From NCBI GenBank assembly GCA_963665295.1, contig OY762209.1:3296001-3360000 (forward strand): DNA of 64,000 bases. The letters are read 5' to 3'. The notes beneath the pieces were generated by a model that was not told the origin of the DNA, searched no databases, and saw only the letters and a program-made list of their open reading frames with translations. The position numbers and the translations under genes are program-made. Positions 1 through 64,000 of this stretch are shown one piece after another. The stretch comes from Syntrophorhabdaceae bacterium (GTDB taxonomy: Bacteria > Desulfobacterota > Syntrophorhabdia > Syntrophorhabdales > Syntrophorhabdaceae). Position 1 is the stretch's first letter. The number at the start of each line of letters is the position of its first letter.

Positions 1-3000
1 CGGGTCTTTCAGACGTATGAGGACTATAAGGAAGTCTACCGCCCGAAGACGAAGGACTATGGCCAAGAGGAGAGGCCGTGGATAGGAGTACTCTTCTACA
101 GGACCAGCGTCGAATCAGGACAGGTGAAACCCGTGGATGCCGTCATAAGAAGCCTTGAAGGGCAAGGTTATAACGTCCTGCCGGTCTTCGGCCACCCCAC
201 CGAGGCTGTTCTGGAAAAACTGTTTCTTTCGCCCTCCCAACCAAGGGTCCGGTTGATCGTGGCCCTGGGCGCCAAAATGGCGCAGAATCCGGACCTCGTA
301 ATCCCGCTCTTAAGCCGCTTGAACATTCCGGTAATCAATGCGATTGCCGTTTCCGGCAAGACGGGGGAGGAATGGCGCCGGTCCGCCGTTGGTCTCGACA
401 TTTTCGAAAGAGGCTGGCAGATCGCCGGTCCCGAGATGGCTGGGATCATAGAGCCCACAGTCGTGGCATCGAAAGAAAAACGGACCGATCCCGATACGGG
501 CCTTGATTATGTAGAATATTTTCCAATCCCGGAAAGGGTTCAAGCCCTCACCGACAGGGTCAAGGCCTGGATAAATCTCCAGGATAAATCTAACCTGGAC
601 AAGAAGGTGGCCCTCATTTATTATAATTACCCGCCGGGGAAACAGAACATTGGGGCTGCGTACCTCAATGTGCTGCCCGAAAGCCTCCATGAAATACTGA
701 AGAGGCTGAAGACCGAAGGATATGGTACAACGGACCAGGAGATAGGCAAGGAAAGGCTCTTCAGCGATATCCATAATTATGCAAGAAACATCGGTAATTG
801 GGCGCCCGGCGAACTTGACCGGATCGTCAAGAATGGAAAGCCCGTTCTTGTCCCGCTCGACACCTATAAGAAATGGTTTGCCGACCTGCCGGAGGCATTC
901 AGGAGCGCCGTCCTGAAAAGCTGGGGTCCTGTTGAACAAAGCAAGATCATGGTATGGCGGGACAAAAAGGGAAGAAGGTATCTGGTCATCCCTGCCGTAC
1001 GGTACGGCAATATCCTCTTCACGCCGCAGCCGTCACGGGGGTGGGAACAGGATGAACAGAAGCTTTACCACGATGTATTGCTCCCTCCGCACCACCAGTA
1101 TGTGGCCTTTTATCTATGGCTGAAAAACGTTTTCAAGGCCGACGCCGTAGCCCATGTGGGGACCCACGGCACGCATGAGTGGCTGCCCGGCAAGGAAGTG
1201 GGCTTCACCGAAGAGGACCCGCCCGAGGTCTTGATAGGGGCACTGCCCAATATCTATCCCTATAACGTGGATAATGTGGCCGAGGGGTTGCAAGCCAAGA
1301 GACGGGGCATGGCTGTGGTCATAGGCCACATGACACCTCCTTTTGATAAAGCCGGGTTAAACCTGGAAATGAAAAACCTCAACTCCCTTGTGAATGATTA
1401 CCGGGTTGCACGGGACAAGAATCCGCCCCTTGCGGCAACTAAACTGGAAGAGATCAATGACCTGGCCAAAAAAATAGGAATAATCAAAGATCTCGGCATC
1501 AACGCCATTACCGCCCGGGACATTGAAAAACTGGACGATTATATAAGCGATATTTCGGAAAAGCACGCGCCTTTCGGCCTCCATACCTTCGGGAGGTCCC
1601 CGGATGAAAAATATCTCAGAAGCACCGCGGAAGCGATTCTCTCCCTTGAAACAGGGCTCGAAAAGGAAGAGCGGGAAAAACGGATCGGCGAATTGGAAGA
1701 GAGGATGATGAAAAGCGGGCAGCGGGAGCTTGACTCCTTCATCGCAGCTCTCTCCGGCAAATATGTCCCTGCCGGTCTCGGCGGGGACCCCATCCGGAAC
1801 CCCGATTCATTGCCCACGGGGAGTAATTTCTATGCCTTCGACCCCACGATGATACCCGGAAAAACAGCGTATGAAACGGGCGCACGGCTTGCAAAGGATT
1901 TGATCGAAGGGTACAGGGGGAGGCACGGTATCTATCCGGACAGGCTGACATTTAATCTCTGGGCGGAAGAGACCATCCGCCATGAGGGCGTCATGGAATC
2001 TCAGATCATGTATCTCATGGGGGTAAGGCCGAAATGGGATGAGCGGGGAAGACCGATAGGGGTCGAAGCGATTCCGAGGGAGGAGCTTGGAAGGCAGCGG
2101 ATCGATGTCACCATTGTGCCGTCAGGTCTTTACCGGGATATATTTTCCAATCTCATGGCTCTCCTTGACAGCACGGTCAGCGTTGCGCGGGAGCAACAGG
2201 AAGAGGACAATATTATCAGGACCAATGTGAAGCGGACGAAACAAATGCTGATGGGGAAAGGCATTGCAGAGAATAAGGCCGAAAGGCTGGCCTCTGTGAG
2301 GATATTCACCGTGCCGTCCGGCGCATATGGAACTAATCTCGCGAATGTGATCCCAAAATCGAATACATGGGATAATGAGCAGAAGGTGGCCGATGTCTAC
2401 TTCATGAGGATGAGCCATATGTATGGACAGGGTTTTTGGGGAGCCAAGGAAGAGCAGGGGAAGGAAGACGTAAGCCGCACGCTTTTGAAGAATGCCCTTT
2501 CAGGCACGAAGGTGGCTATTCACAGCCGTTCGACCAATCTCTATGCGACCTTGGACAACAACGACTTTTTCCAGTATCTCGGCGGCGCCGCTATGGCGAT
2601 CCGCGCCGTTGATGGGAAAACACCGGAGGTCTATGTCACGAACATGGCCAACCCGAAGACGCCGAAACAGGAAACGCTTGAAAAAGTGATGGGCCAGGAG
2701 ATGCGCACCCGTTATCTCAACCCCGAATGGATAAAGGCAATGATGAAGAACGGGTATGCCGGTGCGCGGTTCATCGATAAAACGGTGGAGTATCTCTGGG
2801 GGTGGCAGGTCACCGTACCGGAGGCGGTTGACGGGGCCAAATGGAATGAAATGTATGAGACCTATGTTCTGGACAGGAACGGACTTGACATCAAGGGGAT
2901 GTTCGGGCGGGCCGGGAATATGCACGCCTACCAATCTCTTACAGCGAGAATGCTTGAGACCGCGAGAAAAGGGTACTGGAAGCCGGATAAAGAAGTTATC

Positions 3001-3408
3001 GATACGCTGGCAAAGGAATATGCTCAAAGCGCCAATGAAGTGGGGCTTGCCTGTTGCGACCATACCTGTAACAACCCTCAGCTTACTGCTTTTGCTGCAA
3101 AGACCCTGGTGTCCGTTCCGGGCATGAGCGGCATCACCAAGGGTTTTATGAAGGCCCTCGATTCAGTAAAAAATCCCCAAGGACAAAAGGGCAGACAGCC
3201 CGAACAGAGAGGCGCAAGCGGTCCGGCCTCCAGTGTTCTGGAACGAGGCCCTGCCGGTAAGGGTAAAACCGTGACGGGTTATGAAATGGAGGAGGTGGGC
3301 ATGTCGGGAGGGGCTTCATCGGCTCCCATACCATATTTGTTCCTTATCGGCTTTATCGTGTTCATTGGCCTTATCGCAGTAGGCTTCAGGAGACGATCTG
3401 GACAATAG
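1..3408 (+). CDS. cobN: CobN/Mg-chelatase-family protein, 5'-partial, with a C-terminal membrane anchor (HmuS/BtuS-like architecture)
   Basis: Frame is open from base 1 (RVFQ..PWIGVLFYR). Family motifs YYNYPPGK, HVGTHGTHEWLPGK, P.GLH.FG, LPTG.NFY, RIDV..SGLYRD and R.RYLNPEW are present. It ends in CCDHTCNNP, a linker, a hydrophobic helix and RRR. Confidence 0.85.
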   Translation, partial: RVFQTYEDYKEVYRPKTKDYGQEERPWIGVLFYRTSVESGQVKPVDAVIRSLEGQGYNVLPVFGHPTEAVLEKLFLSPSQPRVRLIVALGAKMAQNPDLVIPLLSRLNIPVINAIAVSGKTGEEWRRSAVGLDIFERGWQIAGPEMAGIIEPTVVASKEKRTDPDTGLDYVEYFPIPERVQALTDRVKAWINLQDKSNLDKKVALIYYNYPPGKQNIGAAYLNVLPESLHEILKRLKTEGYGTTDQEIGKERLFSDIHNYARNIGNWAPGELDRIVKNGKPVLVPLDTYKKWFADLPEAFRSAVLKSWGPVEQSKIMVWRDKKGRRYLVIPAVRYGNILFTPQPSRGWEQDEQKLYHDVLLPPHHQYVAFYLWLKNVFKADAVAHVGTHGTHEWLPGKEVGFTEEDPPEVLIGALPNIYPYNVDNVAEGLQAKRRGMAVVIGHMTPPFDKAGLNLEMKNLNSLVNDYRVARDKNPPLAATKLEEINDLAKKIGIIKDLGINAITARDIEKLDDYISDISEKHAPFGLHTFGRSPDEKYLRSTAEAILSLETGLEKEEREKRIGELEERMMKSGQRELDSFIAALSGKYVPAGLGGDPIRNPDSLPTGSNFYAFDPTMIPGKTAYETGARLAKDLIEGYRGRHGIYPDRLTFNLWAEETIRHEGVMESQIMYLMGVRPKWDERGRPIGVEAIPREELGRQRIDVTIVPSGLYRDIFSNLMALLDSTVSVAREQQEEDNIIRTNVKRTKQMLMGKGIAENKAERLASVRIFTVPSGAYGTNLANVIPKSNTWDNEQKVADVYFMRMSHMYGQGFWGAKEEQGKEDVSRTLLKNALSGTKVAIHSRSTNLYATLDNNDFFQYLGGAAMAIRAVDGKTPEVYVTNMANPKTPKQETLEKVMGQEMRTRYLNPEWIKAMMKNGYAGARFIDKTVEYLWGWQVTVPEAVDGAKWNEMYETYVLDRNGLDIKGMFGRAGNMHAYQSLTARMLETARKGYWKPDKEVIDTLAKEYAQSANEVGLACCDHTCNNPQLTAFAAKTLVSVPGMSGITKGFMKALDSVKNPQGQKGRQPEQRGASGPASSVLERGPAGKGKTVTGYEMEEVGMSGGASSAPIPYLFLIGFIVFIGLIAVGFRRRSGQ

Positions 3409-3623
3409 GGGATTGAAAGCCGACTGGACACAACTTTCTTTCTACCTACAAATCTGTCGCCTCACCGCTCACCCGGTTTCCGTATTTTCCACGTGGGATA
3501 AATTCTGTGGATCGGAAATAAAGTTGTTAAACAATCACCGCTTTGGGTCGGTTCCTTCGATTGGCGCGTGATATGGAATCATAATTTTGGAATAGTGGAA
3601 GTGGCTCACCGAATTATAGCGCC

Positions 3624-3809
3624 CTATTTTTCAAGGAGGATGTTCCCCCCGACAAAATTTATACTTCTTATGTTTGCCTCTATCGTTTCGGTCTCCTGCA
3701 AAAGGGTGGTGAGAGTAATAGTTTTCCCCGATATCTCCAGATAAGCTATATCCTTTAACAGGATCTCATTCCCATCGTCTTTTTTTAGATATGCCTTTGC
3801 CAAGCACAT
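3624..3809 (-). CDS. cooT: CooT-family nickel-binding protein
   Basis: 61 aa; MC-x-AKAYL N-terminus (Cys2), beta-rich pattern, ending I.SINF...ILL, typical of CooT. Confidence 0.75.
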   Translation of the reverse strand: MCLAKAYLKKDDGNEILLKDIAYLEISGKTITLTTLLQETETIEANIRSINFVGGNILLEK

Positions 3810-3812
3810 ATT

Positions 3813-4028
3813 TTACCTCCCCTTTCCCCTCAATATGCTGAGGGCATGTTCCAGGCTTTCGTTCGACCGCTTCATATATTCAACCCCTTTTGCCAGGTCA
3901 TCGCACATCACGGCCTCTCCAAGGCCCTTTGCTTTCTCTACCAGAACAGTAATCTCCTCCGCATGGTCTCTGTTATGCTGAATCAGGTAATCCAGAAATA
4001 CATCTAATTTTCTTAATTCTTCATCCAT
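3813..4028 (-). CDS. small helical hypothetical protein with a HNxxH motif, probably metal-binding
   Basis: 71 aa, LIQHNRDHAEE; GGGGAG RBS; 3 nt from cooT. Confidence 0.6.
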   Translation of the reverse strand: MDEELRKLDVFLDYLIQHNRDHAEEITVLVEKAKGLGEAVMCDDLAKGVEYMKRSNESLEHALSILRGKGR

Positions 4029-4273
4029 ATGTTCTTATCTCCCCATTCTTCTTTTTGCTTCAACTGCGCTTTACTGAACATAATACGGGTGGCCGTCATT
4101 ATCTGGCCTTCACATCTTACTGCACCGGCAACTAAATACAGCAATGTATAGTCTACGCTTTTCTTGAAGGAATACGTAGCGAGTTTTTCGCCAAACTCTA
4201 TTTTCGCGCCGACCGGCGATTTACCGAGCTGATATCCTGAGACTATCTCTGTCGTTGTGGCATCCTACGCGGA

Positions 4274-4912
4274 CTATTTCCTTGCAATGATGCAGTAGAA
4301 ACCAGGTTCATCGATAAAAATGGCGATGCCAAGGCTCGCCGTGTTGAGCAAAGAGCGCATGGCAGTCTCGTCGGGTAGATGGTCGTGCATGACGGCATGG
4401 CATGATCCGTGGTGTTTGTTTATGCCTTCCGACGAGTCGAAATGCGCCACTGCAAAAACCCCGCCCGGCTTGAGGATACGCGAAAGTGTCGCCACGGCCT
4501 TTCCCTTGTCCTGAAAGTGTGGAAAGCAAGAGAAGCAGATCAGCAGATCGCAAGAGGCGTCATCGAGCGGCGCGTCCTCCGCGTCCGAAACGATGAATCG
4601 AATGTTGTCTTCTCCATGGAGGCGCCGATTGGCCTCTATCATCTTATCCGCGAAATCAAGTTCGTAGAGCGTACCGGTTGCGGCTATGCGGTCCAGAATA
4701 GGCGGGACCAGTACCCCCGTTCCACACCCCACGTCCAGTACGTGGTCTCCCAGCTTGAGAGGCAGGAGCGAAAAGAGCCGCTCAAAATCCTTCACATGTT
4801 TATCGTGACGCCCGGTAGCCGGGTCTTTGTACCACATATCGCGCCAGCTTTCGGCGTGGTCGTTGAAGAACGTCTTCCGTGTCTTATAGATCTCATCGGG
4901 TGTCATTTTCAT
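4274..4912 (-). CDS. class I SAM-dependent methyltransferase
   Basis: VLDVGCGTG motif I, L.PGG, His-rich HHGSCHAVMHDH; start MKMT at 4912 after AAGGAG. Confidence 0.85.
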   Translation of the reverse strand: MKMTPDEIYKTRKTFFNDHAESWRDMWYKDPATGRHDKHVKDFERLFSLLPLKLGDHVLDVGCGTGVLVPPILDRIAATGTLYELDFADKMIEANRRLHGEDNIRFIVSDAEDAPLDDASCDLLICFSCFPHFQDKGKAVATLSRILKPGGVFAVAHFDSSEGINKHHGSCHAVMHDHLPDETAMRSLLNTASLGIAIFIDEPGFYCIIARK

Positions 4913-5756
4913 AAAATATGCTCCTTTTCGTGATTCTTGCCGCATGGCGTTTGGGCGAAAAGATGTAAGAGACCGTAAAGATGGCTGTCGCCATGAGAAC
5001 CACCGACGCGCCGGACGGAAGATCAAAGATATACGATACTATGAGACCGGAGACGCAGGCCCCGATCCCCGAAGCCGCAGAAATGAGAAAAAAATGTTTC
5101 AAATTGTACGTCAGTTGGAGCGCCGTGGCCCCCGGCTGCACAAGAAGGGCGAAGATAAGAAGACCACCGACCGTCGCGAGGTTGGAAGAGACCACGGCCC
5201 CGGTAAGAAAGAGAAGGGCATAATAGATAAACCGCTCAGGGACGCCACTTGCCCCGGCAAGCCGCCTGTTGAACATCACGGAACGGATCTCCTTGAAGAA
5301 CATTACTACAAAAAGTACGAGAACCGATGCGACGACAGTGAGCACCGTGATGTCCGCTCCGGTGAGGCTGAGCAGGCTTCCCCACATGAGGTTCAAGGCC
5401 CCGGCCTTTGTCCTTGTGAGGATTCCCATTCCGAGGAAGGCAAGTCCCATGAGAAAGGAGAATATGATTCCGAGCACGTTCTCCGGCGCCATATCCGTAC
5501 GATCCGAAAGGGGGCCTATCAGTCCCGCCACCGCAAGGCACAAGACAAACCCGCTGAGAAACGGATTGACGCCAATGAGCATGCCCAGCACGGCGCCCGC
5601 GAGGGCAGCGTGGGACATGGCGACCCCTATGAGCGGCATCTTCATGAGAACGATAAACACGGAGAGCACGGAGCAGCTCACTCCGCAGAGTACGCAGGCA
5701 AGAGAGGCGCGCTGGATGGGAGGGTATCCCATGACATCTGCCAGATGTTCAACCAT
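4893..5756 (-). CDS. metal (Zn/Mn/Co/Ni) ABC transporter permease, ZnuB-like
   Basis: Multiple TM helices; SHAALAG, L.WGSLL, VGGLLI.ALLV.P and DLPSGA motifs of ABC-3 permeases. Confidence 0.9.
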   Translation of the reverse strand: MVEHLADVMGYPPIQRASLACVLCGVSCSVLSVFIVLMKMPLIGVAMSHAALAGAVLGMLIGVNPFLSGFVLCLAVAGLIGPLSDRTDMAPENVLGIIFSFLMGLAFLGMGILTRTKAGALNLMWGSLLSLTGADITVLTVVASVLVLFVVMFFKEIRSVMFNRRLAGASGVPERFIYYALLFLTGAVVSSNLATVGGLLIFALLVQPGATALQLTYNLKHFFLISAASGIGACVSGLIVSYIFDLPSGASVVLMATAIFTVSYIFSPKRHAARITKRSIFYENDTR

Positions 5757-6020
5757 AGGAAACAAACCTCCTCCCTTTTCGCTCAAAAGTCTCAAGAGGG
5801 TACTGAAAGAGCCTGCTTAGCGTCTCGCCCGACAATGCCTCGCTTGTGTCACCATCGAAAACGATCTTCCCGTGATTCACGAGTACGGCGCGCCGCATCG
5901 CGGTGGGGAGCATCGTGAAATCGTGGGTGACAAAAAGCAAGGTCAGAACTTCACGCTCATGAATTTCGTTTATGAGGTTCAAGGCTTCTCTCTGGACGGC
6001 GATATCGAGGCCCGCCGTCG
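5749..6020 (-). pseudogene. 3' remnant of a metal ABC transporter ATPase (ZnuC-like); 5' part missing
   Basis: Reads TAGLDIAVQREALNLI..FVTHD (D-loop and H-switch). Upstream of 6020 the frame reads KTTLTNAA instead of LLLDEP and runs into the coupling-protein gene. Confidence 0.85.
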
Positions 6021-6040
6021 CGGCATTTGTGAGGGTCGTT

Positions 6041-7744
6041 TTATGCCGTACCCAAGGAGCCGAACATGGGTTCTTCCATGAGCGGGTCCGCCTCGGCCTG
6101 TCGTTCGATAATTGTATCGAGTAGCAGGTTCTCCCGGATTATAAACGAGGTCGTTCGCGTAGGATACTCTCTTATCGCGAATCTGGTCAGGGTGATAGAC
6201 GGGTTGTTCGGCACCTTCACGTATGCATGAAGATCCGGAAGGTTCATAAGCTCCGAGTCAAGTATGAGCCTTTGCCTCTTCCTCCTTTGCGTGAGAGATA
6301 CCCCGTCCCGGTAGTTTGCGACGCCCATGCTGTAGGTTTCCTCCGCCTCCATGATCTCCGTGTCTCCGATTTTGTCGACCAGGTACTTGGCGGTGCGGGG
6401 ATCGGAGACTGCGAACATGACTGATGAGCCGCAGGCATTGACGATGGTGTCGGCCACGTCCTGGGTATAGAGCTTATTAAGCTGCCCGATATCCTGTATG
6501 CCTATCCAGCAGGAACCTCCCTTGCTCCGGGAAGCGATAAGCAATTCCTTGATACTTGAGAGCCTCTGAAGGGTGCCGAACTCATCGAGGAGGAAGAAGA
6601 CCCTCCTTTGAAGATCGTCCGGAAGGGAAAGGAGTTTCTTCCCGAGAAAGTCGATGAAGAGGCTCAGGATGGGTTTCAGGGTGTCTTTAAGGTCCGACTG
6701 ATTAGTGACAAAGATGAACCCCGGCCTCTCGTTCGAGAGCCATTCGGTGACAGAAAATGCGCCCTCGTCTTTCGACATGTACTCGAACGCAGCGGTGTAC
6801 TGCATCATTGTTGCAAAGACAGAGAGCGCCTGCTTCGAGCTTGCATCTTCAATGTACCGGAAGCCTGTTTGCCCTTCCGGGGTCGCTCTCAACCAGTTGT
6901 GTATGTCTTCCCCTGGTGCGGTGACTCCTCCCCATATGTCTGAATTAGTCCTCCGGTCGTGCTGCCAGAGGTAGTGAAGTATCCCGGAGAAGACTCCCCT
7001 CGCGGCGTCGTTCCAGAACGTGTCACCGGTATAGACGGGAGGTATCAGAGAGGAAGCCATGACGTTGATATCGAGCTTCGTCTTGATGTCGGAAAAGAGG
7101 TTCCATCCCGCAGACCGGCGGTCGAGCGGATTGAAAAGAATGTCGCGGTCTGGATCGTAGAAGCGGGAGACATAGTCTCCCTTGAAGTCGTAGATCACCC
7201 CCTTCGCTTTTCGTTCGATGAGTCTCTCCACTACCTGGGAGAGAAAGACCGTCTTCCCGGTTCCGGGTCTGCCGACCGTGAGACAATGTTTCGTCTCCTC
7301 CTTCGCGGGCAGCCTGAACGACCCGAAGGGAAGGTCGCCATTGCCGATCTGCCGGGCGAACTCTTGGATGCTCACAAGGTCCGCACCGGCAAGATGCTTG
7401 GTCTCCAGTTGTCTTCTTGATCTGCCCTTGAACAGCGCGATGGCGAAGGGATACCCAAAGTAGATCGCGGAGCTTGCGAGGAAGACGCATAAGAAGTTCC
7501 AGAAGAGATACGTGAAGTAAGGCCACACAATGTTCATGTCGGGGGCGCGGAATATCTTCGCCGAGTCAAATACGTACCTCCCGACTGCGGCATACCTCTG
7601 CCCCTGAAGGAAGTACGTCACGGTGACGGTGATTATGACCTGAAGGAGAAGGAAGATAAGGAAGATGTACAGGTGCATCTTGATCGCCATGCGAAGGCCG
7701 TTGAACCATGTCTCGAATCCTTTATACGAGTTCGTGCTTTTCAC
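6041..7744 (-). CDS. type IV coupling protein, TrwB/TraD family
   Basis: Two N-terminal TM helices, Walker A GRPGTGKT, YDFKG, NPLDRRS, FW..AAR, Walker B LLDEFGTL, SRSKGG, GIQDIGQL. Confidence 0.92.
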   Translation of the reverse strand: MKSTNSYKGFETWFNGLRMAIKMHLYIFLIFLLLQVIITVTVTYFLQGQRYAAVGRYVFDSAKIFRAPDMNIVWPYFTYLFWNFLCVFLASSAIYFGYPFAIALFKGRSRRQLETKHLAGADLVSIQEFARQIGNGDLPFGSFRLPAKEETKHCLTVGRPGTGKTVFLSQVVERLIERKAKGVIYDFKGDYVSRFYDPDRDILFNPLDRRSAGWNLFSDIKTKLDINVMASSLIPPVYTGDTFWNDAARGVFSGILHYLWQHDRRTNSDIWGGVTAPGEDIHNWLRATPEGQTGFRYIEDASSKQALSVFATMMQYTAAFEYMSKDEGAFSVTEWLSNERPGFIFVTNQSDLKDTLKPILSLFIDFLGKKLLSLPDDLQRRVFFLLDEFGTLQRLSSIKELLIASRSKGGSCWIGIQDIGQLNKLYTQDVADTIVNACGSSVMFAVSDPRTAKYLVDKIGDTEIMEAEETYSMGVANYRDGVSLTQRRKRQRLILDSELMNLPDLHAYVKVPNNPSITLTRFAIREYPTRTTSFIIRENLLLDTIIERQAEADPLMEEPMFGSLGTA

Positions 7745-8094
7745 TGCTCTCCTCCGTTACCCACAGTCGTCTTGAGCGTCTGAAAAAGCTGTTTCAGTTC
7801 GGTGGTGTGGTGCGCATAGGCTGTCGGATTTCCGATGGTCATCGCGTGGGCGAGATATGTAACTGTCGCGAGGAGTGCTTCTTTGTCTGGAAGCTGTTTC
7901 AGGAAAGCGCCCATGGTATTCTTCAGGTCGGCCATGTCGGTGAAGAGATTTTGAAAGGCTGCTGTCTCCTTCGCCGCCGTTTTGTCGTCGGAGAAAAGGA
8001 GATCACGGACATAGTCTGAGGTGCTTTTGCTCCCCCGGAGGCTTTGCAGTTTGGCGAATGCTTCGTCGGTGAGTTTGACCGATATATGCTTCAT
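7741..8094 (-). CDS. ribbon-helix-helix relaxosome accessory protein (TrwA-like position)
   Basis: N-terminal ISVKLTDEAFAKL..STSDYVRDLL RHH pattern; ATGA-coupled to the T4CP; lies next to oriT. Confidence 0.6.
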   Translation of the reverse strand: MKHISVKLTDEAFAKLQSLRGSKSTSDYVRDLLFSDDKTAAKETAAFQNLFTDMADLKNTMGAFLKQLPDKEALLATVTYLAHAMTIGNPTAYAHHTTELKQLFQTLKTTVGNGGEQ

Positions 8095-8192
8095 TCTTCT
8101 GCCTCCCTTCTTCCGGCTGCTGCTTCAAGTATGTGTTTGGGCCGGATATAGTCGAGTTTCTGACGGTCTGCGAGGGTCATTCTTACTCTCAT
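8091..8192 (-). CDS. 33-aa micro-ORF (MRVRMTLADRQKLD...)
   Basis: Strong RBS AAAGGAGG-aaagc-ATG; its stop overlaps the start of the next gene (ATGA). Confidence 0.45.
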   Translation of the reverse strand: MRVRMTLADRQKLDYIRPKHILEAAAGRREAEE

Positions 8193-8213
8193 GCTTTCCT
8201 CCTTTTTGCCTAT

Positions 8214-8420
8214 TTTGGTGGTGAAACCGGTACTACAAATGGGTGGTACCGGTTGGACTGCCGATCCTAAGCAATTACCCAATGTTTCAAGTCCCATCAA
8301 ATGATGGTACTACGCTCACGAGGACCGGTTTCACCGCCAAAGCTCAATGAATCCAAAGTCTTCCGCCGAGGCGGTAAAACGGCTTGCAAATGGTCCCTTT
8401 TGCGTTAGGTGTGTACCCCT
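8214..8420 (+). other. origin of transfer (oriT), MOB-F type; predicted nic between 8412 and 8413
   Basis: GCAAATGG-tc-CCTTTTGC hairpin (8386-8403) runs into TGCGTTAGGTGT^GTAC, matching F/IncN-type nic consensus. Also an 18-bp inverted repeat (8214-8231/8324-8341, 17/18 match) and GGTACTAC direct repeats (8229, 8306). Confidence 0.8.
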
Positions 8421-8501
8421 TTAGTGCCCGGCTTGCTCTACGGGAAAAACAGAGCAAAGAGAGAATAGTCTTCCATCCCGAATGGTTCTTTTTCTTGAAG
8501 A

Positions 8502-8690
8502 TCATAATAATACCTCCTCTATTTCCTTCCGGAATTTGTCTGTGTCGAAGGCTTTGAAACCTGATTCATAGTGCTTCATGGTGACCCTTCCGACTTTGAT
8601 CATCTGCTGCTCTTCGAGGCGGTCTGCCTGGGCTAAAAGGTCCTTCGCTTTCTGCCTGAGTTGGGCCGGTGTACCGTTTCTCTGTGTCAT
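8502..8690 (-). CDS. small hypothetical protein coupled to the relaxase
   Basis: 62 aa; ATGA overlap with the relaxase stop; AGGGAGG RBS. Confidence 0.55.
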   Translation of the reverse strand: MTQRNGTPAQLRQKAKDLLAQADRLEEQQMIKVGRVTMKHYESGFKAFDTDKFRKEIEEVLL

Positions 8691-11404
8691 CTTCCTTCCC
8701 TCCCTATGTGGATTTGCGGGGCACGGACGGGTGCCTTTTGTATCGGTGGACGCGTTAGTGTCTTGGTTGCATAGTCGAGACTTGATGTTTTTGTGATCTC
8801 CTTCTTGACCTGCTCCCGAAGTTTTTCCGTCCCGTTGGTGTAGACCCTGACGTCGTCTTTCCCCCGAGTCATGGCGACGTAAAATGAGTTGTAGGAGGTG
8901 GGCTTCTCCGTGTTGGCGTGGAAGATCACGCGCTTACTCGTCTGACCCTGGCTTTTGTAATCCGTCACGGCGTACCCGTGGTCGAGGTAATTGTAGCTCC
9001 GGGGGATACTGAAGGTAACATCTTTGCCGGTGTCCGTCTTGACCGTGAGGTTGCCCCTTTCATCGAGGCTTTTGACCTCCCCGGTAAGCCCGTTCTGCAC
9101 TCCGAGGTTCTTGTCGTTTTTCAAGAAGACTACCTTCTCTCCTTGGGTAAAGGGAAGGAGTCTCTCCTGATAGACCCCGAGCTTATGTCCGTGCTTGCTC
9201 ACGTCGATGGTTGCATTCTGTCCGTAGACGGTAACGATGCTGATCTCCTGGCTCTGTGGATCGGTAGAAGTCACCCGGCCCTGGTCACCGAGCCTGAACC
9301 CCGGAAGGCTCTTGTTGACCGCCACAATGTCACCGGGAGAATAGGACTGCGCGAAGTGCCGCTCGACAGGAGGAATGATCTTCGGTTCCCTCACCGCGAA
9401 GGTGTGTTCGGGTTGTGCGAACGCGCCCTTGTCCCTGAGCTTACCTCTGATATGCCGGTTCAGTTCTCCCCGATCTTTGTTGAAAGGGGTCACGACGAGG
9501 GTGTTTGTATAGTCCTTCTGTGACACAAACTCTTTGACAATAGCGTCCCGTCTCTCCCGGTCGTCCACGATCTCGTGGACCTTGCTCCGGTCCTGCATTC
9601 TGGTGAAGGCCCTATCTATTCTCCGCTCCGCGATGTCCGCCACGATCTCCTTGTACTCCTCGTCTTTCTGACGGAGTGTCTCCTTCATGTGAACCGTTTT
9701 CATCACTCCGGATTCCTGGAGTTTCTGGAACATCCTCCCGGCCTCGATTGACTGAAGCTGTTTTGTGTCCCCTACCAGAACGACTCTGGCATTCGCTTCT
9801 TTGGCCGTGTTGACAAGATCGCCCATCTGCTTTGAGCCGACCATGGATACCTCGTCCACGAACCAGGCTTCTTTCTCCGAGGGGGCAAACTCCGGCCTCT
9901 GCACTTTGGGCAAAAAGCTGTGTAGGGTTTGCGATTCCACACCCGCTCCGGTCTGCAATTCCTTCGCCGCCTTGCCCGTGAAGCTCAAGCCCCTTACGGC
10001 GTAACCGTGCTTCTCAAGCTGCTCCCTTGCCGCACGGAGCATGGAGGTCTTCCCCGTGCCTGCGTCTCCTTGGATGCCGATGACCCTGTCCTGAGAAGTA
10101 AGGATGTGCTCCACAGCCTTCTTTTGATCTGCGGTAAGGTAGTCATAACGTTCCCTGGTCCTCTCTTCTACCTGGGCAGCATTAAGAACTGCGGGCATGG
10201 TGCCCCGCCCCTCGTCCACTGCGGTGACGATGCCGTTTTCTATGGCCGTCATTTCCTTCGTGGTGTACACTCCTGCATCTTTGTCGAGGGTGACAATGCT
10301 CTTACCCTTCAGACGGTAAAACGCCTCCTCAAGGGCCTTGTTCCGGTGAGTCCCTCCGGAGATCCTCGCGGCGGTCTTCATCACATCCTCGCGAGTGAAG
10401 GTTGACTCCTGTTCGTTGAGGGCAGAAGACGCCATCTTGATGGTGCCCTGTGCGGTGAGGGTCATTCCTTCGGGCTTTTGAAGTTCTGCCTGCTTTGAGA
10501 GAGACTCTGCAATATGTTCTTTGGAAAAGCCGATACCCTCAAGCTGCCGGTCCCATGAGTCGTGTAAGACTTCACGGTCTATGGTCTTCTTCGTCTGGCG
10601 GGTATCCAGGCACGCCATCTGCCGGAGCTCGCCCGCCGTGGCGAGGGGAAGACGTTCCTTCAGGGCCTCCATGGCCCCGTCGATCTGGTCCTGTCTTTTA
10701 GCAAAGTGCTCCTCGATCCTTTCGTCTATCCCCTCGATGTGGGCATATCGTGAGTTGCCCGTATCGTACTTTGCCATGGTGACGGTATAGCCCCTCTCCT
10801 TCAATTCCGCTGCAAGCTCGTTCTCATACATGGCGGTGAGAAGCTCTCTTGCGAATATCTTTTCATTTGCCACTGCCCGCCACTCGCCGTCCTTTCTCTT
10901 GGTCATGTTGGCAACTACTATGTGAGAATGAAGCTGCGGGTCCATCTCGCGGGAAGTGAAGTGATCGAACCGGGCGGCAATCATGTTGCCCGTACCCATG
11001 CGGCGGGTTGTGCCGTCGACTCTCCCCCTCGCTTCCACAAGGTTCTCTTCCACGTACTTCATGACCGACTCAACGGCTGCGTGGTGAGAATCCATCATAT
11101 GGGCTCTCTGTTCCTCGCTGCCGAAAGCCCACACAAGAGAAACGCTTTTTGACGGAGCAAAGTGCAGGTCCCAGCCGACGCGGTGCTTGCCGTTGGATGC
11201 CGCTTCCACAAGTACATTGTCCTGAGAGTCCTTCCCTTCAAGGATAGCCTGGAAGGTGGGCAAGTCCACTTCTTTGAGGTTGAGCGCCTCCGCTCCTTTC
11301 CCCATCCAGGCCCGTCCTCCGGATTGGTCCCGTGTGTAGTAATCATCCTTCTTGAAGTAGTTTGCAGCGTCTCCCGCATTGGTGATCGGTGTGATAGTCT
11401 GCAT
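8687..11404 (-). CDS. MOB-F relaxase-helicase (TrwC/TraI-like)
   Basis: NYF..DDYY catalytic tyrosines, DLHFAPSKSVS, HFTSREMDPQLHSH (HUH), helicase motifs GDAGTGKT, VDEVSM, GDTKQLQSIEAG, HGYA.T..KSQG, YVAMTR. Confidence 0.95.
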   Translation of the reverse strand: MQTITPITNAGDAANYFKKDDYYTRDQSGGRAWMGKGAEALNLKEVDLPTFQAILEGKDSQDNVLVEAASNGKHRVGWDLHFAPSKSVSLVWAFGSEEQRAHMMDSHHAAVESVMKYVEENLVEARGRVDGTTRRMGTGNMIAARFDHFTSREMDPQLHSHIVVANMTKRKDGEWRAVANEKIFARELLTAMYENELAAELKERGYTVTMAKYDTGNSRYAHIEGIDERIEEHFAKRQDQIDGAMEALKERLPLATAGELRQMACLDTRQTKKTIDREVLHDSWDRQLEGIGFSKEHIAESLSKQAELQKPEGMTLTAQGTIKMASSALNEQESTFTREDVMKTAARISGGTHRNKALEEAFYRLKGKSIVTLDKDAGVYTTKEMTAIENGIVTAVDEGRGTMPAVLNAAQVEERTRERYDYLTADQKKAVEHILTSQDRVIGIQGDAGTGKTSMLRAAREQLEKHGYAVRGLSFTGKAAKELQTGAGVESQTLHSFLPKVQRPEFAPSEKEAWFVDEVSMVGSKQMGDLVNTAKEANARVVLVGDTKQLQSIEAGRMFQKLQESGVMKTVHMKETLRQKDEEYKEIVADIAERRIDRAFTRMQDRSKVHEIVDDRERRDAIVKEFVSQKDYTNTLVVTPFNKDRGELNRHIRGKLRDKGAFAQPEHTFAVREPKIIPPVERHFAQSYSPGDIVAVNKSLPGFRLGDQGRVTSTDPQSQEISIVTVYGQNATIDVSKHGHKLGVYQERLLPFTQGEKVVFLKNDKNLGVQNGLTGEVKSLDERGNLTVKTDTGKDVTFSIPRSYNYLDHGYAVTDYKSQGQTSKRVIFHANTEKPTSYNSFYVAMTRGKDDVRVYTNGTEKLREQVKKEITKTSSLDYATKTLTRPPIQKAPVRAPQIHIGREGR

Positions 11405-11414
11405 GGCATCCTCC

Positions 11415-12731
11415 CTATGTCCGGTAGCGTTTGAGGATCAGGTCTTTGTTGACGAACACATTGAATTTCATGCCCGGCCTGATTTCTATGGTGGGTTGTA
11501 CGTTAAGGTTTCTGTCTGCGAACTTCGCGCCAACCGTGGAGACCTGCTGAGCCGCGCCTGAGGTTGCCTGCTGAGAGAATGTGGCGGTTCCCACGTCATT
11601 GTTGCCTGCGGCAACTTTCGCACCGGCAGAGAGCATGGAACTCAGAACTACGCCGGTGATGAGCTTGCCGTAGTGATTGTTCACCTTGTCCTTCATACCT
11701 GCGTACCCTGAGAGGTCCACGCCTGCCATTCCCTCAAGGTCTATGGAATCACCGTTCGGGAAGATGAGGCGGGTCCATACGATCAACACCCTCTCCTGGG
11801 AATAGGCCACCTTGGAATCATACGTGCCTATGACCCGTGTGCCTTGCGGGATCAAGAGATACTTCCCGGTCACGGTATCATACACATTTTCCCTCACCTG
11901 TCCCGTGAGCTTGCCGGGAAGGTCGGAGTTGATACCGGTAATCATCACACCGGGAATAATGGAGCCTGCCTTAACCTCGTATTTTGAGAGAGGAGATATG
12001 ACTCCGCTCTTCACATAGACATCCTTGGTTGCCTTTTCGTTGTCCACGACAAAGTCCCGCTTCGCGGCCTGCATGTTCTGGTCATCATCTTTCTGCCACG
12101 GCATGACCGGGACGTTGACCTGGGCGGGCAGGACAGCGGGGATCGGGGGGAGCGATGAAGCCTGCGGGGTCGTACTCGGTGCATTCAGGAACCTGATCGG
12201 ACTCTTTCTCGCGTCCAGGCGCTCCTTTTCTGCCTCGGACAGTTGAGGGACGCCGCCGCCCGCCTGGGCATTGTACTGGTTGATCGAGGCCGGGGAGATA
12301 GCCTTTACGCTGCCCACGCCTTCGTCGGGGATAGCCCCTTTCCCCGGAATGTCGCCCCTTTTGATCTGCTGCGCCTCCTGGAAGCTCCTCAAACCCGCGT
12401 ACGTGTCGGGTGCGGTAGATATGGCTTCAGGGGTGGGGGCGTAGTTCGTGGTTTGCGGCTTCTTTGCGCTCTCCTCGGCCTCCTCGCGGGGAGTGAGCTT
12501 CTTCGGGGGCTGCAACGCGGCCATGAAGGCAAAGATCATGACGAGCCCCGCGACCGACGCGAGGATCATGAGCATTTTACGGTTAAACCTCGTGCCCGTG
12601 GGGGCAGGGGGATGGAGGATGCTGCCGGTTACCTCCTTGGGGTCTTCGCTATCGGGCTCGACCGGCTTCGCCGGGGGCTGATTCCCTTTCTTGAAGAATG
12701 ATGAGAATTTGATGTCTGGGAAGAATTTCAT
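11415..12731 (-). CDS. trbI: conjugal transfer protein TrbI (VirB10)
   Basis: TM helix, Pro-rich linker, GSIIPGVMITGINSDLPG, QPTIEIRPG. Confidence 0.93.
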   Translation of the reverse strand: MKFFPDIKFSSFFKKGNQPPAKPVEPDSEDPKEVTGSILHPPAPTGTRFNRKMLMILASVAGLVMIFAFMAALQPPKKLTPREEAEESAKKPQTTNYAPTPEAISTAPDTYAGLRSFQEAQQIKRGDIPGKGAIPDEGVGSVKAISPASINQYNAQAGGGVPQLSEAEKERLDARKSPIRFLNAPSTTPQASSLPPIPAVLPAQVNVPVMPWQKDDDQNMQAAKRDFVVDNEKATKDVYVKSGVISPLSKYEVKAGSIIPGVMITGINSDLPGKLTGQVRENVYDTVTGKYLLIPQGTRVIGTYDSKVAYSQERVLIVWTRLIFPNGDSIDLEGMAGVDLSGYAGMKDKVNNHYGKLITGVVLSSMLSAGAKVAAGNNDVGTATFSQQATSGAAQQVSTVGAKFADRNLNVQPTIEIRPGMKFNVFVNKDLILKRYRT

Positions 12732-12741
12732 GCGCCCCTCC

Positions 12742-13728
12742 TTACTGTTCCTTGTTGATCTTCTTGATGACCACTATCTCTTTCAGGCCGTTGCGCATTT
12801 CTGCCTGGGCGAAGAGGCGGTCAACGATGTAATAGTTCTTCTTGACCCTATAGTTGACGAGAGTTACTTCCTTCCCGTCGCTCACGAAGAGCGCGGGGGC
12901 CTCTCCCGAAGACATGGTCGCAGCCATCTGGATATAGGTCTTTGAACCGTCGTCAAAGACCATCTTCGGGGTCCAGGAATAGGAGCCTCCGAAGAAGCCC
13001 GACCTTTCTTCGATCTTGTAACTAAAATTCATCTTCTCGGGGGTGACGGTGCTCGAAATCTGCTCCTCTTCTTTCTCTTTCTTCTCCGCTTGCTGTCTTA
13101 AATACGCGGCTTTTTCGTCGAGGGGATAGGTCCATCCTATGATAGGGTTGTAGACGCTCCCGGCGCGAGCTCTGATCTGATACGAGCGCCGGTCTGTGGC
13201 GATCATGAAATTGGTCGCGATATTGCTTTTCATCGGTTTTACATAAACGTGCCATTGCTTTGCATCGCCGGTTCCCGACTGAGCCCGGTCCACGATCCAG
13301 CGGGTTGTGTCGCCGCCGCCTATGTAGAGAATGTCTTCTCCCGGTTGTAACTGTATGTCGGTAAGGTGCCCTTCATGACAGTAGATTTGATAGAGCCCAG
13401 TCGGCTTGTAGGAGAAGAAGGATTTCGCCTGTACCTGTACGGCCTCGGACACGTTCTGCAAACCCTCGCGGGTGGCCACGTCGATTGACTTCGATGCTTT
13501 GAGGGCATCCCTTTCTTCCTTGGGAGTCATGGGCTCCTCGGGCTCCTGCGGGAGGTCCGGGAGCTTCTGCGGCTGGACTGTGCTGGTGGGCTTGGTGGCG
13601 GGTCCGTCCCCCGCCGTGGCGAGAGGAATAGCGGAAGGCAGGCAGCAAAGGGCGATAAGGCCGCCTCCGACGATACCTGCGAGAAACGCCTTGTAAATGT
13701 CTTTGAGTGGAGAACCATTGATTTGCAT
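12742..13728 (-). CDS. trbG: conjugal transfer protein TrbG (VirB9)
   Basis: LQPGE..GDTTRW, TDRRSY, VFDDGSKTYI, VNYRV..YYIVDRLF; start after AAGGAGG. Confidence 0.92.
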   Translation of the reverse strand: MQINGSPLKDIYKAFLAGIVGGGLIALCCLPSAIPLATAGDGPATKPTSTVQPQKLPDLPQEPEEPMTPKEERDALKASKSIDVATREGLQNVSEAVQVQAKSFFSYKPTGLYQIYCHEGHLTDIQLQPGEDILYIGGGDTTRWIVDRAQSGTGDAKQWHVYVKPMKSNIATNFMIATDRRSYQIRARAGSVYNPIIGWTYPLDEKAAYLRQQAEKKEKEEEQISSTVTPEKMNFSYKIEERSGFFGGSYSWTPKMVFDDGSKTYIQMAATMSSGEAPALFVSDGKEVTLVNYRVKKNYYIVDRLFAQAEMRNGLKEIVVIKKINKEQ

Positions 13729-13739
13729 AATAAACCTCC

Positions 13740-14429
13740 TTAAAGTTCCTTTGACCATGAGAAGTCGCTTATATAGAGCCCCAGCGGGTTTGACATGATC
13801 TCTTTTTCATTCGTGGGTTGGGTAAAATCGATAGTCACAAGGCCGGTCATCCGGTACGACTGTTTCGGGGAGCCTTCCTTCGAGAATACGTCCTCGGTCC
13901 ATCTGATCTGATAGGTTTTGTCCGACATCTTCACGATTGCTGCGGGGGTGACCGATATGGTCTCTTCCCCGATCTTCGACATGGGGTCGTCCTTTCTTAC
14001 GATCTCGTTCATTTTAAGGGCTGCTTTCTGGCGCATGGATCCGTAGGCGCTTATCCATGAGTGTTTCTTCAAAATAGGATCGAGGGGCAAGGCCCTCACG
14101 TCCTTTATCCACTTGGCCAGGAAGTACCTTATCTCCGGATCGTTTGGGCCTCTGTTGCCCTGAATTGCCTTGCTCACGGCGAGAAGCTCGCCGCCCGGAC
14201 CTACTTCCACGATATAGGGCGCTACGCTGCTCTTGGCCGATTGGTAGATAAGGCCGATAACGAGCATAAAGCAGAGCCCCAAGGCAGCGAAGAAAGCGAG
14301 ACGCCAGTTGTACGCCTGCACTCTCGCGCTGCCTATGCGGTTGTCCCATATCTCCTTCGCCTTGAGATAAGGGGAGAGGGGTATGCCCTCGGGCTTGTAT
14401 GTTTGGGTTGGTTGGTTAAGCTCGCTCAT
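13740..14429 (-). CDS. trbF: conjugal transfer protein TrbF (VirB8)
   Basis: WDNRIGSARVQAYNWR, PYIVEV, NPLGLYISDFSWSKEL. Confidence 0.93.
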   Translation of the reverse strand: MSELNQPTQTYKPEGIPLSPYLKAKEIWDNRIGSARVQAYNWRLAFFAALGLCFMLVIGLIYQSAKSSVAPYIVEVGPGGELLAVSKAIQGNRGPNDPEIRYFLAKWIKDVRALPLDPILKKHSWISAYGSMRQKAALKMNEIVRKDDPMSKIGEETISVTPAAIVKMSDKTYQIRWTEDVFSKEGSPKQSYRMTGLVTIDFTQPTNEKEIMSNPLGLYISDFSWSKEL

Positions 14430-15700
14430 GATTCATCACCTCCTTTAAGGTTTGGTCTTGCGCTTCCTCCCCCCTCTCCATGGGAAGGAGGAACGGAATT
14501 GTGGACATATCTGATTTTGCGGGCCAGGCGGTCAAAGTCCATTTTCGGGGTCTCCTGCCGGGTGACGCCTGAACCGGCGCTGTGTCCTCCCCCGCCCCCT
14601 GTGTTGGACGAACCTCCGGAATCGTCGAGCATCGAGGCGGCGGTCTCCTTGCCTGAATCGAAGGAGGATGCGAAGGAGTCCGATATCTTGTGCGCCCCTT
14701 TGGATACGTACGCTCCTCCGAGTCTTGTAATTCCCGCAATGCCTCCGGACCGGTAGGCTTCGGATATCTGCCCTCCTCCCCGAACCGCCGCCATGGTTGC
14801 CTTATGACCTGCATGTATACCGGCGCTGCCTAAAGTAGCGCCTGCCCAGCCAAGACCGACAGCGGCAGCGCCCCCGGCAACGGCCATGCCTGCGGCACTC
14901 CCTGCGGTAAGGGTCGGGTGTCCGGAGAGCAAGCCTGCTGCCATGGTGGGGGCGTGCCAGGAAAGGAACATGAGGGCGCAAGCGCCGAGGAACAAACAGA
15001 GACACTGTTTCAGGGTAGGGTCTACGGGTAAGGCCCATGCCTTGACAAGTGGGATCGTAACCGCTGCAATGAAGGAAAGGACCATGAGCTTTATCCCGAA
15101 GGAGAGAACCGCCCCGATAGCCTTCTCTCCGAGAAACGCGGTGTGTTTGTTAACACCGAAGGGCAGAAGGATCAAAGCGAGGGCGCCGACAACGTAGAAT
15201 TCGAGATAGGTGATGAATATCTGTATCCCGATGATGAAGAAGCAGAAGATTATGAGCAATCCCATCAGGCCGGTGAAGATTATGTCCGGTAGGTTCTTCA
15301 CGATGTCTATGGTGCTAAGGTTGTTGATATGGTCGAAGATAGGGGAGGTCAGCATGATACCTTCATCAGCCAAGGAAGATGGATCGGACAGCAGACTCTC
15401 TGCGAGAGACCCCCCTCCGGCTTTAAGGCCAATTGCTTTGAAACTGTTGAGAACTACCTGGGCCAGATTCTTGTAGTCGACGACGAGCCATATGAAAAAC
15501 CCATACTTGAGCGTCTTTGTGATCAGGGTCTTCATGTGGTCGCCATCGCTGAGATTGAGGAGGACGGCGAGGAGAAGGTCTATGACCATGAGAATTCCGA
15601 GAAGCCACTTTGCGTCGCCGTGGATGAAGCCTATGCCGTTTGCAAAAGCCGACATGAAGTTGTTGAACAGACTGGTGAGGATGCCTATATCTGGAGTCAT
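14426..15700 (-). CDS. trbL: conjugal transfer protein TrbL (VirB6)
   Basis: Polytopic; YLEFY..LILLPFG..TAFLGEKAIG; Gly/Ala/Ser-rich tail; start MTPDIG after AAGGAGGAG. Confidence 0.9.
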   Translation of the reverse strand: MTPDIGILTSLFNNFMSAFANGIGFIHGDAKWLLGILMVIDLLLAVLLNLSDGDHMKTLITKTLKYGFFIWLVVDYKNLAQVVLNSFKAIGLKAGGGSLAESLLSDPSSLADEGIMLTSPIFDHINNLSTIDIVKNLPDIIFTGLMGLLIIFCFFIIGIQIFITYLEFYVVGALALILLPFGVNKHTAFLGEKAIGAVLSFGIKLMVLSFIAAVTIPLVKAWALPVDPTLKQCLCLFLGACALMFLSWHAPTMAAGLLSGHPTLTAGSAAGMAVAGGAAAVGLGWAGATLGSAGIHAGHKATMAAVRGGGQISEAYRSGGIAGITRLGGAYVSKGAHKISDSFASSFDSGKETAASMLDDSGGSSNTGGGGGHSAGSGVTRQETPKMDFDRLARKIRYVHNSVPPSHGEGGGSARPNLKGGDES

Positions 15701-15704
15701 GTTC

Positions 15705-16056
15705 TCCTCCTTAGAAGTTCTTGAACCCCTTGCCCTTGCCCGGTCCCGCAAGCGGACTCGTCTTCGGGGGGTCAAGGTCCAATGCTTTTTTCACGTTTGC
15801 CTGGCTAACCGCCGTGCACTCTCTATCAGCCATTTTCTCGGCTTCGGACATTTTCGAACATATTGCCATCTTGGCCTTCATTTCCTCCGGGTGGGCCGTG
15901 TAATATTGGGCATCTTTTGACCCGCAAGCCGCCAACATGAGTAACGCAACAGAAACAAGAATGAGTCTTCTCATAGATTCCTCCTTAGAAGTTCTTGAAT
16001 CCTTGACCCTTGCCCGATCCTTCCAGGGGACTCGTTTTCGGGGGGTCAAGGTCTAA
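15705..16056. repeat. 78-bp direct repeat (15705-15782 and 15979-16056) encoding the shared C-termini of TrbK and TrbJ plus the downstream RBS
   Basis: 67/78 nt identical by manual alignment; peptides LDLDPPKTSPL(A/E)G(P/S)GKG(K/Q)GFKNF. Confidence 0.9.
15711..15974 (-). CDS. trbK: entry-exclusion lipoprotein (TrbK/EexN-like)
   Basis: Lipobox LAAC, YY.AHP...C...EC pattern, position between trbJ and trbL. Confidence 0.75.
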   Translation of the reverse strand: MRRLILVSVALLMLAACGSKDAQYYTAHPEEMKAKMAICSKMSEAEKMADRECTAVSQANVKKALDLDPPKTSPLAGPGKGKGFKNF

Positions 16057-16776
16057 CTGTCTCTTCAGGTTTGCATTGGCCATTGCCTGTTTTTGCGCCT
16101 CAGCCGCAAAGTATGACGACTGCGCCCGGTTGCTTGCGGCAACGACCTCCTGAAGTCTCATTAATTGCTGAACGGTCATTCCGGAAAGCTGATTGCCTGC
16201 CTGGGTGGCGGCAAGTGCGCCGCTGGCGGACTGTGAGGCCTGCATAAGGCTCGTAAGGTTAGCCGCGTCCTTGTCGATCTGTGCAGTGAGCCCCTGCGCC
16301 CGCATTGCATCGTAGGCACTGTTGTTGCTTTGATTCAGGATCTGCTGCGCCTGGTTCGCGTACTGTTTGCCCGACATGCCGTTATAGCCGGCAAAGTTCT
16401 TGTAGACCCCGTCGTATGCTCCCTGAAGCTTCGTATAGTCCATGGTAATCCCGCGCATGTCGTTTCTCACAGTGGCCAACTGAGAAAGGGCGCTCTGTAT
16501 GCGGGACATGGTGTTTTGTGCGGTACCGGGGTTCATGCTGGATAGGTTCCTGGCCTGATTCTGAAGGCTCTGAAGCTGGTTCTCGATCTGTTTGGCGGTA
16601 TTCATTGCGGTCTGAAGTTCCTTGGCGTAGCTCATGACCGTCTGCATGAATACCGAGGGGTCAAAGACGATGTCGCCGAATCCGAGGAAGGCCCGGCAGG
16701 GACTGACTGTAAAGAGGGCCATTGCCGCAAGTAATGCCACTGCCACGAAAACGTGTTTCTGTCGAATCTTTTTCAT
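15985..16776 (-). CDS. trbJ: conjugal transfer protein TrbJ (VirB5)
   Basis: Signal peptide, VFDPS, Gln-rich coiled coil, GALAATQAGNQL. Confidence 0.92.
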   Translation of the reverse strand: MKKIRQKHVFVAVALLAAMALFTVSPCRAFLGFGDIVFDPSVFMQTVMSYAKELQTAMNTAKQIENQLQSLQNQARNLSSMNPGTAQNTMSRIQSALSQLATVRNDMRGITMDYTKLQGAYDGVYKNFAGYNGMSGKQYANQAQQILNQSNNSAYDAMRAQGLTAQIDKDAANLTSLMQASQSASGALAATQAGNQLSGMTVQQLMRLQEVVAASNRAQSSYFAAEAQKQAMANANLKRQLDLDPPKTSPLEGSGKGQGFKNF

Positions 16777-19199
16777 ATTGCCTCCTGTATGGTTCTATTT
16801 GCATGAAGCGGTATGACTCCCGCGATGTCCTTGTATCTCAGCCATTCGTCGTTGAAGTCCTCATCCCCTGCGAGAATCTCAGAAACCATCTTCCGGTCTT
16901 CCGGAGTGCTCGACCCGCAATAGGCGAGGGCGAGGGGTCCAAGGGCAAGGTCAAAGAGCCTGGACCCTGCAATTGACTTGTAGTAATACTGCCGTTTCGG
17001 GGTCGCCATGGCGATGATCTCTATTTCCCGATCATTAAGCCCATAACCCCGGTAGATCGCGGCCATGCGCTCATCCAGGGCATTGCTGTTGGGAAGGTAA
17101 ATCTTCGTAGGGCATGATTCCTTAATCACACTCGCAATGGAACTGCTTTCCACGTCTTGAAGGCTCTGCGTGGCGAAGACTACCGCCACGTTTGCCTTTC
17201 TCAGTACCTTCAGCCATTCCCTGATTTTTGCCGCAAATACGGGGTTGTCCAGAAAGAGCCAGCATTCATCAAGGAAGAGGATCGAGGGAGAACCGTCAAA
17301 CCGTTGTTCCAAACGGTGGAAGAGATATGACAGGGCGGGCGGTACCGCCGCCTTTGTCTCCATGAGTTTTGCCATTTCGAAGACCTGCCAGCGGCCATAT
17401 GACAGGTTGTCGTGAGTTGCATCGAAGAGACGGCCAAAGGAGCCGTTAAGAGTGGCCGGTTCGAGGGCCTGGCGCAAACGGGCGTCCTGGAGAAGGAGCG
17501 TAAGGCCGGTGACGGTGCGCTGTTCCGGAGGAGAGGATGCAAGGGATCTAAGGGCTGTCCACACTGCTTTCTTTACGTCGGGATTGACTTCCACGTTCTC
17601 GGCTCTCAGGAAGTCATAGACCCACTCCGCCGCCCACGACATCTCAAGCTCGTTGTCTATGGCGGCCAAGGGCTGGAAGGACAACGCTCCAGATGTCTCA
17701 GCGGCGAGGTCGTAGAAATCACCTCCCACTCCCGCCGTAAGAGCTTTGATACTCCCGTCTTTATCAAAGAAGTATATCTGCGCGTCCGAATATCTCCGGA
17801 ACTGCGCGGCGAGGATTGCGAGGAGCACGGACTTTCCGGAACCGGTGGGTCCGACTATCATGGTATGGCCCACATCATCGACGTGGAGGTTGAGCCGGAA
17901 GGGTGTATTGCCTGACGTTTGTGTGTGCATGAGGACCGGGGCCTTAAAATGAGTATTTATCTCCGGTCCTGCCCACACTGCCGACAAAGGGAATATATGG
18001 GAGAGGTTAAGCGAGCTTAGGAGGGGCCTTCTCACATTTGCCCGGCAGAGACCCGGAAGGCTCCCGAACCACGCGTCAACGGCGTTCAACGTTTCGTTTA
18101 TGACGGTAAAGCCCAAGCTGTTGATCGTTTTTTCAAGGGCGCGAACCTTCTTTTGCACAAGGAGAGCATCCGTGTCCCACACGACAATCGACGCAGTGTA
18201 ATACCCATAGCTCACCGCGTCGTCTGCGACTTCCTGGAGGGCTGCATCCGCGTCTGACGCCTTGTTCATGGCGTCGTTGTCCACCATGGCGCTTTCCGTC
18301 TGTGTGACGGTCTCTTTGATGAGGGTCATGATCCCCTTTCTCTTGGCCCACCACTGACGGCGGTACCTGCCGATCTCGGATAAGGCTTCCCTTTTGTCCA
18401 GGGGGATGAAGCGGGTCACCCATCGGTATTCGAAGTTAAGCCGGTTCAGGTTGTCGAAGATCCCCGGAACACTCACCCCCGGAAAGCCCATGATCGATAT
18501 GACACACAGGTGATGCTCACCTAGTCGCGGTTCAAAGCCCGAGATAAGGGGTGTGTCTGCAAGAAGGGCATCGAGATACATGGGTATCTCAGGGGCCCTC
18601 ACGGGATGACGCTTCGGTGATACGCAGCTATGGAGGTAGGTAAGCGTCTCCGAGTCGTTGAGCGGCCTTGCTTCGGGCAAGAGTTCCGAGAGAAGGGAAG
18701 ATATCCGATCCGATTCCGTGAGGAAGGTCTTAAGGTGCGCCTCGTAGGTCTCCTGCTCTTTTTCGTAACCCCTGCCCCTCTCGATGAAGGCCTTTTCAAT
18801 CCTGGCGTGCTGCTCGGCAGGGGGAAGGAAGAGAAGGGTAAGGTAGTAAAGGCTCTCATAGTGGTTCCCCACCGAGAAGAAGTGTTGCCGCTCTTCGTCG
18901 ATCAGGGCGGTTACGGCATCGGGAAATTCCGATTCCGGATAGCCCTGGCTTTTCACTCTTTGAGCCTCCGCGTAGATGACCCATCCCCCGGAGAGGCGCT
19001 TCACTGCATTATTGAGCCGGGCTGTTATCGAGACAAGCTCGGCGGGTGTGGCGCTCTCAAGGTCCGGACCTCTGAAGGCATAGGACCGTTGAAACGAACC
19101 GTCCTTGTTGAGCACCACTCCCGGAGCGACAAAAGCCGCCCACGGGAGATAGTCCGTCAGCTTGTCCGGCTTTTTCTGAAATTCTCTGAGATTCAGCAT
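16773..19199 (-). CDS. trbE: conjugal transfer ATPase TrbE (VirB4)
   Basis: MLNLREF..DYLPWA..NKDGS, DVGHT..GPTGSGKS, LDECW, LRKAN..FATQS. Confidence 0.95.
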   Translation of the reverse strand: MLNLREFQKKPDKLTDYLPWAAFVAPGVVLNKDGSFQRSYAFRGPDLESATPAELVSITARLNNAVKRLSGGWVIYAEAQRVKSQGYPESEFPDAVTALIDEERQHFFSVGNHYESLYYLTLLFLPPAEQHARIEKAFIERGRGYEKEQETYEAHLKTFLTESDRISSLLSELLPEARPLNDSETLTYLHSCVSPKRHPVRAPEIPMYLDALLADTPLISGFEPRLGEHHLCVISIMGFPGVSVPGIFDNLNRLNFEYRWVTRFIPLDKREALSEIGRYRRQWWAKRKGIMTLIKETVTQTESAMVDNDAMNKASDADAALQEVADDAVSYGYYTASIVVWDTDALLVQKKVRALEKTINSLGFTVINETLNAVDAWFGSLPGLCRANVRRPLLSSLNLSHIFPLSAVWAGPEINTHFKAPVLMHTQTSGNTPFRLNLHVDDVGHTMIVGPTGSGKSVLLAILAAQFRRYSDAQIYFFDKDGSIKALTAGVGGDFYDLAAETSGALSFQPLAAIDNELEMSWAAEWVYDFLRAENVEVNPDVKKAVWTALRSLASSPPEQRTVTGLTLLLQDARLRQALEPATLNGSFGRLFDATHDNLSYGRWQVFEMAKLMETKAAVPPALSYLFHRLEQRFDGSPSILFLDECWLFLDNPVFAAKIREWLKVLRKANVAVVFATQSLQDVESSSIASVIKESCPTKIYLPNSNALDERMAAIYRGYGLNDREIEIIAMATPKRQYYYKSIAGSRLFDLALGPLALAYCGSSTPEDRKMVSEILAGDEDFNDEWLRYKDIAGVIPLHANRTIQEAI

Positions 19200-19209
19200 A
19201 GTACCTCCG

Positions 19210-19458
19210 TTACGTCGAGTAGTAAGCTTTCTGCTTTATGTGCCGCCTGAAGCAATCGAAGAATTGAGGGTCGCGCTTGGTCATGACTACGGCGGCAACG
19301 TGGACGAAGAGACAAAAAGGAATCACATAGAAGGAGTGGAGACCGATACCGAAGGCCGCGCCGATGGTGCCGTTGAGTATAGCAATAGGCCGTGGCACTC
19401 CTCCCATGAGGATATGCTCGGTGAGAGCCCTGTGAAGTGGTACCTCGTATCCGTCCAT
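19210..19458 (-). CDS. trbD: TrbD (VirB3)
   Basis: PLHRALTE.ILMGGVPR..AI.NGT, KRDPQF. Confidence 0.9.
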   Translation of the reverse strand: MDGYEVPLHRALTEHILMGGVPRPIAILNGTIGAAFGIGLHSFYVIPFCLFVHVAAVVMTKRDPQFFDCFRRHIKQKAYYST

Positions 19459-19461
19459 GGT

Positions 19462-19779
19462 CTACCTCATGAAGCAACCGCCCGCGAAGCCGAAGAAGGA
19501 GAGGCCGAAACTGCTGGCGGAGAAGGCTATGGAGAGACCGAAGACGATGCCGAGGCACTTCCTCATGAGCCCGCCGCCTTCCCCGAAGGCAAGACCAAGA
19601 CCCGTGAGGCAGATAGCGATGACACCGGCTATCTTGGCGACAGGTCCGGAGATGGAATCAAGGATCTTCTGAAGCGGACTCTCCCACGGCAGGCCGGAGC
19701 CTGACGCATGGGCAAAGACGGGCAGTAAGAGCATTACTGCGAGGATCAGGAGAACGGACAAAGCTGGTTGGTGTTTCAT
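19462..19779 (-). CDS. trbC: pilin TrbC (VirB2)
   Basis: AHA-SGSGLPWE.PL..I..SI.GPVA, LAFGE.GG, two hydrophobic helices. Confidence 0.92.
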   Translation of the reverse strand: MKHQPALSVLLILAVMLLLPVFAHASGSGLPWESPLQKILDSISGPVAKIAGVIAICLTGLGLAFGEGGGLMRKCLGIVFGLSIAFSASSFGLSFFGFAGGCFMR

Positions 19780-19791
19780 GGTGGAACCTCC

Positions 19792-20769
19792 TTAGATTAG
19801 AGTGCGGATGGCATATTCGCCATCCGTGAAGCCCGTCACTTCGACGATCTCCTTGACTCGCCTGCTGTGACGGTAACGCTCGATGAAAATAACGATGTTC
19901 ACCGACTCGGCGATAAGGGCCTTCTGCGGTGTGGGTATTGCCTCTTGTATCAATTGCTCAAGGCGCGTGAGTCCTCCTTTTGCGCTGTTTGCGTGGACCG
20001 TGGCGACACCTCCGGGGTGGCCGGTGTTCCAGGCTTTGAGCAGGGTCAGAGCTTCGGGACCTCTGACTTCCCCGACTATAATCCGGTCGGGCCTGAGCCT
20101 CATGGTGGCCTTCAAGAGGTCGTTCATGGAGACATGGGACCGTGATCTCAGGAAGACGGTGTCCGGGGCGGTGCACTGGAGCTCCAGGGTATCCTCGATG
20201 ATGATGCAACGGTCCAGGGTCTTCGAGACTTCATTGAGTACCGCGTTTGCAAGAGTGGTCTTCCCGGAGCCGGTCCCGCCCACGATAAGAATGTTCTGCT
20301 TCCGCTGTACTGCTTCGATGATCTTCTCTTTTTGGGACTCAGAAATGATCCCGTCCTTGACGTAGTCGTCCAAGGTAAAAACCATGAGGGCCTTCTTCCG
20401 GATGGTAAAGACAGGAGTGGAAGTGACAGGGGGCAATATCCCCTGGAAGCGGTTCCCGTTGCCGGGAAGCTCCGCCGATACCATGGGTTGACCGGCGCTG
20501 CATATGGAGCCGGTGGAACTGGCGACAAGCTCTATGACGCGCTGGGCATCTGCGGGGTTGATGGTGTACCCGGTATCCGATCTGCCCGAACCAAGCCGGT
20601 CGACCCATAGGCGGCCATCGGGGTTGAGCATCAGTTCTACTACTGCGGGGTCTTCGAGAAGGGCGGTGATGTGAGCGCCCATTGCGGTGGTAAGCATCTG
20701 CAGCAGGCGGTGGTGGGATGTGTCGCCGTGGAGGTCGCGGACATTTCCACGGGAGGGGGTTCCGGTCAT
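19792..20769 (-). CDS. trbB: P-type conjugative transfer ATPase TrbB (VirB11)
   Basis: EL.LNPDG.LW, GGTGSGKTT, IEDT.EL, RLRPDRIIVGEVRG, WNTGHPGG. Confidence 0.95.
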   Translation of the reverse strand: MTGTPSRGNVRDLHGDTSHHRLLQMLTTAMGAHITALLEDPAVVELMLNPDGRLWVDRLGSGRSDTGYTINPADAQRVIELVASSTGSICSAGQPMVSAELPGNGNRFQGILPPVTSTPVFTIRKKALMVFTLDDYVKDGIISESQKEKIIEAVQRKQNILIVGGTGSGKTTLANAVLNEVSKTLDRCIIIEDTLELQCTAPDTVFLRSRSHVSMNDLLKATMRLRPDRIIVGEVRGPEALTLLKAWNTGHPGGVATVHANSAKGGLTRLEQLIQEAIPTPQKALIAESVNIVIFIERYRHSRRVKEIVEVTGFTDGEYAIRTLI

Positions 20770-21350
20770 TTGGCGTTCTCCTTTCGGTAGTAGGTAACTG
20801 CATTGGAGGGCTGGCATGTGATCATCCGGGTTGATGCCAGACGGGTATCGTGAGTGCCGGGGATATGGTGTGCGCTGCGAGCTCGTTTCAGGATTTTGGC
20901 AATGTAGCGGGTACCGTGATAAGGGGTGCCGGTATTATAAGAGGAAAGGGATTTGAGAAGGGTGACGTCAGGAGGGTCCGAAGGATTCTTCTGTCTGTGG
21001 GTCCGGTAGAAGGCTGCGAGGATCTCCGTTCCCGTCCTGATGTTGAAGCATGGATCGAAGAGGCTGTCGCAGTCGATCCTTTTCTTTCTCAGGTGCCATG
21101 AGTTGATCTGCATCAGGCCTATATCTATCGAGTGGCGGCGGGCAAGCAGTCGGGAGGCGATCTCCACGGCCTGGGAGCGGGTGGAAGGTGTGTACGAGCC
21201 TCCTGTGTCGTTGTCATGGATCGCGAGGGGGTTTCCTCCGCTCTCCACTTCCACGATAGCCTGGGTAGTGGCCGGGTGGACCTCCGGTCCACACGTGCCA
21301 TACAGAGAAGAAAGACCGATGATGCCGCTTAACAGAATTACCTGGATCAC
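20766..21350 (-). CDS. lytic transglycosylase (VirB1/TrbN-like)
   Basis: VESGGNP, GLMQINS, DPCFN, SYNTG. Confidence 0.9.
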   Translation of the reverse strand: MIQVILLSGIIGLSSLYGTCGPEVHPATTQAIVEVESGGNPLAIHDNDTGGSYTPSTRSQAVEIASRLLARRHSIDIGLMQINSWHLRKKRIDCDSLFDPCFNIRTGTEILAAFYRTHRQKNPSDPPDVTLLKSLSSYNTGTPYHGTRYIAKILKRARSAHHIPGTHDTRLASTRMITCQPSNAVTYYRKENAK

Positions 21351-21365
21351 GTGGTACTCTTACCT

Positions 21366-21893
21366 TTAATACGTCCAGACAGGCGACGCTTTACCTTTAA
21401 TGGATGCCATCTCAACAGTGCCGAAGTATCTGCCGTCAAATGAGCGGGGAATATGTGTCGAAAGAGGAAGAAACCTTCCGGGCTCGACCGTGTGGGTGCC
21501 TGTGATTCGGGGAAGCCGGTTGCCTTCGTCGTCCTGGTCATAGACCGGGCCGATATATCGTCCGTTGATGTAGATCGAGCCCTTTTCCACCGAGTACGTC
21601 TCGCCGGGGAGCGCCCCGACATATTTGATGAGGGGCCAGCCCTCAGGGAGCCAGCGGCGGCCATAGATATATCGATGTACCCTTTGAGGCGGATCGAAGA
21701 CGACGAGATCGCCGACAGCAAGGGTAGCAGGCGGGGCCGTCCTGTAAACGCCAAGGGGTACGCTCGGGCTCAGATTCAGATAGTAATACTTCTGGAGCTT
21801 GCTTACGGGAAAGGACAGGAGCAACAATACCGCTCCTGCGGTCATGGTGAAAAGAACTTTACCGCTCACCAAAATTGACCCGCCTTTGCTCAT
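21366..21893 (-). CDS. traF: TraF-like S26 peptidase (pilin maturase); native N-terminus displaced by the IS, current start lies inside the IS end
   Basis: NLSPSVPLGVY (catalytic Ser), LIKYVGALPG (Lys), SFDGRYFG. Codons above 21856 are IS sequence. Confidence 0.85.
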   Translation of the reverse strand: MSKGGSILVSGKVLFTMTAGAVLLLLSFPVSKLQKYYYLNLSPSVPLGVYRTAPPATLAVGDLVVFDPPQRVHRYIYGRRWLPEGWPLIKYVGALPGETYSVEKGSIYINGRYIGPVYDQDDEGNRLPRITGTHTVEPGRFLPLSTHIPRSFDGRYFGTVEMASIKGKASPVWTY

Positions 21894-22015
21894 AAGAACA
21901 GACCCGCCAGCGAGATCAGATCAGTAGTCTCCCTTCCTCCCCCGTTTCAACCATCCTTACGAGGAGTGTGTGCGCCGATGTAGACTATCAAAAACCATAA
22001 AGGGGGTATACGGGT

Positions 22016-22360
22016 GTGGTCACGCGATGCCTTTACTGCGGGAGATACTTTGTTCCTGACCGGCGGGCCAAGGGGAGACAGAAGGCGTGCGCCGATCCCG
22101 GGTGCAAGAAGAAACGGAAGAAGGCCGCCCAGGAGGCATGGCTTCAGAAGAACCCCGGATACTTCCGCGGCCGCTACCCCTATGTGAAGGAGTGGAGAAA
22201 GCAAAGACGCGTGATACAAGACGGGATACCCCGTGCAAAACGGCCCCAGAGGCTCATCTTCATCATCCCGGCGGACATGGTCCCGATGATACAAGACGAG
22301 ATAGTCCTGAAGAGGTCGGGAAAACGGACCTTTACGGGCCATGGGCATATGCGGGCATGA
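22016..22360 (+). CDS. small basic CxxC..CxxxxC (putative zinc-binding) protein inside the IS
   Basis: CLYCGRYF.PD.R...RQKACADPGC, W..KNP.YF; AAGGGGG RBS. Confidence 0.7.
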   Translation: MVTRCLYCGRYFVPDRRAKGRQKACADPGCKKKRKKAAQEAWLQKNPGYFRGRYPYVKEWRKQRRVIQDGIPRAKRPQRLIFIIPADMVPMIQDEIVLKRSGKRTFTGHGHMRA

Positions 22361-22374
22361 TACAAGACACGATG
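22212..22374 (+). repeat. three 17-bp direct repeats TGATACAAGACRVGATR
   Basis: 22212 TGATACAAGACGGGATA; 22287 TGATACAAGACGAGATA; 22358 TGATACAAGACACGATG; periods 75 and 71 bp. Confidence 0.85.
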
Positions 22375-22408
22375 GACCAAGGGGTCCGGGGACGGGTACG
22401 CTCTCTCC

Positions 22409-23416
22409 ATGCAGGAGATCGAGATACGGCAGCTCAACCTCCGCTATGCCCCGACGAGGATCGAGAGGCCGAAACAGAGCCTTGCGCTTATGGACTCCAT
22501 CGAGCGCATAGGCCAGATCGTCCCGGTTGTGGTGATAAAGGAAGGGATGACGCTCATGGACGGCTACCTCAGGGTCAGCGCCCTTATGCGCTTAAGACGC
22601 GACACGGTGATCGTGGAGGTGAGGGACTGCAAGGAGGAGGATGCTCTCGCCGCGCTTCTCTCCCATGGCCGGAAGTGGGATGTGTGGGAGGAGGCGGCCC
22701 TCCTTACGGAGCTTAAGGATCGCAACTTCTCGGAGGAAAGGATCGCCGCGATGGTGGGGCACACCCAGGCCTGGGTCTCCACACGTTTGACTCTGTACCG
22801 CAGCCTCCCCGAAGAGAGTGTGCGTCTGATCCGGACAGGATCGGTCTCCGCCTGGACCGCCATGAGGGTCATCGCGCCCATTGCGCGCGCAATGCCGGAG
22901 CATGGAAAGGTCCTTACGGAGAAGGTCTCCGCAATGTCGCCGTCCACACGGGAGATGGCCCAATTCTTCCATCACTATAAGAAGGCAAACCGGAAGCAGA
23001 GAGACCATATGGTACACCATCCTGCCCTCTTCCTCGCGTCCCTTCACGCCAAAGACGAGGCATCCCGGGCCGGGGCCCTGAGAGGGGGTCCCGAAGGCAG
23101 GTGGTATAAGAATTTACGGATCATCACCCATATGCTCAAAGGGCTCATCAAGGAGGTTCCCATGCTCTTCGCCGGTGTGGGCAACCTCGACCGGCGAGCC
23201 CTTTTGACCGCCTTCGAAGACGGCAGGAGAGAGCTTATGGAGCTCGAAAAGGAGATAGGGAGATATGATTACCGAGGAGATGAGACAGGCTATTTTGAGC
23301 CTCAACGAGCGGGGAGTCCCCGTCCGGCAGATCGGGAAGATACTGCGCATATCCCGGAACACGGTGAAGAGCGCGATCCGGGGAAGGCCGACGCCAAAGA
23401 GGCAGTCTCCCCATGA
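22409..23416 (+). CDS. ParB/RepB/Spo0J-like protein (ParB N-domain plus HTH) inside the IS
   Basis: L.DSI...GQIVPVVV, MDGYLRVSA (GxxRxxA box), HTH EERIAAMVGHTQAWVSTRL. Confidence 0.8.
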   Translation: MQEIEIRQLNLRYAPTRIERPKQSLALMDSIERIGQIVPVVVIKEGMTLMDGYLRVSALMRLRRDTVIVEVRDCKEEDALAALLSHGRKWDVWEEAALLTELKDRNFSEERIAAMVGHTQAWVSTRLTLYRSLPEESVRLIRTGSVSAWTAMRVIAPIARAMPEHGKVLTEKVSAMSPSTREMAQFFHHYKKANRKQRDHMVHHPALFLASLHAKDEASRAGALRGGPEGRWYKNLRIITHMLKGLIKEVPMLFAGVGNLDRRALLTAFEDGRRELMELEKEIGRYDYRGDETGYFEPQRAGSPRPADREDTAHIPEHGEERDPGKADAKEAVSP

Positions 23417-24641
23417 GGACATCCTCCCCCTTGTCCGCGAGGCGTTCACTGCCGTCAAAGGCAACGCGGTGAGGGCTCAGGAGATACTTAAGGACCGGGG
23501 TCATACCGTTCCCTACAGCACGCTCACCCGGATCGTGAGGGGGCTTGACTTAAGAGAACGCAGGAAGCGTGCGGGCGCCTACACCTTTGGTCCCGGCGAG
23601 GAGATGCAGCACGACACCTCTCCCCACCAGGCGATGATGGGAGGGAAGAAGGTCAAGGCCCACTGCGCCGGCCTGGTGCTCGCCTATTCGAGGAAACTCT
23701 TCATTCAGTACTACCCTTCCTTCACCCGCTTTGAGGCGAGGGTCTTCCTCGACTGCGCCTTCCGCTTCATGGACGGGGCCTGCCCCCGCGTAATCATCGA
23801 CAACACGAGCGTCATCGTCGCCCACGGATCGGGCCCCGATGCGGATATCGCCCCCGAGATGGAACGCTTCGGGGCGATCTACTCAACCAGGTTCGTTCCC
23901 CACGCCGTGGGCGACGCGGACAGGAAGGCCCGGATCGAGAGAAACTTTGCGTATGCAGAGAATAACTTCCTCGCCGGCCGCACCTTTATTGACTGGCGCG
24001 ATCTCAATGAGCAGGCGAGAAAATGGTGCGAGGATACGGCCAATAAGAAGATAAAACGTTCTCTCGGCATGAGCCCCGAGGCGGCATACCTCATGGAGAA
24101 GCCCCATCTTGTTCCCCTGCCTCCCTATATCCCTCCCGTGTATCAGACCTTCCACAGAACGGTCGACCTGGAGGGCTACGTGGCGGTCGATACCAACCGT
24201 TACTCCGTGCCGGAACGGTTGACCGGCCAAGAGGTGGAGGTCCACAAGCTATGGGACAGGATCGAAGTTTTCTCCGGGAACAGGAAGATAGCAGATCATA
24301 AGAGGCTCATGGACAGGAGGGAGACCCGCGTCACCGCCGACGGACATCACGCCCCGCTGCACCGCCTGAGGGCCTACGGGGGACCCTCGAACGAAGAGAT
24401 AGCCCTCATGGGCCGGCACGAGTGGCTCGACCGGTTTGTCGAAGAGGTGAAGAAACGTTCGGCGGGCAGAGCCGTGAGACCCCTGCGCAGGCTCCTTGAT
24501 CTCAAGAGGACCTATCCCCCGGAGGCCTTCGAGAAGGCGGTTCTGGAGTCGTACCGCTTCGGCCTTTATGATCTGGCCCGCCTTGAGGGAATCATCCTCT
24601 CCCATGTCGCCGGGGACTTCTTCAACGAGGATGAAGAATGA
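23265..24641 (+). CDS. istA: IS21-family DDE transposase
   Basis: N-terminal HTH (RQIGKILRISRNTVK), PGEEMQHD, L.YSR, IIDN, KARIER, TNRYSVP. Confidence 0.93.
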   Translation: MITEEMRQAILSLNERGVPVRQIGKILRISRNTVKSAIRGRPTPKRQSPHEDILPLVREAFTAVKGNAVRAQEILKDRGHTVPYSTLTRIVRGLDLRERRKRAGAYTFGPGEEMQHDTSPHQAMMGGKKVKAHCAGLVLAYSRKLFIQYYPSFTRFEARVFLDCAFRFMDGACPRVIIDNTSVIVAHGSGPDADIAPEMERFGAIYSTRFVPHAVGDADRKARIERNFAYAENNFLAGRTFIDWRDLNEQARKWCEDTANKKIKRSLGMSPEAAYLMEKPHLVPLPPYIPPVYQTFHRTVDLEGYVAVDTNRYSVPERLTGQEVEVHKLWDRIEVFSGNRKIADHKRLMDRRETRVTADGHHAPLHRLRAYGGPSNEEIALMGRHEWLDRFVEEVKKRSAGRAVRPLRRLLDLKRTYPPEAFEKAVLESYRFGLYDLARLEGIILSHVAGDFFNEDEE

Positions 24642-25384
24642 GCCGGAGACTCCACGAGATGCTCTCCCGGCTGCGCCTGAAGGGGATGGAGCGTGTTCTC
24701 GATGATGAGATCGCACGAGCGGAGAAGGAAGGCGCGCCGGTATCGGAGGTCCTTAATCGCCTCCTCTCCGAAGAGCAGGCCTACCGTCAAAACCAAAGCC
24801 TTCTCTACCGGCTCAAGGGAGCGAAAATACCCTGGGACTTCACCCTCAAGACCTTCCCCTTTGAGAGACAGCCCGGGGTGAGCAAGGCCCGGATCCAGGA
24901 GCTCTCGGGGTTGGCTTTTGTGGAGCGGAAGGAGAACATCGTCTTCATCGGAAACCCCGGCACCGGAAAATCAGGACTCGCCACAGGGCTCCTGCGGCAG
25001 GCCCTGCTCTCAGGATACAGGGGGAGGTTCTACCATGCCCAGGACCTCCTCGACGAACTTTATGCCTCCCTGGCGGATAGGTCCAGCGCAAAGCTCATCA
25101 CGCGACTGTGCCGGTATGACGTACTCTTGATTGACGAGCTGGGATATCTGTCCTTAAAGCCGGAGCAGGTCAACGCATTCTTCAAGCTGATGGGGGAACG
25201 TTACGGGAAGAAATCGACAATCCTTACCACGAATTTAGAGTATCAGGAGTGGTACGACCTCTTCCAGAGAAAGAACCTTGTGGATGCCCTCCTGGACCGC
25301 CTTAACCACTATTGCATCACCATACGCATCAACGGGCCCTCTCTCAGGACGTCCCCTCGTGATAAGGGGAAGACCAAAACCTGA
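24638..25384 (+). CDS. istB: IS21-family AAA+ helper ATPase
   Basis: GNPGTGKS, LLIDELGYL, STILTTN, ALLDRL.H, G.S.R. Confidence 0.95.
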   Translation: MSRRLHEMLSRLRLKGMERVLDDEIARAEKEGAPVSEVLNRLLSEEQAYRQNQSLLYRLKGAKIPWDFTLKTFPFERQPGVSKARIQELSGLAFVERKENIVFIGNPGTGKSGLATGLLRQALLSGYRGRFYHAQDLLDELYASLADRSSAKLITRLCRYDVLLIDELGYLSLKPEQVNAFFKLMGERYGKKSTILTTNLEYQEWYDLFQRKNLVDALLDRLNHYCITIRINGPSLRTSPRDKGKTKT

Positions 25385-25535
25385 ACCAACCGGCATTCCC
25401 TTCCTCGAAGGCGTCGTGCATAGTTCCCCCAACCCGCTACAAGGCCACCTCTCCGCGGCACGCCGGCGATCAGCTGCGCGGTGTGGTGGTCATTCTTTGT
25501 GAGCACGAAAGGGTCAGTTTTTGTGGGCGGCGAGG

Positions 25536-25575
25536 AAAGAATGCAGCGTTGTCGTCTCGATACCAGGCTCGTCAC
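25536..25575 (-). pseudogene. original 5' end of traF (GTG-TSLVSRRQRCIL), separated by the IS
   Basis: RBS AAGGGGG at 25581-25587. Joins in frame to FTMTAGAVLL when the IS and one target copy are removed. Confidence 0.8.
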
Positions 25576-25743
25576 ATCATCCCCCTTCATAAGGTGACGG
25601 AAAAGCATCTGTGCGTCTTGGTGGCGTTATATATTACTGACAATAACGGTAAGCCGATCAGCTTGCAAAGTCAAGAAAAAATTTGCATGTCTTTTAATGA
25701 TGTAATTCGATCATTGCATATCTCCTGCGTTTTCGAGAAGATA

Positions 25744-25947
25744 TCAGCGAGGGATTTTTTGAGGGATTGCAGACTCCACAGTTTTCATATCTTTGTCGAC
25801 CTTGAGGTGAGTCCGGGCCAGGAACCTGAAATACTCGCTGGCGGTCAAATCATGTTCCTTGCAATATTCCACGACCTTGCGTCTTTCTTGTACCGTCAGC
25901 CTTATCGTGCATGAGCATGTGTGTGGTGCAGTTTTTCTTATCCCCAC
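25744..25947 (-). CDS. small ribbon-helix-helix DNA-binding protein (candidate trb regulator)
   Basis: TIRLTVQERRKV...DLTASEYFR; AAAGGAGG RBS, GTG start. Confidence 0.65.
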   Translation of the reverse strand: MGIRKTAPHTCSCTIRLTVQERRKVVEYCKEHDLTASEYFRFLARTHLKVDKDMKTVESAIPQKIPR

Positions 25948-26406
25948 CGCTGACCTCCTTTGCAGTCATACCCTGCTCATATCGCTAAGGTATAAATTTA
26001 TCATGAGTATGCAAAATTGGCTATTCTATTTTAGTCGGATGCCTTAAAAAATAATTAGGAGTCAAGCGACGGTACACCACACTCCCCAAATCCCTCCATA
26101 TCTCAGTTAGAAAACTTTTCGGCAACAGCGGTATCGTTTCAAATGTGCGTGTTCCATCGGTACCCCGACAACATCGGAAATGCTCGTCTTCGGCATACTT
26201 ATGGAGGCGGTATCGGCCCTTCCACTGAATCGCTCCATTAAGGTTTGCCTCAAGGCATCCGGCACGCCGTATCCGTCATGTCCGGGTGCATGGAGGCCCT
26301 ATTCAATTCCGGCCTTTCTTCTTCCTTTTTTCCCTCAGGCTTTGTGAAGGGAAAAAAAGTTTTTTTGAGGGGAAATACCCCTAAATTCCTGCCAAGGAGG
26401 GCCGGT

Positions 26407-26736
26407 ATGAGCGATGAAGGTATCCGTGAATATCTCACAATCCAGCAGGTGGCTGATTACTTAAGCATTAAGCCAAGCAGCCTCTATTCGAAGATCGCCG
26501 AGATACCCCATTACAGGATCGGACGTTTGTTGAGATTCAGGAAGGGGGAGATTGATGCATGGATTGAAACGAAGAGAGAAGACATGCCCCAAATCAAAAG
26601 AACGAGGCCCAGCAAGAGGAATATTCCCGATGTCGATAAAATCGTGAGAAGGGCGATTGACGCCGCCAAGGGCACGGGATATAATTCTTCAGGGAAATCA
26701 GACCATAGTATCAAGGGCCTCGGAAAGGAGAGATGA
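26407..26736 (+). CDS. excisionase-like HTH protein
   Basis: [46 protein letters not shown]; directly before the integrase. Confidence 0.88.
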
Positions 26737-26737
26737 A

Positions 26738-27865
26738 ATGGGTTTGTATAAAAGAGGCCAGACATGGTGGATCAGTTTCAGTTATAAAGGCAGACAGGTA
26801 AGGCATTCCACGGAAACGGATGACAAGAAATTGGCGGAGAAGATTCATCACAAGGTGGTGATGGAAGTGATCGAGGGGAAGTATTTCTCCTCGCCGGTTG
26901 AAGACGGGACCTTTCAGGAATTGGCCGAGGATCTCTTAAGCGATTACAGGATCAATCTCAGGAAGTCGCTTTGGAGGGCACAGATAAGCATCAGGCACTT
27001 GAAGGAATCTTTCGAAGATGCGGCGGCGAAAGATATCACCTCGTCCTCCATAAAGGATTACATCGTGAAGAGACTGAAGGAGGGAGCCGGGAACGCCACG
27101 ATAAACAGGGAATTGTCCGCCCTCAAGAGGATGTTCACCATCGCAGCGGGTCAGACACCGCCGAAGGTCTCACAGGTGCCGAAGATACCGAAGCTCAAGG
27201 AGAATAACATAAGGACCGGCTATTTTGAGTATGACGAGTATATGAGACTGAAAAATGTCCTACCCGATTACCTGAAGCCAGTGTTCACCATGGGCTATTT
27301 CACCGGGATGAGAAAGGAAGAAATCCTTTCTCTCACCTGGAGGCAGGTGAACGTGTTCGACAAGAAGGTCACCCTTGACGCGGGCACCACGAAGAATGAC
27401 GAAGCGAGAATTATCTACCTTGCCGGGGAGCTCTATGAGACCATCCTGAGCCAAAAGAAGATAAGGGATATCCATTACCCTGAATGTCCTTATGTGTTCT
27501 TCAAGGATGGGGTCAGGATCGGGGAGTTTCGTAAGACTTGGAAGAACGCGTGCAAATCGGCAAAGATCGAGGTCAGGCTTTTCCACGATCTCCGAAGAAC
27601 AGCCGTAAGGAACATGGTGAAGGCCGGGATACCCGAGAAGGTGGCCATGAAGATCTCGGGACACAAAACGAGGTCCGTCTTCGACAGATACAACATAGTG
27701 AACGAGGACGATCTGAGGCACGCCTGCGAGAGCGTATCGAGACTCCATGAGGCCACGAGACGCGAAATGGGGCGGGTCCAAGAGGCCGGTTATCACAATT
27801 TTATCACAATACCGTTGGAGCAAAGGTCCAACGGTAGGGGTGTAGGCTCACAAGTGATTGATTAA
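26738..27865 (+). CDS. tyrosine recombinase/integrase
   Basis: MGLYKRG..WW arm domain, TINREL, TGMRKEE, TKN, HDLRRT, ISGHKT, RY. Confidence 0.95.
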
Positions 27866-27880
27866 ACAGATATTTTAGAG

Positions 27881-27954
27881 TGCGCCCAGCAGGAATCGAA
27901 CCTGCAACCTTTGGATTCGTAGTCCAACACTCTATCCAATTGAGCTATGGGCGC
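27881..27954 (-). tRNA. tRNA-Arg (anticodon ACG), CCA not encoded
   Basis: GCGCCCA TAGCTCAATTGGATAGAGT GTTGGA CTACGAA TCCAA AGGTT GCAGG TTCGATT CCTGC TGGGCGC A folds as a canonical cloverleaf. Confidence 0.97.
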
Positions 27955-28165
27955 CTTTGCGGTTCAAATGATACCACATTTTGAAAGAAAATGCGTGACA
28001 TTTGTGCGGCCTTTGGGCTCTTTTTGAGGGGTCGAGCCCACACTCCAGTTGACTCACAATTAAATCTTACCCAAAGGCGGTTGCGGGAGGGCTGTCAAGG
28101 AGTTATTGCAAGAAGGCGCAAAGGGCGATATACTCTAACAAAGGCGTTCATCAAGGAGGGAAGGT

Positions 28166-28543
28166 ATGAAAAAACTTATTTTGGTTCTGGTGGTCCTGGC
28201 GTTCGGTTTTGCCGGGTATTCGTGTGAGTCGATCGGCGGCATGAGCGACACCACAAAAGGGGCAGCAGTGGGAGCCGGTCTCGGCGCCATAGCGGGACAG
28301 GTTATCGGCGGGAACACTGCGGGAACACTGATAGGCGTGGCGGGCGGCGCTCTTGCGGGCGCTCTTGTGGGCCACGAGATGGACTATCAGAAGCAAAAGG
28401 AAGCGGACGCGCAACGTCAGCAAGCGGCTGCGGCTGCCGCCTCCCAGGAAGCGCCTCCGGGACAGTGGGTGCAGGTGCCCGGACAGTGGGCAAATGGTAA
28501 GTGGGTGCCCGCTCACAGAGCGTGGGTGCCGGTAAATCCCTGA
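28166..28543 (+). CDS. glycine-zipper membrane/lipoprotein with a Trp/Pro-rich tail
   Basis: Signal peptide with Cys, GAAVGAGLGA..G repeats, PGQWVQVPGQW..WVP. Confidence 0.75.
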   Translation: MKKLILVLVVLAFGFAGYSCESIGGMSDTTKGAAVGAGLGAIAGQVIGGNTAGTLIGVAGGALAGALVGHEMDYQKQKEADAQRQQAAAAAASQEAPPGQWVQVPGQWANGKWVPAHRAWVPVNP

Positions 28544-28618
28544 TTGAAGAGGGGGAATAGCGGGCAGATAGAACGAAGCTGTAATAGGCGTCACAAAAGA
28601 ACAGGAGGGAGTGACGGG

Positions 28619-29185
28619 ATGAAAAAGATTCTCGGAGCAGTATTCTGTGTTGTTTTCATGCTGATTTTGACAACTACCACGAACGTGGCGGCTCAGGAAC
28701 AGGCAAAGGGGAGGTTAACCGGTACGTTCAGCGAAAAGAGTCTGGGTTATACCATCTCGTACCCCGGCGACTGGAAGTATGGGTTTCAGGCTCCCCACAT
28801 TGTCATTTTCAGCGCGAAGAAGGGCGCGGATGGTGGATCCGTCATCTCCATTCGTAATCTTAATTCCACAAAGGTACCGGGTGGCAAATACAGCAATGCG
28901 GATGCAATTATTGAGAACCTTATGAACCAGCTCCGGACTGCGAAGGAAGCGCTGGTTTACGATCCGGAACCGTTCGTGTACGGCAAGGGGCAAACAAAGT
29001 TGACGGGAAAGCGACTGACTGCCGAGTATACAATCAAAGGGACCAAATACAAACAATTGGTTGTGGTGTTGCCGCGGGCCACAGGAGAAGTGTTCTATGT
29101 GTGGTCTTTCGTTTCGCCTGCAAAATCGTATGATACTGATCTCGCCGTGGCACAGGCCATGTTGAACTCCTGGATGATCCAGTAA
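28619..29185 (+). CDS. exported protein, PsbP/DcrB-like
   Basis: Signal peptide, GYTISYP.DW, C-terminal AMLNSW. Confidence 0.55.
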   Translation: MKKILGAVFCVVFMLILTTTTNVAAQEQAKGRLTGTFSEKSLGYTISYPGDWKYGFQAPHIVIFSAKKGADGGSVISIRNLNSTKVPGGKYSNADAIIENLMNQLRTAKEALVYDPEPFVYGKGQTKLTGKRLTAEYTIKGTKYKQLVVVLPRATGEVFYVWSFVSPAKSYDTDLAVAQAMLNSWMIQ

Positions 29186-29192
29186 GAGAACC

Positions 29193-29260
29193 TGCCCGGC
29201 TGTTCGCGGTCACTCGAAAAGGCGGTGAGAGTCGCCCCGGTGACAACGAACAGCCGGGCA
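29193..29260. terminator. long stem-loop between convergent genes
   Basis: Perfect 14-bp IR TGCCCGGCTGTTCG/CGAACAGCCGGGCA with inner stems; no U-tract. Confidence 0.45.
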
Positions 29261-29367
29261 TGACCCGATCTAAATCCCTTTACCCATCATATCTTCCGTA
29301 ATCACTCCTGAGAGCAGGCTGCGCGGGCTGTCCGCAACCTTTTCCGCCAAATGGGCAGGTTCACAGG

Positions 29368-30474
29368 TCAGAACATATACCGCCTCATGTTGATGTTCAG
29401 CAGGAGACCCACCGATGCGAGCACCGACAGCAGGGAGGAGCCTCCGTAGCTGATGAAGGGGAGCGGGATTCCTACGACAGGGGCAAGGTGTATGGCCATG
29501 AGAACATTGATGGTGAACTGTAGATATATGATGGTAGCTAGGCCGAAAGCAATAATCGATCCCAATTCATCGTGGGCGCTGAGCGATATCTTGAGGCACC
29601 GGTAGATGAAACTGATAAAGAGGAGAAAGAAGATGATCGAGCCGACAAAGCCCCATTCTTCTCCAAAAACCGTAAAGATGAAATCCGTATGGTGTTCCGG
29701 GATGAACTGGAGCTTGTGCTGGGTGCCGGCCATATAGCCCTTCCCGAGGAACTTTCCCGAACCGACGGCAATCATCGCTTGTTTCGCATGGTACCCGAAC
29801 CCGGATGGGTCGGCATCGATGTTTATGAAACTCAATATCCTCATCTTCTGGTAAGGTTTCAGCAAGTATTTCCACACTATGAAAGGGGTCACCGCCCCGA
29901 CGCACCCGAGAATCGCATAAGTCGATCTCTTGAGGCCCACAAACCAAAGCATGGCGAGACACGTAAGAAGGACTATAATGCCGGTTCCGAGGTCCGGTTG
30001 CTTGACTATGAGAAAAAACGGGATGAGGGTCCAGAGCATGGGGGCCGCGATATCCCTCAGACCGAGGGCGACATTCTCCCTTTTTTTCTGAAAGAGCATA
30101 TTGGCGAGGAAGACGACGAGCACGGGTTTCATGAATTCCGAAGGCTGGAGGCTTATGCCGAAGACGCTGATCCATCTTCGGGCACCTCCGGCGATCATGC
30201 CCACCACAAGGACGAGAACGATAAAGAAAAGCGCCGACCAATAGAGATACTTCGACTGGTAGGTAATGACGCGGTAGTCAAAATGAAGAATGACGAGGAT
30301 CAGAATCAGTCCGATCACGAATGCCGCAAGCTGCTTGATGATAAAATTGGTCGATCCGGCGTAAAAGGAGCTTGTGGCGCTCACAAGGTTAAGTATGCCT
30401 ATGCCGAACAGGACCAGCCCGTTACAGATGAGGAACCAGTCGAGGTGGTATAGTCTTCTCTTATCTATTCTCAT
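29368..30474 (-). CDS. rodA: rod shape-determining protein RodA
   Basis: GARRWI..QPSEF.K, QPDLGT, PEHHTDFIF, GIPLPFISYGGSS. Confidence 0.96.
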   Translation of the reverse strand: MRIDKRRLYHLDWFLICNGLVLFGIGILNLVSATSSFYAGSTNFIIKQLAAFVIGLILILVILHFDYRVITYQSKYLYWSALFFIVLVLVVGMIAGGARRWISVFGISLQPSEFMKPVLVVFLANMLFQKKRENVALGLRDIAAPMLWTLIPFFLIVKQPDLGTGIIVLLTCLAMLWFVGLKRSTYAILGCVGAVTPFIVWKYLLKPYQKMRILSFINIDADPSGFGYHAKQAMIAVGSGKFLGKGYMAGTQHKLQFIPEHHTDFIFTVFGEEWGFVGSIIFFLLFISFIYRCLKISLSAHDELGSIIAFGLATIIYLQFTINVLMAIHLAPVVGIPLPFISYGGSSLLSVLASVGLLLNINMRRYMF

Positions 30475-32257
30475 AGAGTGTTGCCTCCCTTGTGCCCTTG
30501 TTCACTCCGAAAACGGTCTGTGTAATGGCCTTTGCGATAGGCGCGGACTCGCTTGCGCCATGCCCTCCCATTTCAACGAGGATCGACATGGCAAGGGTCG
30601 GATCTTCTGAAGGGGCATAGGCAATAAACCAGGCATGGTCGCCTTTTCCTGTCGAACTCGACTGTGCCGTGCCGGTTTTTCCGCTCATATTGATGTTCGG
30701 GACGCGGGACCCATACGCAGTGCCGCCCGGTTCATTGACAACCGCCGTCATAGCCTCTCTCACGAGATGAAACACTTCCTTCTTCAGCTTTACGTTCGCC
30801 TTCATTACCGGTTCGAAGACCTTTATGGTCTTTCCTTCGGGTGAAACGATCCGGTTCACTATCTGGGGTTTGAAGGTAACACCTTCATTCGCCACGAACG
30901 CGGAAAGCTGGGCAAGCTGGATGGGGGTGAGCCAGACAGCCCCCTGACCTATTGAGACGGACACTGTCTCGCCGTCATACCAGGGTTCTCCGAAGGTCTT
31001 TCGTTTCCATTCCGTGGACGGAACAACCCCGTGCTTTTCTCCGGGAAGGTCGATGCCCGTCGGTTTTCCGAGGCCTATGGCGTCCGCCATTTCGTGTATC
31101 CTGTCGACGCCAAGCTTCAATCCCACATTGTAGAAATAGACGTCGCACGATTCGGCTATACCCCGTCGCACGGCTACCGTCCCGTGGCCGCCTTTCTTCC
31201 AACACTTAAAGACCCTCTTGCCGAAGGCGAAACCGCCCCGGCACAAGAAACCTGTCTTATCGTTAACGGTCCCTATTTCCAACGCCTTCAGGGCGGATAC
31301 GATCTTGAATGTGGAACCGGGAGGATACCTTCCCTGGGTAGCCCTGTTCTGAAGGGGGTGCAGAGGATCGGTGGTGATCGCTTTCCAGTCCTCCTTGGTA
31401 ATGCCGGAGGAGAACTTGTTGGGGTCAAATGCGGGCCGGCTCACAAGGGCAATCACCGCGCCCGTTTTCGGGTTAAGGGCAATCGCGCCCCCTCTTCTGC
31501 CTTCATACGCCTTTTCCATGACCTGCTGCGTGTCGAGATCGACATTGAGGTACAAATTGTTGCCCGGCGTCGGCTCTATTACGTCGAGGGTTCTGACTTC
31601 CCGTCCCATGGCATCGACTTCGACCCTTTTTTCACCGTCAACCCCTCTCAGATATGTTTCGTACATCCGTTCCAGTCCGTATTTTCCGACATAGTCTCCG
31701 GGGGAGTAGTCCTTGTACTCCTTGGCTTTAAGCTCATCCCCGTTTATTTCGGATACATACCCCAGCATGTGGGCCATCATCTTGTTGTACGGGTAGTTTC
31801 TCTTCGGTTCTATCTGGATGTTCACTCCCGGGAGATAGACCCTGTGGGCTTCGACCTTGGCAAGTTCGTCTTTCGTCACATCCGGTTTGATCTTTACCGG
31901 GAAAGAAGGGGGAAATCCGCTCGCCATCTTGAGCTTATCGAGGATATCTTCTCTGTCGATATTGAGAAGCTTTGCGAGGCCGTCCACGGTCTGACTGAAA
32001 TCCTTTATGTCTTCAGGGGTGATGTAGAGGTTAAAGGAAGGCCTCGTATCGGCAAGGACCCTGCCCATCTTATCGAACATCACCCCCCGGGGCGCGATCA
32101 CCTTCTTGACCCTGATGCGGTTCTGTTCGGATGCTTTTCGCATCTCGTTTCCTCTCATAATCTGAAGGTCCCAGAGACGCAAGGAAAGGACCACCATCGT
32201 AATGATGAGGATCAATTTGCACCACTTATATTTCATCGGAGCGGCTTGCTGTTCCAT
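30461..32257 (-). CDS. mrdA: penicillin-binding protein 2
   Basis: APRG, GKYGLE, PPGSTFK (SxxK), SCD, KTGTAQ. Confidence 0.96.
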   Translation of the reverse strand: MEQQAAPMKYKWCKLILIITMVVLSLRLWDLQIMRGNEMRKASEQNRIRVKKVIAPRGVMFDKMGRVLADTRPSFNLYITPEDIKDFSQTVDGLAKLLNIDREDILDKLKMASGFPPSFPVKIKPDVTKDELAKVEAHRVYLPGVNIQIEPKRNYPYNKMMAHMLGYVSEINGDELKAKEYKDYSPGDYVGKYGLERMYETYLRGVDGEKRVEVDAMGREVRTLDVIEPTPGNNLYLNVDLDTQQVMEKAYEGRRGGAIALNPKTGAVIALVSRPAFDPNKFSSGITKEDWKAITTDPLHPLQNRATQGRYPPGSTFKIVSALKALEIGTVNDKTGFLCRGGFAFGKRVFKCWKKGGHGTVAVRRGIAESCDVYFYNVGLKLGVDRIHEMADAIGLGKPTGIDLPGEKHGVVPSTEWKRKTFGEPWYDGETVSVSIGQGAVWLTPIQLAQLSAFVANEGVTFKPQIVNRIVSPEGKTIKVFEPVMKANVKLKKEVFHLVREAMTAVVNEPGGTAYGSRVPNINMSGKTGTAQSSSTGKGDHAWFIAYAPSEDPTLAMSILVEMGGHGASESAPIAKAITQTVFGVNKGTREATLYENR

Positions 32258-32258
32258 T

Positions 32259-32750
32259 TTACTCCCTGCTCAAAAACTTCATATCTACATACTGTATGAA
32301 GGAGAAAATGAAAATCGACAGGAAACCTGTAAATATGGCATTGGGGATTGTGTAGAACATGACATTGAGGATATTGCCTGTTTCCCCTTTCGAAAGCAGG
32401 GAAAGGGCCAGAAACAGGAAAGACTCGAGTACGACATAGCCGCTGCAAACATAAGAAAAACTGTACTTGGAATCGATATAAAGCCTGTTCTTCAGAAAGG
32501 CGGTAATGACAAATATGGAGAGCTTCGTAAATAGTATCGATCCCGGAGGGGCGTTGGATAGAACCTCCTGGGTCAGGCCCAGAAGAAAAGACGTGAGAAG
32601 CCCCGCCGGAGCCCCGAGAAAAAGGGTCGTATAAATGATGAGGGGTATTCCGAAATCCGGCTTGAAGAACTCCATGGGCAGGAGGGAGAGCACTGATGAT
32701 TCGACGGTTATCAACACGATCCCGAGCAAAATGTAGATCGCGAGTTTCAT
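32259..32750 (-). CDS. mreD: rod shape-determining protein MreD
   Basis: Hydrophobic, KPD motif, position between mreC and mrdA. Confidence 0.8.
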   Translation of the reverse strand: MKLAIYILLGIVLITVESSVLSLLPMEFFKPDFGIPLIIYTTLFLGAPAGLLTSFLLGLTQEVLSNAPPGSILFTKLSIFVITAFLKNRLYIDSKYSFSYVCSGYVVLESFLFLALSLLSKGETGNILNVMFYTIPNAIFTGFLSIFIFSFIQYVDMKFLSRE

Positions 32751-33550
32751 TGTTTTTTCACTATAAGTACTTCATCGAGCCTTTTGAAATTGTTGTAAGG
32801 CATGACGTCAACATCGGTGAAGATGCCGGGCTTGGCCCGGTTTACGGTGATCACTATTCCCGTGGGCACGCCTTTGGGGTATATCCCGTCTTTTCCGGAC
32901 GTAACGAGTTTGTCGCCGATTTCGATTTCGTCGTTCTTGAGGATGTATTTCAGTTTGAGGGTGCTCTGGCCTGTGCCCTCGAGCATGCCCCTTGTATTTC
33001 TGCCCTCGGCAAAGACGTCCACCGAGGAGTTTGTATCGTTTATGACCATGACCTTCGAGTGCCACTTGTCGACTTCGACTGCCTGTCCCACAAGGCCTTT
33101 CGCCGTCACCACGGGCATCTTTTCCCTGACGCCGTAATCTCTTCCCTTATCGATGATAATGCACTTGAACCAGTTCTTGACGTCCTCCCCTATGACATGC
33201 GCCGCAATCATGGTATTCTTGCGCTGCTCCATAAGGTTCAAAATGGCTTTCAGTCTCTTGTTTTCGTTTTCCAGTTCCGGCAACCGCTGATTATCAAGTT
33301 CGAGGACCTCGAGCCTCTTCTTGAGCTGAACGTTTTCCTTCTTGGCTCCGATGAGACCTATGTAGGTGTCGTAGAAATATCCCACGAGCTTCGTGGGTTT
33401 TCCGATGAGCGACAGGGTGGGTCCCGCGAATTCGGCGGCACCGCCTCTTATCACCGCATATCCCCTTGCCAGGAAAGATGTGTTTGTGAATACGAGAAAT
33501 GAACCTACAAGCACCAGTATGGAAATGGCTATAACAATAGGATTCTTCAA
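32747..33550 (-). CDS. mreC: rod shape-determining protein MreC
   Basis: EN.RL..L coiled coil, IDKG..G, GLVG, GD.LVTSG.DGIYPKG. Confidence 0.93.
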   Translation of the reverse strand: MKNPIVIAISILVLVGSFLVFTNTSFLARGYAVIRGGAAEFAGPTLSLIGKPTKLVGYFYDTYIGLIGAKKENVQLKKRLEVLELDNQRLPELENENKRLKAILNLMEQRKNTMIAAHVIGEDVKNWFKCIIIDKGRDYGVREKMPVVTAKGLVGQAVEVDKWHSKVMVINDTNSSVDVFAEGRNTRGMLEGTGQSTLKLKYILKNDEIEIGDKLVTSGKDGIYPKGVPTGIVITVNRAKPGIFTDVDVMPYNNFKRLDEVLIVKKQ

Positions 33551-33562
33551 TTCCCAGCTTTA

Positions 33563-34624
<1,062 letters not shown>

Positions 34625-34707
34625 CTAATTAAAGATATTGAAAAAACAGTCTTAATATACTATTTTAAGGAATCAAAAGCAATAATCAATAGGCATAGGG
34701 AGAGCTA

Positions 34708-36114
34708 ATGTTAAGATTCATGAGGAAGTATGCCACCGGGTACATGATAAAGGGGATATTCGGGCTGATCATCATCGTTTTCATTTTCTGGGGCGTGGGC
34801 GGAATGCAAAGCGGCGACAAGACAGTCGCGGAAGTAGGGTCCCACAAAGTTACTATGCTGGAGTACCAGGAAACGTACAACAGGCTTCTCAATATGTATC
34901 GAAATATACTCAAAGACAAGATGGACGAGAAGATGTTGAAGGCCCTCAAGCTGAAAGAGGCGGCCATGAACGACATCGTGGACAGGTACCTCCTCCTTGC
35001 GAATGCAAAGGAACTGGGAATTACCGCATCCGATGAGGACTTCCGCGAACAGTTGAACAACATGGACGCGTTCAAGAAGGATGGGAAGTTCAACAAACAG
35101 GTTTATCTGGAAGTATTGAAAGCGAACGGCATCGAACCCGGGAGGTTTGAAGAATCCCAGAAGATGGACATAGTAAGCGCGAGGATGGCCAATCTTATAA
35201 AGGATAACGGGGTTGTGGTCAATGATGCCCTGATATACGCGGCATACGTGAAGGAGAGAGGGAAGATCGATCTTGCCTATATGGTGGTTGACCCCGCGGA
35301 TTACCAGAAGAAGATAGAAGTGACGGATAAAGAGATTCAAGACCTTTATGAAAAGGAAAAAGGGTCTTATGTGGGAGAAAACCGGTACGGCCTCAAATAT
35401 ATCGCCATACCCGAGAAGGGTCCGGTGAAGGATGACGTTGCCTATATGGAACTCCTCCAGGTAAAGGATATCGATAAGTACGCCCGGGAAAAAGGGTTTA
35501 CCGTAACGAGCCTTGGTGTGATGACGGAGTCGGAAGTCCTTCAGAAGCTTAAGAGTCTCAGGCCCCAGGAATGGCTCAAAGGTCTCAGGAAAGGGGACAT
35601 CTCTCTCCCTGTGAGGGCGGCTGCGGGATCGTACATTTTTCAACTGGTCGATTTCGAGGCGGGCAAGCCCATCGATAAGCCTACGGTGATGAAGGAGATC
35701 AGGGACCGGTTGACCCGTGAGAGGGCCAAGGCCATGGCTAAAACCGACGCTCAGTCGGTGATAAACAAGAAGTCCTTCAGCGCAAAGAAAGAGACAGGGT
35801 TTTTGCCCAGGAATTCGGGCGTAATACCGAACGTGGGCGCCATCCCCCGGGAGGACGTGGCTGTAATGGGACTCTCCAAAGGACACGAGGTTTATGAAAA
35901 ACCGGTGGAAATAGGGGGAAAATACTATGTGTTCTCCCTTAAGGACGAGAAGGCCCCGGACAAAGAGGAATGGCAGAAGGACAAGGATGCATTCAAGCAG
36001 TATCTGGTAAGAAAGAACGAAGACGAGTTTTATCGATCGTTTATGACGGAATTGAAAAAGAAGAGCAAGGTCAAGATTAACTGGAAAGAGATAGCTGTCA
36101 CCGAAAGCGACTGA
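34708..36114 (+). CDS. SurA N-terminal domain / PpiD-like periplasmic chaperone
   Basis: MLRFMRK..IIIVFIFWGVG, VAEVG..V, F..DGKF....Y; shortened rotamase region. Confidence 0.8.
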   Translation: MLRFMRKYATGYMIKGIFGLIIIVFIFWGVGGMQSGDKTVAEVGSHKVTMLEYQETYNRLLNMYRNILKDKMDEKMLKALKLKEAAMNDIVDRYLLLANAKELGITASDEDFREQLNNMDAFKKDGKFNKQVYLEVLKANGIEPGRFEESQKMDIVSARMANLIKDNGVVVNDALIYAAYVKERGKIDLAYMVVDPADYQKKIEVTDKEIQDLYEKEKGSYVGENRYGLKYIAIPEKGPVKDDVAYMELLQVKDIDKYAREKGFTVTSLGVMTESEVLQKLKSLRPQEWLKGLRKGDISLPVRAAAGSYIFQLVDFEAGKPIDKPTVMKEIRDRLTRERAKAMAKTDAQSVINKKSFSAKKETGFLPRNSGVIPNVGAIPREDVAVMGLSKGHEVYEKPVEIGGKYYVFSLKDEKAPDKEEWQKDKDAFKQYLVRKNEDEFYRSFMTELKKKSKVKINWKEIAVTESD

Positions 36115-37112
36115 TGGTCATTCTCGGGATAGATACCTCTTGCGACGATACGTCGGTAGCGTTCATTGAGGATAAAAGTAAGATACTTTCCAATATTGTG
36201 TCGAGTCAGGTCGACCTCCACAAGGTGTTCGGAGGAGTTGTCCCTGAAATCGCTTCGAGGAAACATGTAGAGCTCATAGACGGGCTTTATGCCGAGGCCC
36301 TCGCTCTCGCTCGTATCTCCGCCGGTGATATCGACTGCATCGCTGCCACAGCGGGACCCGGTCTGATCGGTTCGGTGCTGGTGGGCCTCTCCTTTGCGAA
36401 GGGACTTGCCCTTGCCCTCAAAAAGCCGCTCATAGGCATTAACCATATCGAAGCCCATGCCATGAGCATTTTTCTGGAGAGGGAAGTGGAGTTTCCTTTC
36501 ATCGCCCTCGTCGTTTCGGGAGGGCACACCATAATCCTTCTCATGGAGGAACCGGGCAGTTTTAAGGTGTTGGGCAGTACCAGAGATGACGCGGCCGGGG
36601 AGGCCTTCGACAAGATAGCCAAATTTCTCGATATCGGTTATCCCGGAGGAAGGATAATTGAAGAGTACTCGAGAACGGGCAGGGGAGACGCCGTTGCATT
36701 CCCGAGGCCCATGGCAGGCGAGGCGAACTATGATTTCAGTTTCAGCGGCTTGAAGACATCATTCATAACTTACGTGAAGAAATACGGCGTAAGTAACGAA
36801 AATAGAAACGATATACTCGCTTCTTTCCAGGAGGCCGCCTTTGATGTCCTTTCCATGAAGACGATCAAGGCAGCCATCAAACAGGGAATACCCAGGTTGG
36901 TAGTAGGAGGCGGTGTCGCGTCGAACGGAAGAATGAGGGAAGTATTTCTGAAAAAAGGAAAGGAGTCCGGTATTGAAGTGATGTTTTCGTCCCCCGGGTT
37001 TTGTACGGACAATGCCGCCATGGTCGCGGTAACAGGGTATTTCCATCATCTGAAGGCGGGGACCGGGTCCGCGCTTGATGCCAGGGGCTATTCAAGGATG
37101 ACCTTTCACTGA
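36114..37112 (+). CDS. tsaD: tRNA N6-threonylcarbamoyltransferase
   Basis: GIDTSCDDT, GGVVPEIASR.H, HIEAH, VSGGHT, DDAAGEAFDK, FSFSGLK, TDNAAM. Confidence 0.97.
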   Translation: MVILGIDTSCDDTSVAFIEDKSKILSNIVSSQVDLHKVFGGVVPEIASRKHVELIDGLYAEALALARISAGDIDCIAATAGPGLIGSVLVGLSFAKGLALALKKPLIGINHIEAHAMSIFLEREVEFPFIALVVSGGHTIILLMEEPGSFKVLGSTRDDAAGEAFDKIAKFLDIGYPGGRIIEEYSRTGRGDAVAFPRPMAGEANYDFSFSGLKTSFITYVKKYGVSNENRNDILASFQEAAFDVLSMKTIKAAIKQGIPRLVVGGGVASNGRMREVFLKKGKESGIEVMFSSPGFCTDNAAMVAVTGYFHHLKAGTGSALDARGYSRMTFH

Positions 37113-37114
37113 AA

Positions 37115-37891
37115 ATGCTCAAAAAGAGCCTGTCCCAACATCTGATCAAAGACAAGAATATCACCGACAAGATGGTGAGGGCGTCTCATGTCGGCCCGGA
37201 AGAGACGGTTGTGGAGATCGGGGCCGGACACGGAGACCTCACACGGTCCCTGGTCGAAAAGGCAGGCCTTGTCTACGCGGTGGAACTTGACCGCACCTGC
37301 TCGGTATACCTCGAGGCTCTCGCGGAGGAACACGCGAACCTGAAGGTCGTATTCGGGGATATTCTTGAGACGCCCCTTGCGCAGTTCAGGGGAGAGAGAA
37401 ACCTCAAGGTGATAGGTAATATTCCCTACCAGATCACGGCGCCCATAATCTTCAAGATGCTCGCCGAAAGGGCCATAATAGATAGCGTGTACCTGACCAT
37501 GCAGAAGGAGATTGCGCTCAGGATCGTAAGCAAGCCTTTTGCAAGGAGTTATGGCGCCCTGTCCGCGGTCTGCCAGATATTTGCGGATGTGAAGGTCCTG
37601 TTTCTCATGAAACCGGGACTCTTCGTCCCGCCGCCGAAGATAGACAGTGCCTTCCTGTCCATGGAATTGAAGGAGGAAGAGAAAGGAACCGACGATGGGC
37701 TGATCGAATTCATCAGGGTCTGTTTCCGTAACAAACGAAAGTATCTGAGCTACGCGCTTTCGAGGCATATCGGAGGGGAGAAACTCGCCCGTCTTTACCA
37801 TCAAATGGGCTTCCCTCCATCCATAAGAGCGGAGGAGATAGAGCCGCTAAAATTCAAGGAGATGTACGGCATGCTCAAAGCCTACGTATAG
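37115..37891 (+). CDS. rsmA: 16S rRNA dimethyladenosine methyltransferase
   Basis: KKSLSQH, EIGAG.G.LT, ELD, NIPYQI, MQKE.A.R, F.PPPKIDSA. Confidence 0.95.
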   Translation: MLKKSLSQHLIKDKNITDKMVRASHVGPEETVVEIGAGHGDLTRSLVEKAGLVYAVELDRTCSVYLEALAEEHANLKVVFGDILETPLAQFRGERNLKVIGNIPYQITAPIIFKMLAERAIIDSVYLTMQKEIALRIVSKPFARSYGALSAVCQIFADVKVLFLMKPGLFVPPPKIDSAFLSMELKEEEKGTDDGLIEFIRVCFRNKRKYLSYALSRHIGGEKLARLYHQMGFPPSIRAEEIEPLKFKEMYGMLKAYV

Positions 37892-37902
37892 GGTGGTCTC
37901 GA

Positions 37903-38898
37903 ATGGGTAATGTAATAGGTTTCACCACGACAATTCCGGTGGAGGTGCTCTTTGCGGGCGGATATTCACCTTCGGACCTGAATAACGTATTCATCACCGA
38001 CCCAAATCCCATGCGGTTTATAGAAAAAGCGGAGGCCGACGGGTTTCCCAAAAGCATGTGCAACTGGGTTAAAGGGATATACGGGGTGGTGATGGAGACG
38101 GGAGTGGATACGGTCATTACCGTAATGGAGGGCGACTGCAGCAACACCCTGGCCCTCTCGGAGATACTCCAGTACAGGGGCATAAAGACCATCCCTTTTT
38201 CTTTCCCCTATGACAGGGACGAAAAGGTCCTTAAAAGAGAGATCGAAAAACTCGTGCTGACATTTTCGGCCGACGAAGGGAGGCTCCGGGAGGTGGACAC
38301 GGGCATCGGGAAGGTACGGGAAGAGCTTGCCCTTATCGACCGTATGACGTGGAATGAGAAGGTTGTTTCCGGCGAGGAAAATCATCTTTGGCTTGTCCGC
38401 GCCTCGGACATGCTGGGAGACTATGAGGAATACGGCGCGATGGCGCGTCGTTTCATAAAAGAGGCAAAGGAAAGGGCACCCATAGAAGGCATCAATGTCG
38501 GGTACATCGGGGTTCCCCCTATCCCCCTCGATTTCTATTCGTTCATCGAGAGCGTGGGGGCCCATGTGGTGTATAACGAGGTCCAGCGGCAATTTGCGTT
38601 GCCTTTCCCCGGAAAGGACATGGTGGAACGCTACCTCCTCTACACGTACCCCTACGATGTATTCTCCAGGGTGAAGGATATCAAGGCAGAGATTCAAAAG
38701 CGGGAAATCGAAGGCATCATTCACTATGTCCAGGCCTTTTGCTTCAGAATAATGGAAGACGTGATTCTGAGGGATGCCCTGGGTGTACCTGTAATTACGA
38801 TAGAGGGGGATCTGCCGAAACCGCTCGATGCGAGGACGAAGCTCCGCATAGAGGCATTTGTCGAGGTCTTGACGGGGAGGGTCCATGGAAAGGGTTAG
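37903..38898 (+). CDS. 2-hydroxyacyl-CoA dehydratase (HgdD/FldC)-family Fe-S protein, orphan
   Basis: IPVE, GFP..MC.WVKG, GDCSNT, YVQAFC, IEGD..TKLRIEAF.E. Confidence 0.8.
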   Translation: MGNVIGFTTTIPVEVLFAGGYSPSDLNNVFITDPNPMRFIEKAEADGFPKSMCNWVKGIYGVVMETGVDTVITVMEGDCSNTLALSEILQYRGIKTIPFSFPYDRDEKVLKREIEKLVLTFSADEGRLREVDTGIGKVREELALIDRMTWNEKVVSGEENHLWLVRASDMLGDYEEYGAMARRFIKEAKERAPIEGINVGYIGVPPIPLDFYSFIESVGAHVVYNEVQRQFALPFPGKDMVERYLLYTYPYDVFSRVKDIKAEIQKREIEGIIHYVQAFCFRIMEDVILRDALGVPVITIEGDLPKPLDARTKLRIEAFVEVLTGRVHGKG

Positions 38899-39103
38899 GC
38901 GCTTTATCATCAACAAGGAAGGAATAGGGTTTTTCAAGGCAATCCTCGAATCTTATGAGGATGTGGGGATCTTCACGGTCCTTGACGGCAAGACGGGGGT
39001 CATAGAAGTTATATACCCTTCCAACTTCGAGGAAGATATTAACTCCATAATGAAGGACATGGTGCGCTTCGGCATTGAATTTCAGGAGGTGGCGTATGTG
39101 TGA
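38885..39103 (+). CDS. small conserved protein (DUF4911-like)
   Basis: IGFFKAILESYE.VG...LD...G.IE; overlaps both neighbours. Confidence 0.65.
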   Translation: MERVRRFIINKEGIGFFKAILESYEDVGIFTVLDGKTGVIEVIYPSNFEEDINSIMKDMVRFGIEFQEVAYV

Positions 39104-40475
39104 CGGAAGGAAGATACTGCGGGCGGCCATGGGAGGTGACGCCGTATATGGCGATGTGTTTGAGGAAGAGCGGACCTACACCTATATTCAGCTCGAATCC
39201 GGCCGCATTGAGAAGATAGAGAAGGGGACCGATAAGGGAGTGGGGATTCGCGTGATCAGCCCCTGGAAGACCTTTTATGGGTCCACAAATTCTTTCAGGG
39301 AAGAGGACCTCCTGGGTATGGCGCGGGAACTCGGGAAATTTTCGAAGGAAGGGACATGGAGCGGGCCCATGGAAGGGAAGGTCCTGGATTGCCACTATCC
39401 TTTTTCCATCGTCCTTCCGCCGGAGGGCGTAGAGATGGACCGCAAGTTGGCCATGGTCAAGAGAGTGGAATCTCTCGTGAAGGGCATGGAGCCGAGGATC
39501 ACACAAGTGAGGGTGATTTACCGGGACACGCGGCAGGACCTGACTATTACCAACAGCACCGGCACCGATATCAGGGACAGGAGGACCCACGTGGTGTTGA
39601 ACCTCCTTCTTGTGGGGGAAGAGAAGGAGGAAATGCAGACCGCCTATGAGGCGGTGGGTGGGCTCTATGGATTTGAGTATTTTACGGATGAGGTAATCGA
39701 AGGACTGGCTCTTAAGACCGCCGGCAGGCTCACAGGACTACTGGGTGCCCGGGAGGCGCCTATGGGCACGAAGACGGTGGTCCTTGCGTCGGAAGCGGGT
39801 GGCACTATGGTCCACGAGGCTATAGGCCACGGCCTTGAAGCCGACCTTGCCATGGAAGGTCTCTCCTGTTACAAGGACATGATAGGCGATAAGATCGCGT
39901 CTACTCTCATCAATGTGGTGGATGACGCGACACTGCCCCATATGAGGGGCACCTACTGCTACGACGATGAGGGCACGCCGTCGGAAAGGACGGTTCTCGT
40001 TCAGGACGGGGTGCTCATGAATTACCTCTTCGACAGGTTTCACGCCCTCAAGTACGGCAGGCCTTCCACGGGCAACGGGAGAAGAGAGTCCTTCAGACAT
40101 AAACCGATCCCGAGAATGAGCAATACCATGATACTGCCCGGCAAGGATGACCCCGCAAAGATCATCTCGTCCGTGGACGACGGCGTACTCGTGGTGAAGA
40201 TGGGAGGAGGGCAGGTCGATACGGTGAGAGGCGATTTTGTCTTTGAAATATCGGAAGGTTACATCATCGAGAAGGGCCATGTGGGCCCCATGATCAAGAA
40301 TGCGACCATGATGGGCAGCGGATTGAAGGTACTCCAGGGAATCGATATGGTCGGCAGTGACCTGGGGTTCGGCATAGGCACATGCGGAAAAGACGGCCAG
40401 GGAGTGCCGGTGGCCGATGCCCAGCCCACACTGAGGATTCCCGAAATAGTGGTTGGGGGTAAATCCGCAGGGTAG
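39096..40475 (+). CDS. tldD: TldD metalloprotease
   Basis: GVGIRV, HEAIGHGLEAD, DDEG, TGNGRR..PRMSNT, GTCGKDGQGVPV..QPT; AGGAGGT RBS. Confidence 0.93.
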   Translation: MCDGRKILRAAMGGDAVYGDVFEEERTYTYIQLESGRIEKIEKGTDKGVGIRVISPWKTFYGSTNSFREEDLLGMARELGKFSKEGTWSGPMEGKVLDCHYPFSIVLPPEGVEMDRKLAMVKRVESLVKGMEPRITQVRVIYRDTRQDLTITNSTGTDIRDRRTHVVLNLLLVGEEKEEMQTAYEAVGGLYGFEYFTDEVIEGLALKTAGRLTGLLGAREAPMGTKTVVLASEAGGTMVHEAIGHGLEADLAMEGLSCYKDMIGDKIASTLINVVDDATLPHMRGTYCYDDEGTPSERTVLVQDGVLMNYLFDRFHALKYGRPSTGNGRRESFRHKPIPRMSNTMILPGKDDPAKIISSVDDGVLVVKMGGGQVDTVRGDFVFEISEGYIIEKGHVGPMIKNATMMGSGLKVLQGIDMVGSDLGFGIGTCGKDGQGVPVADAQPTLRIPEIVVGGKSAG

Positions 40476-40567
40476 ACTGCAACGCGGTGACTGCCCGGAA
40501 AACGCCCGGCCGTGTCGTGCGCTTTCCGGGGAGGAGAAGGGGGGATTATGACGGAAGGCATAGAACG

Positions 40568-41380
40568 ATGAAAGGCTGCCGTTTTCTTGCCCCCTTTTTG
40601 CGCATTATTCTGCTTCCGACCCTTGTCTGTTTGTTCTTTCCTCCAGGCGACCTTTTCGCGGGACGTCCCCTGATCACCGATGACACATCGACTCAGGGCA
40701 AAGGCGGCTACCTGTTCGAAACAGGGGTTGAATACAATAGAGATGATTCGGACGGGGTAAAGGTACGAAGGAAGGCGGCTGCCGTCGAACTCGACTACGG
40801 ATTGGCCGACCCTGTCGACCTGTGTATCTCGACCACCTATCAGGCCCTCGATATTAACAACCAGGGGGACAAAAGCTCTCCTCAGGGGGTTACGGACACG
40901 TTGCTGGAGCTGAAATGGCGCTTCTACGATAACAACAGGTGGCTAAGCTTCGCCGTAAAACCGGGTATGTATCTCCCCACCGGCAACTACACGGTGGGAA
41001 CGGGAAGCGGGGATTACCGGATGGGGTCGGGGCAGGTGAGGCCCAGGCTTTACTTTGTGGGCACCGGAGTAGTCAGTACCCTCTCATTCCATCTCAACTT
41101 GGGATATATGAGAAATGTCAACCGGTACGACGCCCAGACGGACCTTTGGCATGCATCGTTGGCCGGAGAGTGGCGCCTGATAAAGGACCTGAGACTCGTA
41201 GGCAACGTGGGAGTCGATACCAACCCGGATAAGGGCACCTCCACTGATCCTGCTTTCGTTCTCGGGGGCATCATCTATTCGCTGACGGAAAAGGTCGAAC
41301 TGGACCTCGGCGTAAAATACGGCCTTGCAGAGCCCGGATACGACACGATGTTTACAAGCGGGGTATCGGTCAAGTTTTGA
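40568..41380 (+). CDS. outer-membrane beta-barrel 'transporter'-family protein
   Basis: Signal peptide, RPLITDD, KWRF, LPTG, alternating beta pattern, terminal Phe. Confidence 0.7.
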   Translation: MKGCRFLAPFLRIILLPTLVCLFFPPGDLFAGRPLITDDTSTQGKGGYLFETGVEYNRDDSDGVKVRRKAAAVELDYGLADPVDLCISTTYQALDINNQGDKSSPQGVTDTLLELKWRFYDNNRWLSFAVKPGMYLPTGNYTVGTGSGDYRMGSGQVRPRLYFVGTGVVSTLSFHLNLGYMRNVNRYDAQTDLWHASLAGEWRLIKDLRLVGNVGVDTNPDKGTSTDPAFVLGGIIYSLTEKVELDLGVKYGLAEPGYDTMFTSGVSVKF

Positions 41381-41561
41381 CGGCCCGGTTCCAGCCGCAA
41401 ATTTCATAATTTTCATTTTTCTACCTTTTCCCGGTATGCTAAACTGTAATCGGGAATGTGCGTTTCACACGAGGCCCAACCCTTTCTTTAGAAAGGAATT
41501 TTCCATTTCATTCCCGGAAGGGCGACGAGGTGTATTTTTTCGCGGTGAAGTGAGGCGAACA

Positions 41562-44500
41562 GTGGAAAAGAACGACCTGAACGACAGAAACGACGGTGGG
41601 AAGGATGTGATGCGCTCCGCGCTCAGACGATCTTCGCCACGGGCTATACTGGCGGCAACGATAATTGCATCTCCCTTGCCATTCCTTGTTGTGCTGATCC
41701 TTCCCTCCCGGTTCCATCATGTAGTGGACAGGGTCTTATACCTCCTTTTTCACAACGTTGCCGAGTTCTTCAGTATCATGGTCTCTCTCTCCATATTCGG
41801 CGTGGGGTGGTATACTTACAAACAATCCAGAGACCGCCACGCTCTCTTCCTCAGTTCCGCGTTTCTTGCCATAGGCCTTATGGATTTTATGCACACCCTG
41901 GCTAACGCGGCCATGCCGGCGTTTGTCACGGCGAACAGTTCCAATAAATCAACTCAATTCTGGATAGTGGCGAGGCTCATATCAGCCGCTTCGTTTCTTG
42001 TGAGTGCTTTCATCTATCAGGGGGCGCACACAGGGAGGCTGAAGAGGGTGATGTTGTCAAGGACTGTCTTGATGGCGGGCGCCCTCGGCATCCCCTTGGT
42101 ACTGTTTGCAGGGATTACGTTTTTCCCCTCCTTTGTCCCGAATACCTACATCCCCGGGGTGGGGCTTACTTCATTCAAGGTGTATTCCGAGTATCTGGTC
42201 GTTTTGCTCCTGTGCGTGGCGGCAGCGGCATACTGGAGACGGATGGTCCGGACCAACGATGGGTCGCTCATGTATTATGTAGCCGCCTTCGTTATCTGCG
42301 CCTTCGGGGAACTCGTCTTCGCGGCCTACAAAACGGTTTTTGATACGTATAACGTTCTGGGCCACGTCTATAAGATTGTGGCTTTTTTTCTGATCTATAA
42401 GGGGATGTTCATCGCATCCGTCAGGAACCCCTATATGACTCTGGCTACCTTGAACAGCAGGCTCGATGAAGAGGTCCGGGAACGGAAAGTGGCCCAGGCG
42501 GCATTGCAGCGACTCCTCGCCGACCTTGAGGTGAAGGTAACCGAGCGGACCGAAGAGCTTACCCGGGCGAACCGGTTGCTTCAGGAAGAGATCGTCGAGA
42601 GGGAGCGGGCACAGACGAGCCTGCGGGAGAGTGAGCGGCGGTGGGCCACTACCCTCGCAAGTATCGGGGATGGGGTGATTGCCACTGACCGGGACGGCTA
42701 TATTACCTTCATGAACGGAGTGGCCGAAAAACTGACCGGATGGATCTCACGGGATGCGGTTTCGAAACCGGTGATGAAGGTGTTCAACATCATCAGCGAG
42801 GAAACCCGGGAGGCAGTAAGCAATCCCGTTGTTAGAGTGCTCATGGATGGTCTGGTGGTTGGGCTTGCCAATCATACTATCCTGGTGAGAAGAGACGGCG
42901 CGGAGATCCCTATTGACGATAGCGGCGCGCCCATAAGGGACGGAAATGGAAACATCACAGGTGTGGTACTTGTTTTTCGGGACATAGTGGAGCGCAGACG
43001 GGCGGAGGAAGCGTTACATAAGGCCTATGGTGAACTCGAACACCGGGTCGAGGAGAGAACTGCGGAACTCAGAGACCTTAACTGGGCGCTTGAGGAGGGG
43101 ATAAGAGACCGGGAGAGGTTGTTCGGAGAACTGGATGAGCAGCGAGCCCGCCTGGAGGCTATTATAGCCACAATGCCCGCCGCTTTGTTTATTACAGATG
43201 ACAGGGGAGGGCTACGTTTTGCCAATGACGCCGCAAAGAAGTTGTGGGGCGGAGTTGCCCCTATGGTCGCAGGGTGCGAGGAATACGGGGTCTACAAGGG
43301 CCGGTGGGCCGATACGGGAAGACAGCTGGGGGCGTTTGACTGGAACGCCTCCCGTGCGCTTACGAGAGGTGAGACTTCGCTTGGCGAGAGGATTGAAATC
43401 GAACGGTTTGACGGCAGTACGGGTACCGCACTCTTTTCCGCCGCTCCTATAAGGAACGCGGAAGGGGCCATTCTGGGGGCCGTTACAATTGCCCTGGACA
43501 TTACGGAACAGAGGCAGATCGAAGAGCGGCTTCGTCAGGCACAGAAAATGGAGGCTATCGGTACCCTCGCCGGAGGCATCGCTCATGATTTCAACAATAT
43601 TCTCGGGGGCATAATAGGCTTCGCTGAGATGGTCCTGGATGATGTTCCCCCGGATACGCCCGCTTACCATCAATTACAACTCGTTCTCGACAGTGGATTG
43701 AGAGGCCGCGACCTCGTGAAACAGATTCTCGCCTTCAGTCGTAAGACCGAGCACAAAAGAGAGATACTGTCCCTCGCTCCCCTGGTCACCGAAACAGTCA
43801 GATTGCTCAGGGCCTCCCTGCCGGCGACTATAAGGATCTCGGTAAACGTTTCCGCCACTTCGGATATGGTCTTCGCAAACGCCTCGGAAATCCAGCAGAT
43901 TGCCATGAACCTCTGTACTAATGCCGCCCACGCCATGGGGGAGAACGGGGGAGAACTGACGATTTCCCTTGGGGACGCCGATGGAGTGCCCACCTCGGTT
44001 GTGGAGGAGCCTTTCCCGGGTGGATATGTGGAGCTTGTCGTTAAAGATACCGGGACCGGCATCGATGCCGGGGTAATTAAAAGAATATTCGAGCCTTTCT
44101 TTACTACCAAGGGCATCGGCAAGGGGACGGGCATGGGGCTTGCCGTAGTCTACGGCATAGTGAAGAGCCTCGACGGTCACGTGGCAGTAGAAAGCGAACC
44201 GGGAGTAGGCTCCACATTCAGGGTATTCCTTCCCAAAATGAAGGCTGACGCACGTCCTCCCGCCAAAGAGGTTGAGGACTTGCCGGGAGGCACGGAGCGG
44301 ATCCTCTTTGTGGACGACGAAATACTTCTGAGGGAATGGGGCAAGGCTGTTCTCGAGCGACTTGGTTATACGGTGACCGTGGCCTCTGACGGGTTGGAGG
44401 CCCTTAAGATATTCTCCGAGGATCCCTTCAACTTTGATCTTGTCTTTACGGATCAGACCATGCCGCGAATTACCGGCCATAATCTCGCGAGAGAGATCAG

Positions 44501-44672
44501 GAAGATCAGACCCGATATGGCGGTGATCCTTTGCACCGGCCACAGCGATGCAGTCTCGGCTGAGACGGCGGAGGCCGAAGGGATAGGGGCATTTCTCATG
44601 AAGCCTCTTAGGAAACATGAAATGGGGCGGACGGTGCGCAGGGTTCTGGATGGCCGGTCCGGGGTGCGGTAA
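41562..44672 (+). CDS. hybrid sensor histidine kinase (MASE3-PAS-PAS-HisKA-HATPase-REC); start uncertain
   Basis: H...E.FSI..DFMHTL..N.STQFW (MASE3), SIGDGVIATD, AHDFNN, NL.TNA, D.GTG, FFTTK.GKGTGMGL, VDDE..TDQTMP. Confidence 0.9.
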   Translation: MEKNDLNDRNDGGKDVMRSALRRSSPRAILAATIIASPLPFLVVLILPSRFHHVVDRVLYLLFHNVAEFFSIMVSLSIFGVGWYTYKQSRDRHALFLSSAFLAIGLMDFMHTLANAAMPAFVTANSSNKSTQFWIVARLISAASFLVSAFIYQGAHTGRLKRVMLSRTVLMAGALGIPLVLFAGITFFPSFVPNTYIPGVGLTSFKVYSEYLVVLLLCVAAAAYWRRMVRTNDGSLMYYVAAFVICAFGELVFAAYKTVFDTYNVLGHVYKIVAFFLIYKGMFIASVRNPYMTLATLNSRLDEEVRERKVAQAALQRLLADLEVKVTERTEELTRANRLLQEEIVERERAQTSLRESERRWATTLASIGDGVIATDRDGYITFMNGVAEKLTGWISRDAVSKPVMKVFNIISEETREAVSNPVVRVLMDGLVVGLANHTILVRRDGAEIPIDDSGAPIRDGNGNITGVVLVFRDIVERRRAEEALHKAYGELEHRVEERTAELRDLNWALEEGIRDRERLFGELDEQRARLEAIIATMPAALFITDDRGGLRFANDAAKKLWGGVAPMVAGCEEYGVYKGRWADTGRQLGAFDWNASRALTRGETSLGERIEIERFDGSTGTALFSAAPIRNAEGAILGAVTIALDITEQRQIEERLRQAQKMEAIGTLAGGIAHDFNNILGGIIGFAEMVLDDVPPDTPAYHQLQLVLDSGLRGRDLVKQILAFSRKTEHKREILSLAPLVTETVRLLRASLPATIRISVNVSATSDMVFANASEIQQIAMNLCTNAAHAMGENGGELTISLGDADGVPTSVVEEPFPGGYVELVVKDTGTGIDAGVIKRIFEPFFTTKGIGKGTGMGLAVVYGIVKSLDGHVAVESEPGVGSTFRVFLPKMKADARPPAKEVEDLPGGTERILFVDDEILLREWGKAVLERLGYTVTVASDGLEALKIFSEDPFNFDLVFTDQTMPRITGHNLAREIRKIRPDMAVILCTGHSDAVSAETAEAEGIGAFLMKPLRKHEMGRTVRRVLDGRSGVR

Positions 44673-44747
44673 CGCTCCCCGTATGCCGACAGGCCCCGGA
44701 AAGGCTTTTGTGCGGGGATGACATGGAATGTATGTACCCTGATGAAG

Positions 44748-44775
44748 AGAGGGGCGGCTCGAAAGCCGCCCCTCT
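44748..44775. terminator. hairpin between convergent genes
   Basis: AGAGGGGCGGCT-CGAA-AGCCGCCCCTCT. Confidence 0.6.
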
Positions 44776-44803
44776 GTATGAATATCTCTGTGTAGATCAC
44801 TCG

Positions 44804-46411
44804 TTACTGCTTGTCTCCCCACTTGCCGTATTTCTCTCTGAGAATCCTGTGGAGGATTTTGCCGGTAGGTGTTTTCGGCATCTCTTCGTCTTTGATGAAG
44901 GCGACATTCTTCGGGACCTTGAAGCCGGCTATCTTGCCTTTGCAGAAGGCTGAAATCTCTTCCGGTGTGGCGGTCTGTCCTTCGTGGAGGACGATAACGG
45001 CCTGCACCGTCTCGCCCCATTTCTCGTGAGGCACGCCGATGACTGCCACGTCTTTTACCTTGGGATGGGCGCCTAAGCAATTCTCAACCTCGGAAGGAAA
45101 GATATTTTCGCCGCCGGAGATAATCATGTTTGCCTTTCTGTCAACAAGGAAAAGATACCCTTCCTCATCCTTGTACCCCATGTCGCCTGCGCTGAAATAC
45201 TGTCCCTTCAGAGCAGCGGCTGTCTTTTCCTCATCTTTCCAATACCCGGTGAAGAGCTGTGGGCTTCTTGAGTACACCTCACCTACCACGTTCGGCTCGG
45301 TAATGAGCTTGCCTTCTTCATCATAAAGCTCCAGGAGATCGGTGCCGATGACCTCGCGTCCGCAGGAACCGAGCTTCGTGATCTGTTCTTCGGGTTTGAG
45401 GATCGTAACGCATCCCGCTTCCGTCGAGCCATAAGCCTCGTCAAGCTTTGAATTGGGGAACATATTGAGGATGCCCAGTTTCGTGTCTTTACGCGCAGGC
45501 GCCGAGGAGATAAGCAGTTTCTTGATACTGGTGAGATCGTATTTCTTCTTTACTTCGTCGGGAAGCGAAAGAAGCATGATGTAGTGAGTCGGTACCAGGG
45601 AAGTGAAGGTTACTTTGTGCTCTGAGAATGTCTTGAGGAGGTCTTCGGAATCGAAGCTTATCATGTTGTAGCACATGACCGTTCCGCCTACCCACGTTGC
45701 CACGAAGGAATAGTTGAGAGAGTTGATATGACAACACGGCATGACGAGGAGGTTCACGTCGTCGTGGCCGAAGAAATGGTCGTGAATCATGATGAAATAC
45801 TGAGACAACAGCGACCGGTGGCTCTTCATGACGCCTTTGGGCTTGCCGGTGGTGCCGCTGGTATACATGATGATCCAGATGTCCTCAGGATCAACAACTG
45901 TGGCAGGCTCTTCCGGGCTTGCCGCAGCAAGGGCATCCTCGTAGGTTACAAAACCGTCGTATTTGGGGTTGTCGAAGCCGAAAGCCATGTAATGGGTAAC
46001 GGTGGGGATATTCTTCTTCATACCGTTGACCATGTTTACCCATGGGAATTCCTTGCCGTCCTTCTTGTCGCTGCCGCCCTGGACGATAAAGACTTTACAT
46101 TCACTGTGATTGATATTGTATTCCATTTCCGGGGCAGACAGTCTGAACATGAGGGGAACGACAACGAAGCCGCCTTTTGCTGCGGCGCCGTACACGTCCA
46201 TCCACTCCACGCAGTTGTATGCGAGGACTGCAAAGCGGTCACCCTTCTTCATACCCATATCGGCGAGTGCGTTGGCAAGCCGGCATGTTCTCTCGTTCCA
46301 CTCTTTGAACGTGAATTCCTTGTAAAGGTCCTTGGCCCCGATCTTGTTAGGCCACTTGCTGGCGTTTACCCTTAGTGTTTCTTTTGCGGTCAACCAAAAA
46401 TCTGTCTTCAT
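44804..46411 (-). CDS. acyl/aryl-CoA ligase (ANL family)
   Basis: YTSGTTGKPKG, YGSTE, GD.G..D..G, DRK..MIISGGEN, PKTPTGK. Confidence 0.92.
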   Translation of the reverse strand: MKTDFWLTAKETLRVNASKWPNKIGAKDLYKEFTFKEWNERTCRLANALADMGMKKGDRFAVLAYNCVEWMDVYGAAAKGGFVVVPLMFRLSAPEMEYNINHSECKVFIVQGGSDKKDGKEFPWVNMVNGMKKNIPTVTHYMAFGFDNPKYDGFVTYEDALAAASPEEPATVVDPEDIWIIMYTSGTTGKPKGVMKSHRSLLSQYFIMIHDHFFGHDDVNLLVMPCCHINSLNYSFVATWVGGTVMCYNMISFDSEDLLKTFSEHKVTFTSLVPTHYIMLLSLPDEVKKKYDLTSIKKLLISSAPARKDTKLGILNMFPNSKLDEAYGSTEAGCVTILKPEEQITKLGSCGREVIGTDLLELYDEEGKLITEPNVVGEVYSRSPQLFTGYWKDEEKTAAALKGQYFSAGDMGYKDEEGYLFLVDRKANMIISGGENIFPSEVENCLGAHPKVKDVAVIGVPHEKWGETVQAVIVLHEGQTATPEEISAFCKGKIAGFKVPKNVAFIKDEEMPKTPTGKILHRILREKYGKWGDKQ

Positions 46412-46719
46412 AAAAAGACCTCCTCCATAAGATTTGTGTTATAACCCTCGGACCACGTTTTTCGGTTGTGTGATCCAAATCAACCCCCTGCCCGGGAAAA
46501 TCCCCCTTACGGGGGATCCCCCGAAGCGTTTTGCGACCGGATTACGATCATTTTGCACTCTGCCGTTGCGGTTTGTGCTACCCCCTGTAGCCCGTTTAGC
46601 GTGTGCCTGTCCTGAACGCAACCCAGCCCTTGAAGCCCGCTTCCTGTTTGTGTTACGACACAGCCTTCCTTACCGGGCTCTCCTTTAACCCGGTGAGACG
46701 CTGTCTTTCAACCCCATAA

Positions 46720-47484
46720 TTATTCCGCGAGAAGGGCCGCTCCCAGGGCAGCGGTAATCTGGGGCTCCTCAGAGACCAGAATACTTACACCCAGTTCCGA
46801 CTCCACGGCTTTGACAAGCCCCAGGTCCTTAGCCCCTCCTCCCGTTACCGCGCAATCCATGGTGAGCCCCAAACGGGTAACGAGATTTACGATCTTGGAG
46901 GCCATGGCCCTGTGGATGCCCTGAAGTATGTCTCCTGTGGAAGCCCCCTCGGCAACACGGGATACCGCCTCCGACTCAGCGAAGACCGCACACCCTGTGG
47001 TGAATTCCACCGGTTTGACCGCGGTGAGCGAAAGGGGACCGATATCTTCTATGTTGATGTGGAGTATGCGGGAAATGACCTGGAGGAACTTGCCGCTCCC
47101 CCCGGCGCACTTCTCGTTCATCACGAAATTCGTGACTTTCCCTGCATCGTTGATCCCGATTGCCTTGCTGAACTGCGCGCCTATGTCGATTACCGTCCGC
47201 ACCGTGGGGAACAGATAATGAACCCCCGCGGCATGAGAGGAAATGTCGGTGGCGGTCTGGTCGGCAAAGTCGACCATGGCCGCCCCATAACCCGTGGCAA
47301 CCGTGCGCGAGATGGCGTTCCGGTGAATACCGGCCTTCTTGAGGGCGTGTGCAACAACCAGATTGACTGCGTCCTTGTAGTTTCCCCCTGAAGGGATAAC
47401 CGCGTGGGACTTCACTATCCGGTTCTCGCAAATAACCGCCTTGGAATAACCTGAGCCTATATCGATACCGAGTACGTAAGTCAT
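46720..47484 (-). CDS. BadF/BadG/BcrA/BcrD ATPase (activase subunit, BzdP-like)
   Basis: GIDIGS, ATGYG, IDIGAQ.SK, NEKCAGGSG.FL, CAVFAESE, TGGGAK. Confidence 0.88.
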   Translation of the reverse strand: MTYVLGIDIGSGYSKAVICENRIVKSHAVIPSGGNYKDAVNLVVAHALKKAGIHRNAISRTVATGYGAAMVDFADQTATDISSHAAGVHYLFPTVRTVIDIGAQFSKAIGINDAGKVTNFVMNEKCAGGSGKFLQVISRILHINIEDIGPLSLTAVKPVEFTTGCAVFAESEAVSRVAEGASTGDILQGIHRAMASKIVNLVTRLGLTMDCAVTGGGAKDLGLVKAVESELGVSILVSEEPQITAALGAALLAE

Positions 47485-47541
47485 CTGAAGTCCTTAGTTG
47501 GTGTCTGGCGGAGAGCCTCCGCTATCCGCAATTCCGGGCCT

Positions 47542-48384
47542 TCACGAGAAGAATCGCGCTTCCCGTAACCCTTGCTCGCTTCTCGTGAGCGCCTGCCCGC
47601 TTTGGACGGCGTCCTCGTATGCGCCCTTCCCGATCAGTGCCGCCCCGAGGGCCCCTGTAATGAGGGGCTCGGGCGGTACCAGTAACGGAAATCCAAACTT
47701 ATCTTCCAAAGCTTTGACCAAACCGATGTTCTTTGCCCCGCCGCCCGTGACGGCCACATCCTTTTCCACCTTCAGCTTTTTCACCATCGAATAGACGCGC
47801 GTCGCCACTGCGTCATGAATGCCTGCAACCAGACTGGCAAGGGGCTCGCCATTTGCGAGTTGGTTAATCACCTCGGCTTCGGCAAAAACCGTGCAGGTGC
47901 TGCTTACGGGACTTATCCGCTGGGCGGAAAGAGAGAGTGAGCCTAGGTCACGGAGCGGAACCCCCAGGGCGTCGGCGATCACTTCGAGAAATCGTCCGGT
48001 TCCGGCGGCGCATTTATCGTTCATGACAAAGTCGGTAACTTTGCCGTTCTTTATCTTAATACCCTTACTGTCCTGGCCTCCGACGTCGATCACGGTCCTG
48101 ACCGTCGGCAGCAGGCTGCTTAGACCTTTTGCGTGGCACGTAATCTCAGTAACCTGTCTGTCCGCGAAGGGAACGTTGATTCTGCCGTATCCCGTCGCGA
48201 TAACGTAGCTCAAGTCCTCAAATCTGAGCCCGGCCTGACCGAGGGCTTCCTCCATCACTTTGTTGGCGAGTTTCCGGTGTTCGGGCCCTGTCGGCCCTAT
48301 GAGCGAGGCTTCCAGGTGATCACTTATGATGATCACCTTGGTCATGGTTGAGCCGATGTCTATGCCGGCGAAATAGTGTTTCAT
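47542..48384 (-). CDS. BadF/BadG/BcrA/BcrD ATPase (activase subunit, BzdQ-like)
   Basis: GIDIGSTMTK, TGYGR, EITCHAKG, DVGGQDSK, NDKCAAGTGRFLE, CTVFAE. Confidence 0.9.
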   Translation of the reverse strand: MKHYFAGIDIGSTMTKVIIISDHLEASLIGPTGPEHRKLANKVMEEALGQAGLRFEDLSYVIATGYGRINVPFADRQVTEITCHAKGLSSLLPTVRTVIDVGGQDSKGIKIKNGKVTDFVMNDKCAAGTGRFLEVIADALGVPLRDLGSLSLSAQRISPVSSTCTVFAEAEVINQLANGEPLASLVAGIHDAVATRVYSMVKKLKVEKDVAVTGGGAKNIGLVKALEDKFGFPLLVPPEPLITGALGAALIGKGAYEDAVQSGQALTRSEQGLREARFFS

Positions 48385-48421
48385 TAGTCTTGCTCCTGTG
48401 CTCTATCAGGGCCCTGGGACC

Positions 48422-49756
48422 TTAGCCCCGTTTTTTCTTATAAGCTTCCAACGTCTCTATAAAGGCATCGATCCTGTTGTGGGTGTCCGCCTCGTTGTAA
48501 GAGCTGATATCGACAATATCGCCTTCCATGATCAAAACGGGTATTTCGCCGTATATCCTCTTGAGGACCGCTGCCTGCTGCATGATGCCCGCATGCCAGC
48601 TCCTGCAGGAGAACGCGGAATGGAATACCACGCCGTCGAGTTTGTAATCGTTGATATATTCAATTATACGCTCCACCTTGGGAGAGGACCCCGGCCGGTT
48701 TCGCGCCTTGTCATACCAGTGTGTCCAGAATCTTACCCACCGCCATGCGATGCGCTCAAGGGGATCGTTTGTCTTGGGAATGTCAAGGCGCCCGATCTTC
48801 TCGGCGTTACGGTAGGTTATTTCCGCGGGGAACACGGCGCCGTGGTCGTTGAAGTACTGGAAGTCTCCAAGGGCAAACCACGAGGGGAGTCCCGCACCCC
48901 AGAGAACACGGTACTTCTCGTTTGCAACCACGCCCTGCTTGTTTTCGTTCTTGAGTTTCAGTTCGTCATAGAGGTCTTTGTAGAAGTCGTACGCCTCCTG
49001 GGTGGCGAGGTTGAACGTGACCGGCACCATGGTGTTCATGGCGTCACCCGTGTCCATAGGGGTCGGTATCGCCTTGCGGAGTTCATATGCATCGATGAAC
49101 ATGTCCCAGGTCCGCTCCGTTAGGTCCACGAGAGCCGAAAGTTTGTCCCAGTCCATCTTCCTGCCCGTATGTTTCTCACAGAAACGGACAAGTTCGAGGA
49201 GTTCAGCCCTGCAATACTTTACGTAAATCGCTTCCTGCTCGTGGAAGTTGACGTTCGGGTCCCACTGGGGATAGTACATGTTTCCCACGAAAACGGGAAC
49301 GTCCTGGAGGTAGTGTTGGGTTGCCTGAGGCCATTTGAACCGGGGATCGCACAACTGCTGGGCGCTCCCTATAATCATGTCGGGCCGTGCCATACCGCCC
49401 CAGGGAGCTCCCGGAGGGGTGGCGCCTTCCAGTTCTTCGCGCCACATATCGAAGCCTATGGTACAGGTGGCGTACGTACAGAGGGAGCGTGAAAAGTTCT
49501 CTGCTTCCGCCTTCTGCAGGTACTTCTCTGCATCACGTTTTGCCGCGCACACGCCCGCAAAGCTTTCGCCCCAGGCCGGCACTATGTCCATGGCCCGCAT
49601 GACTTCATCCTGACCGTCGTTTATGTAGGCATACGCTACTGTTTTTCCTTCCTCTTTCGCCTTTAATGTAACCGATAAATTCCCGCGTACAAACTTTGCA
49701 ATGCTTGCTGCTGCTTTTGTTGCGAGCGATCTTGGTTGTTTTTTCTCTTCAGCCAT
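48422..49756 (-). CDS. 2-hydroxyacyl-CoA dehydratase / class I benzoyl-CoA reductase catalytic subunit (BzdO-like)
   Basis: F.RSLCTY, PD..QLCD, E..TGRKMD, DGVVFH...SCR, EGD.VD, RIDAF.E. Confidence 0.8.
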   Translation of the reverse strand: MAEEKKQPRSLATKAAASIAKFVRGNLSVTLKAKEEGKTVAYAYINDGQDEVMRAMDIVPAWGESFAGVCAAKRDAEKYLQKAEAENFSRSLCTYATCTIGFDMWREELEGATPPGAPWGGMARPDMIIGSAQQLCDPRFKWPQATQHYLQDVPVFVGNMYYPQWDPNVNFHEQEAIYVKYCRAELLELVRFCEKHTGRKMDWDKLSALVDLTERTWDMFIDAYELRKAIPTPMDTGDAMNTMVPVTFNLATQEAYDFYKDLYDELKLKNENKQGVVANEKYRVLWGAGLPSWFALGDFQYFNDHGAVFPAEITYRNAEKIGRLDIPKTNDPLERIAWRWVRFWTHWYDKARNRPGSSPKVERIIEYINDYKLDGVVFHSAFSCRSWHAGIMQQAAVLKRIYGEIPVLIMEGDIVDISSYNEADTHNRIDAFIETLEAYKKKRG

Positions 49757-49769
49757 GTCATTATCCTCC

Positions 49770-50927
49770 CTATGCGATCATTTCCAGGAAAGCTTCAATC
49801 CTGGTTTTCATCCGGGCCAGAGTGGAGGTGGAATATTCATCCTCCAGATAGAGCACCGATGCTCCTTGAGATTCGACGAAAGTCTTGATCGCCGGAACTT
49901 CGAAGCCGTAGGGGTCGCAGTATTTGTAGATGAAGAGAATGACGCCGTCTACCTTGAAGTCTCCTATGTAATTTTTCAAATGGCCGTACCGTGATTCCAG
50001 GATTTCCTGGTACGTGTCGCCCGCGCCTACGAAGGTCGTGGGTATCTTCAGTTTTGTGAGGTATCTCTCCGCGATGCCCTGGACAGGGTCGGGTGTTGCA
50101 TCGACATCATTCCAGTACATTTTGCTTCCAATCGATATGTCATCCATAACGAGATATGCGCCCGTGCCCTCGATTGTCTGGATGACCGCCAGATCGTCGA
50201 TCTGGTCGCCCAGGAGCATAATCCGTTTCCCTTTTGCGCCTGCAGGTGCGGGTCTCGCTTTTACCTCTTCCGTGACGCTCCGGATGAGAGCACTTGACTC
50301 GTCAACGGGGAGACTCATGGCGGCCACGAGGACCTCCATCATCTCGGAACCCGAGATAAGGGGTGGATTTGACTGTCTCAAAGCATAAAGGTCTCTCATG
50401 AGACGCCTGTTCTCATTGTGGGCCTTCACCGCCTCTGTGATCATCGCATCCGTTATCTTTTTGCCGGTAAATTTTTCCAAAGTGCCGATGAATATCCGGA
50501 GAATGTCTTTCATGAACTCTACCGAAGGCGCATCGGTGACGTGAGGTACGTTCAGGAAGTGCCAATACGGCAACTTCAAGGTGTCGGCCCACACATCATC
50601 GGTTCTGTCGATGCTGTCACATTGGTGAGGCAGCACCATGCCGTCAAGGAAGTCATATTTTCCCTTTACGGCTGCATCGAAGACGTTACGCACAAAGGGA
50701 CAGACTATGGTTTCCATATAGGCGTCGCCTTTTGTGATGGCTTCAGACACATTGCCCTTCAAACGAAGAGGCACTATACCCGCAGCCGTAATGATCTCCA
50801 CCGGACCCAGGGCGGTCAGATAGCCGATCACCTGTTTCCCGGAGGCTTTCAACTCCCGTGCCCTTGATCCGTAATCCGTGTAGTACTTCTTGGCCTTTGC
50901 TAAACCGCTTTCCGCTTGTTGTGTCAT
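49770..50927 (-). CDS. 2-hydroxyacyl-CoA dehydratase / class I benzoyl-CoA reductase subunit (BzdN-like)
   Basis: PVEII.AAG.VP, VCPFVR, HQCD, KYCDP, TRIEAFLEM. Confidence 0.8.
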   Translation of the reverse strand: MTQQAESGLAKAKKYYTDYGSRARELKASGKQVIGYLTALGPVEIITAAGIVPLRLKGNVSEAITKGDAYMETIVCPFVRNVFDAAVKGKYDFLDGMVLPHQCDSIDRTDDVWADTLKLPYWHFLNVPHVTDAPSVEFMKDILRIFIGTLEKFTGKKITDAMITEAVKAHNENRRLMRDLYALRQSNPPLISGSEMMEVLVAAMSLPVDESSALIRSVTEEVKARPAPAGAKGKRIMLLGDQIDDLAVIQTIEGTGAYLVMDDISIGSKMYWNDVDATPDPVQGIAERYLTKLKIPTTFVGAGDTYQEILESRYGHLKNYIGDFKVDGVILFIYKYCDPYGFEVPAIKTFVESQGASVLYLEDEYSTSTLARMKTRIEAFLEMIA

Positions 50928-51007
50928 GGTTAACTCCCCTTATGTACCCCCAGATTCATAACTGATGATTGGGGGGTAATGTGATGCGTATTGCCGCGCC
51001 CAAAGAA

Positions 51008-51074
51008 GTTTTGTGTAGAAAACACTGTTTTATACCCGAAAACAATCTTACTTAAGGAGGGATAAGTTTGTCAA
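51008..51074 (-). promoter_or_regulatory. sigma70 promoter plus operator for the reductase-like operon
   Basis: TTGACA (51074-51069)-18-TAAGAT (51050-51045); operator GTATAAAACAGTGTTTTCTACACAAAAC (51035-51008). Confidence 0.65.
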
Positions 51075-51337
51075 CAAAAATCTGCGCGAAAAATGTAAAA
51101 AAACACGGCAATAATTATTTTGTCAAAAAGAATTCGGCGAAAGCGAAAAACCATGTTTTATAACAGAAAAGGGGTCATGATTCCAGTTTTTTTCAGAGAC
51201 CGTAATGTTTTAAAAAAAGGATGATTGAGTACACGAAAAACTTGGCGATGGGCGACAATAGGCGTTTATGAAAAATGGTCTGTATACGAAAGGTCCGGAC
51301 CCCTGCTCCGGGGAGCCGTTCGGGTTATTTTTTTCTG

Positions 51338-51403
51338 TTGACAAACAAAAATCGTTCCGATAGTATCATTTTGATATACAAAACATAGTTTACCAGACAA
51401 AAC
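51338..51403 (+). promoter_or_regulatory. sigma70 promoter plus operator for iorAB
   Basis: TTGACA-17-TAGTAT (51338-51366); operator ATACAAAACATAGTTTACCAGACAAAAC (51376-51403). Confidence 0.7.
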
Positions 51404-51625
51404 CATGGAGGCGGTGGGGGCCAATGCTTTTCCTCCATGAGGGGGCAGATCCATCCCTGGAATAGGAACGTATTTATTACGGTCGGGCTCAGGAATTCGG
51501 CACCGGGGGTTTGCCGATTCCTGATTCCGGGGAGGAAATAGAACTGGATGAAAGGAGGGTGATTCTCAGTTTCAGGGGACGGGAAGACAGTGCTTTTAAG
51601 AGGTTCTAAGCCGAAAGGAGGAAGG

Positions 51626-53446
51626 ATGAAGAAAATAATGCAGGGGAATGAGGCAATTGCCAGGGGAGCCTGGGAGGCCGGCGTGAATGCGGCCTGTGCC
51701 TATCCCGGAACGCCGAGCAGTGAGATTCTTGCAGAGATCAAAGATTACAAGGAGATTTACACGGAATGGTCCACTAACGAGAAGGTGGCTTTGGAAGTTG
51801 CCCACGGCGCCTCTCTTGCGGGAGGAAGGGCGATGGCGTGCATGAAGCATGTCGGACTCAACGTCGCCTCCGACCCCCTTATGACCATTTCCTACACGGG
51901 CGTGAAAGGCGGGCTTGTCGTGGTGGTAGCAGATGACCCCGGTCAGCACAGTTCACAGAATGAACAGGATAGCCGTCACTGGACCCGCTTTGGGAAAGTG
52001 CCCATGCTCGAGCCGGCGGACGCTCAGGAATGCAAGGATTTTACGAAGATCGCCTTTGATATCAGCGAGAAATTCGACACTCCCGTATTGCTTCGGAGCG
52101 AAACGCGAGTATCCCATTGCGATTCTCCGGTGAAAGAGGAAGAGAGAAAGGAGTCGACCATTCCCAAAGGACTTTCCCGCGAGGAGACGCCGAGACATGT
52201 TATGGTGCCCATGTATTCGAGGGTCAGCCGCGTCAAGGTGGAAGAGAGAATCGGAAAGCTGTCCGACTATAATGATACGGAATTCCCATACAACTCGATG
52301 GAGATCAACGATCCCTCGATCGGATTTATCTCGTCCGGCGCCTCGTATCTGTACACTAAAGAAGTTTTTCCGGAGTACTCGTTCCTGAAGTTGGGGATGA
52401 TCTGGCCGCTTCCGAAAAAGATGATTGCCGACTTCTTCAAGAAGGTGAAAAAGGTGGTGATCGTGGAAGAGCTTGACCCCTTCTTTGAAACAGAGATCAA
52501 GGCCATGGGTTTTAAGATATGGCATGGCAAAGACCTCCTGCCGAGTGTAAGCGAGTTGTCACCGAGCATCATCGAGAAATCGCTCAAGAAGGCGGTGCAG
52601 GGTGTGGCCTATAAGGAGCCCAAGGTAAGGGTAAAACAGGAGGACCTTCCCAGGAGACCGCCGAACCTTTGCGCAGGCTGCTCACACAGACCGCTTTTTT
52701 ATGCCCTTAAGAAACTGGGCGTTTTCGTTTTTGGAGACATCGGCTGTTATTCACTGGCTGTTGCGCCGCCCCTGTCGGCCATGCATGCGTCGACGTGTAT
52801 GGGCGCCGGTGTAGGAGGAGCTTACGGTGCGGGCAAGATTCTCGGCAAAGAAGGGCTCGGCAAGATATGCTGTGTCCTGGGCGATTCGACGTTCCTCCAT
52901 TCGGGACTTACCCCTCTTATGGATGCCGTATATAACAAGGGATACTCCACCACCATCATTCTCGACAATAGGATCACCGCAATGACGGGTCAGCAGGAGC
53001 ATCCGGGAACAGGGTTTACTATTCGGGGTGAGCCCACATCCATGGTGGACTACGAACAGTTGGTGAAAGCTGCGGGGGTGAAACATATAAGAAAGGTCAA
53101 CCCCTATGACATTAAAGAGACCATGGCCATAATCAAAGAGGAAATGTCAAGGGACGACGCGTCGGTCATCATCACGGAGAACAGCCCCTGCATGATGCTG
53201 CGCAGGGCCAACCCCCTGGAGAAATTCGAGAACCCCTTCTACGTGGTCAATAGCGACAAGTGCCGCGGCTGCAAGGTCTGTCTCGAAATCGGCTGCCCTG
53301 CCATAAGCTGGCAGGAAGGTGCGGGCACCACAGCGGACGGCCACAAGCGGAAAGGGACTGTTTATATTAACGTGGACCAGTGCGTCGGTTGCGGAGTATG
53401 CACCGAGGTATGTAAATTCGAGTCCATTCAGCCGGGCACGAAGTGA
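51626..53446 (+). CDS. iorA: indolepyruvate:ferredoxin oxidoreductase alpha subunit
   Basis: GNEAIARG, YPGTPSSEI, NEKVALE, MKHVGLNVA.D, SSQNEQD.R, RPP.LC.GC.HR, GDSTF.HSG, two C-terminal CxxCxxC ferredoxin motifs. Confidence 0.95.
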   Translation: MKKIMQGNEAIARGAWEAGVNAACAYPGTPSSEILAEIKDYKEIYTEWSTNEKVALEVAHGASLAGGRAMACMKHVGLNVASDPLMTISYTGVKGGLVVVVADDPGQHSSQNEQDSRHWTRFGKVPMLEPADAQECKDFTKIAFDISEKFDTPVLLRSETRVSHCDSPVKEEERKESTIPKGLSREETPRHVMVPMYSRVSRVKVEERIGKLSDYNDTEFPYNSMEINDPSIGFISSGASYLYTKEVFPEYSFLKLGMIWPLPKKMIADFFKKVKKVVIVEELDPFFETEIKAMGFKIWHGKDLLPSVSELSPSIIEKSLKKAVQGVAYKEPKVRVKQEDLPRRPPNLCAGCSHRPLFYALKKLGVFVFGDIGCYSLAVAPPLSAMHASTCMGAGVGGAYGAGKILGKEGLGKICCVLGDSTFLHSGLTPLMDAVYNKGYSTTIILDNRITAMTGQQEHPGTGFTIRGEPTSMVDYEQLVKAAGVKHIRKVNPYDIKETMAIIKEEMSRDDASVIITENSPCMMLRRANPLEKFENPFYVVNSDKCRGCKVCLEIGCPAISWQEGAGTTADGHKRKGTVYINVDQCVGCGVCTEVCKFESIQPGTK

Positions 53447-53451
53447 GGTGG

Positions 53452-54048
53452 ATGATGACAGATAATAATAAAGTAACCAATATATTTCTCTCCGGCGTAG
53501 GCGGCCAGGGTACGATTCTCGCCAGTAATATCCTCGCTGAGGTTTTTCTGAAGGCAGGGTACGATGTGAAAAAGAGTGAAGTCCACGGCATGGCCCAGAG
53601 AGGCGGGGACGTAACCACCCACTTCAGGTTCGGCAAGAAGGTATACTCGCCCCTCATCAAGTACGGCGATGTCGACTTTCTCCTCTCCTTCGAGCTTCTG
53701 GAAGCCCTGAGATACATCAACTGGGTAAAGCCGGAAGGCAAGATCATCATCAACAGGCAGGAGATCTATCCTCCCGGCGTAAACCTGGGAACGGCGAAGT
53801 ATCCTGACGATGTGGAAAAGACATTCAAGAAGTTTTTTAAGGAAAACGTTACTGTCCTGAACGGACAGGAAATGGCGCGGAAGCTCGGGAATACCCAGGC
53901 TGCAAACGTCATTCTTGTAGGCGCCTTTTCGAACTTCTTCCCCGAAATCAAGGAAGAACAGTTCATCGATGCCATCAAGACGCTTATGAAACCGAAGCTT
54001 CACGAACTGAACATAAAAGCATTTTATGAAGGAAGGGCGGCCCTCTGA
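53452..54048 (+). CDS. iorB: indolepyruvate:ferredoxin oxidoreductase beta subunit
   Basis: GVGGQG.ILAS, SEVHGMAQRGG.V, YSPLI, N.KAF..G. Confidence 0.95.
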   Translation: MMTDNNKVTNIFLSGVGGQGTILASNILAEVFLKAGYDVKKSEVHGMAQRGGDVTTHFRFGKKVYSPLIKYGDVDFLLSFELLEALRYINWVKPEGKIIINRQEIYPPGVNLGTAKYPDDVEKTFKKFFKENVTVLNGQEMARKLGNTQAANVILVGAFSNFFPEIKEEQFIDAIKTLMKPKLHELNIKAFYEGRAAL

Positions 54049-54069
54049 AAAGGGGCGGCCGGATTTCCC

Positions 54070-54135
54070 TTGACAGTAATGGAAGGGGAAAGTAGGATAG
54101 ATATGATATACAGAAAACGGTTGTGTAGACAAAAC
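54070..54135 (+). promoter_or_regulatory. sigma70 promoter plus operator for the IclR gene
   Basis: TTGACA-17-TAGGAT (54070-54098); operator ATACAGAAAACGGTTGTGTAGACAAAAC (54108-54135). Confidence 0.7.
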
Positions 54136-54161
54136 ACAACGGCGGGGTCACGGGCAGAGAA

Positions 54162-54980
54162 ATGATTGATGAGGATAAGAAAAAGGTTGAGTACACGTCA
54201 CTGGTCCCTGCCGTGGATCAGGCGTCAAGGATTCTCATCTGCCTGGCAAAGACACCGTCCTTCAAAATGAATCTCACGGACATCTGCAAGAATGTGGGCA
54301 TACACAAAAGCAAGGGGTATGCAATCCTGAAGACCCTTTTGAATTTCAAGTTTGTGGAGAGGGACGATGAAGGGAAAACCTACACTCTGGGGCCCGGTCT
54401 GATCTCCCTGTCGCGAAGGGTTCTTGACAATCTGGAGTACAGGGACAAAGCAGGACCATTTCTGGAAAGACTGGCCCGACAGACGAATGCAACCGCCACC
54501 TTCGGCATAATAAACGCAAGAAATTTCATTGTCATAGCAAAGCGCGAAGGGAGCAGGGAAGTCTTTTTGACCATAAGGGTGGGATACCGGCTCAGCATCA
54601 CCCATGGGGCGGTGGGGAAAGCCATCGTCTCATTTCTGCCGGAAGACGAACGTGAAGAGATATTGAAGCAGGAGCGTTTGCTCTTTCACGGAGATCCGTC
54701 GCGACTGGACCGCGGCAGACTGACGGCTGAGTTCGAGCGGTGCCGGAAGATAGGATACGCGACGGACCTGGGGGAGATGTTTCCCGGTCTCAACGCCATT
54801 GCCGCACCGGTTTTTGATCACGAGGGAAGACCTACGGGGGCATTGCTCGTCACCGGGGTCTTCCCCAAATCTTTGGCCCATGAGTATGGCTCGAGGATAG
54901 CCGCGTGTGCGAGGGATTTTTCGGTCACCCTCGGGGCGGACGTTGATGAAATTTACAGGATAGACAAGCACAAGGATTAA
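54162..54980 (+). CDS. IclR-family transcriptional regulator
   Basis: VPAVD.A.RIL, HTH LTDI..GIHKS..Y.IL.TL, YTLG, GAVGKA, GYA.D.GE..G..AIAAPVF. Confidence 0.92.
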   Translation: MIDEDKKKVEYTSLVPAVDQASRILICLAKTPSFKMNLTDICKNVGIHKSKGYAILKTLLNFKFVERDDEGKTYTLGPGLISLSRRVLDNLEYRDKAGPFLERLARQTNATATFGIINARNFIVIAKREGSREVFLTIRVGYRLSITHGAVGKAIVSFLPEDEREEILKQERLLFHGDPSRLDRGRLTAEFERCRKIGYATDLGEMFPGLNAIAAPVFDHEGRPTGALLVTGVFPKSLAHEYGSRIAACARDFSVTLGADVDEIYRIDKHKD

Positions 54981-55143
54981 GAAATAAAGGGGGCCGTCCT
55001 CATTGATGCCTTGAAGCGGCGCAATCGGTTGAGTGCGCCGTGCGTTGATATGGGGTCGGTATGAAGGAAATGAGTTTCCTTCTGATTTCCTATTATTGCA
55101 CGCGGAGCTTCATGGCTTCGCGAAATAAAAGGGGGTATAGAGC

Positions 55144-56727
55144 ATGAGCGATGTGAATATCCATATAGGCGAAATACTGGCCAGAAACGCCAGAATGTAT
55201 CCCGATGATATTGCCCTTATAGAAAGAGTGCCCGCCGAGAAGAAGAGAACCACCATCACGTGGCACGAATTCGACGTGAAGGTAAACCAGTTTGCAAATG
55301 TTCTCATTTCCAAGGGTATAAAAAAAGGTGACAAGGTCATGCACCTCATGAACAACTCCATTGACTGGCTCATTGCCTACTTTGGCGTGGTTCGCACAGG
55401 CGCGTGGATTGTGCCGCTTAACTTCCGTTTTACGAGTTCAGATATTAAATACTGTGCCGACGTGGCTGAACCCGACATCGTGGTGTTCGGCGAGGAATTT
55501 ACGGACAGGATAGAGCCCATAAAAGGCCAGTTGTCGACTGCCCGGGGCTTTATTTGCGTGGGGAAGGAGATTCCTGCCTTCGCTGAGTCCTTTGCCGCGC
55601 TCCTTGAGGGGGCACCCATCGATCAGCCGAAGGTTGACATCTTTTTCAGCGACCCCTGCGGACTCTATTTTACGTCCGGCACCACGGGTCAGCCAAAACC
55701 GATCCTTCTCACTCATTTGAACATGCAGAATGCGTGTATCACCGAAAATATGCACCACTACCAGACGAAGAAGGACCTGTTTATCCTTATGCCGCCCCTC
55801 TATCATACAGGGGCGAAGATGCACTGGTTCGGCAGTTTCATCGTAGGCGGACCGGCTGTGATACTCAAGGGCGTCTCTCCGGAGTGGACCCTGGAGGCGG
55901 TCAGCGAAGAGGGGGGCACGATTGTATGGCTCCTCGTTCCGTGGGCGCAGGATATACTGCTGAAACTGGACAGCGGCGAATTAAAACTGTCCGACTACAA
56001 CCTGTCTCAGTGGCGGCTTATGCACATAGGCGCCCAACCGGTGCCGCCGTCACTCATAAAGCACTGGAAGAAGTATTTCCCTGATATGCAATACGACACC
56101 ACGTATGGTTTGAGCGAATCCACCGGGCCGAACACGGTGCACCTGGGTATCGAAAATACCCATAAAGTCGGTGCGATCGGGCGTCCGGGTTTTAACTGGG
56201 AAACGCGGATTGTAGATGAAACCGGAAAGGATGTCGCTCCAGGGCAGTCCGGTGAGCTTATTGTCCGCGGCAACGGCGTGATGCGGGAGTATTACAAGAA
56301 CCCGGAAGCCACGGCGCGGGCCCTGATCGACGGTTGGCTTTACACCGGCGACATGGTGAGGCAGGACGAGGACGGGTTCATCTTCATTGTAGACCGGAAG
56401 AAGGACGTCATCATCTCGGGCGGGGAGAATGTTTTCCCTGTTGAAGTTGAAGATTATCTTCACGCGAACCCGGCGGTCAAGGATGTGGCCGCTATCGGCG
56501 TTCCGGACGAGCGACTCGGCGAGATCGTCGCAGTCGTGATTGACGTGGTGCCCGGCAAGACCTTGTCCGAACAGGAAGTGCTCGACTTTTGTCAGAAACT
56601 TCCGAAATACAAGAGGCCGCGCAAGGTCTTTTTTGGCGAGGTCCCGCGGAACCCTACGGGGAAAATAGAAAAAGTGAAACTCAGGAAACAATATATAGGC
56701 ATGGCCGAAGCGTTCACAATTAAGTGA
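55144..56727 (+). CDS. acyl/aryl-CoA ligase (ANL family)
   Basis: FTSGTTGQPK, PLYH, YGLSE, GWLYTGD, DRKKDVIISGGEN, PRNPTGK. Confidence 0.92.
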   Translation: MSDVNIHIGEILARNARMYPDDIALIERVPAEKKRTTITWHEFDVKVNQFANVLISKGIKKGDKVMHLMNNSIDWLIAYFGVVRTGAWIVPLNFRFTSSDIKYCADVAEPDIVVFGEEFTDRIEPIKGQLSTARGFICVGKEIPAFAESFAALLEGAPIDQPKVDIFFSDPCGLYFTSGTTGQPKPILLTHLNMQNACITENMHHYQTKKDLFILMPPLYHTGAKMHWFGSFIVGGPAVILKGVSPEWTLEAVSEEGGTIVWLLVPWAQDILLKLDSGELKLSDYNLSQWRLMHIGAQPVPPSLIKHWKKYFPDMQYDTTYGLSESTGPNTVHLGIENTHKVGAIGRPGFNWETRIVDETGKDVAPGQSGELIVRGNGVMREYYKNPEATARALIDGWLYTGDMVRQDEDGFIFIVDRKKDVIISGGENVFPVEVEDYLHANPAVKDVAAIGVPDERLGEIVAVVIDVVPGKTLSEQEVLDFCQKLPKYKRPRKVFFGEVPRNPTGKIEKVKLRKQYIGMAEAFTIK

Positions 56728-56852
56728 GTGGGAGGAAATATGCCCGTATGTTTTGTATACGGTAGGTTTTTCCTTGAGGTTGGACGAACCTTCTGGTTTA
56801 ATACATATGGGAGTATTTTGCAGCAACACAATAATATATTTTAGGGGGCGTT

Positions 56853-57872
56853 ATGAACAAAAAAGCAGCATTGGTATCGGTTCTAAGTGTCTTGGTTCTG
56901 TTCTTCTGCGTTGCCGTTTTTCCTACGGTTTCGTCGGCACAGAAGGCGATCGCGCTCAACTACTCAAACTTCTTCCCTGCTCCACACAAAGTAAGCATTA
57001 CATCCGAGCAGTGGTGCAAGGAGATAGAGAAGAGAACGAACGGTAAGGTAAAGTTCGCCTATTTCCCCGGCGGTACGCTTACCCCGGCAGCACAGACCTA
57101 TGACAACGTAGTAAAAGGGATTGCAGACGTCGGTTTCAGTGCCCTTGCATACACAAGGGGCAAATTCCCGCTTATGGAAGCTATAGACCTTCCACTGGGA
57201 TACAGGAGCGGCACACAGGCAACAAACCTGATCAACGCATTCTATTCAAAATTCAAACCGAAAGAACTTGACGACGTAAAGGTCCTTTATTTCAGTGCTC
57301 ATGGACCCGGCATCGTCCACTCCAAGAAGGCAATAGCAAAACTTGAAGACATGAAGGGTAAGAAGATACGGGCCACCGGCCTTGCCGCAAAGATAGTGGC
57401 AGCCCTCGGGGCAGCCCCTGTGGGCGCCACCATGCCTGAGACCTATGATGCGCTCCGCACGGGCGTTGTCGATGGTTCAATGGCTCCGTATGAAGCATTG
57501 AAGGGTTGGAAATGGGGCGAGGTCGTGAATTTCACGACCCAGGATTACGGCGCAGCATACACCACCGGTTTCTTCGTCGTCATGAACAAGGCAAAATGGA
57601 ACAGCCTTCCTCCCGATGTCCAGAAGGTATTCGACGAGGTAAGCAAAGAATGGATCGTGAGACAGGGTAAGGTATGGGATGAGATCGATAAGGAAGGACA
57701 TGAGTTTGCCAAGTCCAAGGGAATGAAGGACATTGCTCTTTCAAAAGAGGAAGATGCACGTTGGGCCGCAAAAGTAAGACCTCTCCTGGACGACTATGTA
57801 AAGTCGGCGAAAGGGAAGGGGCTTCCGGGCGACGAAGCATTGAAGTTCTGCCTCGATTTCCTGAAGCACTAG
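56853..57872 (+). CDS. TRAP transporter substrate-binding protein (DctP family)
   Basis: Signal peptide, IEKRT.GKV, D.KGKKIR, ALGA.PV, Y.AL.TGVVDG, VMNK..W.SLP. Confidence 0.9.
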   Translation: MNKKAALVSVLSVLVLFFCVAVFPTVSSAQKAIALNYSNFFPAPHKVSITSEQWCKEIEKRTNGKVKFAYFPGGTLTPAAQTYDNVVKGIADVGFSALAYTRGKFPLMEAIDLPLGYRSGTQATNLINAFYSKFKPKELDDVKVLYFSAHGPGIVHSKKAIAKLEDMKGKKIRATGLAAKIVAALGAAPVGATMPETYDALRTGVVDGSMAPYEALKGWKWGEVVNFTTQDYGAAYTTGFFVVMNKAKWNSLPPDVQKVFDEVSKEWIVRQGKVWDEIDKEGHEFAKSKGMKDIALSKEEDARWAAKVRPLLDDYVKSAKGKGLPGDEALKFCLDFLKH

Positions 57873-57940
57873 AAGATATGTTCGACCGGCTGCGCGGGTG
57901 AACCGGGCACAAGGCCTGTCGGAAGATTTGGTGAGTCGGC

Positions 57941-57978
57941 GGAGGGTCCATCGCTTCAGATGGACCCTCCCTTTTTTT
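57941..57978 (+). terminator. intrinsic terminator
   Basis: GGAGGGTCCATC-GCTTCA-GATGGACCCTCC followed by T7. Confidence 0.85.
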
Positions 57979-58325
57979 GTGTGGAAAGACCGGCGCCGGC
58001 AACAAAAGCGGTTTTTGCGAAAGAAGGGTGTCATAATTTGCCCGGACTTCCGCTCTTAAATGTTCATGGAATTATCACCAGGTGTTGAGGTTATCCCTTC
58101 CCTTTCTGAAAACTGATCATGTACCGCGATTGTATCGGCTTCCCTGTTGAGAAGAACGGTGAAGAGGCCCTCTTACGTCGATCCCGGAATGAAGGCCATC
58201 CTTTTGGCAGGGTACGAAGCGGAGCGTGTGGTGAAGGAAAGTGCCTGGACTACGGGTCCCCGGAACTGTAGTAGAACCTTACACCATTCAGGAAGTCGAA
58301 GGAATACTGAAACCGTGATAAGAAG

Positions 58326-58355
58326 TTGACATCTTCTACCCCGCGTGGTTACAAT
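58326..58355 (+). promoter_or_regulatory. sigma70 promoter of the riboswitch-ribB unit
   Basis: TTGACA-18-TACAAT just upstream of the riboswitch. Confidence 0.65.
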
Positions 58356-58361
58356 AGGCAA

Positions 58362-58510
58362 GAGCAGTTCTCAGGGCGGGGTGAGATTCCCCACCGGCGG
58401 TGATTTCGCGATAGCGCGAATAAGCCCGCGAGCGCCTGTTTAAGCGAACAGGGTCAGCAGACCCGGTGAGATTCCGGGGCCGACGGTAATAGTCCGGATG
58501 GGAGAGAACC
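58362..58510 (+). ncRNA. FMN riboswitch (RFN element)
   Basis: TCTCAGGGCGGGGTGAGATTCCCCACCGGCGGT..AGCCCGCGAGC..GCAGACCCGGTGAGATTCCGGGGCCGACGGT..AGTCCGGATGGGAGAGA, upstream of ribB. Confidence 0.97.
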
Positions 58511-58690
58511 ATAATATCCGTTTTATTCGATATGGCGGTTTCGATTTCTTTCTTTTTCTCTGTAAGCCCTGACGATAATTAAATTTGCTGCCGGTACCGG
58601 TTCGCCGTATGGAGCGGGTTACAGGAGAGTGCGTTTCCCCGCCCGTGAGTGATGGCATGAAGGTAACCGGCGCGCAGAAAAGGAGTCTCC

Positions 58691-59344
58691 ATGAATCAAT
58701 CGATGCTGTCACAATTCGGTGAATCAAAGGAACGCGTGGAAAGGGCTTTGGCCGCCCTGAGGAAAGGCAATGGGGTCCTGATCGTCGATGACGAGGACCG
58801 AGAGAATGAAGGGGATATCATCTATCCGGCGGAGACCATTACCGTGCCCCAAATGGCCTTGCTTATCAGGGAGTGCAGCGGGATTGTCTGCCTTTGCCTC
58901 ACGGACGAGAAGATCCGCGAACTGGGCTTGCCTGCAATGACGGATCACAATACAAACAGACATGAAACGGCCTTCACTGTCTCTATCGAGGCCCGGGAAG
59001 GGGTGACGACGGGAGTCTCCGCTTCCGACCGGGTTCAGACCATTCGCGCCGCCATACGAGAGGGGAGCGGTCCGGAAGACCTTTGTTGCCCGGGCCACGT
59101 ATTTCCGCTACGCGCCCGGCCGGGCGGAGTACTGTCCCGGCGCGGCCACACAGAGGGGACTGTCGATCTCATGCGTCTTGCGGGGTATACTCCCGCCGGA
59201 GTTCTCTGCGAGTTGACAAACCCCGACGGGACAATGGCCCGTCTGACAGAGGTGGTTCGTTTTGCGGCGACCCACGATATGACTGTCCTGACCATTGAGG
59301 ATATTGCCCGGTACAGGATGGGCGCCCTTGACAGAACAGGGTGA
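58691..59344 (+). CDS. ribB: 3,4-dihydroxy-2-butanone-4-phosphate synthase
   Basis: [45 protein letters not shown]...DGTMAR. Confidence 0.97.
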
Positions 59345-59760
59345 GTCTACCGGCATGTTTGAAGCGTTGAACCGGACGATAACCGGAGGCTGGATTCACG
59401 GCGGTGCGATCCTCAGTATCGTGCTTGCGGTTACCGCTACAGTATAAGGACGTCTGAGAGCGAGTCTTACAATCCACATGATAGAGGTCCGTTTTTAATC
59501 CCAGGGCCTGCCGGAAAAGAGGTTTTGCCTGCCGCCGGGGGTCGTAATCAAACCTAATCCTCTCTCCGGGAGACGTCAAGACTGCGGTCGTGGCGGGATT
59601 TTCGGCAAGCAAAATCTGTCATGTCCCGCAAGGCAGAAAGGAGTGATACTGGTTTTAAGGGACCACCCTGTAGTATAATTAGGGGTCAACCACGGCTAAA
59701 GTCCCGTGGAACAGAACGGGAATGCCTGTTGTATCTCCGGCCCCCAAGGAGTATTGACTA

Positions 59761-61143
59761 ATGAACGATCATCAATCATTCACCTTTGAAAAGGATTCCC
59801 TGCGCATTCTGGCCTCCGCTCTGGGGAGGCTCGAAGCAGGCTTTACGGAATTGCCGCCGGTAGACAAGGTATTGGCGGATACCGCGTCAATGGAAAAGGT
59901 CCTGTCTGAAGTTGCGGACCGGCTTCACGACAACTATCCGTATTTTCATCCCCTTTATGCAGGCCAGATGCTTAAACCGCCTCATCCGGTGGCCCGGACG
60001 GCCTATGCCCTTGCCATGTGGATAAATCCCAATAATCACGCCCTCGATGGAGGCAAGGCCAGCTCCCGGATGGAAAAAGAGGCGACTGCGGAAATCGCCC
60101 GTATGTTCGGTTGGGAGACTCACCTGGGCCACCTTACGAGCGCGGGAACGACTGCGAACCTGGAGGCATTGTGGGCCGCGGGGCAGCTCAATCCCGGCTC
60201 CGTGGTTGTGGCCTCCGAACAGGCTCATTACACTCATCAACGTATCAGCGGCGTATTGAAACTCGATTTTGAATCGATCCCATGTGACCGTCGGAGCAGG
60301 CTCGATGTGGAGGCACTGGAACAGCGTCTCCGGAAAGGCGGCGTGGGGACTGTGGTTGCGACTATGGGAACCACTGCCACAGGCGCTGTCGACCCCCTGC
60401 CCGAACTTCTTGCATTGCGGGAACGCTACGGGTTCAGGCTTCACGCCGACGCGGCGTATGGGGGATACTTCCTGCTGGCCGATAATCTCGACCCGTCAAC
60501 ACGGGCGAGTTACGAACGAATGAATGAGGTTGATTCTATCGTAATCGATCCCCACAAACATGGTCTCCAACCTTATGGATGCGGATGCGTGCTTTTTCGC
60601 GATCCTTCCGTGGGACGGTTCTATAAACACGATTCCCCTTACACCTATTTCAGTTCCAGGGAACTCCACCTGGGCGAGATCAGTCTCGAATGCTCCCGGC
60701 CCGGCGCTGCAGCAGTGGCGCTTTGGGCGACCCAGCGGTTGCTGCCCCTGGTGAAGGGCGGGGAATTCGCCGGAAGGTTGGAAAAATCGCGTGCCGCCGC
60801 CCTCGCACTTCATGAGAGGCTGTCAGCGGACAAGAGGGTCGTGACATCGTTCCGGCCGGAACTGGACATTATTGCCTGGTCGCCCCGGGCAAGGCGGATA
60901 AGTGAGTCGTCGGAGATGGCAAGGGCCATCTTTTCCGGGGCTGAAAAGCGTCATCTCTTTCTCGCCCTCGCTGAATTGCCCGTTGATTTCTTCGATTTTG
61001 CAAGGGCGGGCGTGGAGCGCGACAGGGACACGGTCACGTGTCTGAGGTCCGTACTTATGAAACCCGAGCATCTTGAATGGGTCGACCGCATATGGGAGAT
61101 CCTCGATGCGGCGACGGATGAGGCGATGGAGTCAATCGGGTAA
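59761..61143 (+). CDS. group II PLP-dependent decarboxylase
   Basis: G.LTSAGT.ANL.AL, S.QAHY, GTT.TGAVDP, HADAAYGG, DPHK. Confidence 0.88.
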   Translation: MNDHQSFTFEKDSLRILASALGRLEAGFTELPPVDKVLADTASMEKVLSEVADRLHDNYPYFHPLYAGQMLKPPHPVARTAYALAMWINPNNHALDGGKASSRMEKEATAEIARMFGWETHLGHLTSAGTTANLEALWAAGQLNPGSVVVASEQAHYTHQRISGVLKLDFESIPCDRRSRLDVEALEQRLRKGGVGTVVATMGTTATGAVDPLPELLALRERYGFRLHADAAYGGYFLLADNLDPSTRASYERMNEVDSIVIDPHKHGLQPYGCGCVLFRDPSVGRFYKHDSPYTYFSSRELHLGEISLECSRPGAAAVALWATQRLLPLVKGGEFAGRLEKSRAAALALHERLSADKRVVTSFRPELDIIAWSPRARRISESSEMARAIFSGAEKRHLFLALAELPVDFFDFARAGVERDRDTVTCLRSVLMKPEHLEWVDRIWEILDAATDEAMESIG

Positions 61144-61219
61144 GGTCGAATAATGCGGGGAAACAGGTAGGCGGACACCGGATTCCGGCGAAATATCCCG
61201 GTCCGACAGGAGCTTTTGT

Positions 61220-61552
61220 ATGAAAACCGTGGCGTTGCTCACAATTTCGAATGTCTTTATGACTATGGCGTGGTACGGTCACCTGAAATTCAAGGAGACG
61301 GCGCTCTGGAAGGTGATCCTTTTCAGTTGGTTGATAGCTTTTGTGGAGTATTGTTTCCAGGTGCCCGCAAACCGCCTGGGACATCACCATTTCTCAGCGG
61401 CGCAACTGAAGATAATCCAGGAAGTGATTACCCTGGTGGTATTTGCCGTCTTTTCGGTGGTCTATCTCAAGGAAGGCCTCAAATGGAATTACCTGGTTTC
61501 CTTCATGATGATTATCGGGGCGGTCTTTTTTATGTTCAAGGAATGGGGATAA
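61220..61552 (+). CDS. DMT-family small membrane protein (DUF486-like)
   Basis: SNVFMT.AWYGHLK, SW.IA..EY..QVPANR.G, QLKIIQEVITL. Confidence 0.85.
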   Translation: MKTVALLTISNVFMTMAWYGHLKFKETALWKVILFSWLIAFVEYCFQVPANRLGHHHFSAAQLKIIQEVITLVVFAVFSVVYLKEGLKWNYLVSFMMIIGAVFFMFKEWG

Positions 61553-61616
61553 GGGTTCCTTCCCCCTGAGTATTCTGCATACCGGAACGCCGGAAAAATA
61601 TCGTAAAAAGGTTGAT

Positions 61617-63527
61617 ATGGGATTAATATGGGTCAATGAGGTTTCAATAAGCTTCGGAGGGGCGCCGCTTCTCGATGCGGTCTCTCTTCAGATTGAAGCA
61701 GGCGAAAGGATCGGCCTCCTCGGCCGGAACGGTTCCGGCAAATCCACCCTGATGAAGATGCTCGCCGGTCAGTTAGTCCCGGATGGGGGCGCAATTATCA
61801 AGGGCGGCGATGTGAGGATTGCCTATCTGCCCCAGGACGTTCCGGACGATCTGGAGGGAACCGTTTACAGTGTGGTGGCTTCGGGCGGCGGCCAATACGT
61901 GGAGCTCCTCCGGGAGTATCACGAACTCACCTTTGATATTTCGAGGGGCCATGACAACGGCCTTCTCAAGAAACTCGAACAAGTCCAGCACCGGATAGAA
62001 GCATCGGGGGCATGGCGTTTTCACCAGCGGGTGGAGGCGGCCATGGCCCGGACGGAACTGGACGAAAACGAGGAGTTCCGGTATCTTTCAGCGGGTCTCA
62101 AGCGCCGGGTCTTCCTCGCCCGGGCTCTTGCCATGGACCCTGACCTTCTTCTGCTCGACGAGCCGACCAACCACCTCGACATCAGTACCATCCTCTGGCT
62201 TGAGGATTTCCTTCTGAAATATGAGAAGACCCTCATGTTTGTCACCCATGACCGGGCGTTCCTCCAGCGGCTGGCAACACGGATTGTGGAAATCGACCGG
62301 GGCCGCCTCACATCTTTTGCCTGTGATTACGGTTCCTACCTGGAGCGTCGACAGGCCCTCCTCGAGGCGGAAGAGAAGCAGTGGCACGAGTTCGACAGAA
62401 AGCTGGCTAAGGAAGAGGTCTGGATCAGAAAGGGAATACGCGCTCGCCGTACCCGGAATGAGGGGAGAGTGAGGGCCCTTCTCGACATGCGCCGGGAGAG
62501 GGCGAAAAGGCAGGAGCAGGCAGCGGTCTCGCGGCTCGTGATTCAGGAGGCTGAACGTGGCGGCCGGATGGTGGTGGATGCGACAAAGATACACTTTTCG
62601 TGGGATGCGTTGAGGGTCGTACAAGATTTTTCCACAACCATCATCCGTGGTGACAAAGTGGGCATCATCGGCCCCAACGGTTGCGGAAAAACTACGTTGC
62701 TCAAGCTTCTTCTCGGAGACCTTGAACCTCATGAGGGGAGCATCCGCCTTGGCACCGGCATCAAAATAGCCTATTTCGACCAACTCCGGGCACAGCTCGA
62801 TGAAAGCAAGACCTTGAGAGAGAACGTGGCCGACGGTAACGATACTGTCAATGCGGGCGGCGCATCGCGCCACGTGGTAGGGTATCTTCAGGATTTTCTC
62901 TTCACACCGGAGCGCATCATGTCACCCGTAAGCTCCCTTTCGGGCGGGGAACGGAACCGCCTGCTTCTCGCGAAACTCTTCGCAATCCCGTCTAATGTAC
63001 TCGTCCTGGATGAGCCCACCAACGACCTTGACGCGGAGACCCTCGAACTGCTGGAGGACAGGCTCCTCGACTATGGCGGCACCATCCTCATGGTCAGTCA
63101 CGACCGTGAGTTTCTCAATAATGTGGTTACCTCCACGATTGTTTTCGAGGGCGACGGCCGGCTGCAGGAATATGTGGGCGGCTATGACGATTGGCTGAGG
63201 CAGAGCGTGTTTCCCGTCGAGGCGGTCACGACGCGGAGGGAGCAGAAGCAGAAGAAGGAAAGGGCCCCCAGGGAAAAACAGAAGTTGTCCTACAAGGAGA
63301 ACCGGGAACTGGAAGAACTGCCGCAGGCCATTGAGGCCATGGAGGAGGAGAAGCAACTCCTTGCTGCGACCCTGAGCTCGCCTGAATTCTATGCGAGCCG
63401 GGACATGGCAAAGATAAACGATGCCAACTCCCGGCTGAAAGCGCTGGACGAGGAACTCGATCAGGCGTACCGCCGCTGGGACGAACTGGAGGATATGGCC
63501 CGGAGATTCAGCGCAGAGCCGAAGTAA
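61617..63527 (+). CDS. uup: ABC-F family ATPase Uup
   Basis: Two NBDs (GRNGSGKST, GPNGCGKTT), EEVWIRKGIRARRTRNEGRVRAL linker, KLSYKE.REL..LP tail. Confidence 0.92.
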   Translation: MGLIWVNEVSISFGGAPLLDAVSLQIEAGERIGLLGRNGSGKSTLMKMLAGQLVPDGGAIIKGGDVRIAYLPQDVPDDLEGTVYSVVASGGGQYVELLREYHELTFDISRGHDNGLLKKLEQVQHRIEASGAWRFHQRVEAAMARTELDENEEFRYLSAGLKRRVFLARALAMDPDLLLLDEPTNHLDISTILWLEDFLLKYEKTLMFVTHDRAFLQRLATRIVEIDRGRLTSFACDYGSYLERRQALLEAEEKQWHEFDRKLAKEEVWIRKGIRARRTRNEGRVRALLDMRRERAKRQEQAAVSRLVIQEAERGGRMVVDATKIHFSWDALRVVQDFSTTIIRGDKVGIIGPNGCGKTTLLKLLLGDLEPHEGSIRLGTGIKIAYFDQLRAQLDESKTLRENVADGNDTVNAGGASRHVVGYLQDFLFTPERIMSPVSSLSGGERNRLLLAKLFAIPSNVLVLDEPTNDLDAETLELLEDRLLDYGGTILMVSHDREFLNNVVTSTIVFEGDGRLQEYVGGYDDWLRQSVFPVEAVTTRREQKQKKERAPREKQKLSYKENRELEELPQAIEAMEEEKQLLAATLSSPEFYASRDMAKINDANSRLKALDEELDQAYRRWDELEDMARRFSAEPK

Positions 63528-63583
63528 AGACGCGCCGCGCCGACAGGCGCGTGTCCCTTGCGCCTGATTGCCCGGAGGGCCTG

Positions 63584-64000
63584 TTACAACTTCAGCGTTT
63601 TCAGACGCTTTATGGCTTCCCGAATCCTCTCTTCGTTTATGGTGATGGATATTCTGAAGTAGCCTTCGCCTTCGTCTCCGAAGCCGCTGCCCGGTGTGAC
63701 GACGATACCCGTCTCTTCAATAAGCTTTTCGCAAAAATCGGCCGATGTATAGCCTTCAGGCACCTTGGCCCATATGTAGAAGGTGGCCCGGGGTTTGTCG
63801 ACCTTGATACCCACGGAGTGAAGTCCTTCCACGACCAGATCTCTTCTCTTCTGGAATGTCTCTTTCATGGCCGCCACGGAATCCTGATTGCCCGTAAGGG
63901 CTTCAATCCCGGCATACTGGATGGCCTGGAACACCCCCGAATCGATATTGGTCTTCAGTTTTCCAAGGTTGTATATGGCGTCCGCATTACCTACGGCGAA
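63584..64000 (-). CDS. dapL: LL-diaminopimelate aminotransferase (class I/II), 5'-partial
   Basis: FAVGNA..LGKLKTNIDSGVFQAIQ.A, RRD, ATFYIW..VP, VVTPG.GFG..GEGYFRIS. Confidence 0.85.
   Translation of the reverse strand, partial: FAVGNADAIYNLGKLKTNIDSGVFQAIQYAGIEALTGNQDSVAAMKETFQKRRDLVVEGLHSVGIKVDKPRATFYIWAKVPEGYTSADFCEKLIEETGIVVTPGSGFGDEGEGYFRISITINEERIREAIKRLKTLKL

Follow-up and report, generated by a model that had tools for sequence, protein, structure and literature searches.

An IS21-like element with four conserved genes, one of them parB-like with a parS-like candidate site inside it

Insertion sequences are viewed as minimal, and IS21 is expected to encode two proteins and to end invariably in CA. 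What, then, are a ParB-like protein and a small cysteine-rich protein doing inside such an element? The locus that raises this question lies in a window (the whole stretch of DNA analysed) of 64,000 nucleotides from contig OY762209.1 of a Syntrophorhabdaceae bacterium. The initial annotation listed matched ends, a 6-bp target duplication, a CxxC protein, three 17-bp repeats, a ParB-like protein and istAB, all of which are present where it had placed them. It proposed a four-gene transposition system in which the ParB-like protein, as a CTP-dependent clamp, and a CxxC partner regulate transposition or direct target choice. It missed a 16-bp palindrome within parB; the ends depart from the TG...CA of canonical IS21.

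The element, its ends and the conservation of its genes

The element is IS21-like, 3,679 bp long (21857-25535), intact and present as a single copy in the host genome. It is inserted within traF of an ICE with a 6-bp target duplication, and excision of the element together with one AAAGAA copy restores a single open traF (S26 peptidase) frame. One assembled contig covers it end to end at even depth in two runs. The gene order on the + strand is Zn-finger, parB-like, istA, istB. The boundaries and the transposition genes are as follows.

21366..21856, - strand: 3' remainder of traF, the host ICE gene for a pilin-processing S26 peptidase, split by the element
21851..21856, no strand: left target-duplication copy, AAAGAA, 6 bp
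21857..21908, + strand: left end with sub-repeats L1/L2, starting 5'-CT and not TG; boundary backed by multi-copy relatives
23265..24641, + strand: IstA DDE transposase (D117, D179, E225), clade motif QHDT
24638..25384, + strand: IstB AAA+ helper ATPase, directly downstream of istA; NF038214 231.5 bits (cut-off 200), PF01695 8e-60
25486..25535, - strand: right end with sub-repeats R1/R2, starting 5'-CC
25536..25541, no strand: right target-duplication copy, AAAGAA
25536..25608, - strand: 5' remainder of the split traF, preceded by a promoter-like TTGACT-17-TACCGT

The likeness to IS21 and IS5376 is clear in several respects. IstA aligns to 8B4H/8Q4D at E 8e-18, its triad aligns with D124/D187/E233 of IS5376 and Y113 is kept; its NF033546 score of 149 bits is just under the cut-off of 160, and IstB is above its NCBIfam cut-off. 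There are two sub-repeats at each end (the left and right ends are identical at 19/25 and 31/47 bases) and the target duplications are short and variable, 6 bp here and 5-9 bp in relatives. Unlike IS21, however, the element has ends that start with 5'-CT/CC in place of the signature 3'-CA, and QHDT replaces QxDW at the first catalytic Asp of IstA, a change that tracks the end type. It also has two extra conserved genes, making four between the ends, and an internal palindrome. The left ends of the lineage begin with CT in 42/42 clusters and the right ends with CT (11), CC (10) or CG (1) in 22; multi-copy genomes supply independent boundaries. IstA has probably changed the ends that it recognises, to 5'-CT/CC termini, and would use 3'-G ends. 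We have filed the element in an IS21-like lineage and not as a canonical IS21 member. In the open literature searched, neither a ParB-bearing nor a CT-ended IS21 is described, though such elements may be catalogued in ISfinder or in subscription journals.

The claim of a four-gene system stands. When loci were sampled by istA first, within the host's phylum, parB was upstream in all 18 QHDT-clade loci with an intact 5' side (18/22 when two loci at contig edges and two truncated ones are included). Among metagenome loci istA follows parB in 79/80, and the remaining locus stops at a contig edge. The lineage is widespread and large (405 ParB clusters at 50% identity, E up to 1e-30), and a deeper subclade carries a fifth gene, for a CHC2 zinc finger. 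Median dN/dS values are 0.20 for parB, 0.145 for istA, 0.09 for istB, and 0.26 and 0.30 for the ZnB and ZnA types of Zn-finger gene; by this measure all four element genes are under purifying selection.

Could the two additional genes nevertheless be inert passengers? Broken copies, which would fit this, do exist: L085 has a stop in its Zn-finger gene, and L087/L092 and L088 are degenerate. Purifying selection, retention among IstA proteins as low as 30% identical, and the compensatory changes in the palindrome described below all argue against it, and we regard it as very improbable. The sequence comparisons support a conserved four-gene element and not a chance capture.

The comparison of ParB and IstA phylogenies put forward in the initial annotation gave a divided answer. 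Pairwise distances correlate (rho 0.86, 0/2000 permutations, n=45), but linkage alone would produce such congruence, and it is imperfect: the trees share 12/42 splits, with one strong conflict. Placing all ParB-bearing IstA proteins in a single clade gave a p-AU of 0.37 with quick trees.

The Zn-finger gene, the repeats and the predicted promoter

The region ahead of parB has five features.

22016..22360, + strand: four-cysteine Zn-finger-like basic protein (C5, C8, C25, C30), 114 aa, long helix; from 311 homologs, alignment, model and dN/dS 0.30
22212..22228, + strand: direct repeat 1, within the Zn-finger ORF, frozen rare codons
22287..22303, + strand: direct repeat 2, within the Zn-finger ORF, frozen rare codons
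22358..22374, + strand: direct repeat 3, starting with the stop codon of the Zn-finger gene; -51 to -35 relative to the predicted start
22373..22402, + strand: predicted weak promoter TGGACC, 18 nt, TACGCT, with +1 on the parB ATG (leaderless); predicted solely from conserved geometry

No Pfam or NCBIfam family matched the Zn-finger protein, fold searches with its model had no significant match (best E 3.4, best Z 3.0) and its Atlas matches are unnamed clusters only. FCS/YacG/MYND-type fingers appear solely in weak rows of the fold searches. The three 17-bp repeats are spaced 75 and 71, and any 11-mer was found three times in 4/1000 shuffles. Within the repeats the codons are fixed: ATA in 11/11, CAA in 10/10 and GAC in 14/14, compared with 43/241, 28/155 and 140/233 elsewhere. 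The third copy is non-coding and is followed at a fixed distance by a TA-containing -10-like box, also in cassettes that lack ParB. In the repeat subtype of L190-L197 there is no evident -10 box beyond the last repeat, and a consensus promoter scan gave nothing above threshold at the predicted parB promoter. No Rfam family reached threshold across 10 loci, the type-B hairpin included.

Immediately ahead of parB are the repeats, and in 46/60 clusters parB has a Zn-finger gene upstream, the remainder being mostly cut by contig ends. Both observations would fit a pair like KorB and KorA, in which ParB and the CxxC protein jointly bind the three repeats. However, 39 of these 46 Zn-finger genes are of type B, where a dyad takes the place of the direct repeats, and a nearly identical 17-bp repeat is found both with ParB (L140) and without it (L101, L149). 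The same gene family also heads four RIT-like triple tyrosine-recombinase loci (L185, L194, L195 and L201), with the same repeats in 2/4. Their recombination chemistry is unrelated to that of the element and they are without ParB. The CxxC protein is thus not an obligate partner of ParB as had been proposed, and with the palindrome as the better candidate site for ParB we consider joint binding of the repeats improbable.

The 17-bp repeats go with the Zn-finger gene, not with ParB, and they adjoin a probable leaderless promoter. Because repeat type and Zn-finger type sit in a single gene, the covariation of the two adds no independent support. The Zn-finger leader would be an exchangeable cassette: the promoter cassette has been exchanged at least 3-4 times while ParB stays beside IstA. 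Elements with the cassette and no ParB multiply well, with 10 cassette copies in one genome (G409).

The ParB-like protein and a candidate site in its own gene

22409..23416, + strand: ParB-like protein, 335 aa, with ParB-N fold, HTH and helical C-terminus; core approximately residues 1-287
22879..22894, no strand: perfect 16-bp palindrome CATTGCGCGCGCAATG inside parB, a parS-like candidate self-site

In Foldseek the ParB-like model is closest to ParB, Noc and KorB (E 6e-7), and the protein has the motif G52-Y-L-R55-V-S-A58. Its last ~48 residues are a disordered read-through across the istA start (pLDDT <50, 288-335). Among 56 relatives the parB/istA overlap varies between -19 and 182 nt, and the parB core stops where istA starts in nearly all relatives. 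With ParB/Spo0J, KorB, BisD, Noc and PadC the protein shares the ParB-N fold, the HTH and the nucleotide-binding residues; the 16-bp palindrome, as a candidate site, would be a further likeness. Two of these, KorB (PMC11790492) and BisD (PMC12409273), are described as ParB-family regulators on mobile DNA. Unlike the ParB/Spo0J clamps, the element protein sits in a 3.7-kb insertion sequence with no parA between its ends, and it starts at the fold, without an N-terminal extension or a ParA-binding motif. The main text of a 2025 survey of ParB folds contains none of the terms 'transpos', 'IS21' or 'insertion' (PMC12704722).

Across 150 clusters (M. xanthus ParB numbering) the six nucleotide-binding positions are 84-100% conserved: R54 in 129/130, S68 in 122/133, G73 in 123/134, G92 in 136/136, R95 in 135/136 and R130 in 120/143. 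The catalytic E93 position is Tyr in 127/136 and Glu in none, and the Q52 position is His, Pro or another residue. The Box III N127 equivalent is N in 15/143 and the R94 equivalent is kept in 35/136, with placement less sure in this gapped part of the alignment. In the element protein itself the residues matching Q52, E93, E126 and N127 are replaced, as in PadC, so the canonical CTP-hydrolysing clamp of the initial annotation is not what the pocket predicts. Residue roles are taken from work on the M. xanthus ParB pocket, where loss of the R94, E126 and N127 equivalents is described as blocking ring closure (bioRxiv 10.1101/2021.05.05.442810); the ParB-like protein may therefore not clamp or spread at all. 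Nucleotide specificity of ParB folds is reported not to be predicted by sequence (PMC12704722). The protein probably binds nucleotide without the usual hydrolysis, which would give a long-lived complex.

The palindrome is found at the identical offset in 19/19 diverse parB genes, and at least 7 of its 8 pairs are kept in 17 of these 19 (0.2% in the background). There are changes on both arms at pair positions 2, 4, 5, 6 and 7, the centre included. In 55 near parB genes its codons are frozen (GCG 55/55, CGC 54/55, ATT 52) and it is perfect over 7 pairs in 35/55, compared with 3.7% under synonymous resampling. The host genome has one such site and none outside the element. Of 15 exact sites in five other genomes, 13 have a known istA copy ~375-400 bp downstream. 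The sequence is nearly confined to copies of the element. A reading as an RNA hairpin is disfavoured, as the central four bases vary yet remain self-complementary. The initial annotation expected ParB to have a specific site, and the palindrome is the candidate; the covariation marks it as a site, and we think it likely that the ParB-like protein binds it. A binding site within its own gene would have ParB act in cis, on the element that encodes it instead of on target DNA.

This bears on the suggestion that ParB steers where the element inserts, favouring conjugative elements or some other particular target. The window copy is in traF of an ICE, transposases of other elements make up 9/35 annotated flank ORFs and one relative (L025) is nested inside another IS21. 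However, among the 35 annotated of 131 flank ORFs (flanks <=900 bp) a conjugation gene flanks the window's own copy only, the other annotated flanks including polA, mraZ, RidA, kinases and transporters. There is no consensus in the bases adjoining 84 distinct element ends, and the element holds the only copy of the palindrome in the host genome. Such steering is, in our view, hardly probable, and the proposed preference for conjugation genes is not borne out at the scale of these flanks.

Proposed control of the element

The explanation that we favour, tentatively, is an IS21-type DDE/AAA+ element with two built-in layers of control. In the first, the Zn-finger protein would bind the three direct repeats and control, most likely activate, the weak leaderless promoter of parB-istA-istB. 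In the second, the ParB-like protein would be produced along with IstA and bind the palindrome in its own gene. Whether it stays there, 470 bp past the promoter, or spreads, it would damp istAB expression after a burst, as negative feedback. KorB damps expression on RK2 in a comparable manner. On the sequence evidence, ParB is most likely a brake acting in cis.

Less probably, ParB would load at the palindrome inside its gene and then take part in transposition directly: it could coat the donor copy or its excised circle, help to pair the ends, deliver IstA to its own element, or protect that element from self-insertion. The palindrome and the evidence for action in cis fit this equally well, as do the end of the parB core at the istA start and the persistence of ParB with IstA through the cassette swaps. 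Additionally, the Mu-like roseophages vB_ThpS-P1 and vB_PeaS-P1 are described with the same order of ParB homolog, DDE transposase (A) and ATPase (B), in phage genomes and not in an insertion sequence (PMC5488378). The phage records hold no close homolog of the element ParB (best 31% over half the length). Against a role in the transposition step, canonical IstA and IstB are reported to need no third protein in vitro (PMC10122671, PMC11208146), ParB-less relatives are multi-copy, and neither a joint nor a circle junction was found among the contigs of four run sets. The predicted complex of the ParB-like protein with IstA and IstB scored 0.07 against a mark of 0.32, which speaks neither for nor against such a complex. 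Plasmids searched with ParB at E 1e-5 gave no match, the pHRM2a element being found through IstA instead; single-protein ParB scans gave 1 weak locus in genome contigs and 1 in each viral contig scan.

A more speculative and rather unlikely extension is that a widespread IS21-like lineage domesticated a ParB/parS pair that works in cis in transposition. A hydrolysis-dead, nucleotide-gated clamp would load within its own gene, mark the element or its circle as 'self' and in this way control how the ends pair, cis preference or self-immunity, with the terminal dinucleotide of IstA changed. If true, self-marking of this kind would also explain parB-tnpA-tnpB in Mu-like phages.

In summary, what is new here is the parS-like candidate self-site in parB, the apparently non-catalytic ParB pocket, the CT/CC ends and the assignment of the repeats to the Zn-finger gene. 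A large IS21-like lineage breaks both the two-protein and the CA-end rule. It offers parts that can be tested: a ParB-fold protein whose pocket is naturally non-catalytic, a 16-bp site of which variants in specificity occur in nature, an activator-like cassette that is portable and common to unrelated recombinase elements, and a transposase with predicted 3'-G ends. With these parts one can test by what means small elements restrain or steer themselves, and what role ParB has beside DDE/AAA+ transposition modules. The data point to an undescribed way in which small mobile elements may mark and control their own DNA.

The element and its site in the ICE

Inverted terminal repeats and a 6-bp target duplication had been proposed for the element in the initial annotation, and both are borne out.

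21857-25535, plus strand (four ORFs): the element, with the duplication AAAGAA at both sides
25744-25947, minus strand: small RHH-like ORF of the ICE

Excision in silico restores a single open frame of traF, which encodes an S26 pilin-processing peptidase. The termini are identical at 19 of 25 bases and there are two sub-repeats in each end. The element has a copy number of one in the host genome; one assembled contig covers it with uniform depth in two runs, possibly those of the source samples. The genome (G000:C1) also has other, distant istA/istB genes and a chromosomal parB (2285969-2287775, 1874500-1875198, 2910302-2910994 and 2507861-2508271).

The surrounding ICE (6041-27865) appears complete, with a coupling protein, TrwC relaxase, trb/virB operon, excisionase-like HTH and tyrosine integrase. 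The element lies between a promoter-like sequence and the trb/virB operon, and ICE transfer is therefore probably silenced by the insertion. There is a minus-strand ATG in the left end of the element (21857-21893), in frame with the remaining traF and with the hydrophobic anchor retained; a TraF fusion product is possible, provided that an outward promoter exists. Elsewhere in the ICE, two neighbouring trb genes share a 96-nt duplication (82%; 15705-15800 and 15979-16074) at their 3' ends, and a short repeated stretch of higher depth near 26325-26392 may be an att site. In run X5, which is fragmented, the repeat region (22094-22464) appears on a short contig of approximately 1,200-fold depth with unrelated flanking sequence, possibly an amplification artefact.

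The four-gene lineage and its ends

A word-based search gave 316 homologues of the ParB-like protein, and there are 405 clusters at 50% identity (E up to 1e-30). In the metagenome set (80 loci returned of 466 confirmed stretches) parB is followed by istA in 79/80, and the remaining locus stops at a contig edge. These 80 and the genome loci form 60 clusters at 95% identity, of which 46 have a Zn-finger gene upstream of parB (39 type B; 7 type A, the class found in the window). Of the other 14, 12 have less than 315 bp of upstream DNA and two have broken copies. In the reverse, unbiased direction, with IstA as the query against two genome sets from the host's phylum (401 and 301 genomes), ParB is upstream at 18/18 istA loci that have QHDT at the first catalytic Asp and an intact 5' side. 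Overall it is present at 18/22 QHDT loci, the exceptions being two contig edges and two truncated istA genes. The ParB-bearing loci include IstA proteins just 30-36% identical, for example on plasmid pHRM2a of Desulforapulum autotrophicum, and 22 sampled IstA proteins of this clade cluster together with support of 100 in a quick tree with long branches flagged.

Median dN/dS (pairs with dS 0.1-1; 631 of 1485 pairs for parB) is 0.20 for parB, 0.145 for istA, 0.09 for istB, and 0.26 and 0.30 for type B and type A Zn-finger genes. The two additional genes are thus usually present in relatives and show purifying selection, as expected of the four-gene system first suggested. ParB and IstA distances correlate (rho 0.86), but the match between phylogenies is imperfect, with 12/42 splits in common and some recombination. 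Taken together, these comparisons indicate that the element is a member of a lineage and rule out accidental gene capture.

Several relatives differ in gene content or location. A deeper CT-ended subclade (L098, L101, L111 and L094) has a fifth gene after istB, either a CHC2 zinc finger or a DUF3991 primase-like gene, and in L194 and L195 a CHC2 gene likewise lies 3' of the Zn-finger gene. Locus L093 has a chimeric IstA, with a foreign IS21-type N-terminus and the C-terminus and IstB of the CT-ended clade; ParB is absent. At L025 a copy lies within the first part of a different IS21 istA, flanked by a 7-bp duplication.

The signature 3'-CA is described as the substrate of IS21 transposases (PMC10122671). 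Left termini in this lineage start with CT in 42/42 clusters, and right termini (n=22) with CT (11), CC (10) or CG (1), using a pattern that favoured pyrimidine starts and leaving out two loci where it matched an inner repeat. When copies within three genomes (G597, G654 and G206) are compared, these boundaries are recovered, and the flanks show duplications of 5 to 9 bp; there is none at L131. Just beyond 84 distinct ends the bases show no bias. The same leader genes also occur in more distant elements (those of G496, G601 and G409), which have TG...CA ends and QxDW at the first catalytic Asp, where CT-ended elements have QHDT. The lineage appears to operate like IS21, yet its terminal dinucleotides are CT, CC or CG and not TG...CA, and because of this difference we assign the element to an IS21-like lineage, short of canonical membership.

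It had also been proposed that the ParB-like protein and its partner regulate transposition or direct target choice, the target here being the first gene of a conjugation operon. Other copies give no support for such a target choice. We scanned 131 of 135 listed flank ORFs (four duplicates or alternates were left out) and 35 have a Pfam match: one conjugation gene, which is the window's own, nine transposases of other elements, and otherwise housekeeping or regulatory genes. There is no target consensus at the bases beside the 84 ends. Insertion directed to conjugation genes is therefore not supported; because the flanks are short and have no random-site control, there may be a mild bias toward mobile DNA.

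The Zn-finger leader and the 17-bp repeats

The four cysteines of the Zn-finger protein are conserved in the alignment. The structural model is good for its N-terminal finger and helix but not for the C-terminal half that the repeats encode. The three 17-bp direct repeats are genuine, as any 11-mer occurs three times in only 4/1000 shuffles. Their codons are fixed at rare triplets in seven loci (ATA 11/11, CAA 10/10, GAC 14/14; elsewhere 18%, 18% and 60%) and the third repeat is outside the ORF, so the constraint acts on DNA.

This third repeat spans -51 to -35 relative to a predicted start that coincides with the parB ATG. In most relatives, ParB-less ones among them, a -10-like box comes after it at a fixed distance. 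Type B elements have a dyad instead of the repeats and, at a fixed spacing after it, an extended -10-like box in 39/39, a pattern drawn from the same 39 loci. Upstream of the Zn-finger gene, type B loci (L005, L009, L082 and others) also have a GC-rich hairpin, kept in 37/39, for which there is no Rfam match. The predicted parB promoter was not called by a consensus promoter scan, which fits activator dependence, yet also counts against a promoter.

The Zn-finger gene profile has matches in 71/301 genomes. In most of the 20 loci fetched it precedes wHTH-istA-istB. In four it sits ahead of triple tyrosine recombinases, and in one (L182) ahead of a serine recombinase that two ParB/RepB-type genes follow, so the leader cassette is portable between unrelated recombinases; at least 3-4 switches of leader type can be placed on the trees. 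The sole constant partner of the repeats is the Zn-finger gene, and its product is therefore the likely repeat-binding protein.

The ParB-like protein and its candidate site

The predicted structure of the ParB-like protein (mean pLDDT 77) best matches ParB, Noc and KorB, so this assignment stands; the pocket, however, does not have the catalytic residues of a normal CTPase. Using residue roles described for M. xanthus ParB (bioRxiv 10.1101/2021.05.05.442810), we mapped the pocket over 150 clusters. Base- and phosphate-binding residues are retained (R54, 129/130; S68, 122/133; G73, 123/134; G92, 136/136; R95, 135/136; R130, 120/143). At the position of the general base E93 there is Tyr in 127/136 and Glu in none, His usually takes the place of Q52, and most clusters have lost E126/N127. 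Because binding residues are kept while these are replaced, a pattern also seen in PadC, the protein is predicted to be a nucleotide binder and no normal CTPase. Nucleotide identity is reported as not predictable from sequence (PMC12704722).

A dyad scan found a site within the gene itself:

22879-22894, inside parB: perfect 16-bp palindrome

The palindrome is like parS and the Noc site in length and symmetry. Among 55 near parB genes the codons that form it are frozen, and 35 of these genes are perfect over 7 pairs (3.7% after synonymous resampling). In the CT-ended clade a palindrome is centred at an identical offset in 19/19 diverse parB genes and 17 have at least 7 of 8 pairs (background 0.2%), although these genes are related and the counts are non-independent events. 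Variants alter both arms together (ATTGCGCGCGCAAT, TTGGCGCGCGCCAA, TTCATACGTATGAA, TTTATGCGCATAAA) and the encoded residues change too; with compensation at five pair positions, protein constraint cannot be the source. A related odd- or wider-spaced dyad is at about the same place in 4/5 TG-ended parB genes, two of which pass the scan threshold. The site is found once in the host genome, and in five other genomes at least 13/15 exact sites lie a short way 5' of a listed istA copy, the remaining two being at G597:C3:1931122 and G654:C6:597935. Since the sites sit almost only in element copies and the arms covary, the ParB-like protein most likely acts in cis upon its own element via this candidate site.

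Composition, conservation, selection, end type, the two DNA-level signals and the pocket substitutions are established here by sequence comparison. In the mechanism that we propose, the Zn-finger protein would activate a leaderless parB-istA-istB transcript, and ParB would bind the palindrome in its own gene and brake expression, for which KorB is described as a ParB-family precedent (PMC11790492). The sign may be the reverse, with ParB raising expression, as in the opposite effect described for BisD (PMC12409273). The main alternative is that ParB works in transposition itself: parB is tightly coupled to istA, and Mu-like roseophages are described with the same order of parB, transposase A and transposase B (PMC5488378). 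Against this alternative, two proteins are described as sufficient for IS5376 in vitro (PMC12486865, PMC10122671, PMC11208146).

A literature search, with ISfinder and supplements outside its scope, gave no account of a ParB-bearing element of such make-up. In summary, the comparisons describe an element, new to the literature searched, in which a ParB/self-site module and a portable leader cassette accompany IS21-type transposition and the ends are non-canonical.
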